Assembly: GCA_009103225.1 (NCBI GenBank)
Contig: RHPI01001037.1
Span: 729,537 to 793,536 of the forward strand
Reading direction: 5' to 3'
Origin: Chlorokybus atmophyticus
Taxonomy: Eukaryota > Plantae > Mesostigma and Chlorokybus algae
DNA length: 64,000 bases
Position 1 is the stretch's first letter, and each line of letters begins with the position of its first letter. A program made the position numbers and the translations under genes. Positions 1-64,000 of the stretch are shown here, piece by piece. Below the pieces are notes generated by a model, which made no database searches, was not told where the DNA came from, and saw only the letters and a list, made by a program, of their open reading frames with translations.

Positions 1-499
1 CCTCCGACTCCTGGTCCTCCGCCTCCTAGTCGAACCCAGGCCCATCAAGCCTGACATTCGACCCGTCATCGACCTGGTGCCCCTGCGTGCCATCATCCGG
101 CCATCAATGAAGCGTGTTTGGGTGAGTGCATGCTAACTCCCATTTGGGCTGATCGAGCAATGCCTCTGTCGTACCATGGATGGTACGACAGAGCCATTGT
201 ACGGCAATCGCTGGGGTTGGACGAGAGATGCCTCTGTCGTACTATAAATGTTACGACACAACCATTGGTAACAATGGTTGTACGAAGCATGCATGGCACG
301 AATGCAAGTCGTACCATCAACCATAGGAGCAAGGACGCACTACAAGTGCGACTCTAGTGCGGGACTCTAGACGTTCAAAACCGCCTCATTTTCGTTTTCG
401 CGCCTCATACATTCGGGCGGGCCAACCGGCGGCGGCAGCGTTGGAGGCGGCAGCGCCACTTACAGCTAAACAGGCGGCACCCGACTATCAGTTGGAGAG

Positions 500-2213
500 A
501 TGCCTCGTGGTCCATCCGTAAGTGCACCTCGTCGTGGAGGTCGGCGCCAGTTGTCCACATTGCCCCCAGTGTTCAACCAGGCAACCGTCGCCAACCAATC
601 GCAGCAAGACCCCGCGCTAACGCCCAGCACATCACAACAACTCCACCTGACACCGCAGTCGCAAGGGCAAGCTAGACTGCATGCGTTCTTGATGCACTGT
701 GCACGTTGCTTCTTGCTCAACTTCTAACTTGGATGCTTGCTTCTATCATGACTAGCACAGTGACTCACTGCATGCGTTCTGGATACACTGTGCACGTTGT
801 TCTTCTTTTGCAACTGTGAGGGTTGCATCTTTCATGGCTGGCAGCATGACTCATGTGGTTGTGCTTGCAGAGGGTCGATTGGAACCCCCAACCCAAACGC
901 ATTTGGCCGTGACGTGGCAACCTCGGCCGTCAGCAACCCTTCCCCAAGCAAGTGGAAGATTGGCAACGAGGTAAGCACTGTGTGACACTGTGACACTGTG
1001 TGTATGTGTGTAACGGATTGTTCTTCTGTGGACAGCATTTGCGAGATGCCGTCGTTGAAATCATAAACGGCCACTGGGTAGAGAGCCACGTTTATCCCAA
1101 GGAGGACACTATTCGTAACGTCATGTGTCAGGTGCTGTGAATGCTTCATGACCGCACTGCACCGTGACACTGACCAACCTGCCCGTGACAGGTAGTTGGC
1201 TTCGACCATGACGACGAGGCCGATGCGGCCAAGTTCTATGAGGTGTACTGGACTCCCAAGGAGTGCCCCTTCCACTGGAGTGTCGCCCTGAAGAAAGCTA
1301 CGCAGGTCCGGTCTGAGAACGTCACCAAGATCAAGCATGTCCTTGAGAAGGAGTACAAGTGGACACTGTTTAACAGCAACAAGCGCAAGTGAGTTGGGTC
1401 CCTCACCACCATGTCTGCTATGCAACACTGCCTTCTTACTCAGCCTCCATACACACGTACTCATCTCGCCTATTGTAACCAATTCAATCAGGCACATCGA
1501 CGCCCTAATGGACCACGACACCCAAAAAGCCCAGATGCGCAACGCGCTCCAAAGTAAGTCACAGGCACTATTCTAGCCTGGTGCAGGCTCAACTTGAACT
1601 AGCTATTTCGTGACTAATGCCTTGTCGGTATGACTGTCGCAGACAAGTCATGGCGGAGATTTGAGGTGACCAACACTGCAGACCCGGAGCGGAGGAGATA
1701 CATCCATGAATGGGGCAATCCCATAATCTGGCAAATGATCGTGCAATGCTGGTCTTACGCCGTCACTACACCTGGTCGCCGGCAGCTGACAGTCAACCAC
1801 CTCGCATACCTGTTGCTTACGGTGAGCACTCTGAACTCCATCATTAGCGATTCAGGAACGCTGTAGCCCCAAACTACAGGCTTGCAGACGCGTTGCAGTG
1901 AATAGTGGCTTTCGATGCCACTAAGACATGCCTGTAAACTACGCAGGTGGAGCGCATCCTAAAGGGCAAGGATGGAGACCCTCTCCTAGCTGCCAGCATA
2001 GACACACATGAAGAGTACCTCAGCGAAATCAACACCATGATCATGTCAATGAAGCGGGAGATGAGGCAACGGTACGCAGCCCTCCAGCCATTCACCCTTG
2101 TGAAACGCCGCACTGCATCTTGTGTCGAATACCTGAAAGATCCCAATCGGCGCCGGCCGCAAGAGACAGCAGCTCGTGACCCGCTCGCTGAGGCAGAAGC
2201 TGCATTTGATTAG
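500..2213 (+). CDS. Spliced (~7 exon) hypothetical protein, possibly DUF6532-like transposon accessory protein
   Basis: Short ORF pieces join in frame across GT..AG introns: MPRGPSVS..., GSIGTPNPNAFG...KWKIGNE, HLRDAVVEIINGHW...VMCQ, VVGFDHDDEAD...NSNKR, HIDALMDHD..., KSWRRFEV...WGNPIIWQMIVQCW...HLAYLLLT, VERILKG...AAFD* (TAG ends at 2213). Family call is a resemblance only. Confidence 0.6.
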
Positions 2214-2699
2214 CTGGCACAACCGTTTTAGGAGGAAGAGCAAGCTCCGGCGTCTCCTCCACAGGCCCCAGCGCGTGGTGCTTTGTTCCGTAATGACGAG
2301 ACCAGCGATGATGGAGAGGAGCTGTAGCGCAGTTGGTAGTCCGTTTAGCTGGTAGTGTACATAGCTACAAGGCTCTTGTGACTGAGTGTTGTGCATCTTA
2401 AACCAGCTCAGTCAATCGTCATTATGCTCATGCACATCAATACTTGCATCCCTATGATATACAACAGAACTGCATTCGAGTCACATAATCGAACCACAAG
2501 CCTTGGCAAGTGACTGAGAGACACTGTACACATTTCAGGTACATGTACACAGCACGGGCACATAACAATGCTGGAAGTCAGTGACAGTCGCGTGTAGTCA
2601 AGCTATGCAAATACATATGACGACAGTTAGGCATTGGTCACCTTCAGTTGTTGAAGAATGCCTTATTTTGACGAAAATTACCTAGTTGGTGCTTGTGAA

Positions 2700-3030
2700 T
2701 TAGGCTTAGTCGCCTGCGCTGGACTGGTGTGTAACCTGAAGGTGCCTGTCACATAGGCTGAGTCACCTAGGTAAGACTGATGTGTAAGTTACAGGTGCCC
2801 GTTGATTAGTTGTAGTCACCTAATAAGGCCTGATGTGTAACTAACAGTTGCCTGTAAATTACAGAAAGTCATTTGTTAAGGCCTGGTGTGTGACTAACAG
2901 GTGCCTGCTCATTCTATAAAGTCACCTGATAGAGCCTGATGGGTAACTAACAGGCGCCTGTTAGTTAGGTAAAGTCAACTGTTAAAGACTAAATTGTAAC
3001 AAAAAGGGCCTTACAGTAACGAAAGTTACT
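2700..3030. repeat. Degenerate ~53-bp tandem repeat, ~6 copies
   Basis: AGTCACCT-like motif at 2708, 2761, 2815, 2867, 2920 and 2973, most followed by GCCTGATGTGTAACTAACAGGTGCCTG variants. Confidence 0.85.
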
Positions 3031-3201
3031 GTTAGGTCCCTGTATCAAGATTACAGGTGGCCTGAGCCACGACAGTCTAAATTAGCGTCCTCAGGTGCAC
3101 GGCCGTTGCCAATATTTAGTCGGCCGGCAGGGAAAACATATTGCGACGACATAGCAGGCTTCGCGTGCATCCAGCACCCTCGCCCCGCCCGCAGCACACA
3201 C

Positions 3202-3339
3202 TGTGAACGCCGCGGCAGCGCCGGCAATGGCGCACTCATGATGCTCTGCGATGGCTGTAACAAGGGCCTGCATTGCTACTGTCTGGAGCCCCCATTGGAC
3301 GCAATACCCATGGAGGAGTACTGGTGCGACGATTGCCGC
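3202..3339 (+). pseudogene. PHD finger relic
   Basis: CERRGSAGNGALMMLCDGCNKGLHCYCLEPPLDAIPMEEYWCDDC matches the C4HC3 PHD pattern; the second Cys appears mutated (CGC); no intact upstream frame found. Confidence 0.75.
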
Positions 3340-3410
3340 ACCAACGGCCCTCCTCACCTACGTTAGCAGCTGAGTTCTGGAGCTGCCACCTCCCCAGAAG
3401 CTCGGAGGGG

Positions 3411-3660
3411 GTGGCTTGTTGACTGTGTGTCCTGCACAGCATGTATACTAAGGAAAACACCGCCTCCACATGTCCGTGTGACTCAGCAACAGTGGAGCAG
3501 CTCCACCAAGCACCTCTTGCCGTACAAGCTGAGTTATTGTTTACTTTTGCCACAGGTTATAACGTGTTGCAGCACCAGGACCAGCACGCATAACTTTCTC
3601 TGCAGCGGCCCGAGACAGTGCGACCCTCGACTTCCCCCGACCCGACAGCTGTCATGCCTG
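3411..3660 (+). repeat. ~250-bp direct repeat, copy 1 (pairs with 6889-7130)
   Basis: GTGGCTTGTTGACTGTGTGTCCT...CCCCCGACCCGACA aligns with 6889-7130 with scattered substitutions and small indels. Confidence 0.9.
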
Positions 3661-3970
3661 GTGCCCACACATACCAGCCTTCATCGGGCATGTCTACATC
3701 AAAACCGGCGCCCGGCGTACCGACGAACTAACGCGCGCGCGTCCCTGACCAGTAGCTAGGTCATGACTTCAGGGTAGCCCACGACCATAGCCCATAGGCA
3801 CCGCGCGTAGCTGTTCAGTTGTGAGTTCAGTTATAAGTTGTGTTTTATATCGAGTGACAATCGCTAAAAATAGTCTCGATACGACCGTTGGTCACTGTGT
3901 GAGAGCCTGTGCATGCTCGTGTGTGCATCGTGCTTGTCATCGCTGTGAGCCTGGTGTGCCTGGTTGCAGT

Positions 3971-4439
3971 TGTTGAGATTCGGACACTACTGACCATGCA
4001 TGGAGTTGGTGCAAGCACAAGTACACACACTCTACCAGAGCATACACACAAGGCTGATCCAAAAGGCTTTCTAAGGATTACAACAAAGTCATACCGCGGG
4101 CTTTTATACCCGCCAGTTATGCACCTGTCTACTCTAGAAGCCACCACGACTTTTACACTCAACCGATTCCTGCGCTCTAAGTTGCACCACGTAGCTACTT
4201 TCAAGAGCTGTCCAACAAGCTATGACACGCGCCATACAATGACGAAACCACCGAGCTACAACATTTCTTCTACAGCGCCTAGAGGTCTCCAGACTCTGGA
4301 CTCGACTCCGCGCCTGGAACCTTCTCGACTGAAGTCCTCGCCTGGACCTTTCTCGACTGAAACCTTCTCGCGCCTGAATCTTCTCGCGGCTATTCTTATC
4401 CACAGGGCAAGCTGACCGGATACAAGAATATCCTCAACA
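3971..4439 (-). repeat. 3' LTR (469 bp)
   Basis: TG...CA termini; about 12 substitutions versus the other LTR counted by eye; purine tract GTGGGAG immediately internal on the minus strand (PPT-like). Confidence 0.95.
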
Positions 4440-4493
4440 CTCCCACGCGGGCAGCTTGGCCTTTAACACCGTCGATGCCAACTCCTTGCGTAC

Positions 4494-6179
4494 TTATGCG
4501 CGACGAACTCCCACGCCATCCTTTGCTCTTCCAACCATCTTGAAAACACTTCCCGCACCTCTCATGAGCGCCTCCTTGAAGCTCTTCACTTGCACACCCT
4601 TATTGCAGCTCTCATGGTCATTTGCATGTGCTCCCACGTGCTCACTCTCGGCAACGTCCTGCACACCACCACCACCATGCTTCTCCTTCTTGTCCTTGCT
4701 GATGCCAACGCCTCCTTTGGCTCCCACGGGCTCCAGAACTGCACCTTCAGCCTTCTTAACACCACCAGCAACCTCCACACGTGGAATCACTCCACCACTC
4801 GCATGTGACACGCTATTCGTCACCTTCTCTTGAGCTCCCGCTCCCTTATGAGTAACAGGCTCGACCTTGGCCTTCTTCTTCATCTTCTTCACAACCGGTG
4901 CTGACTTGGACACCTCCACCTTGGTCTTCTTGTGCATCTCCGCACCCTTGACCTCCTTAATGATGTAGAGCCCTCCAACGTTGATGCCAACCAACTCTGT
5001 GACACCACGCAGCACTACCCTTCCTATGTCCCCACTAAACACTGTCACAGCACCAACTCTCGCCGCGATGCGCACAGAGAATAGGCTAACCTCTAGCCCT
5101 GATACATACAAAACCTCTCTCAATAACACTTGCCTCGTCCTTCCTCCAACCTGGGACAGGATTTTGGCTTCTCCTACACCAACCGCGAACACCTCCGTCT
5201 TGCCGAACTTCACCTTCATAGGTTTCTCCAAGACCTTGTACTTCGCCAACTTCTCACGATCACCCGTCATATGCCTCGTGCAACCCGATTCCAGCACCCA
5301 ACCATCTGCCTCACCATCCGTTGTTGCATGAAAGGCAATAGGCGTTTCTCGAACACGTCCCGTTATGGCATGATGCTTCTCTCCACCACGCTCTTCTTCG
5401 TGCTGCTTCCTCATCGAGCAATGCACCCTGATGTGGCCCTTCTTCCCGCAATAGTAGCAGACCCTGTCACTCCTTGACGCTCCTCTACCACCACCACTAG
5501 AACCGCCACCATCACCACTGAAACGCCCAGACCCATGCTGAAAACGATCAGTACCTCTTCCTGAAGTCGCTGAGAAAGCCAATGCCTCTGGGCCTTCCTC
5601 ATGCTTTTTCGCCAGCCTCGACTCCACCTGCAGCAATCTTGGAACCACCTCGTCCACCGTGGATTCTGCCTCCAAGCCCTCCAAGACTGTGATCACCGTG
5701 TCATACTCTTCAGGCAACCCGGACAGTACTTGCCACATTAACTCGGACTCTTTCACCTCATAGCCAACGCCTTGAGGGTCCTTCTGCACCTCTCGTGCAC
5801 GCGACACATACTTGGTAAGAGGCTCCGCTGCGCCTTGCTTCTTTAACCCAGCGAGCTCTCTCTTCAGCTGCACCTTCCTCGCGCTATTCTTCGCCTTGAA
5901 GTGCGATGCCAATTTCTCCCAAGCTTCTCGTGCAGTCTTGCAGCCATCCACCAACACCAAGTGATGATCCTTCACGTTGAGACCGATCAGGGCAAGCGCT
6001 CTCCCACTTTGCTGCTTAAACACCAAACTCTGCCTTGTAGACATAGGGTCAGCCTCCTCCGGGTCCACCCACTCCCACAAGTCTTTGTGTACCAGCAACA
6101 TCTTCATGCGCACGCTCCATGTGTTGTAGTTGTCCACGTCCAAAGGCTCCACAGTCACCTTGTCGTAGTTGGTTGCCAT
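4494..6179 (-). CDS. Copia gag-protease polyprotein (561 aa) lacking pol
   Basis: LDVDNYNTWSVRMKMLL (Copia gag N-terminus), EPLTKYVSRARE / LSGLPEEYD (gag core), zinc knuckle CYYCGKKGHIRVHC, protease motif WVLESGCTRHM, GGLYII, then a K/G/V-rich tail and stop. Confidence 0.9.
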   Translation of the reverse strand: MATNYDKVTVEPLDVDNYNTWSVRMKMLLVHKDLWEWVDPEEADPMSTRQSLVFKQQSGRALALIGLNVKDHHLVLVDGCKTAREAWEKLASHFKAKNSARKVQLKRELAGLKKQGAAEPLTKYVSRAREVQKDPQGVGYEVKESELMWQVLSGLPEEYDTVITVLEGLEAESTVDEVVPRLLQVESRLAKKHEEGPEALAFSATSGRGTDRFQHGSGRFSGDGGGSSGGGRGASRSDRVCYYCGKKGHIRVHCSMRKQHEEERGGEKHHAITGRVRETPIAFHATTDGEADGWVLESGCTRHMTGDREKLAKYKVLEKPMKVKFGKTEVFAVGVGEAKILSQVGGRTRQVLLREVLYVSGLEVSLFSVRIAARVGAVTVFSGDIGRVVLRGVTELVGINVGGLYIIKEVKGAEMHKKTKVEVSKSAPVVKKMKKKAKVEPVTHKGAGAQEKVTNSVSHASGGVIPRVEVAGGVKKAEGAVLEPVGAKGGVGISKDKKEKHGGGGVQDVAESEHVGAHANDHESCNKGVQVKSFKEALMRGAGSVFKMVGRAKDGVGVRRA

Positions 6180-6279
6180 CTTCCAGGACTCAACCCAACC
6201 TCACAAGACTTAGCTAGAACTCCTTGCCTAGCCTACTGCCGTTATCACGCCTCTAGACACTTGCTAGACCAGCGTAGTG

Positions 6280-6292
6280 TGGGCCCATAACC
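6280..6292 (-). promoter_or_regulatory. Primer-binding site, internal (half) initiator tRNA-Met type
   Basis: Minus strand reads GGTTATGGGCCCA directly after the 5' LTR's CA end, the PBS type known from Drosophila copia and Volvox Osser. Confidence 0.85.
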
Positions 6293-6761
6293 TGTTGAGA
6301 TTCGGACACTACTGATCATGCATGGAGTTGGTGCAAGCACAAGTACACACACTCTACCAGAGCATACACACAAGGCTGGTCCAAAAGGCTTTCTAAGGAT
6401 TACAACAAAGTCATACCGCGGGCTTTTATACCCGCCAGTTCTGCACCTGTCTACTCTAGAAGCCACCACGACTTTTACACTCAACCGATTCTTGCGCTCT
6501 AAGTTGCACCACGTAGCTACTTTCAAGAGCTTTCTAACAAGCTATGACACGCGCCATACAATGACGTAATCACCGAGCTACAACGTTTCTTCTACAGCGC
6601 CTAGAAGTCTCCAGACTCCGGACTCGACTCCGCGCCTGGAACCTTCTCGACTGAAGTCCTCGCCTGGACCTTTCTCGACTGGAACCTTCTCGCGCCTGAA
6701 TCTTCTCGCGGCTATTCTTATCCACAGGGCAAGCTGACCGGATACAAGAATATCCTCAACA
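6293..6761 (-). repeat. 5' LTR (469 bp)
   Basis: Near-identical to 3971-4439; adjacent to the PBS. Confidence 0.95.
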
Positions 6762-6888
6762 GCAGTGTGCTTGTTGGCATCAGTTAGGGCATAATATCCA
6801 CGTGTTGCTTGCTCATTCACCTCACTTAACAGTGTAACACATTTTCCGCTCATGCAAAAAACGGTGTAAACAGCACTACCTATAGTAG

Positions 6889-7130
6889 TGGCTTGTTGAC
6901 TGTGTGTCCTACAGCACAGCATGTATACTAAGGAAGACACCGCCTCCACATGTCCGTATGACTGAGCAACAGTGGAGCAGCTCCACCAAGCACCTCTTGC
7001 CATACAAGCTGGGTTATCTTTTACTTTTGCCACGTGTTGCAGCACCAGGACCAGCACGCATGACTTTCTCTGCAGCGGCCCGAGACAGTGTGACCCTCAA
7101 CTTCCCCCGACCCGACAACTCCTGTGCCTC
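6889..7130 (+). repeat. ~250-bp direct repeat, copy 2 (pairs with 3411-3660)
   Basis: Direct alignment with 3411-3660. Confidence 0.9.
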
Positions 7131-7695
7131 ACATGCTGCACGCTTTACATCAGTTGTGGTGTTTGGACTGGGAGCGTAATATTGCATGAACATATGTGTG
7201 GCGCTCGCGTGTTTCACTGCGCAATGCGGATGCATTGTCCAAGTTACTTGATAGAGGGGATGGGGCCCTGACCGCAGATGCAACCGCACATCTACAGCAG
7301 CATGTTGGACACCCGACATTGGATTGTTTTACAGCTGATTGAAACAGCAAAGCACCCGCTTATTCCAGCTACATACGCATGCTTGGAAGCTTGGGAAATG
7401 CGTTCGAGAACATCACGCCAGCTTGTAGTTGGAGCTTCAACTACAAGCTGGCGTGATGTTCTCGAACGCTTGGGAGGAGGCTTTATTTAAATGTCACCCT
7501 CCAATGGCTCTCCTGCATGAAGCCATAGCGTCAGTGCAGTATCACCAGCTGCTAGCTGTGGTGTTCGTGCCTGAATGGCACTCTGCTGTGTGGTGGCCGC
7601 TGCTCCGCAACTGGCGATTTATTTAATTTGAGAGATTAAGCCCACGGCCTGAATGGTTTAAACGAGGAGCGCAAATACCTGCAAACAGCATCAAC

Positions 7696-8830
7696 TTAAA
7701 CGCTATCCATACATTTGTGCTTTTGTGCAGTGGGTAAGCGTACCGTTGCTCTGGACAACGGTGCATGATGGCGGAACTTCTTCATGTACCTTAAGCTTGT
7801 ATTTTTTCCCTGAATAACATCAGCATAGAAGGCGCTCCGAGCGGCACCACGCCTGAAAGAGTGCAACCCTAAGTGCGGCCTATGTATGCCACATGCCTTG
7901 CAGCACAACAGCATGGTATGCACAGTTGCCAGGCATGCTGTGTTTTTCCCACTGTAACCTAATCTTAGCAGCAGGCCGAAATAGATATCCGGTGGTGATG
8001 GCCAAGCAGCTTCCGCGACAATCGGTTAAATAGGCGGACCGCTACTGCGCACTTATATGGTCGGTTGACCTCCAGTGCTGTAATTCTTGAGATGTGTTAT
8101 AGTGGCCGTCAGCCCGGAACCTGCCGCTTGTATCTCATGCATCGGTAGATGCGTGCCTTCACCACCCCGTTGCCATGTGCACCACAGGTACACGCAAAGT
8201 GCATAGCCGCGCCAGAGCACAGCCTTCGCACATGTGATTGTCAATGGCTGAGGTAAGGTACACAGCTGCTGCTGAAAGTACCGGATTAGCATGCGCATGT
8301 CATCAATTGCCAATGGCACAGCAGCAATAGGTTGCGCCTTGCCGAGCGGCAATCTTGGCATACGCTTGATGGAACTCGCGCACATTTATGGACAGAAGCA
8401 GGTTTTCAGTAGACATGTTGCTGTCCCACGGGCTGATGCGTTCTAACAGTCTGAACGAGCATGAAAGATCATACTGTACAGTGTTGTGCTAGCATCCTGC
8501 GATGGCCACGGCTGTCGACCCTGCGAGCTTTGCCAATGTGTGTGTCGGACTAGTGCCCAGCAAAGTAGCTTGTGACAACAGCTGGGGTGATATTGGCAAC
8601 CGCAATGTTAAGCTCTGGGTGTTGCAGGTAGTTGATAAACTCTTGCCAAACGCGATCGCGTCAATGGCGGGTGTCATCAGAAACAGCTGCGCGACTGATG
8701 CGCTCCACTTCAAGAAGCGCTGCCGCCGCTCGTTTACGCAAATTGCAGCTGATTACTTGTTGAGGATGAATTGTTGCGCGTGCTGTGCTTCAGCATTAGT
8801 AGTGTTTTGCAAGCGTTGTGCAAAGTCCAT
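7696..8830 (-). pseudogene. Decayed tyrosine recombinase (Crypton/DIRS-type YR)
   Basis: Frameshifted and stop-interrupted pieces: EFINYLQHPEL..., FRLLERISPWDSN...VREFHQAYAK, AVPLAIDDMRMLI, LWCTWQRGGE (box I Arg), HLKN, GYLFRP, LGLHSFRRGAARSA (HxxR box II). Confidence 0.85.
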
Positions 8831-8959
8831 CTTCAAAGGGATCAACCACGGCCAGACAATATAACATAAACATTATTTGCAACTTTGGCAATACAGTGCA
8901 GGCTCGACATGCACAACTCTTCCCTACCAATGTATGCTTAGGAGGGTGAGATAGAATGA

Positions 8960-9123
8960 TCAATGCATTCACAATTGTTCATCGTGTAAACCATGATTAT
9001 TCGCGATGAATGCGCTGCATTGTAGGGCTTAAGTGTTCTTGCCAAAGTTGGACTGTAGGTAGGATTATTCTTTGTGACAAAAGGAATGTGGATTGTTCAT
9101 CGTGTGCAAAGTAGTATGATGGG
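8960..9123 (+). repeat. ~165-bp direct repeat, copy 1 (pairs with 9548-9710)
   Basis: TCAATGCATTCACA...GCCAAAGTTGGAC...GTGCAAAGTAGTAT..TGGG present twice. Confidence 0.9.
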
Positions 9124-9547
9124 CAATACTCGTCGGCACCAACTATTGGCTGACGAGTTGCTTATAACAAACAGCTAACACGAGTGATGAATGCTAATAG
9201 TTAAGGTTATGGTTCAAGTAATGCACGTGTCAAGCAGTGAATGTAGTTGCGGCCGTCACCTCAACGGCGGCGTTGCTGGTGACGCCGCTGACGGCCGAAG
9301 GCTCACCCTCCCGCCCCGCCCAATTGCGCTGCTGCGCTTTTACAAGAACAATGCGGCTGGTCTAAATGACGCTGGCAATTGCATACGCAGGTTGCGGATC
9401 AACACAAGCTGATCGTGAGTCTGAATGCGTTCATGTCGTTTAGGTTGGATCCAATGTACGTGTGCAGCGTGCCGGAGTGTACGATTATGCCATCATATCG
9501 ACGGCAATGCGCATTATGATTGACCACCGTCGGTACATCTCGAATGT

Positions 9548-9710
9548 TCAATGCATTCACAGTTGTTCATTGTGTAAACCATAGCTATAATGATGAATGC
9601 ATTGCATTGTAGGGCTTGGGTGTTCCTGCCAAAGTTGGACCGTAGGTAGGATCATTGTTTATGACAAAAGGAATGTAAATCGTTCATTGTGTGCAAAGTA
9701 GTATAATGGG
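9548..9710 (+). repeat. ~165-bp direct repeat, copy 2
   Basis: Aligns with 8960-9123. Confidence 0.9.
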
Positions 9711-10859
9711 CCACGATTCGTCACACACAGACCAACTGATCCAACGGTGTCATGGAAGTGCGATGGAGGGCTGACAGCGATGCAACGGAGGTGCGACGGT
9801 GAATACGAAAAGTGGTTTAGATCTTCTCATTGACAGCATAATTAGTTTGTTGGTGACAGAAGATCGTTGCAGAGCACGCTGTTGCAAGAGCCGTCTTTAC
9901 AAGCATAGAGTACGGGTGTCCATGATACAATCCATGTAACACTCTACACCGAGCTCACAACAATACACCCACAAGCTGTGGGCTATAACACTACAGTACC
10001 ATGCAACGCAGATGTAATCATGTCGCTATTTGCGGTGCAATAGACATTAATGTGTGATGTGGCGGGCTGGGAGAGGGGGCGAGTTTGAGCACGGCACATC
10101 AATGCATCACTCCCATTTTTATTATTCTGCCAATGCATGATCTCATGCCTAACTCACCATCTTGTATCCTCAGGTTGCCTGAACCATTGCCCCCTGCCAT
10201 TGCGTTGCACAGCACATGTAAGTGCTGTTATGTACATAGATTCACTTACAATTAGGCTAGTGAGTAAGTGGCCGCGTGTGTAATAAAAACTGCCTCTACT
10301 TATGCTGTTAGGCATCTCTTGAGGCCGCATGTGCACGCATGTTTGTGCATGACATTGCACGATACCATTATAGTGACGATATACACCACATACGAAATTA
10401 CACCACCACAACCACCTTAACCTACAGTGGCTTTATCATACGTGAACGCAAGTGCATGGGCATTGCAGGCCCGGCCTGCCGGGCAGAGTCACGCAGTTGC
10501 GCTTGCGTTTACGTATGATAGAGACCCTGAGGGGAGCGGGCTTAACCTGCAGCAGAGCAGAGCAGACCATTCGCGTGGTAGTTACCTCAATGAATAAACA
10601 TTTATGCAATGCTTGTGCCGTGCTGTGTGTGCTCTCGTCTTCCCCAGCGTTGTCATATGTTGAGGGGGAGAGGGCGTCCTCGCTCTCACAATGCCACCGC
10701 CGCCAACGGCAGAGAAGTGCAGAGACAGAGCTTTATGACTGCGACTTGACATGAAGTTAAATAGCTTGACCACTCGACAAAAGTTGATGACATTCGCAAT
10801 TGCCACATAACTTTATGATAATGGGCAAAAAGTGCTTAACATGAGGCTCCATAATGTAA

Positions 10860-11110
10860 CATGTTGGCATGACATGCACGCAGAGCATGGAAGCCGACCA
10901 CATGCCATGCAGTGCTTTCACACAACTTATATATCACTCACTTGTGCATTACCTTGCATATGTTGCCATACCCTATATGCATGTTGTAAAATGTTGGCAA
11001 GACATGCATGTAGAGCATGGAAGCTGGCCACATGCCAGGCAGTGCGTTCACACAACTTACCTGTCACTAATTTGTGCATGACCTTGCGTATGGTCATAAC
11101 CATGTACGCA
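10860..11110 (+). repeat. ~130-bp tandem duplication
   Basis: ATGTTGGCA.GACATGCA...AGAGCATGGAAGC...CACATGCCA.GCAGTGC.TTCACACAACTTA occurs twice in tandem. Confidence 0.8.
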
Positions 11111-14022
11111 AGGTCATGCACAAGTGAGTGATCAAGAACAGCTGGCGGTATGGTTGACGCAATAAGTAGCATGCTTGTACATGTGCCATATCATTGCGCG
11201 CAACCGCAGGCTGCATATCACCGCTCCCTTAATGTATTCGGTACATAAGGGGCCCTTATAAAACATGGACATATCCCGCCGTAGCCTGCCCGGCAGGGGC
11301 CATCATCGGCAGGCCTCATTAACCATGGGCCATTTTGTCCACCATGGTTTCGAATGTGTGCATTATGTGTGAACAATTGTGCGGACATATGACACAATAA
11401 CATCACGACATTTAACTGTTGATTAATTGAGCTGGTCAATTCAAAGTTTAAGTTCGAGCGAGGGGCTTGCATATGCATGGTAGGTCTGTTATGAACATGT
11501 GGCTTTCATTGCTTAAAGTAGATGCCGGTGCACAATTTCTCATGTGTCTAAACCGTAAGCATGGTTAGAAAAGGCACTGCGAACCCAGCAGCTGTTTGCG
11601 ACAACTTGTCGCAAACAGCAATGCTTACGGCGCAAGCATTGCTGCTGATTATGTACCCGTTGCCAGTGCATCCGTTGATACATATGCATGGATTATGTAA
11701 AGTGCGAGCAGCGTGACAAAACATGTCACTCACGGAATGCAGAATGCCGCTAACATGAATCCTTGAACCAGAATTTTGTGCGACTCGTGTGTTATCAGAG
11801 TGCGTGGCCAAGGCAGGTTACGTCAAACCACAAACATCGCGCACATATGGCCAGCGAAAGTCACTATCCGTTTCTTCATTTAATGGCCATGAAATTAATC
11901 AGTAAGCCTTTAAAGAAGGAAATGTGTGCTTTTTAAATTATGTAGTTCGTGTGAACCTAACGTCTATCAAGCTGTGTGGTGCTTGATGGATTAAATAAAC
12001 ACAGGCACGATTTTGTCTTGTTGTTGACCTTTGAACATACTGTAGTGTTGTATAATTTCCATGAAATTAACTCCGAAAGGGCAATTTGCGAAAGTTTTGC
12101 TATCTTGTGACGGCTATAATCATGCATCTAATGGTTGTGAATCATATGCATGATTTGACGGGGTTTGATAAATCAATTACATATGTTAGCAGCGCCTTCA
12201 ACACATTTTCGTGGCACCAGGGTAGTACTGCTAAAGGCATCGATATGCATACATGCTAGCACAGAGCTGATCAGCGTCTATAATGGCTATGTGAGCCTTA
12301 TGCCACAGTGTTGTGATAATTGTTGCCATGTATGTTGATCCTGAAAAAGCTATCACCTATTACTAGTGGTTGACGTGCGTATGACGTTGATTGATTGCCG
12401 CTTTTGCACCTGCTGTGAGCAGCAAAAAACTTTCTCAAACCGTCGGTAATATGCGTCGTTCTGTGTTGGACACTTTGAGGTTGATGTCTTGTGGTGGGAC
12501 AAGTGGCAAGCTGAACGTATACCTTTGAAAACACACCTCGTGCCAATGTTGATATTTGTTGAGGTATACAAGGTCAAATTGAAGAGTCCCTATTCAGGGG
12601 ACATGTCATGTGACTTGTCAGCATGTGGCGATAAGGCTTTTCAGATTATGTATTGTCATGCATGCCAGTGGAGGGCAGCGAGTGAGTATATAAGGTGTTA
12701 GCTTGGACTAACTAGCATCAAGATTTGCACAAATAGAAGGCAACTTTTGTGTGGGGTGCCTGCCATAAAGTTGTTCAAGAGGCCCTCCGCCTTACCATCC
12801 TTCAGCGGTGGTTGCATGCGCATGTCATAGTGCGAGTGACTTGGTGTGGGAACCTATGCTAGAGGTGGGCGTCCTCAAAGAAGGCTTTTTTCATGGTGTG
12901 GTGTTGCCGTGCTGATCCCGCGATCGCGTGCCGCTATACCCAATGGTCACCAATTGTGTTGCTAAGCTCGGTGCTTAGCAACACAACTTGTGTGACTAGA
13001 CTTCCTAATAGCAGCCGTCGTAAGTTCTTGTGCTTGTGCAGTAGTATGCGGTGTCTCTAAAGAAGTTACTACATGTGAAAACAATCTCCTGTCACAAAAC
13101 CTATTGGCAATATACACACCGGCATTGCCCATTGTGATGCCAGTAACTTGCTCGTGTGCAATCTGGCTTATGATGTGCGCTTAAAAAGCTTAGCCATAAT
13201 AAAAACCAACAATTGTTGCACAGTAGTGTCATGAGGTTGTTAACATCTCGTTATTATGGTATCGTAACTTCAACATCAATACGTCAATAATGAGTGTTAA
13301 ATGATAACTTGAATGATCATGAGCATATGTCGCACGTTTTTTCAGGCCAACTGTTCATAAAATCCTAGCAAAATGCATGTGGTTGACACTCATACATGGA
13401 AGGTAGCATGTAATGCGCAATAACCATTATTATATTATCAGAAGTGGTAATACATGATGTATACATATGGATTACCTTGTGACCAAGACAATACATGATG
13501 TACGAGAAGTGCATGTTATTATGTTATATATAAACTTATGTGATACATAAACTTATTGCGTTTATTTCACAATCACATGTTTGGATTAACATATGCAACA
13601 TGGCTTCACTTACACCATTAAGATATGACAGGAAAAGTCGCTATCTTAAGCAAAGTCACTTGGTTCAAAACGACATATCCGCAAGTACGTCTCGATGTAT
13701 ACAATCCAACATTGCTCTATTTGCATTAAGCCAGTGTATTATTGTGCAAAAGCAATGAGTTGCTCAATAGCTATGCTTCATTTGCTCCATGCACGATGTA
13801 CTGCATAACTTTCACATGTCTTCCACAATATCACCCTCAATGAATGCACGAATGGGATCCTTGCATGTGCATAAATGTAGTCTGCAATCGCCTCCATTGA
13901 TTGTATTTTTTGTGTGCAATCCGGTGTCCATGCTGTTGTGCACACGCAAAGGTCGCGCCCACACAAAGTATGCACGCTTTGAGGCCGTTTTTGAATACTG
14001 AGATTGGACTATTTATAAATTG

Positions 14023-14027
<5 letters not shown>

Positions 14028-14085
<58 letters not shown>
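14028..14085. repeat. (CT)n microsatellite
   Basis: Uninterrupted CT dinucleotide run of ~58 bp. Confidence 0.98.
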
Positions 14086-14088
<3 letters not shown>

Positions 14089-15081
14089 TGCTCTAGCGGT
14101 TATATGTTGGTGCTTCATGCATAGTATGAGATGCAGGTTCCAGCTGCTAACTCTTACCTAGGCTACCTTGGCAATGCTAGCACTTCTCGTTAGCTATGTA
14201 AGGTCAAGAATAAAGACTATCAGCAATGTACAAGATAAGCACAACGCTATTAGAAGCATGCATGTCAACGCCATGCGTGACATGCAATACACCCCACGCA
14301 CCTCAACCCCGCATGTACGACCACCGGGCTAACTACTACATACCACAGTACCTCTACTCCTACTGCCCCCCTTGTTAGTCACGCATGCATGCATCACTGG
14401 CAGTCATGGTAGTGTAGTGCATACTACACCAGATTGGACATGGCTGGCTTGAAACACTGCTATTGTTACCAGTATCGTTGTCAGTACTTACTGCCACATT
14501 GACATGACAAACAACCGCATGCACATCTACCCTGTCCACAACCACATGCATCAGCTTGCGGCCCATTGTGGGTAACAATGACTATGACTCGGAATTGCAC
14601 ACTGTAGGGCCCTCGCCCACATCCACCATACGACTGAGCGAGCTCATGACACTCATCACTGTGTGACGAGAGGTAAGGGTGGCCTTTCCAAAGGTCCTGT
14701 ACAAATTGGAAGCTGTCTGCCAAGACATGACGCGCAAGCTTGCAGTGCACATACTGCATGCGTGACAAAGGGTCACGCAGAGCGCCAATGGGCGTGCGTT
14801 CTTGACACAGTCATGCACTAATTTGCTGACAGTCGAGGGCAGTTTCACCCAGCCAAGCGTTGTTCAGCAAGTGCCTTAGTCCACACTTCCATTTGACCGC
14901 CTGCATGAAGAGGTCAGCAGAAATCAGCAAATTACCATGCATCCGTACTGAATGCTTCTCGCCCCAACTCATTCGCAGGAAACACCACCCCCAGAAACTG
15001 TTAGCGAAGCACTGCATTTACAACACACATAACAACCAACATGCCTGGACACTGCATGCAGTAGTAGTTGTTGACATGAAC

Positions 15082-17784
15082 TTACGCAGCAACAAGCTCT
15101 GCGACTTTTCGTTTTTGCTCAGCCTGCTTCTCGAGACGAAGCCACTTCTCTTCCCGTGATGCTGTCTGTGCCTTCTGTCTTAACTCATCCTCCTTAAATT
15201 GTTGGACGCATTCTTCAAATAGCTGGCTGTCAACCTCCTGTTGACGAGCATGAACGATTGAATGACTGCAACTGCCTTGCCCTACAAATGCAGTGCGACT
15301 CGACAACAACAGCAACACAGCAGCGTGTTCACCTCGCCTATGCCGTGTTGGTTTACCTGAAACATTTTGCGCACATTCAGGGTAAGCCCATGCACTGCAG
15401 CATTCCAATGGCTGCGCGCATTCCTCTCAAGAGCCGGGAAAATGATGGGCAATATGACATGCCGATTTTGTGCCAATAGACTAACAATGTAGTCGTTATT
15501 CCACAGAAAGAGCGCACGCTCTGCAACCTGCAACGACTCGCAACATACTGTAAGACAACCTCACGTGCCACACAACCTTAGCAAGAACATGTCATGCACG
15601 CAAGCCTTACACTTGCACAAAAGCAACACTTTGTGGATAGCAACTCCTTGCCTGAAAATGCGAGCTGTTTAAACACTTGGCAATCTGCTTTGCAACTGGC
15701 ACCATACACTTTTGAAACTCCGCAGTCTGAGTCAGCTCAAGAACTTCTTCAAGCTCGCCCAGAAACAATACTTCCTTTTGGCTGTGCGCACGCACGTATG
15801 TCAAAGGCACGTAGCATACAGCACAACCATGGCGAAGGGTAATGTGGCCACAATAGCAAACCTGTTTGTGACCGGCCAGTACTTCAGCAACCCCCGGACA
15901 ACAGGCTCAGCCAGCTTGAGATCCTTCTCAACAAATTGAGTGATGCAATATGACAGCTGCTGATGATACATTGACACGCACTTCGGCTTGTGTAAGGGAA
16001 TGAGGGCTTTCATCAGGAACACCTGCAGTGACAACCGTCAACAACGAAGCTTGAGTGTTACAGCATGGGCGAAGTCGCCACAAAGACCTGCCTCACATAC
16101 TTGACGAGGCAACAAAGAGATGTTTCCAGCTGTACCTTGTGTTCATCTTTCAATGGCAGAGCAAAACCATTAATAATGGAGCCCAAGATCTCCAACAACT
16201 CAGCAACACCGTTATGCCTTTCCGTTTCAAATATGAACCGGTAGAATATGTTGTTGACAGCCTTGCGTATGAACGGGCGGTGTACCATGAACTTGCCATA
16301 GATGCGATGCAGAATTGTTTTCAAGTAGTCCCGCTCCCTTGGGTCTTCCGAGTCAAAAAGGTCCAGAAGACGTAGCACAAAGTTGGTATCTATGTACTTC
16401 CTGGCGACTTTGGCATCGGTCTCGTTGGAGATAACATATCTGCCAATTCGCAATCAGCGACATACGGTACAGTGGGCACAGCAGAAATATGTACAACACA
16501 GCATCACACCTCAGTAAGAACTCATAGACTATCTGCAAGTGGGGCCATGCTGGTTCCAATGTCGGTTCCTCTTCTTCAGGGTCGTAATTCTCAGAGTTTG
16601 CATTGTCATGAGAGGACGGAGGCAACGTGCGGAACAGATTGCAAGAAAGCATGTAGGTGATGTCTTGGAAAACAGCCTGCGCAACGCAAGTAGCGACATA
16701 TCAGAGGCAGTGTGTGGAAGTGACATAGAGCTTAACAGGTACTCCGGACATGGGCAACGAACATAATAACAATGTGTCTGAAAAAGTGCCTTTCATGTGC
16801 CAACTACCAGCAAGTCCTGATGGGAAGCTATGGCGCTAACCCCCAGTACAATGTCAACAAGTGCCTACCCTCCACATGGCAGTTGTAGGTTCAGGGATTG
16901 TTTGTAACGCACTTAGCTCAGAGCTCTGCACTTTGTAGCGCAACTGAAACGTTGCAATCGCTACTGATCTGCAACTGTGCATGTACAAGCTCCCGCCACA
17001 GACCAATGGCAGGGAAGCACCACGTTTGCAATAATGACTTGCAATGGCACAATGTAGTATTGCATCTACATAAACCGAAACAGAATTGAGCGTGTCAGCC
17101 TCACCTCAGTGAACTTGCCGGAGCCTGTGTTGACATAGTCTACAAGCTCCAAAAGCGTTTGGCGCTTAATCTCTTTCTCCTTGACATGGTTGGTAGCGTC
17201 AGTGAAGTCGAACACATACGAGCACAGGTGCAGCTTCTTCACAAAAAGCGCCTGTCGCTCTGAGGCAGGAACATCTCGAAAACTGGGAAGCGGCTCTGCA
17301 AATGCTTGCGCGATGGAACCTTGTGGCGCAGGCACAGCGCCCCTTACGATTGATCGTGATGCAGGTGCAGCGGTGGTTGATGCTGTGGTTGGACGTCCAG
17401 TCGGCTGCAAGCATAGAGCCAAGACTTCAACGGCTTTGTATCCATGAAACAGAGGACGGAAAACCACACAGAGTAGGCACTGGAATCCACACCATATCCT
17501 TGACGGATCATAAAGCGTGGCACCCTTGTCCAAACTATGGGTCATGCAATCCGCATTCCAGGGACCGTTTTTATGTTCCATGAGATGCTCACAACCCAGG
17601 CAATTCCTGGCTACAGCACCTGACGTAGGGGATGAGTAGTGTTGGTTGCTGCAGCAGAGGAATTTGTCTGTGGAGGCGCGGTGGCCGTCACATTGCGTGT
17701 GGACGCAGTGGGGCCATCTACCGTATCCGACTTCCCTGCCTTTCTCCCTCCAATGCTCAGCTTCTTCTTTAACCCGCCAATCAT
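15082..17784 (-). CDS. Serine/threonine protein phosphatase 2A regulatory subunit B' (B56), multi-exon
   Basis: Conserved B56 blocks across exons: [10 protein letters not shown]...[114 protein letters not shown]|[32 protein letters not shown] at 17784; 3' end may have a further exon. Confidence 0.97.
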
Positions 17785-17789
17785 GGTCG

Positions 17790-17810
17790 AAACCCTAAGC
17801 CTAACCCTAA
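17790..17810 (-). promoter_or_regulatory. Telo-box-like motifs just upstream of the PP2A B' start codon
   Basis: AAACCCTAA at 17790-17798 plus AACCCTAA at 17803-17810. Confidence 0.5.
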
Positions 17811-18716
17811 CACTGCAGCTGAAATGGCGCTGCTATCAGCAGCAGCTGCTGCGGCAACGATCCATGAGTGCTGCCGCAATGCCCTCCCAACACCTTGCTC
17901 CACCCCTATCCTTTACAACCGCCTTCGCCGCATCCAGCCGGCCACCGCCGCCCGGCCTGGCCCCACCCCGGGCCGGCCGTACCCGTTAGCGGCGGCAGGC
18001 CTATGGTTTTGTCAGCATCCCGGCTGCAAAGATAGCAGCATTCCCCTCAGCGGCATAGGCGACAGCAATGACGCCCACAGGCACAGCAGCGCCTGCAAGC
18101 AGACCGACGCAACTTCCTCACTACCACGTTACCAACCGCGACAACAGGACCTAGCCTGGGCCGACCCACAGCATTACCGCCCCATCGCCTCCTTCTGCTG
18201 ATTCTCACAATAACAACCCCCCAACCCCGCGACCTGGCCCCACCACCGCAGCCGCCGCCGCCTCGTCGTCGTCGTCCACCTCCACCGCCGCCCACTTGCC
18301 GGGGCTGCGCAGTGACGACCCCGCAGCGATAATGCCGGTCAGAATTATCTAGTTAGGGTTTCTGTTGCATTGAATGCCGAAGGCACCGGCCATCCGTTGC
18401 GCCGGTCAGTTTGCTGGGACAAATTTCTGCCGCCGGTCGGATGAGGAGACGCGACCGAAATGTGCCGATCTTCAGCAGCGCTGCAGACCCTACCAGAGCA
18501 GGTAACGGGGGCGAGTAAGTAGCCCCGACTGGTCGGTTGTTTCGCGAACGCGCGGTCAACAGATGAAGCAGTGCTCTGTGGCCGGCTCAAAGGCAGATGG
18601 TCCGGTGAACTCAGACGTGTAACTGGCTGTGTTTAGTAGCTTAACTGCAATCTGTTATTAAGAAATTAAGGTCCCAAGTGGTAGCGGCCAGCAGGTTGTC
18701 GGCAGGGGCGGCGGCG

Positions 18717-21700
18717 ATGGCGATGGCGATGGCGCCGGGCGGTGGGGGGCTGCAAGCTACAGCTGCTGCTGCTGCGGGTGGTGGTGTTTTTACAGCCCCA
18801 AGGCCGACAGCGCAAGCATGCGAGAGGTGCGGGGCCACTGGGGTGAAAAGCGAGGCCGGGAAGGACGCTGAGATGCTGTACCTCATTGGGCCCTGCGCCC
18901 ACATGACGGTGTGCGCCCCTTGTGGCAGCGCTATGGCTGAGGGCGGGGGCGTCTGCCGCACCTGCAGTGCGCCAGTGGAGCGGCTCATGCGGGTTAGCTT
19001 TACCTCGGTGCCAACAGCTGTAGTGTTTTATCAGCTCGGTTTTGTGCATGCATGCGCAGACAGCCAAGATTGTTGCAACGATGCTTGTTGCGGGTCGCGC
19101 AGCATCGCAAGCTATACGTTGTCGCCGTAAGCACATAAACAGGTGTCCGAGTTAGAGCGCAAGGCTTGTAGAGAAGTGCAAGAAATATCACGACAGACAG
19201 CACAGGGTTGTGAGACAACGCTGGCCTTTCTTGTCAACTGTAGCACGCTGGACATGCTTAAGCTAGCACTGAAGATTCACAGCTGCATTACCGGCTGCAT
19301 TTAGCTTTACCATTGACAGAGTGAAGTGTGTGACAGTGATTACATGAGAACTTCTTGCAGAGTACATGCTTATGACTAGTTGTCTATGCAGTTTCCGTGT
19401 CATTGGTGTATGCTGGTGCCATGTACCGGCTACATGCAGCTATACCATTGACAGTCAAGCGTGTGACAGTGATTACAAACTTCTTACAGAGTAGCTACTG
19501 ACAGTGATTACATGAGAACTTCTTGCAGAGTACATGCTTACGACTAGTTTTCTATGAAGTCTCCGTGTCATTGGTGTATGCTGGTGCCATGTACCGGCTA
19601 CATGCAGCTATACCATTGACAGTCAAGCGTGTGACAGTGATTGCAGTAAATTTTCTTACAGAGTAGCTACTTACAACTAGGTTTCCTGGTAAGTATCCAT
19701 GTCATTAGTGTATGCTGGTCCTGTGTACCTGGCCCGCGTATTGGAAAGCTATTAACGTGTTCCAAGGAGCAAAATGGAGTGTCAATGCAAACCTTGACTT
19801 GTGCGCAGGATTATGCCATTAAGCCGCACGCCGCAGTCAAGCCACGACAATACTTTATGGGACGATTCTCAGCGGGCTTGCCAGGGTTGAAGGCAAAGAA
19901 GAGCAGCAAGTGGCGGATGCGCCCGGACGCAAGCGCTTCAACCCAGGCGAGCGAGGTGAGCAACATTAGCTCCGGATGGCATGTGCATTGTGCGACTGCA
20001 TGCAGCCAACTGTGTGGGCATGCATGTCGTGCAGTGTTGCACGCAGAGCGGACTTCTCTTTGTTGACATGCGCAGTGTGCAGGCTCCTAAGATGTGGGTG
20101 TTGGAAGATGACACCAAAACGCGAGTGTTTAAGGGTATCAAGGAAGCTGGCCAGCAGGCAACCTATTGCCTTTTCATCATGCAGGGGGAGAACTTTGTCG
20201 CTATTCCTGCCGGCGATTGGTGCGAACTAGTGCTTCCCACAGCAGTGGTAGTTGTTGCAGTGCTCTGCTGCGCTAGGCCTTTCTTCCTGTCTCCTGGCCA
20301 GTGCAACGGTTTGTGATGGCCCCTTGTATGCATTGCGCAGGTACAACTTCCGAACAGAAACCAACTTTAAGGTTCTCACCTTGGAAGAAGCAGAGGAGAG
20401 GATGGCTGCATTGGGGCGCGCAGCAGCAGGTTACCAGCGCTTGTGGATGAGCCGTTCGCAAAGCAGCAGCTTGCCACCAGGAGCCGAACTCATCAAGCAG
20501 GAGGGACAGGGGGATGGGGGTTCTGACAAAGAAGAGTAAGCTGCATGCATTTGCTGCATAGAGCCAACACAACACAATGCACAACTTGCCATAGTTTGAG
20601 CCAACAAAACACAACAATACATAGCGCATCAGCCATCACGTGTAGCTTAACTCATATCATATAACCTGAGGTTGCTGCTCTGGGTGGCAGGTTTGGGTCT
20701 GATGATGAGGAAAGAAAGCGGATGGCTGCCAGCAGTTCTGGCCGGGGCGCTGCGAAAACTGCTGGTGAAGGAGGTGCCAGACGCGTAAGGTCCGAGAGGA
20801 ATCCAGAGTTAGAGGGTGAAGAGATGGAAGACGAGAAAGGTGAGTTTCTTTTGCAACTTTCCCGAGGTCAGTAGTAACAGCTGTTCTTTGCAGGGGAGGA
20901 TTGGGAGCACGCAGAAGAGTTTGATGATGACGATGAAGCCTTGAAGGTGGAGGATGACGAATCCGAAGAGGAGCAACCCAAACAGCCTGCAGCCATGAAG
21001 GCCGAGGACGATGAAGATGGTGAGGGGCATGAGGGTGAAGGGGAGCGGTTAAGCAAGTCCGGTAAAGAGATGAAAAAGCTTCTTGGCAAATCTGGGCTGG
21101 GTGATGACGAGGACGAGTTGGAGTCTGATGATGAAGACTCAGATGTATGTACGACCGTGAACACGATCGGTCTGTCGTATGCGATTCCTGCTGAGGAATT
21201 TGCGGTTGCTCGCAGGTTGACTTTGACGAGGACGCCATGCTTGCGCCCCCAATGCTGTACCCAAAGAGCAAGGCAGATGCAAAGGTGAAGCCTGAAACCG
21301 TTGACGAGAAGCCGAAGGTTGACACAACCAAGGCCTCAGCCAAACAGGCGACTGTGAAAACTGAAACCGTAAGCAGTTTGCTATGCTAGTGGCCATTAAA
21401 CAAATCCAGCAGCCAATCATCGCCGTGGTCACTGATGAATCTGTACCAGCAGAAAGCTAAGACTCCTCCGCTCACCCCACAAGAACAACAAAAGGGCACA
21501 AAACGAAAGGCAGATGCTGTGCGCCTCAGTCCTGCAAAAGCACCAAAGGCTGCAGCCCCTACGCCTCCACCACCTACCAGTATGCACCTTGCTGAGATGT
21601 GCTATACTTGCCGTTTTGTAATTGATGTCAGTCATATGGCGCGTTCAATGGCATTGGATGTTTGATAAAACTATCATACTCGTATGGTCACAACAGTGCA

Positions 21701-22093
21701 TACTGTGTTGATCTGCATTGGATTTTGTATGATATGTTGAAACAGGTATTGTTTTATTATCATCTGTTTTGAAGCTTTGCTAAGCGTTGGATGTTGTAGG
21801 TGCACCCCCAAGCACCAGTGGCATAACCGAAGAAGCAGTGCGCGCAGCAATAAAGAAGTCTCAGCCAGTCAAGAGCGCAGACCTAGTGAAGATGTTCAAG
21901 CAGTACATCAAGAGCACCGAGGTACATGTCACGGAACATGAGGAGTCAACCAGGTGTGTCATGCTCATGGACAAGTCTGTGACAATCTGCATGTGTACAG
22001 GACAAGGAGTTGTTTGCCCGGATAGTCAAAAAGTTGTCCAAGATACAGAAAATACCGCCAGATTCCAACAACTCGTTTATTGTCTTGAAGTAG
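18717..22093 (+). CDS. GTF2F1: Transcription initiation factor IIF subunit alpha (RAP74), plant type, multi-exon
   Basis: Exon 1 Cys-rich domain (CERC...PCAHMTVCAPC...CRTCSAPVERLMR|DY), YFMGRFSAGLP, WVLEDD, ATYCLFIMQGENFVAIPAGDWYNF...LTLEEAEERM, GEDWEHAEEFDDDDE, LSKSGKEMKKLLGK, C-terminal ITEEAVRAAI...FARIVKKLSKIQK...FIVLK*. Confidence 0.95.
19300..19730 (+). repeat. Intronic tandem repeat, ~3 copies of 130-170 bp
   Basis: TACCATTGACAG...TGTGACAGTGATT...GTCATTGGTGTATGCTGGTGCCATGTACCGGCTACATGCAGC repeated in intron 1 of TFIIF-alpha. Confidence 0.9.
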
Positions 22094-23190
22094 CGGTCTG
22101 GTCAATCACGTGTGCAAAGTCTGAGACAGACATTGCGTTGGTGTGAGATGCTTGCTTTGGGGCTGTGGGACACTGATGCGTTCGGGCGCAGTTCTGAACA
22201 ACGTGGCTTATGGCTAATCAGCTTGTCTCCATCACGGCAACAGCGCGCAGGTGCAGCATGTTGTTGCACACAGCATGAGATTCCCGGTGCAACTCAGGAA
22301 GACAACATGGAGCAGGGTGTAACAGACAAGTATTACTGCGCTGGAGGAGGCATGTTTTGCCAAGCTGACATTGCATGCATCAGCAATGTCTACGTCCTCC
22401 GTCCTTCAAAGTGGATAGAGTGGCCTTGTCTACCTCGTTTTGAGTAGCACGGATGGTATATTCTGCGCATGTTTGTGCCCCACAGATTGACTTGGGTGTT
22501 GCATGCTGGTAGTTGTCACTTTATTACCATCGGTGCGGTGCATTGTGATTGCCCTGCCAACTAGGCCTTAAATATACAGATGTAGTATGCTATGTTATTA
22601 CAATGGCTAGCAGAGTTTCAAACTGGTGCGAAGCCGGGGAGCTCAACTGTTAGGTCATTGTCAGGATCGGTCACAGTGCTCATCAAGTCAAATGATACCC
22701 GTGTACTGCACTCTTACTCACCTGCAAAGCATGTTGCTGTACTCACCTAAAGTTGAGGAGCATGTAGGCTGCTGCACCATCCTGTACAGTTCATGAATGC
22801 CCTTGCATATACACAGCTCCAGCAATACATCCCGCAATGCATGTGTAAGTCTACACGCAGTCAATTGCACTGATGTCCAACTGCATCACTTTCAATCTTG
22901 AATATCAACATTGATATTCAAGACCCATTGACAGACTATTGTACAGGAGCATTCTATGCGCAGCAGCGCACATTTGCACTGCATGCACCTCTACTAATGA
23001 CCAGCTAGTGCAACAGCTAGCAAGTCGACTTGGTTCCTAATGAGGTCTATCTAGGCTAATGCGCCCCTCTAACCCAACAGCCAGTCAAGTGTAGCAGGCT
23101 AGCTGTTGCATGACTCCGCAGCGAAGGCACTGCTACCTACAAGCATGTACGCGTGTATTCTCCACTACTGTCACCCCCCACGTGCCAACA

Positions 23191-23427
23191 TTATGAGCAG
23201 CCGTTCGCCCTGTTCAACCTGCGCTGCATGATATCTTTGGCCGCCATAGAGTCCAGCCTGCTCGAGAGCCGCACAAGGTGCATCAGCTCGTCCGGATTGA
23301 AGACTTCCGGGTTCTCCGACACATACATGATGATGGACTTCATGGCCTGGCGTGCCTGCTGCACGCTCATGACAGGATGCTCGTCCATTGCACCGTCGTC
23401 ATGCCTCGCACGCTGCCCCATCTGCAA
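23191..23427 (-). CDS. Short helical ORF/exon of unknown function (weak resemblance to pogo/Tigger/CENP-B C-terminus)
   Basis: VMSVQQARQAMKSIIMYVSENPEVFNPDELMHLVRLSSRL is protein-like and preceded by a TTGCAG acceptor; upstream exon unresolved. Confidence 0.35.
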   Translation of the reverse strand: MQMGQRARHDDGAMDEHPVMSVQQARQAMKSIIMYVSENPEVFNPDELMHLVRLSSRLDSMAAKDIMQRRLNRANGCS

Positions 23428-24711
23428 GCTCCAACTGGTGAGCGTGTAGAAACCAGCATTTCACAAGTAAACTCCACAAACACGTATAAGAACTATGACA
23501 GAGGAGTCTCACTGCGTAAATACGTGCGTGGTGGACTTGTGGACAGACGAGCAACATGCGCATGTACTGACTGCGTGACCGACCACATTGGTGTAACTTA
23601 ATAGCACATGCACCTGATTAATTGCACATAATGCATTGCTGCTCGCAGAGTACATTATCCACTTTCGTGGACTCGCGACTGAGGTGCCAATGATTGCTTG
23701 AGAATTAACTGCTCTTGTTCAATTCAGCACTCGTTGTTCAGAGCGCTCTGCACTACATGGGACTATCTGCAGCACACATGCCTGCATGCTTGTTGCAAAC
23801 ACGCATGCAGGCACTTCATCAACACGCCCAACCACGCACCCACTCCCTCGTATATGCATTCACTTACGCTGTCGGTCACTCGCTCGCTCGCTCGCTCGCT
23901 CCCTCACCGAAGGCAAAGTGCACCCGCACCTGGCCAGGCAGCGTCTCCAGCTTCAACTCCAAATTTAGAAGAACACCACAGCCGTAGAGCTCTACCAATT
24001 GCCGGTGTCTCGCTCGACAGCCATGCCAATGTCGCCGCCGCCGCCGACGTCAGTGGCCGCACTGCTAACACTGACTAAGGCGGGAAGTAGCGGCTAGCTA
24101 GTGCCGTGTAGGCAAGTACAGCCTCCTCCCCGCAGGTAAAGTGCTTACGTATGTGCAGGCCGTCGCAATCCTCGGCCCCGCCGCCTGTGGACCGGCTCGC
24201 TGCAAGATACGATACGATTGATGAACCTGATCCCGAATACGTTCGGGCTTAGCGCGATCGGTTCGGGGGACGGTCCCCGATCTGAGATGTAAGCAGTATC
24301 TGAGGGCTTTTGCGCTGCATTGAGTGAAATATCTGCCGATTACAGGATCATGTCATGTATTAAAGCTCTTTAAGAAGATGGACGATGGATGGTTCAATCA
24401 GTGACAACGTTACGAACTGATGAGAGCGTACTAACTTGTACGATTATAAGCGCATGCAACTTGCTACCTTGCTATCATTTACGCAAAAGAATGCGTATGT
24501 GTGCACAAGTCACAATGTAAAACATAGTGCCGTACTTACTGCGCTATATTGATATAATATCATTGTACAATGTAAAACATAATAGCAGTTGTAAAAGATC
24601 AGCGACATTAAGTGCAACTAGCGGTGCGGCTGATTGGGCGTGTGATTGGGCCGGCCGGCATTAGGGCACAAGACACATCACACGCGCACCACGCAAACGG
24701 CCCCGTGACAT

Positions 24712-25467
24712 ACGGCACCCGCGACTGCCGGGCTGCGCGGTATGCGCGGCCCGCCTGCCTCTCATTGGCTAGGCGGCAATAATTAGCTATCGGCCGTTCG
24801 ATCCGTCAAAACAAATCTCGACCGTCTAGAGCTCATCCCCATGCCATGCAACTGCTCAAAGAATATGCGAATGATATATTTTATTTATGATGATCTTGAT
24901 ATCTATATGCAATTATGCCTACATATGATTTAATGCCATTGATAGGAATAAGAATATAAATCTGTAACATAAGTGCAATTATATATGGTATATGCGCACT
25001 TGTATATGAGTAATCTTATATCATATATTACTTTTTATGCATGAAAGATTACACATATATAGTATATAATGATACATAGCATGATGCATTTTTATATGCA
25101 TGTAGTATAATATTATAATATATACGTATATATATGTACATTTACATGCATTATATTTTTGGTGTATGTAATCTTTACATCATGTATATATATGTATCAA
25201 ATACATATGATATTTATGAAATGTGTACAACTATTGCAAAAATTGAGGACAACATGGTGCACATTGGGCGGCGTATGGTTTCACATGGCTTATATAATCT
25301 GAACATGTCTCACATGTATTAAGATAATACATTAAGCACTAACGTTTCTGCCACGTTACGTGCGGAGATATCCAGTGGTGCGGCTTTGGTCGGGCCATCA
25401 CACGGCACCCGCGACTGCCGGGCTGCGCGGCAGTATGTGCGGCCCGACTTCTTATTGGCTAGGCGGC
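24712..25467 (+). repeat. Pair of ~66-bp GC-rich direct repeats (24712-24777, 25402-25467) in an AT-rich island
   Basis: 29-bp identical core ACGGCACCCGCGACTGCCGGGCTGCGCGG followed by ATTGGCTAGGCGGC in both copies. Confidence 0.85.
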
Positions 25468-28045
25468 GAGTACAAGCGTTACACCGTTGAATCTGCTTAA
25501 ACGATCGTGGCCGTCCAAGCACATCCAATTGATTAAATGCATGCCAATACATATAAAATTAAGCGCAGTTCTGCATACGTGGCCGCTTATGGCTGCATGT
25601 TGATCAGCTCTATGTATTACAGAAGTAATATTTATACATATGGAAATACATTGATACATGTTGATATCTCTGATGTGTTGCAGTATGAAGCACATATGCT
25701 GCAATATGGTGCAACGTGGTGCAATATGGCTAGCAACCTGCAGTTAAGCGTTAGAATACTTAATATGCAATGTAACGTTTATGCCACGGTACGTGCTAAG
25801 ATATTCAGTAAATAATGCCAAGGTTACAATTATAAAAAAAATGCTAACCTAAATTACCTTAACGTTAAGATTCAACTAAACGAAAATTTACATCGTTAGG
25901 CCACCATTTGGTCACGCATGAGATTGATCAAATGGGATCGCAACGGTGACAACAGCCGTTGCTGAAAAAGGCAGCGAAATGGCCAATCATTGCAAAGATG
26001 CGTAAAAGATGCTGAAAACTATCTCAGCGGCAGCTGTTTACCAACGGCGACCCAAAATCGCTAGGGATTTGGTGCAATTACAGCACAATTAGTGGTTAAA
26101 TTGGTCGCGTTTTGGCGGTACGAGGTCGGGGCAGGCCCTATACCCCAAAGACATGCCGCCACTACTCACCCTTGTTCTAAGTAATCCACTCTACCGTGTA
26201 ACGCTGATTGATTACACGCTATAGTTACTGCGTCATCAAACATGGTCAACAGCCGAATGAAATTGTGCAAGAAATTTTTTTTTTAATTTTTGTTTTTTTA
26301 AAAACATCACATGTGACCAAAGAACATTTCATATTCTTTGGGTAATAAGCGATAGGTAGTAACAGGTGCACATATATAGTGTTAGGTTGGATTCAAGTCA
26401 TTCAGCAGTAAAAAAACCATGATGGTATCGATAATATATATTAAAAACTTGCATATGCATATGTATCACAAAACTTAATACTGCATATTGTTTTATAACA
26501 AGCGGTTAACGAAATACTTTGTGTACCCATTGATAAAAAACGAAAAGAAGTTGGAATGCAAATTATAAATCGTAACATAATTAACAACTATACATAACTC
26601 GACGTATTGCCAATTTCATAATTTAACAATATCGCTTTATGTTGTGGATGTGATAGATAATAATCATTAAAAACAACTATGAAATATATATACGTGTACA
26701 AATAATGCAATGCCTTGACATGCATAACCTATCGTCACAGATGTGTAACGCTCACAATCACCATCGGGCTATATATACAGTTTATCATACCTTCCCCATC
26801 GCTCCTAACCACGATAGCATACATGCATGCACCTTAAACTACCAACACACATGGTCAGCGTGTCTTTATACCAAAAATGATTACTATAGGTATGAACAAC
26901 AATCAAAATACATATGTTCGTACATATAAATGCATATATTTTAATTATGAAAGCATTATAGATACCGTAGTGACTACTTGTATGTATGCACATGTCTACG
27001 TGCACGTCTTGTAAGTTTTATAACATATTCATACATGATTTGTATGTATTGGCTCGTGTATACTTATAGACGCGTACACTACCTAGCATACTATCTCTTG
27101 TACAGTTAAACCTCTTTGAGAGCACATCATTGGTGGCAAGCATTAATGTGCAAAGAACAAAATGTGCTTTCTTTAACCCAAGCACAAAGTTTGAATAAAC
27201 CTACATCGTGATTTCTCGCCTTGCATGCACATTGTGTATACAGCAATAACCTTTATGTATGCGTATATTGCTTGCACTGAGGGAAGCAGTAGGTTCAAAC
27301 AGCTTCCCTCACTGTATGCATAACATGGCTATTTCAGATGTGCTTAAATCGAGTGTGCAGTGCGTACTACGCACCTGAGTACGGTACTCAGGGTCGTATC
27401 TTGTTTATGAACAAACATGCATGCGCAGATGTGTTCCCATGCAAACATTGAGGTTGTGCATACATTAAGGTTGTGCATAGTGAGAGTGTGCATAAAAAGG
27501 TCAGACTGTACACCCACATTGGCAATCATTAATCGGATTGATGCAAGCTGCGCAATGAAGACAATCACGAGTATCTTGCATACTTATGTATAAAATACAG
27601 ATACGCATAGTATGAACCCATACATGTTCATTAGTTGATTTATCAATCAATGGGTTTAGTCAACCTACGAATGGCACGTGAATGACATCCCACACGTGAA
27701 TAACTTATCACAAGCACTCAAACCCATTCTATTTATGGCTGCATTGAATCCGATCGCAACTTCTTATAAAGTTATCAATGTGCTGCAGGTGGACCTACCA
27801 ACAGTGCAATGCTAGTGGCCACAAGGACACTTACACCCTGGCTAATAGCAAGTTTACATCAATCCAAACTGTACACTACACCCGTGGTACCATCGTGCGC
27901 ACCCTGCATCAGCTTGGCAACCAGCGTTCCTAGCTAGTTGCCAGGCTCGGCAAACACTCAGGTCTGCTAGCTATGTACTACTATACCCTCTCCAACAAGC
28001 CAACCAACAGACCAGTCAACACTCCAGCCCCAAGTGGCCGGCCGA

Positions 28046-29864
28046 CTAGACTCCCAACTTGGAGCGCGTGCGAGCGACAGCCACTTCCTGGGGCACAAAC
28101 ACGACAGCTTTGCCCGCCTCCCATTGATCGCAACCGGGCTCTGTCGGTTTTGCGTCCAACTCCCGCCTCTCCTCGGTAAGCTTCTTTCGGTCCTGCGACG
28201 TACATGACTAATGCGTGAGCAACACTGTTGGCATGAGTCTGTTCAACAACACAGTCTGCTCTGACAGTCTGTCGTTGCTGCCCAATGCTCTGTTTGCGCA
28301 CTCTCAGATTGCACTCTCAGATTGCAGACATGGCATCATCGCGCACAACAGACTGCTGCTTACCACACCGTATCTTTCTTGCATTCTGTTCTCCTGCAGC
28401 GATCGAAGACACAGAGCAAGTCAGTGCATGCAACACTCTTTGCAAGCGACATGAAGCATGCAGTGAGTGGTGTTTGCTGAGGCATGGGAGGTGTTCAGAA
28501 CGTACGAATATGGGGTCCAGCTGGCCATCGTCTGTGAACGCCATCCCGAGCTGTGGGGGCCCTTTTGACGCTCGAAGCACATGAGACCATGACTCTTGAC
28601 ATCCGGCGGCTGCTATGAATCACAATGACAGCAGAAGTGACGGGTACATGAGCAAAGTAAGCTTGCCTAGAGGCAGGACGTCTCCTTTGTCAAACTGCCA
28701 CAGATGGATGGACTTGCCATATGTGTTCACCAGCTCCTTCATTGCCGTCAACTCCGCATGCCTGTAACACGCACGTACGCACATCAGTCAGCCCAAGCCT
28801 TCTGCTTGTAGATTCTCATGCACACTGTGCAGAAAAGCTCGTCGTAATATGCTGTGCTTACTTGTGGATGGATTCCGGCAGAGCTCCAGGCAGAAAGATT
28901 GTGCCTCCCTTCACTTCGTACACATGCGAGTGCCAGTATTTCTTCTCATCAGCTGGCAAACCTGCCAAGGCAGTGCAGCTCACTGGGCTGTTCCATTGAA
29001 CCACAGGCTCCATGTTGGTTTCAGTGTGTGAAAATAGTCTGTATACGGCGGAAGAGCTCGGCGGAGATGATGTACTCAACACCGATGATGCGCGCGTTGG
29101 CCTCGTCGGAGTCATACAGGATGCACTGCTGCACGTCTTGGTTGAGGTGATTGCAGTAGTGGTGGACCTCCACCTGCCAGGCAGTTGATGGTGTTTAATG
29201 TGATGACAACAACTATGACTGCGTGTGTCCACATTCAATCTGGTTGTTTGCCAAGCTGATACCTGCCGGGCCATGTCGTCGGAGTAGAAGTGGAAGCCGC
29301 ACAGGTGCGTATGTATCTTGCGGATGGGTCTGAAGCTCTGCTCCGCCTGGTACATTTCATGCGTCTGGTCGGTTGTATAGTAAGAACCTATATTGGGGAA
29401 GCAGCTGCATGCAACGGCAACGGACGGAGGGATTGATGCCGTGTGCCGCCGCTGTCACTAACTATAACAATGACAGCAAGCAATGTGCACTCACCGCAGT
29501 GGTGGCCTCCACAATTACTGTCTTCACCGTCTTTGGACGCCCTGGCAGATGGTCCACTGTCGCCATCTGTAAGCATACGCAACATTAATAACATTATCAA
29601 CACAACCTGAAACAACATCCATGTCAACATCAGACTGTTGTTGGGCCATGACACTTACAAGGTCAGGGTGGTTGGACCACACAGGCGCCTTCTTCGGGTC
29701 AGTCTTGCCGCGGTTCTTGTACCGCTCCCACAGCTCGTAGTACTGCTTCTCCCGCTCGCGCATGACGTCCTGATCAGGGTCCCTGTCTCTGTCAGGGTCC
29801 CTATCTCTGTCTCTGTCTCTGTCTCTCAGGCTGTCTCTGTCTGCGTCCTTGTCCTTGTCGCCAG
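28046..29864 (-). CDS. Oil body-associated protein / DUF1264 family, multi-exon; 5' end unresolved
   Basis: MATVDHLPGRPKTVKTVIVEATTA|AEQSFRPIRKIHTHLCGFHFYSDDMARQV, QQCILYDSDEANARIIGVEYIIS, EKKYWHSHVYEVKGG, PQLGMAFTDDGQLDP; last exon ends ...RSKLGV* at 28046. Confidence 0.9.
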
Positions 29865-31119
29865 CTGCACGCAAAGCAGGGAACTGCATAAATACGTTCC
29901 AAAGAGCAGCGGGAATGGTGAAGCTGTCATCCATGCATGTGCGCAGTGCATACAAGCCATTGAACCAGCATGCAACGACCATAATGCCATCATGCGCTTA
30001 TGGTAAGCGTATGACGAAAAGGTTGGTCAATTACGCAAGTTGTTGGGACTACAGTTGTAGGAAGGTGTTTGAGAGTTCCTAGATCAGGTACATGTAATGC
30101 GATATGCTGGCTCGCATGTGTGTGTACCAGCCAGCTATGCTTCCAGCCTAAATGACGACATCGCCGCCATGCTGATGTCATCATCTGTGGGCCATCAACT
30201 GTGCGTTTGGTGTTTCATGCAGAATGTCTCAAAGCTTTGTGGCAAAGAATCTACGAGGCACGCACAGGCCAACGCAGATCTCAATGTGGATCTCAAGGCA
30301 AGAGCTTACATCATCAGCAGGGGCTCTTGCTGCATCAGCATCAAGGGCCCCTGCTGACGATGTAAGCTCTGATGACAAGAGTCTTGTACTTAATCAGTAT
30401 CTTGCAAGGTGTCATGCATGCATGGCAAAGCAAGCGCATGCACAGCTTCTCGTTACAGAAACTCAGTTACTCTCGAGATCAACATCTTCTTGGCCTCTGC
30501 ATGCATGCAAGGCAAACCCCATCAGAGCCGCTGTGGTACAATATGACACTCACAGTGGGTCGTTCCGAGCAGCCTGCTGACGATGGAAGAGCCAGAGGAG
30601 CTGTCCCCACCATCCCGGTCCCGATCACGGTCGTCATCCGCCCTGGCAGAAGCATGCAGCGGGCCCAGCAGAGAGCTTCTGTTTCCGGAGCCTTCGCCTC
30701 CCACTGCCACCACCGCCGCGGCCCCCGCCACCAAGGCGGACAACCGCAGCGCCGCCGCCGCCGCCCCGCTACCCCCCACCATGCTGACAACACCTACTCG
30801 GACAACGAGCAGGCGGAGCAGGAGGAGCAATGGGCTTCAGCAGAGAGCCCAGTTGGGAGCGAATGTGCGGCAAGATGCCGGAGGAGGCAGTACCCCAATG
30901 CTGAGCTCCAGGACTTGAGGAAGCCTTCGCCGAGCTCATCCGCCCTCAAGCAGCTTTCATGCCCCCGTGAGTCAGCTTTCACCAGTGACAAGCAGCTGCG
31001 GCAGTACCGGCGGTAATCCGTGTGGCACTGCTGACGTGCATGCACATCGCGGTCAGTTGCCGCCGGTGCTCTACTGCTACTAACTAGCGCTATACGGTGT
31101 ACAGCCTGTTGCCCCCACA

Positions 31120-33180
31120 GCGGGCGCTGCTCCACGGCATCAGCTGTAGGCCTACTGTCGGTGTGGGCACCACACCAACCGACCACAGCATTGCTGAAGG
31201 CTGGTGGGGGCGGCCAGGCGCCATACCCCTTAGAGAAGCGGGTTTGTGCCCGGTCAGGCGACGCGCAGCAGGTCGCATGCTGCCGCCGAGCCACTAGCAG
31301 AAGCCGCTTCTGCTAGTGGCATAGGGACTCTATGAAGGTGTTGCAGTGAGGCGGAGGCGGAGGCGGAGGCGGGGGCGGAGTTTGCTGGGGGAGTAAGCCT
31401 GAGCTAGAAGAACACGACAGAAGTGGGCTACAGGAGTGAAGGTGAGCCTTCAAGTGCGGTCAACTGAGCAGCAGTGCTCACTAGCTATGACAACTTGGTG
31501 CATGCACGGCAGCTTGTTAGAAGCTGCGACGCATGCACCAATTCGGATGGTGCAAGTCTTGTTGGAATGCTGTTGCTTGTGTTTGAAGTGTAGTCCTCTT
31601 GGGCAGAGCATGTGGTAGTATGATGTACAAGACCGTTGTTGAGTTTCAAAGCGCCCGCACAGCGAGGGTCGAGTGCCATGCAGAAACTGTGGGGCTGAGT
31701 GTGAATGTAAGGCTACGCGACTAGGCTAGAGCATTGATAGCCTAATGTTTCCAAGTGTGCATGGTCTACCGACGTGCACGTGAGCTGTATGATAACAATG
31801 GTAGTCATCGACATGCCCTGTTCACACAACGGCTTAAGTTGGTGATAGAAGTCAAGTGGCGTTTACCGCAAGACTGCATGCGCAGGCTCTGCGGCAGCAG
31901 CTTGCTGTATTTTTGCGCCCCGCTTGAGAGTAGAGCATGGAGGGTCTGCTAGAGACGCCTGATGCATTGGAGCTTGAGACCCTGAAGCACAGGCTGGCGT
32001 CCAGCCAAGCCCAGCTGCAAGAGAAGGAGGTAGCGCATGCGGAGAAAGTGCGGGCGGAGTTGCAAGAAGAGGTGTACGCAGTCGCGCAAACGGACAATGT
32101 GCGAGCCCTTCTTAAAGCTCTGGAGAAGCAAGCAAGTTGGTACGTGCAGGAGCGAAGACAGCGCTTGAGCTGGAACAGCAGTTGAGGCAGAATCTATCAG
32201 ACACGAAGCAGCACCCACAGCATAAGGAGCAAGCGCATGCATTGTTGCTGGAGAGGGAGGCGCAACTTGCAGAGAGCTTGGCGTCTGCTCATGCGCAGCT
32301 GCAAGAGGACGCATGGGTATGGAACAAGCTGGAGAGGCAAGGAAGCCTGTTACAAAAGCTCAAATCAGCCTTGGGAAGTGTGGTAAGTGCCAATTACCAG
32401 TGATTGCCCTCATTTGTTGCATACATTGCGTCATGCCATTGTGTAGCAGGCAGGAACTCAGCATGACCAGGTCACTTCAAGTCGAGTCAACTTGAGGATG
32501 AGTCCTTGCAATTGAACTCGTTTGTCACTGTTGCTACAACACTTGCAGTTCGCTGACCACGCTGACCACTTGCTGACTGTACAGCATGACTTGCCTGAGG
32601 CCTTGGAACGCTGCTCTGATGATCAACCTTCGCAGCCTCAGATGCAGGCCATTGACTCAGTGAGTTGTACAAGCGTGCGGATGCTGGCAACGTAGTACAT
32701 GTTGCTGGACGATTCTGACTTTGCATGCTCAGTTGTGTCATTGACGCATTCATATAAAATGCTGCAGGGGCAGCATGTTTCGCACTTCCGGCACATGCAC
32801 CAAGATGGAACAGTGGGTGAAGTTGCCAGGATATACTCTCAGTTGAAGTTGTGCCAAAAGACGGGCTCTGGTATTGTGCCATCAGCAAGCGTCAGGTTTC
32901 TGGTCCATCAGCGCCGCCAGTAGCCGCGTGCAAAGTATGCCTTAGAGCCATGAGATTGACGGAGCCATCCAAGTGGGTGAAGCATTTCCGTGATGGTCAC
33001 CGTGTGTGGGAGCTTGGCGGGGAACCCTCTGACATTCACCTTGAGACCATGCTGAGTCGCACAGGAGATGCAAAGGCTTCCGCATACATCTCACTCAAAG
33101 TTGTCTCAGAAGCTATGCGATGCGGAGACAGCTATAATTTCACCTCCCAGGAGGACATGTCATTGCTGAAAAAAGCAGGA
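31120..33180 (+). pseudogene. Decayed coiled-coil + CxxC..HxxxH gene, copy A (paralogue at 37610-39670)
   Basis: MEGLLETPDALELETLKHRLASSQAQLQEKEV... coiled coil; ACKVC...KHFRDGH; frame broken several times; nucleotide blocks match copy B. Confidence 0.65.
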
Positions 33181-35722
33181 AGGATGCGGTGTTTACCGAC
33201 ACATCTGCGCTTACGTACGTTGCTTAGTGGGTTTTAACGGCATGCTGCGTGACTAGCCTGTACATATGCCGCACGCAGATAATGTAATCTGTGGAAATTT
33301 GCAAGGCTAACCGTTAGGCTGGCAGTTGCCAAAGGCTTTGGTGTTGACGCTTGCAAAGTGCGTCCCTTGTTCATTGCGTTGAGTGATTGAGTCGCGAGCG
33401 ATGTGTCCAGCCACAACAGGAACCAGTGAGTCTCCCTGACTCATTGAATGCAGTGAGTTCAGTGTCCGCTTGCCATAGCTCCTTGATGTCTTGCACGCGT
33501 CCATGCGCGTCCCCGGGCTGCAGCTGAAGCAGTGCTAGAGGGAGGCAGGGAGGGAGGACTCGGCTCCCACACTCCAGTTTGCATACTATGCAGCTTAAAG
33601 TATAAGCTGCACTCACTAGTGCCACAACGGTCCCTCAGCCTGTCTCTGTGTTCGCTTTTTCAAAATACTGTGCAGCTTGCAACTGCATTGGTTTCAAGGG
33701 AAACATTTCGTTGTACTCACTGACCATGCCATGTCGGACATGCCATGATCGTACACGCGATGCACGCGATCTCCGTGCCTCCCATGGCGGCAATGGCGCT
33801 GTTGTTGAAGTTCTACATACGCAGCTGACCCTCCTGCTTGGCCGTGAGGAGGCGTATAATTGCCTTGCAGTTCCCCCCGAAGAGGGCACGTCGGAAAAGA
33901 AGGCCCCGGAGAATGCAAGCATGAACTTGTCGCTGTTAACGACTCCACTCAGTCACAGTCTACAAACCCGTCACACGGCCCCGTCATTAAATTTACCTGC
34001 ACTGCAAAAGAAGGAGTGATATTGCCTTGAAGCACGCGTACTGGTGCATTGGCAAGAGCTGGATTTTCGGTTTGAACACCTAATTGAAGTTCGACTAACT
34101 AGTCGGACTTCAATTAGGAGTAAAATGCAGTCGTGCTGTTTGAGCGCGAACGGAAGCTGTCCGATAACAACTGTTGCAACAGTAGGATGATTACCACCAT
34201 TGCACTGCTAGTGATGCGGTTGCATGATGTGGCATACGTAGCATCTACACCCGCTCATTGGGCCCAGTCCAACCATACCGTATGTGACATGGTTGGAGCG
34301 CCCATATACGAGCGCTCTTTCCTCACCGTTTCGGTCACGTTGGAGTGGTAGTAGCTGAGCCCTGCAGCTTTTCTGAGAACTGCGTGACAGGCAGCGCCTG
34401 TGGGCTTTGCACGCATTCCTTGCGAGCGGTGCGTCATATTCGCACAGCTCCCGGGGAGCATTGCGAGCCGTTTCTCAGGTGTTCTGGGTGCAATGCCCGG
34501 CGGCAGGAGAGAGATACGCGCAGTTGTTTGTCAGTGCATGCATGTACGGGCGTGTGTGTACAATGGCTAAGGAGGAGAGCACCCATTTACAAGTGGCCGT
34601 GTGTACGCTGTGTGTGAGCATGCGTGTGGCAGTATACACTTCTGAGGTGCCGGCAGAATCCCGTGGCTCTTTTAGACGTACACTGCTTGCAAGCGTAGGC
34701 GTCTCGATTTTGCGCGTGATTATGGCTACACTACAATGCTTAACTTGAAGTTGAAGGGAAATGGCTCATAACTCTTATGAGCTTTAGCAGCGACTAGTTT
34801 TCACACGTCGTTTGGCTTTTGGAAAGCATGATGTAAGTGTCTGGTTGCGGCAACAACTTGCCGCTCAAGCATCTCTGTGTCACGCGGTTGATATCATTGA
34901 ATGACGTTGGTGTAGCCACTCATTGCCGTTCACGCCTGTCGCACAAGAAGGTCTGTTTAGAGGTATGTTCAGAGCTATGCACTCGGGCAGAAGCCTATAC
35001 GTGGGTTCGGTCAGTCCGTATGCATAGCAGTGCCTAGAGGCCAGTGCGTGGTGGTAAAGTAAGTGGTGAGATGAAGGTTGTCATCAAGTGCCATACTGGT
35101 TTACTATTTGCTATGCGATAGAGTCAGCTGCAGTAGTGTGCTCAAGCATGTACTGTGAGTACAAGTATGGCGGCGTTTAATCGTTGTCTCTGCTGTTGAG
35201 GCTGGTTTGCCTGGTATAGGCAAGTGAGTATCACACATTATCCTAACGTCCCATGCGCACACACGCACAGGCACACATAGATAAGATCACAAGAGATTAC
35301 AAAAGAACATGCACCCACGCCTGTGCTCGCACACACCCACCCACGCGCGCGCGCACACAGAGTTTCATGAGCGCATGAGAGCGCGCATGCGCATGCACAC
35401 ACATACACTGCACCGCAGCACCACCGCTCAGCGTGCTCTCATCTATGCTCAGCATTCTAGAGCACACACGCACACTCCAGTCGAATCATTTGATGATGAT
35501 CAGCTGCGGTTTTGCAGACAAGCTGGACAGTTGGTCTCAGCTCCTCCTGCACTGTCAACACTGCAAGTGCACACGTGTCAGCCTGTGTTGCTCATATATC
35601 ACGGTCATGTCATGCTACAATACGCTGTGGTGACCCTCTAGTGATCATCGACCTACAACGCTGATTCTCGACAACAAGCGCGTCTGCATTCCACGAGATG
35701 GTCTGTAAACTGCTTCATGTAA

Positions 35723-36455
35723 TCAGACCAAACATGCCAATATACGCTTGAAGACTAAGTCAGCTGCATTCGGGTCTTCCGGCCTCTGTACTATCTCCGA
35801 CATCAGGGCAAGGCCTCCTGCAAGAAGGTAGCTGTTCACCGTGTCTGTGGGGATGCACGCCTCATAGCGCAGCATGCCTCTCCCATCTTTGAAACATGTT
35901 GTACGGGAACTGAAGGAAGCACCGTGTGGCGGGAACGTGCAGCATCTCTCCATCAGAAGCCCTCACTACAAAGATGTCAAGCCTGATTTGGTCAGCTAGG
36001 ACACCACCTATAGACTGCAGGGCCTCCTGCGTTGCTGGACCCAAAGTACAGTCTCTATCAATCTCATAACGCTGAAGACATCGCCGTTGCACTCAAATCG
36101 AACGGCGACTCGTGCGGCAAAAGCAGGTTGCGGTTCATGTAGCGCAGGATGAAGACCACGTCATCAAGCTCCAAAGCATTGCAAGAGAGGTTTGACTTTG
36201 TCAACTCGCTCACAAGCGCTATCTCCTTGTAGCAGAGCTGCACGTGGGACCTTAGCGTGGCGTGCAGAGGCCATCTCTGTTGATAGTAATCGTCCTCGAC
36301 ATCGTCGGCTGCCTGTTTCCACTGCTTGTTGACGCACCGAATACGCACGCCATCTTTGGACATAAGAACTTGATAATCAAGCGTAGCAGGTCGCCGTCTT
36401 CGAAAACAATTGCTTGCACTGTTTCGGACTGCCCGTCCACACCTGATTCCTGCAT
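35723..36455 (-). pseudogene. Frameshifted F-box-like gene
   Basis: FEDGDLLRLIIKFL in one frame continues as SKDGVRIRCVNKQWKQAA in another (F-box pattern); a second frameshift lies near 36064. Confidence 0.6.
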
Positions 36456-37609
36456 GCTGAGAAGCAAGCAGAGCATAGTTGAATGTCTAAGACGTAGGCG
36501 TAAAAATGGACACTAGACAACCGCAGGCAGACACCTTATGCTTGTTCTGTTGCAACTGAAACTCTCAAGTACAGTTGGAGGCAATGCAGCGGAGTATCCA
36601 GCGGCTGGCTTGATACAGGTCGTGGAACACGCTCAGGTGAAGCTTGGAGGTGATGCAGCCAAGCAGACACTCGCTGACTCAACAAAGGTAACTGCATACG
36701 CACACAGCTTGCGTGACACAAGCGGTGTGCAGTGACCAGAAGCATGCCTTTCATTTTGACACTTTGTGTTGTTCGATGCTCAGTAAGCTGTTACCACTGT
36801 GCTGCTTGACAACCGCTGCTGACCGGCAGCTGCAGCATGAAGAAAGGCCAAGAAGCTCACATATATTGCGTCGATAACAGCACATTCTCTCATCTTTCTC
36901 ACGCACCTTTGCACCTGCTTGCCTGGCAGTGCGCTAGGGTTATGCTCAAATGGCCACCCAGTCCACTGGTTTGGTCAGTTGGGCATGCTTGAGCGCCAGT
37001 AAACTGCAGCCTCAATGACGCCCGCTACATTTCACCAGCCAAGGCGGTCAACCTCAGCTACATGCCCTGACCAGGACGCCCTCCACCTAAGCCACCAACG
37101 CCGCCACCGACGCCACCGCCGCTGTCAGCAGCGCTGTTCGGCTACTCGCGCATGGAAGTGTACCTACTGGACATGAAGCCTCTTCGGGAAAAACATTGAA
37201 AAAGTGGTCTAATCAGCTGAAGCTGGCTGAAACCAGACACACTGCACTGCTCGGTGTTGAGGCTCCACAGCCACCTTGCAGCAAGCTGATCACCTGTAGT
37301 GTCCAGTATCCTGTTGTTTCCTGTTGGGATTCCGTGCATCCAGTGCTTCAAGTTGCTGCGTCAGGTGCGACAGACAGCCGCAATGCAACCCGCTGCCATG
37401 CAGTGCTCCTGACCCAGCACTGTCGTGGCCGTGCTTGCACGCATGTGAAGCAGCATACCAACATCAGCCACCGGCAAGGTAAGCAAGGTGGTGCGCTTAA
37501 CACATTCACCCCCAGAACCGCCCTGAAAATCGATGACTCAGCCATTTTCATGCCAGCCAGGTGAAAGCAATGTCAAGCAAAGATTTTCAGCAGTGCGCAA
37601 GCTAGCTAC

Positions 37610-39670
37610 AGCAGGCGCTGCGCCACAGGCCATCAGCTGTGATGTCGGTGCGGGAACCACAGGACGTGATTGTGCCCGGTGGGTAGGACGACAGCAGCAG
37701 CTTGCATGCTGCCGCTGCTGAGCCGGAAGCTCCATTGGGATGGTAGCAGTGGCGCAGGTGGAGGCGGAGGCGGAGGCGGAGCTTGCCGGAGGACGTGGGC
37801 CCCATGTGGGCCCCACCATAGGCTTCTGCAAACAAGGTAAGCCTTGTAACTGCGGTCAACTGACTGGCAGCGCTCACTAGCTATGACTCCTGGGTGCATG
37901 CACGGCAGCTTCTTCAAGCTGCGGTGCATGCACCCGTGTGGTACTGCAAGCCTGGTGGCCGTTATGCTTACTTGGTAAGGTGTGCTTGAAGGTGTGTAGT
38001 CCTCTTGACAGCGCATGTCGTAGTGACAGTTGCAAGAGCTTCTGTTGAGGTCCAAACAACCGAACAGCAAACGTTGAGTGCCATGCAAACTGTGGGTCTG
38101 AGCGTAAACAAAAGCTCACGCAACTTGGCAACGGCTGAAGCATGCGGTCTTAGCCTGATGTTTTCCAACGTGCATGTCAACAAGCATGCCTGTGAGCGTG
38201 AACGCCAACGTATCATACAACTTGAGTTGTGGCCAGAAGTCATCCAGGTGGTAATCACTATTGCAATGCGTGCGCGCAGGTTCAACCGGCTGTGGCAGCT
38301 TGCTGAACTTCTGAGCCCCACTTAAGAGCAGAGCATGGAGGGTTTGTGAGAAACTCCTGATGCATTGAAGCTTGAGACCCTGCAGCACAGGCTGGCGTCC
38401 AGCCAAGCCCAGCAAGAGAAGGAGGTGGCGCATGCGCTGGAGAAAGTACAGGCGGGGATGCAAGAGGGATGCCACGCACTCATGCAGATGGACAATATGC
38501 GAGGGCTTATTACAGCTTTGGAGGAGCAAGCTGTTTGATATTTGAAAGAGCGAAAGACGGCGCTTGAGTTGAAACAGAAGTTGAGGCACAGTCTATCAGA
38601 CACGAAGCAGTACCTACAGCACAAGGAGCGAGCGTATACATTGTTGTTGGAGACACAGGTGCAGCTGCAAGAGGATGCACGGGTACGGGACGAGCTGGAG
38701 AAGAGGCAAGAAAAGCTGCTGAAAGAGCTTGGATCAGCAATGGGAAGCGTAGTAAACGACCAGCCTCATCTTGCAAACACTGCCTGAAGCCATTGCGGAG
38801 CCGGCAAAAACTCAGCATCATGATGACCAGCTTCAAGAAGTACTTGCAGTTGATCACGGTTTTGGCTACCTTTTCACTTGCGCATTGCTGACCACTCGCT
38901 CGCTGCGCAGCCGTTTGTAGAGCTGGCAGGAACGCAGCATGACCAGGCCAACTCCAGGATGACTCCTTGCTGTTGACCACGCATTTGACTGCTGCCAACA
39001 CTTGCACATCGCTCACTTGCTGTCTGTGCAGCCGCATGATGACTTGCTTGAGGGCTCGGAACACCAAACTTTGCAGTCTCCGCCGCAGGCCGTTGACTCG
39101 GTGAGTGCATAGGCAAGGGGGCGCTAGCGAAATAGTCTATCTGTAGTGTACAAGTTGTTGCAAGAGTCTGGGTTTGCATGCAGTTGTGTCATTGAGGCGT
39201 CACGAATCATGACTCATGATGTTGATTGCTGGTTGCTGCCCGGGCAGCAGGTTCCGCGCTTTCGGCGCTTGCAACAAGACGGAACAGTGGGCACAATTAC
39301 CAAAATTCACTTCTCAATTGAAGATGTGCCGAAGAACGGGCTCTGGTAGTATAATCTGAACAAGCGTAAGGCATCTGGTGCACCAGCGCCGCCAGTAGCC
39401 GCGTGCAAGGTCTGCGTAAAGGTCATACAGTACACAAAGCCAGGATCGTGGGTGAGGCATAGTAAAACTCACGGTGTGCGGGAGCTGGGCGGGCCACCCA
39501 CATCACACCTTACTCACCTACATTACTTAACTTGAGACCATGCTAAGTCGCGCAGGAGAGGCAAAGGCTGCATACATCTCCCTTACAGATGTTTCAGAAG
39601 CCATACGCTGCAGAGACAGGTATAACTTTTGTCTTCCGGGAGGACACGTCATTGCTGAAAAGAAGAGCAA
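37610..39670 (+). pseudogene. Decayed coiled-coil + CxxC..HxxxH gene, copy B
   Basis: Shares blocks with copy A (GGAGGCGGAGGCGG, CACTAGCTATGAC, GAGCTTGAGACCCTG.AGCACAGGCTGGCGTCCAGCCAAGCCCAGC, CAGCGCCGCCAGTAGCCGCGTGCAA); extra in-frame stops. Confidence 0.65.
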
Positions 39671-41109
39671 GAAGAAATTTGGCGCATATAACACAGTTGC
39701 GCCTTTATGGGCTTTCCAGTAGTACTAAAGCACAACAGCACGCACTCTCAAACCAGCAACCGCACAGCATTCACAGCCAGCATAGCAACACCACAGCAAC
39801 TCTCAATTAAGCACGGGTAGGGGCATTCTAGCCATGTGCACTGTCTAAGTGATTGTGAACGGATGTTGCGGGGCGGGTCAAGCGCAAGAGCAAGAGGGCA
39901 CAGCAGCAAGCGCACAACAGTCGGACCTGAAGCCACAGCGCCCTTTGTTAGACCCAGTCGCAGCAGGGCCACCAGCAGCACAGCAACGACAGCAGCAGCA
40001 CACGGAAAGGGCGGGTGAGAGAAAGATGCTGTGCGACGCTGTGCTTGAGAGAATGGCGGGCATGGCGGCTGCTAGCTTGTGGTGTCGGTCGTAGTATGGC
40101 GCCAGTAAGACCTTGCTCTGTGCTGCGTCACTCACGCGCACAAATGACTGCAGCCAATACTCATAGTGTTAGTCGCAAGTGCTTTTGACGGCTAGCACAG
40201 CATGTCATGACGCCGCATAGATTTCTGACTCAGACCCAAAGCATATGTGACGCACATGTCATACATGTGTGACTCACTGGTCATGCATGCCACCACCACC
40301 ATGAGTCAACGTTAGTCCAACTACAAGTGCTCACATAGACTGTATGTGCGGGCAGACACCCTGCTCCCCACACATGCACAAGCACAAGTACACGTTGTAT
40401 CTTGTACGTTGTAGTACGTTGTAGTACGTTGCTACTGTGCCTGGTAGAAGAACTCTCTGTGAGCAGACTGTACATATGTGTGCATATCAAAAGGTTAGTT
40501 GCTGCTATGTTGTTGACTGTTTCCTGTGGTGCGATGCCTGTGGTGAGCTCGTAACATTGATGTTGCAAGCGACTTGGCTGCTGGTAACCCCTGTATGTCA
40601 TACTGGTCAGTCTGTCTACCAAGTTTGCCTATCTAATGGACAGTGATTCCTGCGCGTTAACGCCAACTCCCTATGAGCCCTTCAGACGAGCACATAATGT
40701 CACAGGTTAATGCAATGGTATGCCATGCGAATGCACATAACACTGATTTGCTGCCATCTGACAGCGCAGCCATTGCCCCACAGATCCAAGCAGACTTCAG
40801 GGCAGTACTTGCTGATGCAGGTGGTCGGGGGTGGTGTACACATCCAATGTACATCCAATGTGGCGTGCAACTATTCATGCACACGATATGCAACCATCAT
40901 CAGATGCGATGCCAAATGGCATAGCACTGTGGTGAGCCAGCCCTGCAGCGCACGTACGGGCTGCTTGGTATCCTTGGTGGCAAGCGAAGCAGGAGACAGC
41001 ATTGCATATCACAAAACCGCAACAGGAGTTAACCATACCACAGCTCTCTGCGTTGGTCATACTACCGCAAATGCGTATCTAGTGGTCTGCAAACAACCAA
41101 CCGAGCAAC

Positions 41110-44100
41110 CTAGCCCTTCTGCTTCAGTGTGATTTTGTCTCCAAGACTCAATGCAATGCCTTGTGTTTTGCTTCTGATCCTGATGTACCCGCTCAACTTG
41201 CCATCAGCAGTTTTCTCCACGCTCACATTGACAAGCGCATCCTCGCCAAACACACTCTTAGCGTACAGGTTGGCAGCCAAAAACCCGCAATCGCCCTCAA
41301 GCGCAGATCTGCACACAACAGCAGGCATCAGACGATGAGCATCAGAGACAGTGACTTCCTTTTTGCAGTTGCAGTAGCGCTATCACAGCACAGAACACTT
41401 ACGGGGGTGTTAAGCACTTCATGTTGGTTGAAGCCACCACATGATCCAGGAACTGATTCACATTGGTAATCCCAGTGTTGATGGCAACCTGCAAACAAGT
41501 GATGTTAGACTGCTGGCAAGGCAGTGGTCACCTGACATGAGGCGTTTCAGCAATAGCAATTTCACTTCATGCTTGGTCTAAAGCAATGAAGTCACACAAC
41601 ACAGCAGCAAACAACACCGCAATGCATGTCACTTTGGAACACAACAGGCAGAGGAGCAACGCATGTTACCTTGTTCTCCCACTCAAACTCCGCCCACATG
41701 TTTCTGAAGCTGACATCACCGCAGTAAGCAGGGGAGATGTAGTCCATGATGTCTATGTGGATGTCGTTGAGCACGACCACACTGCGATCCTGGTTGTTGG
41801 TGGACTCGTATACAATGTTGCCAAAAATGACGCCAGTCTCTGTAGACGACACCTTGATGTTGGCTCGGATGAGCTTGCTTGCGCTAGGTGCCAGAGTGTA
41901 GTTCTGCGGCCGTTCTACCAGCTTGAGATCACCCATGGTTGCCAACTCTAAACACAGATTCTGCAGTGTTTCATTGGTGCGGTTCACAACCGTGACATCC
42001 AGCACGATGTCATACTGGTGCACAGTGACGTAAGCCTCAGCATAGACTGGATCTGAAAAGCCCGTCAGCTGCAGCATGCGATTCAACTTGCGACTATCGT
42101 CCTGTGCTTTCTGGTACTCCCCTGTGGCGCGTTTCAAGTCAGTCTGGACTTCATCCTCAAGCTCCAGCTGGCTCAGGCCCTGTTCAATACAAGTCAAAAC
42201 TCAGCTTCATTGCCAATAGCTTCCCAACACAAGCATCACGGTTCCTTGCTCACTAAGCAAGGAACCGTTGAAGCGGCATGACGGTTCACCCTACCTTGCG
42301 GCTCTTCAGGTGGAAGAAGTCAATCAAGTCGTCTGCCTGCTGCACAGACACCTGGTTCTTGGCCTTAACCTCCTCAGACTCTCTTGATTGCTTTTCAGCA
42401 ATCATATGCGAGAAGGAGTCGCGCACGCTCTTTAGCCAAACCGTCTTGACACCCTGGTTCTGGGGATCCGCCAATGTGCGAATGCAGAGTGTCAAGCGAT
42501 CAACTGAGTCATCATCGATGGGGTGAGGAAGGATGGGAGCATTGCCCAAACGCAGCATTGATACAAGAAGCAGCAAGGCTTCTGCGTGTGCCCTGTGGAC
42601 AGCAACAGGATCTGGATTGACATCAGCGTACTGCAGAACCAGCTTGGTGAGGCTAGCGCCAATCACAGAAGCTAAGAAAAAGTCTCCAGACAGCAGGAGT
42701 GTACGAAGGTTGGGTATGGTGGTGCCGACATTCAGAAGTGTCATTCCTGATGCAGCGCCAGACAGAGCGATCTCTGAAGCAGCGCTTTGTGTGGCATACG
42801 TTCCATCTGCTAGAACAACTGGCCGCTTTGCAGTAGGCACCATGGGTACGCCGGGCACCTTCTTCTCTGCTGGCTCCTCAGGGGCAGGTGGCTCTTCGCC
42901 TGCGTCTGAGTAGAACGGCAACTCGCCAAGAGCGCCCTTAATTGTGGAGAGAGCATTCTCAATCTCACTTTGCGAAGCGCTGTATTCACTGGCAACCCAC
43001 AATGCGCATGCACACACGCGAGAGGATCTAATCTGGTAAAAAGTGTCCAGCAAACGTGCCAGGATAGACTCACGCAACTTGGGATTGGTTTCCACAATCT
43101 CGCGGACAAAGTAAGCCACATCAAGGGCAGACGCTGTGTTGGTGTCTCCCAGGAAATCCATCAGCAAGTGTACGACACTGGAGGCAACATCTGGGAACTT
43201 GACTGCACAGCTGTGTATAGCCTGAACAAGCATTCGCCTGTACTCGCCGTCCTTCTCATGGTCTTTGTTTTGGGTCTTGAGCACCTCCTTCTTGAGGGTC
43301 AGGACAACTTCATCAATGTTACGGGGCGTTATCAGGTCAAGTGCAATGTCAAGTGTCTTGCGGCGGATGTCCATGTTGGGGCTGGAGAGTGCACGCAGCA
43401 CATCCATCAACATTTCTTGCATGACATCTCTGTGGGCACTTTTCAGCTCCTGCAGCCTGTCCAGCACTATCAGCTTGACATTGTTGTCTGATTGCGACTG
43501 AAGCAGTTGGCAGTAGCAGTTGGCAGCAGCGCGAATGGCAGTAGGTGCGGAAGAAAGCGACACGAGCGTGTTGGCACACTCATAGACAACAGCAGTTGAG
43601 GTCGTGCCAAGCAGCATCAGTATGATCTTGATGTAGCGTCCCTTATCGACAGGGCTTGAGCGACACACCTTTCGGATAATCTCCAAAACCACCATCTGCA
43701 GAATGTCTCCCCAGCTAGCAACCTGAGCGCACACAGCACACATTTTGTAAGCACCGGCCTGACAACATGAATGCTTCACTACCATGACAAGTTGTCAAAT
43801 GTATGGTTGTGCTCAGCTCAACATACCTGGTCAATGTGATCCAATAGGTACTTCACGGCGCGATCTTGGGCACAATTGAACAACATCAGGAACGCATTTC
43901 GCTTTGCAGACAAGTCAGGTTCGGAGGGCAAGAACTTCTCAATGATCTCTGGAGCATCAACAAGAAGCTGCTCTCCGCCTGGCAATTTGTAGATGGAATT
44001 GATTGCCAGCACTGCATTTCTGCGGACATATGAATGGCGGTGCTCCAGGTTGGCCATGACTGAGGGAATCAAAGGTTCAAGCAGCTCCACCTCCTGTGAG

Positions 44101-45160
44101 AACCATGTTCGTGACAATGAGTAGCTGTCACTCCAGCCCTGCAATGTGCAATGCCTTACACAGCACCTAGTGAGCCCGCAAAGCACCGTGCATATAAAGA
44201 GTGCAATCACACGCAGCTACGTGGCACAACCATTCCAAACCTATGATTGAAAGGCGAAGCCAGTGGGCTTTATATAGCATACCTGAATCCGGCAAATGAA
44301 GCGCAAGGTGCAACCACGTATGTACTCATTGGGATGCTGCAGGTTGTTCCTCAAATTCTGGCAGATAAGAATCATCTCTGGCAATATTTTGCCATGTGCA
44401 TCTGTCTTTTCAATGATCTCTAGGTACAACAGCAGCAGCTTCTGGATTGTGTGATTCTCGCTTGGAAGCACATAGCGGACGATTGTGATAAAAAGCTGTG
44501 GCAGCTGCTCGCCGTTGAGCAGCAGCATGACTGCCCGCTTCATGGCCAGAACCTGTGTCAGAGGCAAACATGCAAGTCAGTAACATAATGCATGCTCCTA
44601 TGTGCTTTGACAAAGTTATGCAGGCACTGATAGTGTGCCCTGGCCAGTTTGGTATACACGATACACACCACGTCCCGCAGATTCAAACGTAGGTGCAATG
44701 CAGTGAATGTGAGTTAAGGTTATGGGATCCCAGACACGGCAAAAGGACAAAATTTTCCGCTATGCGGGGGAACGTGCATGTCGCACGAGTGATGCATGCT
44801 CGAACGTGCTTGCACATTGCCAATGCAGGCACTGACAGTAATCTGGCCAGTCAGGAATACATGATGCACGAACACCACGTCCCGTCAACTCAACATTGGG
44901 TGCAATGCAGTTAATGAAGGCCATCAACATGTGCGCAGAGTGCCCCCAAACACAAGGCAAAGGACAGTTGATTCCGCTGCAGAAAGCAGAGGTATGAATG
45001 CAATACGTTCACAACTGCAGCCACATCAAAGTGTGCAGGTAGAAAGCTAACGCCTGACCTTGTCGGCAGTATTGTTGCCTTCAAGCGCCTCTCGGATCTC
45101 ATTGGCAGCGGCCGGCGTGCCCTTGTCATAGTGCACCAGAAGCGTGCAGCTGCGCTCCAT
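41110..45160 (-). CDS. COPB1: Coatomer subunit beta, multi-exon
   Basis: [28 protein letters not shown]; [31 protein letters not shown]; [10 protein letters not shown]; [16 protein letters not shown]; [26 protein letters not shown]; [10 protein letters not shown]; [24 protein letters not shown]; [23 protein letters not shown]. Confidence 0.98.
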
Positions 45161-45454
45161 GGCTGCCTCTTCCTCACAGCCCCTTACTGCTGGTTCCAAA
45201 CCCTACACCTTGAGCGCGGCGCTTGCCTGTCGTCAGCACCTGCCGACACGAACCTCGTATGGCCCTGCACAGCACCCCGATCCCCGCCCCGCCGCCGCCG
45301 CGGCTCACGCCCACACGGTCATCGCCGCCCAGACCGCCAGCCACAAGCACAATAACATAATAACAGTGTAACGACCGAAAATTTGTGCTCACACAACCCT
45401 AATCATCTGTAATGCAGCTGTGTGACTGGCGTGAGTTCCGCATTTGAGGCTGCG

Positions 45455-47429
45455 ATGGAGGCTGCGGCGGCAGATAGAGCTGCTGCTGCCGTTGTGATGA
45501 GCTTTGGAAGGACGCTCCCTGTTACAGCTGCTGCCAGCTGCAGCACGAGCTACAACGCCCGCCTGCTGCAGGCGAAGCGGCCACCAATGTGAGTAAGCGA
45601 GCGCCTGCTATGCATGCTGCTGGCAGCAAGTTGGCAGAAGCGCAGTTGCCTACCGACTTCACCATGCAGTTGTATGCAATGTACATGTGGTACTGTGTTG
45701 GCTTCAGAGTCGTTTTGGCGAAAATGGGGCGCCTTGCGAGAATGATCTTAACCAGAGCATGCACTGTGTAGGCCTAACACCCAATACAGGCATGCTGTGA
45801 ACATGCATGCTCTGGCTTGACTTAGATGCAAGTGATGGGAACAGGATCGCTACCTGTCGTGTGTCTTGCTATCATGCACACTGTTGTCGGGAGAGTCCGA
45901 TGAGGGCATGTATCTTGGCCAATGTACGTAACAATGCCTTACCAGCACGTACGTATTCAAGCAGAACGCGCACGCACTTTGGTTGCCTGCCAGCGAAGTC
46001 CATCGTCAAGCGGAAAACTATTTATCTGGCGGTGAAGACTGTTGCGCAAGTAAAGCCTTTTCCGCAAGATGATGGCGGCACGACAGCTTTTGATGCCAAG
46101 CTCTTGCTGGACATGGATGAATTCAAGCCTGACAATGAAGAGACCCTTCAGCAGCTGCGTGAGCGGCATGCTGCTGGATTGGCAGCCTCAAGTTCGTACG
46201 ATGTTGAGCCCCAACCTCTGCGTACTGCTGAGGAACAGCCTGTGTCAAGTCGAATATCACGAGCTGCGCTGAGGAGAGCAATAAAACAGCGCCGCTATAA
46301 GCCATGGCGGATGTATGCTGAAGAAGGCCACCGCGGTGCGGTGGACAGCATTGCACACGCAATATGCAGCAAGCCTTTGTTGCTAAGGTACATCGCATTT
46401 GGTTACATGATTTTTGCATGCAGTAGCATATACTATCATGCGCACTGAATAATGTAAACAATATGCAGCTGTTTTCGCAAACCACTGTGGCGCTGTTAGT
46501 GAGAAGTCTGTCGTTCATTCTGGCAGGGTTCTGGCGTTCTTAGCGTGTGTAGTGTTGGTCTGGCTGCCTGCTGGGCTTCCATTGTATGCGGTAGCAGTGC
46601 AAGGGCCACCTGCATGGCAAGAAGGCGCCAGCTTGCTGATGGTTGTTGCACTGTACGCGGCCATATTGGTTGCGCTTCACCAGTGGGGCCGGCGAGTGCG
46701 TGATGAACCGTCACCGTTGCAGCATTACGGGTTTTCTTGGCAACCTATAGGTCGAAGGCTCGCAGAACTCTGCAGTGGCTTTGCCATGGCAGTGGCATTG
46801 CTGCTGGTTTTGTTTGGCGTGCAGGCTGCTCTGGGTTGGGTGGCTGTTGGCCCAGGCTTTTCATTTGGAGCCTCCTCGGCGCTCAGGTTCTTGGCGCCCG
46901 CGCTAAGCATGGGTGCTGCCGTTGCTTTTGTTGAAGAGCTTCTTTTTCGAGGCTGGTTGCAGGTAATCTTTCACCGGCACGTGGACCACTATCAGGTGTT
47001 TGCCATCGCAAGAAGCTCATATCAAGCCCTGTCTTGTTTGTGCAGGATGAGTGCATGCAGAGTTTCGGGTATCATGGAGCCACAGTGGCATCAGCTGCCA
47101 TGTTTGCAGTAGTTCACAGGTCCCTGTCTGCATTCCCAGGCCTACTTCTGCTGGGACTCGTCCTTTCCGGTCTGCGCGCTGCCGACTCTGGTCGTGCCTT
47201 GCGCGCAATGGGCTTGCATGCGGGCCTTGTTGCTGGGCACTTCTCGATACATGTCGGGCAGGCGCTGCAAGAGCTTCCTGGCGCTGCTGCCTGGGCGACA
47301 GGCAGTGCAGCAGGCAACCCTCTTGCTGGTGCAATTGGCATCTGCTTGGTTGGTGTAGTGGCCGTGGTGTGCTACCCGTGGCATGCAAAAGCTGCTCAGC
47401 CTCAGAGCATGAGTGTGTCCATGCTGTAG
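45455..47429 (+). CDS. CPBP family (CAAX protease/Abi) intramembrane metalloprotease, probably plastid-targeted
   Basis: Hydrophobic segments, AVAFVEELLFRGWLQ (EExxFR), AMFAVVH (FxxxH), AMGLHAGLV (H); upstream exons at ~45455-45589 and ~45950-46330 joined tentatively. Confidence 0.85.
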
Positions 47430-48506
47430 CTGCCACCGCAGCTGCCACACCTTCAGCTGTGTAGCTCACCATTGGCAGCTGGTGCCCGCAATAATGAACT
47501 TACCATCATGCAGCGTCCTGATGAAGGAGCAGAAGGTGTCGTTGTCGAAAAGTGTTGATAACTTCTCATCAGGCTAAAGTTGGTTGCAACGGTCAATGAT
47601 CATTGACACGCATGTGTACCCTTGCTAAGTTGAAACATTGCTGTGATACTACGCGCTTCAACGCAAATACCCCATGCAATTACCGAAACACGGGCCCACT
47701 CATAATCAAAAGTCATAACAACTTAAGACAAGAATTCCAGTGATGCATCTCATCATTCGCTGATGAGACATAAGTTTATTACGTTCGGTTCGTTGAGGTC
47801 AACACGTTGTTCGTCCACTTATTGAGAATTTATGATACCATAATCGCACACCTGCGACACTTTCAGTGATAACGTTGGAACCATCAAAATAAACTCCTAT
47901 TTAAGACAAACACAGTTCTCAAAGAATCAATCTTGTACTGTCTGTAGGGTCTGTCTGTAGGGTCTTCATAAATACTCGTTTCTTGCATGCCGAGTGAGGT
48001 ATGCCTATGGTCACGGTATTCAAAATATATCTGAGCGCGGGAGGATTAGAAGCCGTGCACGGGTGCAGACTGTACCAGAAGTCTCGATACGGTAGATGGT
48101 ACAATGTACTATTTGTACCAGTCAGTTTCACCACCAGGCCTTCTTCAGGCTGTCGTCAGTTGTACGGCAACCTGTTGCCTTCATCGGATCAGTGCAGTGT
48201 AGCGCGCATGCGTTGGCTCAGCCAGTTTGGCTGGCTGGTGCTGCATCTGTGTCCGGTACAAACTGGCATGCTCACGTTAGTGGTTGCGTACAAGTTGACC
48301 GAATGCTGGTACATTACACAGTACTGTACTAAGGCAAGCGAACCTAAACGAACGTGGCAGGCAGCCTGCCATAGGGGCTTGCTGAGCCGCAGCCCGCCTG
48401 TCCGGTATTAGTCGGCCATCTAGACCTTGCTGGAAGCTTTTTTGCTGCGCAGTTTTTTGGCGTTAGGGTTCGGAAATCAGCGTGGTTTGGGGTCTGACAT
48501 GAATAT

Positions 48507-49753
48507 ATGCCCTGGTTGAGGTGGTCGGCGGTGTTGTTGGGCAGCTCCGCGGCGTTGTTGTGGGAGCTTGTGCTGCGGCCACGGTTAGAGGCGGCGGAGC
48601 AGGAGCAGCAGCAGCAGCAGCAACTTCAGCAGGCTACCACCGGAGCGAAGCTTGTGATCGTAGAGGACGCACAGAAGCCTCCGCCTTTGCCGTCACTGCC
48701 GCCGCCCTCACAGCAGCAGCCACAGCAGGAGGCGGCCGAGGCTTGCCTACTGTCTGAGGGTAACGCTTACAAAAAAAAGCAGAAAAAGAAGCCGTCCGAG
48801 TACTTCAAGAAGCTCTTTGGACGCCAACGTGTAGACACAATGAGCCACAAGGAGGGTGCCGTCATCGTTGTTGAGAAGAAAGACGCCTGGGACGAGATCC
48901 TCTCAAAAGCCGCCGCTGAGGGCAAAACGGTATGTGCATTGTGGTGTTTGCGCTCCGTTCCACCATCGAAATATGCTGAAGCTATAAGCATCTGTTTCAT
49001 CTCGTTTTCTATTCTGCAAAGTGGGTCTTTTAAGAGTGATGTTGCAGGCCCGCTGTTGATATTGTGCCACAGTATGACATGTCAGCCATTGTGTGCATTG
49101 AGGGTTTGTCAAGGCATGTAAAGGTGTGCAATGTGATGCGTGTGATTTGACGCTTGCGCTTGCATGGCAGCGTCACGTAGCATACTATTGTATTGCAGGT
49201 CATTGTTGATTTCTCAGCCACATGGTGCTCGCCATGCCGCGTGATTGGCCCCTTCTTCAAAGATCTAGCTGACAAGAACAAGAACATCATATTCTTGAAG
49301 ATTGATGTGGACCAGTTGGCGGTAAGCACAGCGTGTTGATATTCCTCCTGGAAGTTGTGCATATTTATGCTGGTGTCGGACCACCAGTGTGGACAAGTGA
49401 AGCACATTCATGTATACACACTCGTGCACCTATGATTATGTATGCATGTATGCATGGCAGGTAGGCAGTGAGCAATAGAGTGCGTGGTGGTCATGTTGCA
49501 CACCATGACACATGGTCGTGGCAGCGCTGGGCCACAGCCGTGTCTCGTGGTTCTTAGTGCGTTGCAAGTAGCATGCGCTGGAGGTCTGTTGAGTGCATTG
49601 CGTGTAACTGCAATGTCTCCACAGGATGTTGCCGAGGCCTGCAGCATCAACGCCATGCCTACATTCCAAGTGTTTAAGAATGGAGAAATGGTTGACGAAC
49701 AAGTCGGTGCCAGTAAGGAGAAGCTCCAGAAGCTGGTTGAGAAGTATGCTTGA
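48507..49753 (+). CDS. Thioredoxin h-type (WCSPC) with in-frame N-terminal extension; exons 48507-48929, 49199-49321, 49625-49753
   Basis: [18 protein letters not shown]...|[20 protein letters not shown]...[10 protein letters not shown]|[42 protein letters not shown]. Alternative start at MSHKEG (48840). Confidence 0.93.
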
Positions 49754-50014
49754 TGGCGAGCATGAAAAGCATATTGGCCAACACGTCCCATGTCTATGCA
49801 GGCCTTTCAGTTGTTAGTTAGCGGTGCTTATCAACAACTGTTGTATGCTATTGGGCATTGCGTAGCTGACTGAATCCTTGCAATGAAAGTTAAGGCAGTC
49901 AGGTGGTGGTGATGACTTGATTTGGGTTGTTGCAGTCATTTGTAGTAAAGGTGTCCGCAGCAGTGCTGTGTGCCGGACGCTTTCGCTTCGACAACGCTGT
50001 CACTTGCAACTGAT

Positions 50015-50190
50015 ATCACGCAACTCTGTGGTCACAAAGAGACAAAGACAGGTGGTAGTATAGCAGCATTGCACATGTGTGCACCACTGGCTTGCATGTG
50101 TACATCACGCAACTCTGGTCACAAAGAGACAAGGACAGGTGGTAGTGTAGCAGGATTGCACATGTGTGCACCACTGGCTTGCATGTGTAC
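50015..50190 (+). repeat. ~88-bp tandem duplication
   Basis: ATCACGCAACTCT(GT)GGTCACAAAGAGACAA.GACAGGTGGTAGT...GGCTTGCATGTGTAC twice in tandem. Confidence 0.92.
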
Positions 50191-50856
50191 AATCAATGCA
50201 AGCGGCATGCTCGTGCATATCAAACACCCATGCAACTGTGGTAGTAGCGACATGTGCAATATTTGCTGGTGGGGTTGATGTGGCAACTTGTCCTGAATGA
50301 GTCGATCAGTTGGCAGTCTGGTGTTGGATTGACGGAAAAGATGCAACAATCAAATGCGCGTGGCAGGGTTTATCTTTTCTTGTTCATATACAGCATTGTA
50401 CAAAATAAAACAGTAGCGTTGTGTTGCACAGCAAATGTCAAACACAGACACACATGGTAGGTATGGTCATGGACTGTTTGCCACATGTTCTCATTGAAAA
50501 TTTAATGCTTTGTGAGGAGGTAGCTTGCATACCAAGTGCAAGCCAGCTTCAAGGTCGGTACTGAAACTGGGACAAGACCATGCATGCATGCAAAGTGCTG
50601 CAATACTTTTACAAGCAACTCAGGAAGAGGGCGGGCAACTGAGAGAATGCCTTCAATCACACAGTGAGCTCTCAACAGCTAAACAGCCAAATTGCCTCCT
50701 CGAGGTGCCTCCTCGAGGTGTCCGCATTCTTCTTGTACATATTGAACTTCAAATGATATGATTACACTCATCCACGAAAGCCACCCTCCCCTCTGCAGTC
50801 ATTTAACCACTAACCCTAACATGCTACACCAACCTGCGCAACTGCTACTGCTACCA

Positions 50857-51908
50857 TTATTCAAACTTGTAGTGCTTGTCGACAGCTTCCCTGACGTCCC
50901 ATGTGCAGGACAGGTCCTTGGGGAAGACGGCGAGGTCGCCCGCACGCACACGCACGGCCTCCTTGGCCCCGTCCGGCCTCACATACACGTCGCCCTGCAG
51001 CAGATAGCACGTCTCTGTCGCCGAGTAAGTCCAGGGGAAGACACTCGCCTGCATGCACAGGCAGGTCAGAAAACGAGAAGCACTCCTTTACATCAGCCAC
51101 AATGCAAGGCGTACTTGTGGTCAACAACAGACCGCTTAGACACGCACCCGCTGAGACTACATTAGCGGCTGGCTGACATGCCATTCAATCTCTTCCTCAA
51201 CAGATAACGATGTGTGTATGTGTGTGGTGGTGGTGGTGGTGGTGTGTGTGGGTGTGTGGTGTGGGTGGGGGNNNNNNNNNNNNNNNNNNNNNNNNNNNNN
51301 NNNNNNNNNNNNNNNNNNNNNNNNNNNNNNNNNNNNNNNNNNNNNNNNNNNNNNNNNNNNNNNNNNNNNNNNNNNNNNNNNNNNNNNNNNNNNNCCCCGT
51401 CGCCGCCGGGCCGGGGCATGCACGTCTGTGTGCCATGCCATGCAACACACGCATCTCATAACCGTATGGGATGCATTGCCATACAATTGATGCGAACGAG
51501 AAGCAAAAAGCAGAGTGTACTGTCAGAGTTTACCTCGCAGCCCCACTTGGGCCAGGAGCGCACGCCCATCTCTGCCAGCTTGCTCTCGGAGGGGTTGCTC
51601 TCCACCTGCCACAACAAGCAAGGGAATGCGCTCGCTGCACGTGTGCAATGCAAGTTGATGGGGAAAGCAAATCCTGCCATCTATTCAAGATTCAAGCTCC
51701 AACACTAGCGTGCACATGCAGCACGTCGCACACACACCTTGATGCCGTGGGCAGTCTCCGTCATGGCGGCGCGGATGGTTGTGCGGCGAGATTGAAGCTG
51801 CAGGGGTGGACCAGACCAACGGCCACGGCTGGTCAGATGGACCAGCGGCGAAGGCGCAGCCACCGCTGGCCTGCTCGGAAGCAACGCTACCGCCGCTGCT
51901 GCCGCCAT
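50857..51908 (-). CDS. RmlC-like cupin (DUF861/cupin_3) with predicted transit peptide, multi-exon
   Basis: MAAAAVALL... Ala/Ser/Arg-rich leader; VESNPSESKLAEMGVRSWPKWGC; FPWTYSATETCYLLQGDV...AGDLAVFPKDLSCTWDVREAVDKHYKFE*. Confidence 0.92.
51272..51394. other. Assembly gap (123 N) inside a cupin intron, next to a GT/GGT microsatellite
   Basis: Run of N preceded by (GT)/(GGT) repeats at ~51210-51271. Confidence 0.99.
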
Positions 51909-52199
51909 GTGACTCGCCGCTGTAACCTCCACCAGAATGCGTTGCAATACGCCGTGTTGTGGTGCAAGTGTTTGCGGTGTGCGCTTGACCTTGAGTTGTG
52001 TCTTCCTGCGACGTACATGCGTGCTTACAAACTCGGATGGAGGCTGAAAGGTAATTATTGCAAGTATTAGATCAATTAATCGATGAAATTCTGTATCATT
52101 ATGGTATAATGAAACAGGATATTGGAACATATTGGTACCAATATGTTCCGGCGCTCATATTCTTAACCGTAATCAAAATCATTATGCTGTTATTGGTTC

Positions 52200-52700
52200 A
52201 ACCGTATCACTATCACTATCACTACAACTAGCATTGTATCGCATCACGTTATCACTACCTTTACCATTAGTATTACTATTACTATAATTACCACTATTAC
52301 TACAATTAAAACATTACCACAATAGGTTATCACTACCCTTGTTACTAGTGTAATCAAGATGACTATTGTTGTCCTTATCACTACCGCTATTAATTTCTCT
52401 GCAATTGTTTCATTATTACTAACATTACAATCAAACTACATTACAATAGGTTATCATTACCCTTATCACTATCAGCACAACCGTCATCAGTACTATCCCT
52501 GTCTTGAGCCCATTCCCTATTATTACCATCATTATACGCTACCACCACCACTATCCCTTCAACTGTCACTCGCCCTATCACTACCATTACGATCACTACA
52601 TCCATCACTATCATCATCACTACCACTACAACTAGTTCTATTACTGTCCCATATCTTGAGCCCTATCCCTATTACTATCACTATCGTTAACACCAACCGA
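52200..52700. repeat. Degenerate triplet low-complexity tract (ACT/ATT/ATC/ACC)
   Basis: TATCACTATCACTAC/ATTACTATTACT-type repeats; G nearly absent on the + strand. Confidence 0.8.
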
Positions 52701-54013
52701 CTAGTAGGGTACCACGCGAAAAAACATGACGCACATGCACCAAACGCCGACTGCCGCGGTAGGGCAACCTCTTGGACTTGCCCGGTTGCACGCAATGCAT
52801 CGACATAGACGACGTTGACTAGAAAAGCGAAATAAATGAGACGCCGACAAAGTTGAATACCTGTTAACATTGACAGTCTAACGAGAACAGTAATCGCACA
52901 TGTGATCAGATCATCAAACCATGATTATCAAGGCTATTGGAGAATTAGAGGATTAACGGGAATAGAGCGAGAAGTGAAGGCCCTTGACAAAGACAACAAA
53001 TAAGTTATGTTATAGCCGAAAGATATTGTTATGCTACGTGCATGCATTACCCACGATTATCTCGTGCAGCAGGTTGTGCATCGCAAATTGTGATGCAAAT
53101 CGCGTCCGCTATGGTCTCAATAACACCATGTGAAATTGTATTATGATTCAGATCACAATAACGCTTGCAATCATGTCTGTCAACATTCAATGAACAATAA
53201 AAACTGTTAATCATTGCTTCGAAACGACACACATGTTTCATGTTGTGTACGACAACGTGTTGCCATTGAGCATGCATAAATACATGGCAAACCCCTTCTT
53301 ATTATGACGTATCATTCGTTAGGGTAGGCATTACATGAAGAGAAAAAGCCAGTTTAGTTACAGTCGGTTGAGTGCTTGGCCCCTCGGATGTTACCCCATG
53401 CTGTGCCATGCTGTTTAGGCCCTTCCCTTCCAAAAAAAAGGCTCAACTCAAGTTAAAATCATTTCAGCCTGCAATGTAAATTTGGTGAGACTTGAACTTA
53501 AACTTGTTAAGCTGAAAACCTCGGACTTCCAACCTCTTCCCTCCTCAACAGCAAAGCGATACCAATTATGGTCCAGACTTATTGCACTACTACCTCAGAA
53601 AGTTGCGCGAAACGTCAAACAGAGTTCTTCGCATGAGTCGTCAATGCACCAACTTTTATAACCATCAATCACATGATCTGGTACGTCAGACTGCACCGGA
53701 TTGTCCAATACTGTATAGACAACCAAAGCATGAGCAAGCAGATTGCCGGCTGCCATTATCGCTGAGACACCAACTACTGCGTTAGCAAACACACCGCTCA
53801 CAAATACCTGGCCAGCTAGCTCAAACCACCTATCTATGCACCACTACCCTGCTGTAAACTGCATTGGTGAGCTTCGCAGACTGTTTCTTGGCGTGCAAAC
53901 CTCGGATGTCGTGATGCCATGGCACCCTTGTTGCCAGTGCCATGAGCAGGTAACAGGAGTTATTTTGTTGGTCTCTCCGATTCCCCGGTCATCTAAGACA
54001 CCGTTGCATCCAG

Positions 54014-55963
54014 TCACAGAGCACCTCTCGTACCGTGTTGTCTTTCGTAGTCACTGATGAGGACCTGACAGCGCAAAAGTTGATAACAGACCTCAGCGCA
54101 TAACATTACACAAGCAGAAGACCAATAGCCTGTAAGATATCCATGCAATTACTTACATCCAGCTTGGGCTGCACATCCTGCATGACCTTAGGGCTCATGC
54201 GATCAAAGAAGAGTACACCCTGCAAACACCACGCAGTTTGGAGATAATCCAACAACGAACACATGTGTGGCAAATGCGTCAAACAACGGCAAGAGGAGCC
54301 ACTCACATCCAAATGGTCGTATTCATGCTGGAAAATGCGCGCCGTAAAGTCCCTCAACTGCAGTGCAATTTTTCTGCCGTTCACGTCCTGAGCCTCCACC
54401 TTGATGCTAACAGACCTCTGCTCAACACGCACATACTTCTAACTTTAGTACACAAGATACCAACTTAGAGTATACAACCGTTCACAAGTGCTACTGACCT
54501 CCACGTCCGCGAAGATCTCTGGAAAGGACAAGCAACCTTCTTCATCCACATCAGTCTTCTTCGCTCGCTTCACTATGGTCGGGTTTACAAGGACAACCTC
54601 CTGACCCTTTCCTCGCTCTCCAGCAGGATTAAAGCACATCAGCCGCATGTTCACACCAACTTGTGGAGCAGCCAACCCCACACCGTCCGTCCTGCGCAGC
54701 AACATAGAGATGTCACACGATAACAATATCCTGAGACATAATAGACAAAACTATGCGCACGCACGCATGCAACATGTCACTGCACCTGTAGCAATTAAAC
54801 AAATTCTCTTCAACCGGCGCACCTATACATGACGTCAAACATCTCTTTGGTCAGCTGCACCAGGTTGTCGTCAAACACCCGGACCAGCTTGTTTTCCCGC
54901 CTGAGCACTGGATCGGGGTAGATGGCAATCTTCAAGGGTGATGTCCATTGCACTGACTCTGGAGCTGGAGCACCAACAAGATTGGTTGCGCAACATGCCT
55001 TGTTGTGGATAAGCAATATGTACTATTCATGCAACGCTTGTTGCAACGATGGCATATACGTGGGCACAATAGGCAGCAGGTTGCAACACAAATAACTCAT
55101 TACTATCTGGAAACACTATCATGAGGTACACAGCATTCTGCAACTATAATGGACCTCATGCTTTCCAACCAATAACACAGTGAAGCTAGCAACCAAGCTG
55201 GTGGCTTTGCTGACTGCGTCAAACCTGTTCAATTTCCCTTAGTTTGGCTATCTACCAAACTTGGCTTTACCCTACATTTGGTAGCTTGTTTCTGTGTCCT
55301 ATATAATGTTTGATGTTTACGCACAGCCCAGCACAATTATGCTGCAAACTGCTTGCTGAAAGCTTTTGCTGCCTTGGCGCGTTAGCGTAACCAGAAAGTC
55401 TGAAACCGAAAAACAATGTGTGTTGCAGCTGCTTGCGTCACACCACTAATCGCTAACTCTACACACTGTACACGACATGGCAGTTGCTGCGCGCACCATC
55501 ACTCGTTGAGTCGACAACGTATGAGCACAACCATGCAGAACCAAATTTGCCTAGTTTTGAATCTCGCTTCAGGTGGCATGTTGTAACATGCACCAATTTC
55601 ATTGCGTCGTAGATCTGTGTTGAATGTGTTTAAGACTACAAGGACGAGATGTGGAACCCCACTGCTCAACAGCTCACCTTCTGCAGCGTCAGCGGCCTCT
55701 TTCCGCAGCTCCTGCAGTTCCTGCATGAATCGCGAGGAGCGCATGAGTGTGAGGCTGCGGTAGCCTTGCGGATTCCTTGGAGCAATCCCCGTCGCCGCCG
55801 GGCCTCCCTGCCTGCTGCTGTTGTGCTGTGGCCATCGCAGGCCAACCTGCTGCTCGCTCCGCCTGGCTGACGACGAGACCAGCCTCCTCCCGCCCGCGCG
55901 CAGAACCCCTCCCACCACAGGCCCCACCGCTGTCAACGACGAGAGCGCCGCCACCGGCTGCAT
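54014..55963 (-). CDS. PDF1B: Peptide deformylase 1B (organellar), multi-exon
   Basis: Transit-peptide-like first exon; IYPDPVLR; motif 1 GVGLAAPQVG; motif 2 EGCLSFP; motif 3 ARIFQHEYDHLD; GVLFFDRM; last exon VLISDYERQHGTRGAL*. Confidence 0.96.
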
Positions 55964-57319
55964 GAGAGTGTGCTGCTCGCAGGCAAACACACTACTTGAC
56001 AGCCTGGGCCAGCCTCCGTGGGCCTAATCTGGCCTGGCCTGGCCTGGGCTTACCTAAGCGTAGCCCTCGCACAGGTTTTCCTGTTACGTCCCCAACACCT
56101 CGGTAGTCCTAAACCTTTGAGACACGCGGCGCAGCCTGCCGCTGACGCCGTCAATATCGAGGAGACACCCACCACCGCCGCCGCCGCTGCCGCCCCTACC
56201 CGGAAAGGTGGTGCAGACATGCCGACGTCGATGGATCCACCGACGTTACACGTCGACGTCGGCACAAAGCTTTCCACTGCTGCAACTTGCCCGCAAGCCT
56301 TGTACAAACAATGCGCAACGGAAATGCACATGCATAGAGGCATGCACAGTCAGCATGCACAGTGACATAGCGCATACCAACCACACTATGGTAAAGTAAC
56401 CACCGGGTTCATTCACTACCTGCAAGCATGTACATGCATATGCGTTCACCTGCCCACAGGGCCGATGCAGTCAGTTTTGTACAAAGCGGCAGTAGTGGTA
56501 ACGACAACAGACCGGCAGGATTCCTCCCTCTGCGCCCTCCTCTGTCTTCTCCACCACCACACCGCCCTTCCCCCTCCCTCTCCTCTGTCTCCCACCCTCT
56601 GCTGTTGTTGCGCCCCCTGGCGACGTAACCCTCGCGGCTCAGTGCCAACATCAGCACTGCAGTGCGCAGGGGTCTCTGGTTGCTGGCTGGTTAGGCCTAG
56701 GCGGTGGGGTTGGGTGGTGGGGTTGGGTTGCTTCATCCTCCGCACGGGCAGGCTGCTTTACCATGCAGTCTGCTCCCCGTGTTGCTGTTTCAGTGCAGTG
56801 GATTGCAGTGCAGCGGGTTGTCGTGTCGTGCTTGTGCCCAACATGGGCTACCAAGACTATACAGACATGCTTGGACCTCTAGTATACACCGAGCCAAAGG
56901 AGCATCACGATCATGCTGTTGGCATATGTATATTATCCGGCTGGCCTCATTGTTGCGAGCGAGCGTATTGCGTGTTTTTGCATGGGTGGCACAGTTTACG
57001 CCAAACCGCTATGTTGCGAATAGTCAAGGCACAAATATACAAACGCTCTCGCTGGAGTCAGTTGACTCCTCACCTTGGGCCATGGTAATGCTGTCGCGCA
57101 ACAGATTCGACTGCCTGTGTCCGGTTCTAGTTTTTTTTGCAATTGTTTGCCACTTTGCAACAGCATCATGACCACTCACACAGCCATGTAGGCCCGTACT
57201 CACATGTGAGACTAACTCAACAGCACGTCAACAGCAATGCGGCAACAATGACCACTTCATTTCCAGCACACACAACATAGTAATACAGGCAAAACATCAC
57301 ATGCGACCAACCTGTCGAG

Positions 57320-60300
57320 CTACACCATGGCTACGACAAGAGCAACACATGCCATCAGCACATGTACTGGACTGAACACAAAGCCAGCAGCAGCGGCATT
57401 GGGGCGCAGAGGTAGTGCCAGAGGCTGGGTGCACTCGTCGCCATTGAACACAACATTGACGGGGTTCTGCGCCTTTTGACCTTTTGGCAATGCCACGTAC
57501 ATGCTGAACGAAGCAGAACCTCCACCAGGGATGATACCAATCCCCGCACCGGCGTAGCTGTTCGCATAGAATACGAACGCATTGCCTGGCGTGGTCAGCA
57601 GTGTCAACCAATGCGTAAACGTGTGCACACGTGCTGCAGTAACGTACCGACATCACGTTGAGTGTTGATGCCTGAGCTGTTGATAAACGTCTCTTGCGCA
57701 GCAAACTCCCAGGCCAGCAGCCAGTGAGATATCTGAGACACCTGCTGGTTGTGGATGGTGATCTGCGCTTGGTACAATGTGTCCCACTCTTTCAACACGT
57801 GGAATTCAATCCGTGTCAAACAGCCACGAGCCACCTGCAGTTACACCACCATGTTCATGTTCTGCATGTTATCACATGCACAAGCCATGGTCTCAGACAG
57901 TGTGCATGCCAAAATATGTTGCATTGTTGCAATTGATGCCCACATCTTCTGGCTCAGCTGCGGCAATGGCTCCAAAGCCAGTTGCAATGCCACTTGCTGC
58001 AGTTGGAGCCGCGTTTCCATTTGAGTCCACGCATGCAGCTTGGCCACATGGACACAGTGCGCACTTTCCTGATCCTTGCGCATAGTATGCTGCACCTGCG
58101 ATTTCAGTGCTGCAAGAGCCTCATTACACCACACACAAGCCGTGTGAACGTGGCTGTTGATGACTACCATACCGGATGCAGCTACGCAGCAGGTGGGGAT
58201 GATGGAATACTGCGCCGTGGATTGGCAGCATTGCGAGTATGACCCTGCAGAATGCAACACACTTATATCAACACAACCGCTGTACAGCTCATCACTGCTG
58301 ACAAGCTTTGGGGTGAAGGGGTTCTACCATATTGCGCTGCACTGCGTCAAGCGCCAAATCTATGCATGCATGCATCATGATAACACACCCGTAGCTTGTG
58401 TCCAGTTGAGGGTGGGACCGTTTGAATCCCACACTCGAAACAGACGAGGAGGGTCAACCTGCTGGGGAGCAGTGCACACAATTTCTGGCATGGAAACACG
58501 CAAGTCTTGCATTGGGAGTGCGGTGCCCAGACGTCCCCATGCCACCGACGGAAGCCCCTGCCACAGAGCGAGATGCCAATGATGCCACCAGCTTTGAGAC
58601 AGTAGCGACAATGTTAGACAACAGTAAGCTCACCACAGTGGCGCCAAATGCAGAAGTGCCATCATCGCCGGTTGTCTGCGGGCTGATGTACCCATTGCGC
58701 CTGCTCACAGATTCATGCTTTGACTCAACAAGACATGTGCGCAAAAGTTTTACACTGTACTGCGGAGTCGAGCTGTGAGAATGCACTCACAGGGTGTTGT
58801 CTCGAAGGATTGGATTGGTGCTGCAGCTGTCCGCAATGTTGAGGTTGCTGTAGTCTGCTGCTGCTGGTGCGAGGCTGCAGTTGCCTACAATATGCATATG
58901 CTGGTGTGCAAAGCTTCAGCAGTGTTTCAACAAAACAGGTAAAGTATGGCCAGACACCAAATCATACCTTTTGTTGTGGATGCATCAAAGGCATTCCAGA
59001 CCGACCACATGAACCTGGTTGTTGGAATCAACTATAACCCCTTGCATGCAGGCGCATGCGCGTACACGCACACATCACATTGACAAACGAGAAGGTCATT
59101 GAGTGAATGCACATTCTGTCATTAGCGGCAAACACTCACTCTCCATCAGGCCAATGCCACGAGACCTCCCATGGGTCAAGGCCACGATATCGTTGCTGGT
59201 TTTGCAGCAGGAACTGCACGTTGAAGCCGGACAAGTACGCACTGGTAATGTCAATATCCAACCGTACGTCGCATGTGTCGTTGAATGCTGCAACATTATT
59301 GGGCTGAGTGCAGAGCAGTTGTAACAATGGAGGGCGTGAGAAAAAGAGCGTGGTTAACTGCCGCATAGCCCATATGAAAGCTACAAGTACCTGAAGTGCT
59401 GTTAACATCAGGAAACTGCAGTTCAACCTCCTGGCAACAGATAGCAAGAGAGTCGTCTGCATGGCGGGGTTGAAGTTATAAGGAGTGCGCGCATGTGTGC
59501 GTGTGCGTGTGCGTGCGCGCATGGATGCCTGTGGCAGAGCTTGCAACTGCAACCATACTGCATGCATGACGGCTGCTTGCAACAAACCTGTTGTGACAGT
59601 CATGCCAGTGCCTTTTAATGCTGGGCACTGCCACCGCACTTCAAAATCATCACATGTCTGTGACTGCAACCCAGATGCACGGACCACATGTTTGTCAGCT
59701 AAGGTTGGCATCATCAGCGCAGTACTATGGGTAGCACCTGCAGGCTGTTGAGACATACACCTCCGCGGTCAAGTGAGCACTTGTATGTTGCGTTGAAGAC
59801 AGTTTCAGTATATGGTTGTTTGTCTCTGCTCACCAACAAGAGAAGCTTAGGTGAAGCATTAGTGGTCAGCACGCCAAGCCAAGTCAATCGCCAACACTGG
59901 CCATCATAGCAAAAGGAATCACGCCTTGATGCTTTGACAACAACATAACTCCAATGTGCAACGTGTGGCGTAACAGCACATGCAAGACGTGTAGCTCACG
60001 CAATTCGGCGACACTGGATGTCAACAGGAGCGTTTTGGCCACAAGGCGGGCTTTGAAGTGCAGTCAGTAGCTCAAGGTCTCCCACCGCATCAGGTTTGTC
60101 ATTCGACTGCCATACTGTCCATCCATCATCTGCATGCAAGAAGGCTCAGTGTCTTGTGCGCGGGCCCAAACCTACGTGCTTCTTGTAAAGTTAGAGTCAG
60201 TCAAGAAGACATACTTGGCAGTGCTTGTGTTCGTCCTGGACACAGCACACCAGGACCATCCATGGTAAGGCTCGTGGGCATGGCGGTGCTTGAATTGTCT

Positions 60301-62177
60301 AGAGGAGACATAGTCCCTTGCAACGCAACGAACACCTGTACATGAGCAAGTACGACTTAGTCGAAGGCACACACACACACAACAACTCATGTATTGTCCG
60401 AAGGGTCCGGGTGCATCACTCGCAACACCGCTATCAAGCACAAGGTCATGTGTAGGTAAACAACTACATCCACAAGTACGCTATCATCAACTGCTAGTGT
60501 GCAACTACAACTCCAGGCACAGCCAATGAACACAATAAACGCAAGCAGCGGTATGCTTACGGACATTGACATTGTGCGGTGGTAATGCCTCTGACACTGT
60601 GTCCAGGGTACATTACCTGATACTTGGACTGATCGCCGACGGCATCGATGTAGGTTTTGATGCCCCCAGAATACAGTGGTGTTATCTGCACTTGAGGAAC
60701 TGTTAAACACCAGTTGTATGTCAGCACAAGACGTGATGCACTGGGCTACTTGGACTTTTCTAGCAGTTGCACCTTTTGTTGGTGGCTGCGGTGTCAAGGC
60801 GCCATTCGACACCGTATCTACACTCTCGTTGGCTTGAAACCGCATATACACCTAATGCAAAGGGAGGTTGTTGTACAGGAAGTAAACAACACAGCAAAGT
60901 GGATTGCAATTTTGCAGAAGAGAACGGTCCCATTGTTTTTGTCACATACCTGCCAGTCAGTCAGCGTGCGATTACCGGTATTTGTCAGTATGACTGCGGA
61001 GTCGAAGGTACATGGCGACCCTGCGAATGCGGCGATGTTGCAAGGGTAGTAGCCGCCTTCTACAACAACCTGTGCAAAACCCAAATTGTTGTTTGCGAAA
61101 TTGCTGTTCATGCTCAGTTCTTCGCCAACAGTGGTGAGTACCTGTTGTTTGTGGAACTGGTACTGCACAGCCACACCGTTGCAGCTGAAGTTGCCAAGGT
61201 ACTGGTAGACGTTGGAAGACAAGATTGATGCTGCAAGGATTTTTGTGCAATCAGCAACAGTGTTTGCAACCTTAGGCCGACCGACTGTAGACGATGTTCA
61301 CACAACACTTTCTACAATGCAATGCTCAATGCCGACAGCATGCATGGACAACTGACAGTAAGCCATGCAGATGTGGCCAAGATTGCAGGATGTGGTTGCT
61401 GCATACTTCCATGCAAGCACGATCATAGCCCAGCTACACTTACGAGTGCTGTCCTGGTTGCCGTTGCATTCATAGCGAACCTCAAAGTCATCACACACTG
61501 ATGGCTGCCTTGCATTGAAGCACTCGCCACCTTTCTGCACGACAAGACGACAAACACGGCACCATTGACGTTGCAACTCTTACAAGGTTCTGACTCTCCA
61601 TATGGCATATCGCTATTAACGCTCACCGTGTAGTCGCATACGTAGCTGTCCTTAAACTGAGTTTCGTTCCAATTCGTTTGATCGGATATCCTCCGGCACT
61701 GGATGCCAATTGGTTTCTCTCCATCGCAAACCTGCAACAGTGGTTGTAAGTTGGCTGTACCGAGCAACCTGCAACGCCGACTGATTACACCCACATTGGG
61801 TTGCCCTATCTCAAGCTCCAGGTCTCCAATACCAGCTGGTGTGTCTTGGCTCATCCATGGTGTCCAATACGTGTTGGAAGCAGTACACCCTATTTCAAAC
61901 ACATGGCAGCAAATGACGCAACAACAGCAATCGTCAACACCGCCATAGTTGAAGGGCATCATGCAACCATGAACTTCGTTGCAAGTACGCATCAAGCATG
62001 CGTGCCTGCAATTATGCCACAAAGCATGCGACACTTGTTTGTTTGAGTTGAGGCTGGAAATAGTGGTTCAGTATTTGACATATATGTAGTGCAAACGAAA
62101 CCTGCTGACTGCGCTGGCGAACTTGGCAACACAAAGCAGATAAGCAGTATGACGGCTAAAGTAAGCAGCTCCATCAT
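57320..62177 (-). CDS. COBRA-like (COBL7-11 type) secreted GPI-anchored protein containing two WxxW domains, multi-exon
   Basis: Signal peptide MMELLTLAVILLICFVLPSS; WxxW-1; SCNGVAVQY...TFDSAVILTNTGNRTLTDWQV...FQANE (COBL7-type CBM-like); WxxW-2; QNQQRYRGLDPWEVSWHWPDGE; PEIVCTAPQQVDP; PTCCVAAS; PVNVVFNGDECTQP..LP and hydrophobic tail VLMACVALVVAMV*. Confidence 0.85.
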
Positions 62178-64000
62178 GCGTGCATGGCGCAGCAGGCACA
62201 AAGCAGGTACAGCTTCGGTCAGCCGCTGTTTGCAAAGGCTTACAAGCAGCCCAGAAGCACCTTAGCAAGCTAATCTTTAGGCAAACAGCTGTTGTGGGTT
62301 GCTCAGGCACCACCAGCTGGCAACAAAGCAATTGATGCTGAGAAGCTACTGTCCAGCGGCTGTGACGCCGGTAGCCTCGGACAGAGCCTCGGACTGCACG
62401 AACGGGCACAGGCATATGCCGCAGCATTGCGTACGTTACATTGCTTGCAATGCGCTTGCAGCAGCAACAAGTGGAATTTTCAGCTACCGAGCTTAGCCAC
62501 TTGCACATGCTTACCTCGCCCACGCAGGCCTAGCTCAACATTGCTGCACAGACAAATCACATCAATGCGCGACGCTCAGCAAGCATGCGCACTGCGGCGC
62601 AGCGCAGTCAGAGCTCAGTGCGACGCTCTGCTCCAAGCGTTGCATGCAATTGCGCTTTTTGCCACTGCATTATGAGCCGTCCGATGCACGTACTTTTGGA
62701 CGGCTTGCGTTCGGACGGCATGGATCTGCCAGATAGCCGGCAACGCCCAGCGCCACGCTGGCACAGTGATTTCTGGCAGAAGTGCCGCCAGCGTAATCTG
62801 ACAACGAGAATCACGCAATACCACGGCATAATCACGTTCTAGTTATGCATAATGCACGCTCTCCGCCGCTGGTCAGCGTGACGCGGTTGAGATACGGCTG
62901 GCCAGTAGCCTACTGGCAGTAGGCCATTCTTGCACACTGCTTCAGTGACGGTGCTTGTTTGCCACCAACAGGCGTGGCTTCAGGCCAACAACCGTCGCCG
63001 CCGTCGCCTCCGCCTTCGCCGTGGAAGTTGCCATCGCAGCCGTAGGGCGGATCCACTGCATGTGGCCGAACCAGACCTGCTTACCTTTGCCAGGCGTAGC
63101 TACTCGGTTGCTGACTGCTTTGCAGACAATTGCTGAGACAGAGCAGGATAGCAGTGTGATTATCGAGGCGAGATCCTGGGCTGGGCTGGGCAGGAGTTTA
63201 TTGTGAAATTGGCCCAATTGCGTGCGCGATGGCAAGTGGGCGCAAGAGGCTGCTCGTGCGCACGGCCGCAGCTTCCGCGCTGCAGCTGGTAGCTACGGCC
63301 ATTTGGTTCCTCGGGTCTGTATGCGGCTGGAGGTTGGACCGGGTTTGGCCGCAGCTGGAGTGGCAGTTTGAGGGTTATAGTTTCAGGTAAGCCACCATTG
63401 GTGTCATCTCCGTCGGCTGCGTGGAGCACACCGTCGCAGATTCCACACATGTTTGTTTTTATCAAAGCTTGTTGCTCGTAGTAGCTTTCTTGTAGTCACA
63501 TGCAAAAGTGCAGTAGAACACAGTTGCTTCTTTCTGCTATGTGATATCTCACGTAAGGTTGAGTCAGACAGAAATGCAGTGCCTGCTTTGTGTGTGAATT
63601 GTTTAGCAGCTTTGTTCGAGAAGTTGAGAGTTGCAAAGCACGGTTTGAACAGCTGCATAGGCATTTTCATTTCTCCAGGTTGAGCACAACAATCTGGCAC
63701 GTCAGCTGGGGATCCGGATGACATGCACAAACAGTTACATCAGTGCATGACGTTGCAGGTCAGAGTGGTGACGTGCGGAACTTGCCTAGTCTTATGTTTC
63801 TCCCAATGTACTTGTCAGTCTGCATGCGTTGTACCTGCACATGCGTGTTACAGCAGGGTTGTATGCTTGTATGTTCCTACTGTACATACATGTGGTTACA
63901 TGGACGATTAACCGGGTGCGTTGTCAGTATGCTAGCATTTCAAACAGGTGGTTGAACCGCTAGCATAATTACATTGAGACGCATCGCTTCAGCTTCAAAT

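Follow-up and report, generated by a model that had tools for sequence, protein, structure and literature searches.

Does this locus encode one protein in which WxxW (CysD) modules are joined to a COBRA-like core, or do the two belong apart? The question concerns positions 57320 to 62177 on the minus strand of the window, by which we mean the whole 64,000-nt stretch of DNA that was analysed. A sequence-only reading had proposed one spliced protein, running from a signal peptide through WxxW, a middle domain, a second WxxW, a COBRA core, a CCV motif and FNGDEC to a GPI-type tail. Every motif that it quoted is present where it was placed on the minus strand, and the exon joins that it guessed, for example CDYT joined to KGGEC, recur in spliced RNA contigs. 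These contigs, together with the domain matches, bear out the proposed order.

Spliced RNA contigs define a single minus-strand gene of 22 exons that runs from the ATG at 62177 to the stop at 57320 and encodes 804 amino acids. The joints were taken from contigs identical to the window (X1) and from those of relatives (X2 and X4), and the exon boundaries were then adjusted so that every intron reads GT..AG and the frame stays open. The X1 contigs match the gene at 100% with GT..AG joints and come from the same organism, while a further set of identical, unspliced contigs (X3) serves as a DNA control. Because a single X4 contig of 2400 nt, from a related strain, covers exon 2 through the 3′UTR, the exons for WxxW and for the COBRA-like core are parts of one transcript, and because the summed exon lengths equal the positions in the record of this contig, no exon is missing or extra. 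The gene is real and expressed. Exon 1 (62177-62102) and intron 1 are predicted from a canonical GT and a matching phase, as same-organism RNA contigs are absent there and exon 1 of the relatives has diverged too far to be aligned with the window. Of the 40 differences from relatives that were listed, 27 are synonymous and 13 non-synonymous, and by this count the gene is under constraint; non-synonymous changes and indels in multiples of 3 nt between strains concentrate in the C-terminal tail. No second copy was found in the 64-kb window by tblastn with the model. The features are as follows, with motifs and the Cys-rich region read from the sequence and the module 1 joints taken from spliced RNA contigs.

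57320..62177, minus strand: whole coding region (CDS of 2415 nt; 21 introns of 62-281 nt, all GT..AG)
62102..62177, minus strand: exon 1, predicted signal peptide, aa 1-25, ending in AQSA (first ATG of the open frame; donor of phase 1)
61444..61889, minus strand: WxxW/CysD module 1, exons 2-4, aa 27-122 (phase-1 introns at both borders)
61866-61855, 61827-61810 and 61495-61472, minus strand: module 1 motifs WTPW, GDLELE and CDDFEVRY
61729/61793 and 61534/61627, minus strand: module 1 joints
60215..61230, minus strand: middle domain, exons 5-9, aa 124-286, 4 Cys (RNA joints; phase-1 introns at both borders)
59588..60129, minus strand: WxxW/CysD module 2, exons 10-12, aa 288-384 (phase-1 introns at both borders)
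60121-60110, 60082-60065 and 59654-59631, minus strand: module 2 motifs WTVW, GDLELL and CDDFEVRW
59391..59456, minus strand: exon 13, short Cys-Cys linker, aa 386-406 (joints 59287/59391 and 59456/59588)
58634..59287, minus strand: COBRA-like N module, exons 14-17, aa about 408-525 (WEVSWHWPDGE-FMWSVW over exons 14/15)
57944..58557, minus strand: Cys-rich central region, exons 18-20, aa 526-654, 9 Cys
58197-58174, minus strand: PTCCVAAS, in the Cys-rich central region
58063-58043, minus strand: CALCPCG (CxxCxCG), in the same region after PTCCVAAS
57431..57834, minus strand: CBM2-like/COB_C module, exon 21 and the first part of exon 22, aa 655-768 (Pfam)
57454-57431, minus strand: VVFNGDEC, end of the CBM2-like/COB_C module
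57323..57400, minus strand: GPI-type C-terminal signal (candidate omega site N779-A-A, short spacer, hydrophobic end ...VLMACVALVVAMV)

The sequence-only reading had assigned the genome to a chlorophyte. The RNA contigs that match the gene come from a 2021 multi-strain study, with identities of 100% and about 93-95%, and fit the streptophyte Chlorokybus, which is probably the host. In Chlorokybus the wall is thin and the sheath extensive, CESA/CSLD-like genes are present (PMC10762512), and gelatinous packets are formed (PMC8611356).

The protein was scanned against Pfam exon by exon. Exon 21 matches CBM_2 (PF00553) at 28.4 bits (E 2.2e-6), above the 24-bit cut-off, over profile positions 2-46 of 101 and thus over the first half of the module only. 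The same exon matches COB_C (PF25079) at 21.8 bits (E 2e-4, profile 76-117 of 209) and COBRA (PF04833) at 18.3 bits (profile 1-41), and exon 14 matches COBRA over profile 3-28 at 15.0 bits and CBM_2 over profile 5-41 at 14.1 bits. With cut-offs of 27 bits for both PF04833 and PF25079, the COBRA-specific models stay below threshold on every single exon; their matches nevertheless follow the family's own N-to-C order. In these single-exon scans exons 18-20 gave no Pfam match, and exon 22 gave neither a COB_C nor a CBM_2 match. A search of solved structures with exon 21 returned family-2 CBMs as all of its best matches (E 0.3-0.6), and its nearest ESM Atlas clusters were CBM_2 and COB_C (0.84-0.86). 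Four hallmarks of COBRA proteins have been described, the CCVS motif among them (PMC10143436), and PTCCVAAS, CxxCxCG, FNGDEC, the signal peptide and the hydrophobic end of the algal protein match these, with CCVA in place of CCVS. The COBRA core that had been read from the letters is supported by PTCCVAAS, FNGDEC, the layout and the order of matches, and not by COBRA or COB_C scores above cut-off on any one exon.

Both N-terminal modules open with the WxxW motif, WTPW in module 1 (aa 34-37) and WTVW in module 2 (aa 290-293). Aligned to each other they score 216, against 27.9 ± 5.5 for shuffles (z=34), which on sequence makes them clear paralogues. Six cysteines align between the copies, and both retain WTxW, GDLE, CRR and CDDFEVR. 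The Pfam description of PF13330 (Mucin2_WxxW) holds at least six conserved cysteines. Exon 10, from module 2, matches this family over profile positions 1-42 at 20.6 bits (E 7.6e-4), and exon 4, from module 1, over positions 64-88 at 16.6 bits (E 0.013). Scanned singly, each exon covers part of the model and scores below the cut-off of 22.4 bits, which a rough sum of 37 bits would exceed. Across about 40 pieces, junk frames included, Pfam matches to WxxW, COBRA, COB_C and CBM_2 fell on the expected exons only. We regard the WxxW identity of both modules as statistically sound because two independent, collinear matches to one Pfam family lie on paralogous repeats, and the two embedded WxxW domains of the earlier proposal stand on the same ground. 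Neither exon 10 nor a small profile made from the two repeats matched a solved CysD chain in the solved-structure search, and an ESM Atlas search with exon 10 gave no usable match. A TSP1 domain in place of WxxW was ruled out: its 13-bit match lies on exon 2 only, and CSxxCG is absent.

Between the two modules, the middle domain has a single Pfam match, to DUF7507 (E 0.012), and exons 5-9 are otherwise without a match at E<=10. Self-alignment with both CBM2-like modules is not significant (z 0.4-0.5), and a word search with a middle-domain piece found no relative. An earlier assignment of this domain as CBM2-like, of the COBL7-11 N-terminal type, is therefore unsupported, with no CBM2 or COBRA signal in Pfam, in the word search or in self-alignment.

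The two ends of the protein suggest how it is delivered. Residues 1-15 are hydrophobic (Kyte-Doolittle up to 3.0), and the secretion signal was judged by inspection. At the other end, a hydrophobic tail runs up to the stop at 57322-57320 and is followed by no charged residue. The protein is probably secreted and GPI-anchored.

Several other accounts of the locus were weighed. The gene model could be a chimera of a neighbouring WxxW gene and a COBRA-like gene, and it is true that the same-organism X1 contigs span parts of the gene only, with none past 61474. The X4 contig, with its internal lengths equal to the summed exons, and a reading frame that is open over all 21 joints, with no stop and no second start between the modules, leave this account hardly credible; placement of the WxxW exons in a separate gene, which would have undone the earlier proposal, is already largely refuted. 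The C-terminal part could, on another account, belong to a secreted wall protein that is built of CBM2-type modules and lies outside the COBRA family proper; the weak matches to COBRA and COB_C would then reflect only a CBM2-like fold shared by those Pfam models. The higher CBM_2 score on exon 21, the lack of matches on the COBRA-specific exons 18-20 and 22, and the bacterial CBM_2 character of the nearest Atlas clusters would all agree with this. Against it, COB_C matches the C-terminal module only, in mid-profile (76-117), and COBRA the start of the N module, while PTCCV, CxxCxCG, the FNGDEC that immediately precedes a GPI-type signal, and the layout as a whole are COBRA hallmarks; the COBRA-like family has moreover been reported as founded at Streptophyta (PMC10037820). 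We consider a non-COBRA wall protein unlikely and favour a divergent COBRA-like core.

The same question of kinship arises for the WxxW-like modules, which could be a lineage-specific six-cysteine module convergent on animal CysD/WxxW. This is what single-exon PF13330 scores below 22.4 bits, the unmatched solved mucin CysD chains (small profile included) and the absence of a Pro/Thr/Ser-rich (PTS) tract might lead one to expect, and CysD in mucins has been reported from Bilateria onward only (PMC4948705). Chance likeness is nonetheless hard to square with two independent matches that fall on the same one of 24,736 models, at opposite profile ends and in the right order, on homologous repeats, with the other pieces, about 40, free of any PF13330 match, and with WTxW, D-x-P, GD-x-E, CR and C-D-[FY]-x-V-R kept in both copies. 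Convergence is accordingly quite unlikely, and common descent with CysD/WxxW is preferred. As for the C terminus, the GPI signal was judged from sequence features, and its hydrophobic end, at about 13-20 residues, is short, as would suit a protein that is held by a transmembrane helix or simply secreted. Such a protein is unlikely here: the chain ends within the hydrophobic stretch, leaving zero cytosolic residues, and 20-25 aa before the C terminus there are the small residues N-A-A-A-A-G, an arrangement shared with GPI signals and COBRA proteins. GPI anchoring remains the preferred reading.

Relatives were sought with exon-sized queries. An exhaustive phmmer search of 1.84 billion representatives with exon 22, the longest at 87 aa and a poor query in that it holds the fast-evolving tail, returned five low-complexity matches of Gly/Ala type and no orthologue. 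Word searches with a WxxW-1 piece and the COBRA-N exon found no relative among candidates of 0.55-1.75 times the short query length, a range in which full-length relatives are not visible. In metagenome scans with exon 21 and a WxxW-2 piece, patterns were matched and no relative was confirmed, so that exon-sized queries found no relative of the searched exons in any searched collection. A literature search found no paper combining WxxW and COBRA or related terms. The combination of WxxW and a COBRA-like core was thus not found described, with database queries that were exon-sized only.

Taken together, this is an expressed, selectively maintained streptophyte gene, probably of Chlorokybus, and it likely encodes an 804-aa secreted, probably GPI-anchored and divergent COBRA-like protein. 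Its C-terminal part, about half to two thirds, would have the COBRA layout, with a CBM2-like N module, a Cys-rich CCV region, a second CBM2-like (COB_C) module and the tail. N-terminal to this core lie a WxxW/CysD module, a domain of about 160 aa and a second WxxW/CysD module; phase-1 introns flank all three cassettes, which is the pattern that addition by exon shuffling would give. Cassettes of this phase-1 kind are a textbook sign that extracellular modules have been moved by exon shuffling.

Contacts between mucin chains are attributed to CysD domains, and the algal protein may work in a comparable way. Brought to the outer side of the plasma membrane on a lipid anchor, and perhaps set free into the wall, it would hold a beta-glucan such as cellulose through its CBM2-like modules, while the compact six-cysteine WxxW modules would provide protein-protein or protein-glycan contacts. 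The thin wall could thereby be tied to the gelatinous sheath by which the cell packets of Chlorokybus are kept together. In this scheme GPI anchoring, ligand binding and cross-linking are inferred, the scaffold function in wall and mucilage wholly so. A bolder version, which we put forward tentatively and think doubtful, is that CysD/WxxW is far older than bilaterian animals or has moved between kingdoms, and that in an early-branching relative of land plants two phase-1 cassettes were shuffled into one of the deepest COBRA-like proteins, giving a lipid-anchored linker between wall glucan and gel matrix, an algal counterpart of mucin-type cross-linking absent from described COBRA proteins.

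In land plants, COBRA proteins are important for laying down cellulose in an ordered way, and their mechanism and origin are poorly known. A divergent, expressed member in the streptophyte lineage most distant from land plants would, if confirmed, give the family a deep outgroup. It would also be a case of phase-1 exon shuffling of extracellular modules outside animals. The range of WxxW/CysD, treated as bilaterian in work on mucins (PMC4948705), would widen to include the green lineage, and the protein may be a candidate for the link between the thin wall and the gelatinous sheath of Chlorokybus cell packets.

COBRA and COBL proteins bind crystalline cellulose and affect microfibril deposition. 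With those of land plants and streptophyte algae (PF04833 and PF25079) the algal protein shares a signal peptide, a CBM2-like module with a strand of W-x-W-x-W type, a central Cys-rich region with CCV and CxxCxCG, and a C-terminal beta module that ends in FNGD-x-C and is followed by an omega site and a hydrophobic tail. At its N terminus it extends about 350 aa further, with two WxxW/CysD modules and an unassigned domain; it carries CCVA rather than CCVS and has diverged strongly, its exon-wise scores falling short of the cut-offs. COBL genes of Liriodendron chinense have 2-7 exons (PMC10143436), whereas the algal gene has 21 introns. The likeness to bacterial CBM_2 (PF00553; Cex CBM2a, PDB 1EXG) lies in exon 21, where the match exceeds the cut-off and takes in the first 46 positions of a 101-position profile, and where all of the best solved-structure matches are CBM2; only this first half lies in one exon, exon 22 with the second half is without a CBM_2 match, and the context is a eukaryotic GPI-type protein, not a glycoside hydrolase.

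With the CysD modules of mucins (PF13330; MUC2, MUC5AC, MUC5B) the algal modules share a length of about 90 aa, a W-T-x-W start followed by D-x-P-x3-GD-x-E, then C-x-x-P-x-x-I-x-CR and C-D-[FY]-x-V-R-x-x-C, six aligned cysteines, and an arrangement as two copies interspersed among other domains. Mucin CysD domains have ten cysteines, whereas the algal modules have six. The algal protein has no PTS tract (P+T+S peaks at 37.5% over windows of 40 aa and makes up 21% of the protein), and VWD, C8 and TIL gave no Pfam match on any scanned piece; judged by this composition and domain content, it is not a mucin. The earlier label "mucin-type" accordingly fits the domain family and not the protein, with neither a Pro/Thr/Ser-rich tract nor VWD. 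Mucin CysD has been reported to appear at Bilateria (PMC4948705), whereas the host here is an alga, and its modules are fused to a COBRA-like core and a GPI-type signal.

The minus-strand COBRA-like gene with two WxxW modules (57320–62177) is real, expressed and constrained. The surrounding stretch (57200–62300) was compared with four public sequencing runs, X1–X4. Contigs of X1 are the window sequence minus short skipped stretches whose borders read CT..AC in plus-strand orientation and so GT..AG in that of the gene, and X2 and X4, both from one 2021 study, provide longer contigs that are about 93–95% alike to the window with skips identical to those of X1. X3 contigs are identical to the window and unspliced, one of them covering 58102–58426 across an intron; from this match we take X3 as genomic DNA of a strain identical to the window's. 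Together, the identical spliced RNA, its relatives with the same skips and the unspliced run show minus-strand transcription of the gene stretch, followed by splicing.

Joints were refined to canonical borders with the frame kept open, and for five ambiguous joints the letters between both sides gave the intron length that decided the borders. The refined model comprises 22 exons of 47–266 nt and 21 introns of 62–281 nt, giving a coding sequence of 2415 nt and a protein of 804 aa. The minus-strand translation of 57000–62600 contains all of the peptides quoted in the sequence-only reading of this DNA.

Features of the gene, with the evidence for each
62177, minus strand: start ATG (refined gene model)
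aa 27–122, exons 2–4, minus strand: WxxW-1 (repeat alignment and Pfam match on exon 4)
aa 124–286, exons 5–9, minus strand: middle domain (refined gene model)
aa 288–384, exons 10–12, minus strand: WxxW-2 (repeat alignment and Pfam match on exon 10)
57322–57320, minus strand: stop (refined gene model)

A single 2400-nt X4 contig spans exon 2 to beyond the stop, so the WxxW exons do not belong to a separate gene and the proposal of one gene holds. For each pair of listed pieces, the distance in this contig's record equals the added lengths of the exons between them: 235 letters, for instance, cover exons 11–13 plus five unplaced letters, and 162 cover exons 7 and 8. No exon is missing from the model. 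Exon 1 is the only exon that we infer: the 5′ ends of the relatives do not align to the window, and no X1 contig extends beyond 61474. It begins at the first ATG of its own open frame, its sequence is that of a textbook signal peptide, and its phase-1 GT donor is compatible with the phase-1 acceptor of exon 2. Within intron 12, X1 contigs appear cut at a CA/CG-rich simple repeat (59487–59527), which the comparison with the runs passed over as repetitive.

WxxW-1 and WxxW-2 align over 86 residues with a score of 216 (shuffles 27.9 ± 5.5), share six aligned cysteines, and have in common W-T-x-W, D-x-P, GDLEL, IQCRRI, GG-x-C-x-N and CDDFEVR-x-x-C. In an exon-wise Pfam scan, exon 10 matched Mucin2_WxxW (PF13330) with 20.6 bits (E 7.6e-4, profile positions 1–42) and exon 4 with 16.6 bits (E 0.013, positions 64–88), neither exon alone reaching the 22.4-bit cut-off. 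We accept the assignment, and with it the WxxW identity first proposed from sequence, because the same model among 24,736 was matched twice, at opposite profile ends in the correct order and on mutually homologous repeats, and none of the approximately 40 other scanned pieces, many of them junk frames, matched PF13330. Compared over 61627–61889 for WxxW-1 and 59588–60129 for WxxW-2, each module holds two introns, after GQPN and CDYT in WxxW-1 and after CRRIA and NSLQ in WxxW-2; these differing positions indicate that the duplication is not recent and was followed by intron gain, loss or sliding. Exons 2, 5, 10 and 13 all start in phase 1, making WxxW-1, the middle domain and WxxW-2 symmetric 1-1 cassettes, the arrangement expected of extracellular modules added by exon shuffling.

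The outline of the architecture read from sequence is right, except that the label given to the middle domain, a CBM2-like module akin to the COBL7-11 N terminus, finds no support. Pfam returned no match there other than DUF7507 at E 0.012, a word search returned none, and self-alignment with both CBM2-like modules of the same protein gave no significant similarity.

Downstream of WxxW-2, exon 14 scored 15.0 bits against COBRA (PF04833, profile positions 3–28) and 14.1 bits against CBM_2. Exon 21 matched CBM_2 with 28.4 bits, above the 24-bit cut-off, as well as COB_C (PF25079; 21.8 bits, positions 76–117) and COBRA (18.3 bits). Four family-2 CBMs were the sole matches to exon 21 among solved structures (E 0.3–0.6), and its nearest named ESM Atlas clusters, a lead only, are CBM_2 and COB_C/COBRA (0.84–0.86). 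The motifs PTCCVAAS, CALCPCG and VVFNGDEC lie between or after these exons, and the C-terminal tail runs from N779-A-A-A-A-G through a spacer to a hydrophobic end with nothing beyond. These features correspond to the four hallmarks of COBRA proteins, namely a targeting signal, a carbohydrate-binding module, a CCVS region and a hydrophobic C terminus with an omega site (PMC10143436); the motif here reads CCVA rather than CCVS. Given this substitution, the lack of any COBRA-specific model above cut-off on a single exon, and the absence of Pfam matches on exons 18–20 and 22 when scanned exon by exon, we label the protein COBRA-like and divergent, and the same weak points lead us to retain the rival reading of a protein built simply from CBM2 modules for the wall. 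The reading we consider likely is that of a COBRA-like protein into which CysD modules have been inserted.

Comparison of the window with X2 and X4 shows purifying selection on the gene across several strains or species: 27 of the 40 best-supported differences are synonymous and 13 non-synonymous. Most replacements fall in the C-terminal signal, where indels are multiples of three; the remaining listed indels cancel or fall at the stop. Upstream of exon 2 (61890–62177), X2 and X4 transcripts have letters unlike the window, with loose ends at 61891 and 61875, and over 30 letters X2 encodes what reads as another signal-peptide end; the signal-peptide exon evolves much faster than the remainder of the gene. 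In the last exon (57319–57570), a second X1 contig of 289 nt carries 21 differences from the window (about 8%), the same as those found in X2; a second allele, a paralogue or mixed strains in the sample would each account for it.

A tblastn of the gene model against the 64-kb window returned no second copy. Elsewhere on the minus strand, part of an LTR retrotransposon is seen as a 561-aa open frame (4494–6179) that combines DUF4219 and a Pol beta-barrel domain with copia-type gag (PF14223, E 1e-29). A 499-aa stretch (42286–43785), unusually long for an open frame, matches the N-terminal region of Adaptin (PF01602, E 3e-56); a gene for the large subunit of an AP complex probably has a single large exon there. 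No relative was returned by exhaustive phmmer with exon 22, by word searches or metagenome scans, or by ESM Atlas with exon 10, and WxxW queries matched no solved structure; these blanks mean little, since all queries were exon-sized. In the literature searched, no paper brings WxxW or CysD together with COBRA, and the combined architecture appears undescribed.

RNA-seq of cryptic Chlorokybus species was described in a 2021 paper (PMC8611356), and the 2021-study runs include several strains at 93–100% identity to the window, a pattern that fits Chlorokybus. Cells of this alga are grouped in packets within a gelatinous matrix (PMC8611356); the wall is thin, the sheath extensive, and CESA/CSLD-like genes are present (PMC10762512). 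The protein would bind glucan while held by a lipid anchor, and would carry modules for cross-linking. One report places the founding of the COBRA-like family at Streptophyta (PMC10037820), and another the appearance of CysD domains in mucins at Bilateria (PMC4948705). Compared with mucins, the algal protein has a module of their family but no Pro/Thr/Ser-rich tract, VWD, C8 or TIL; it is no mucin.
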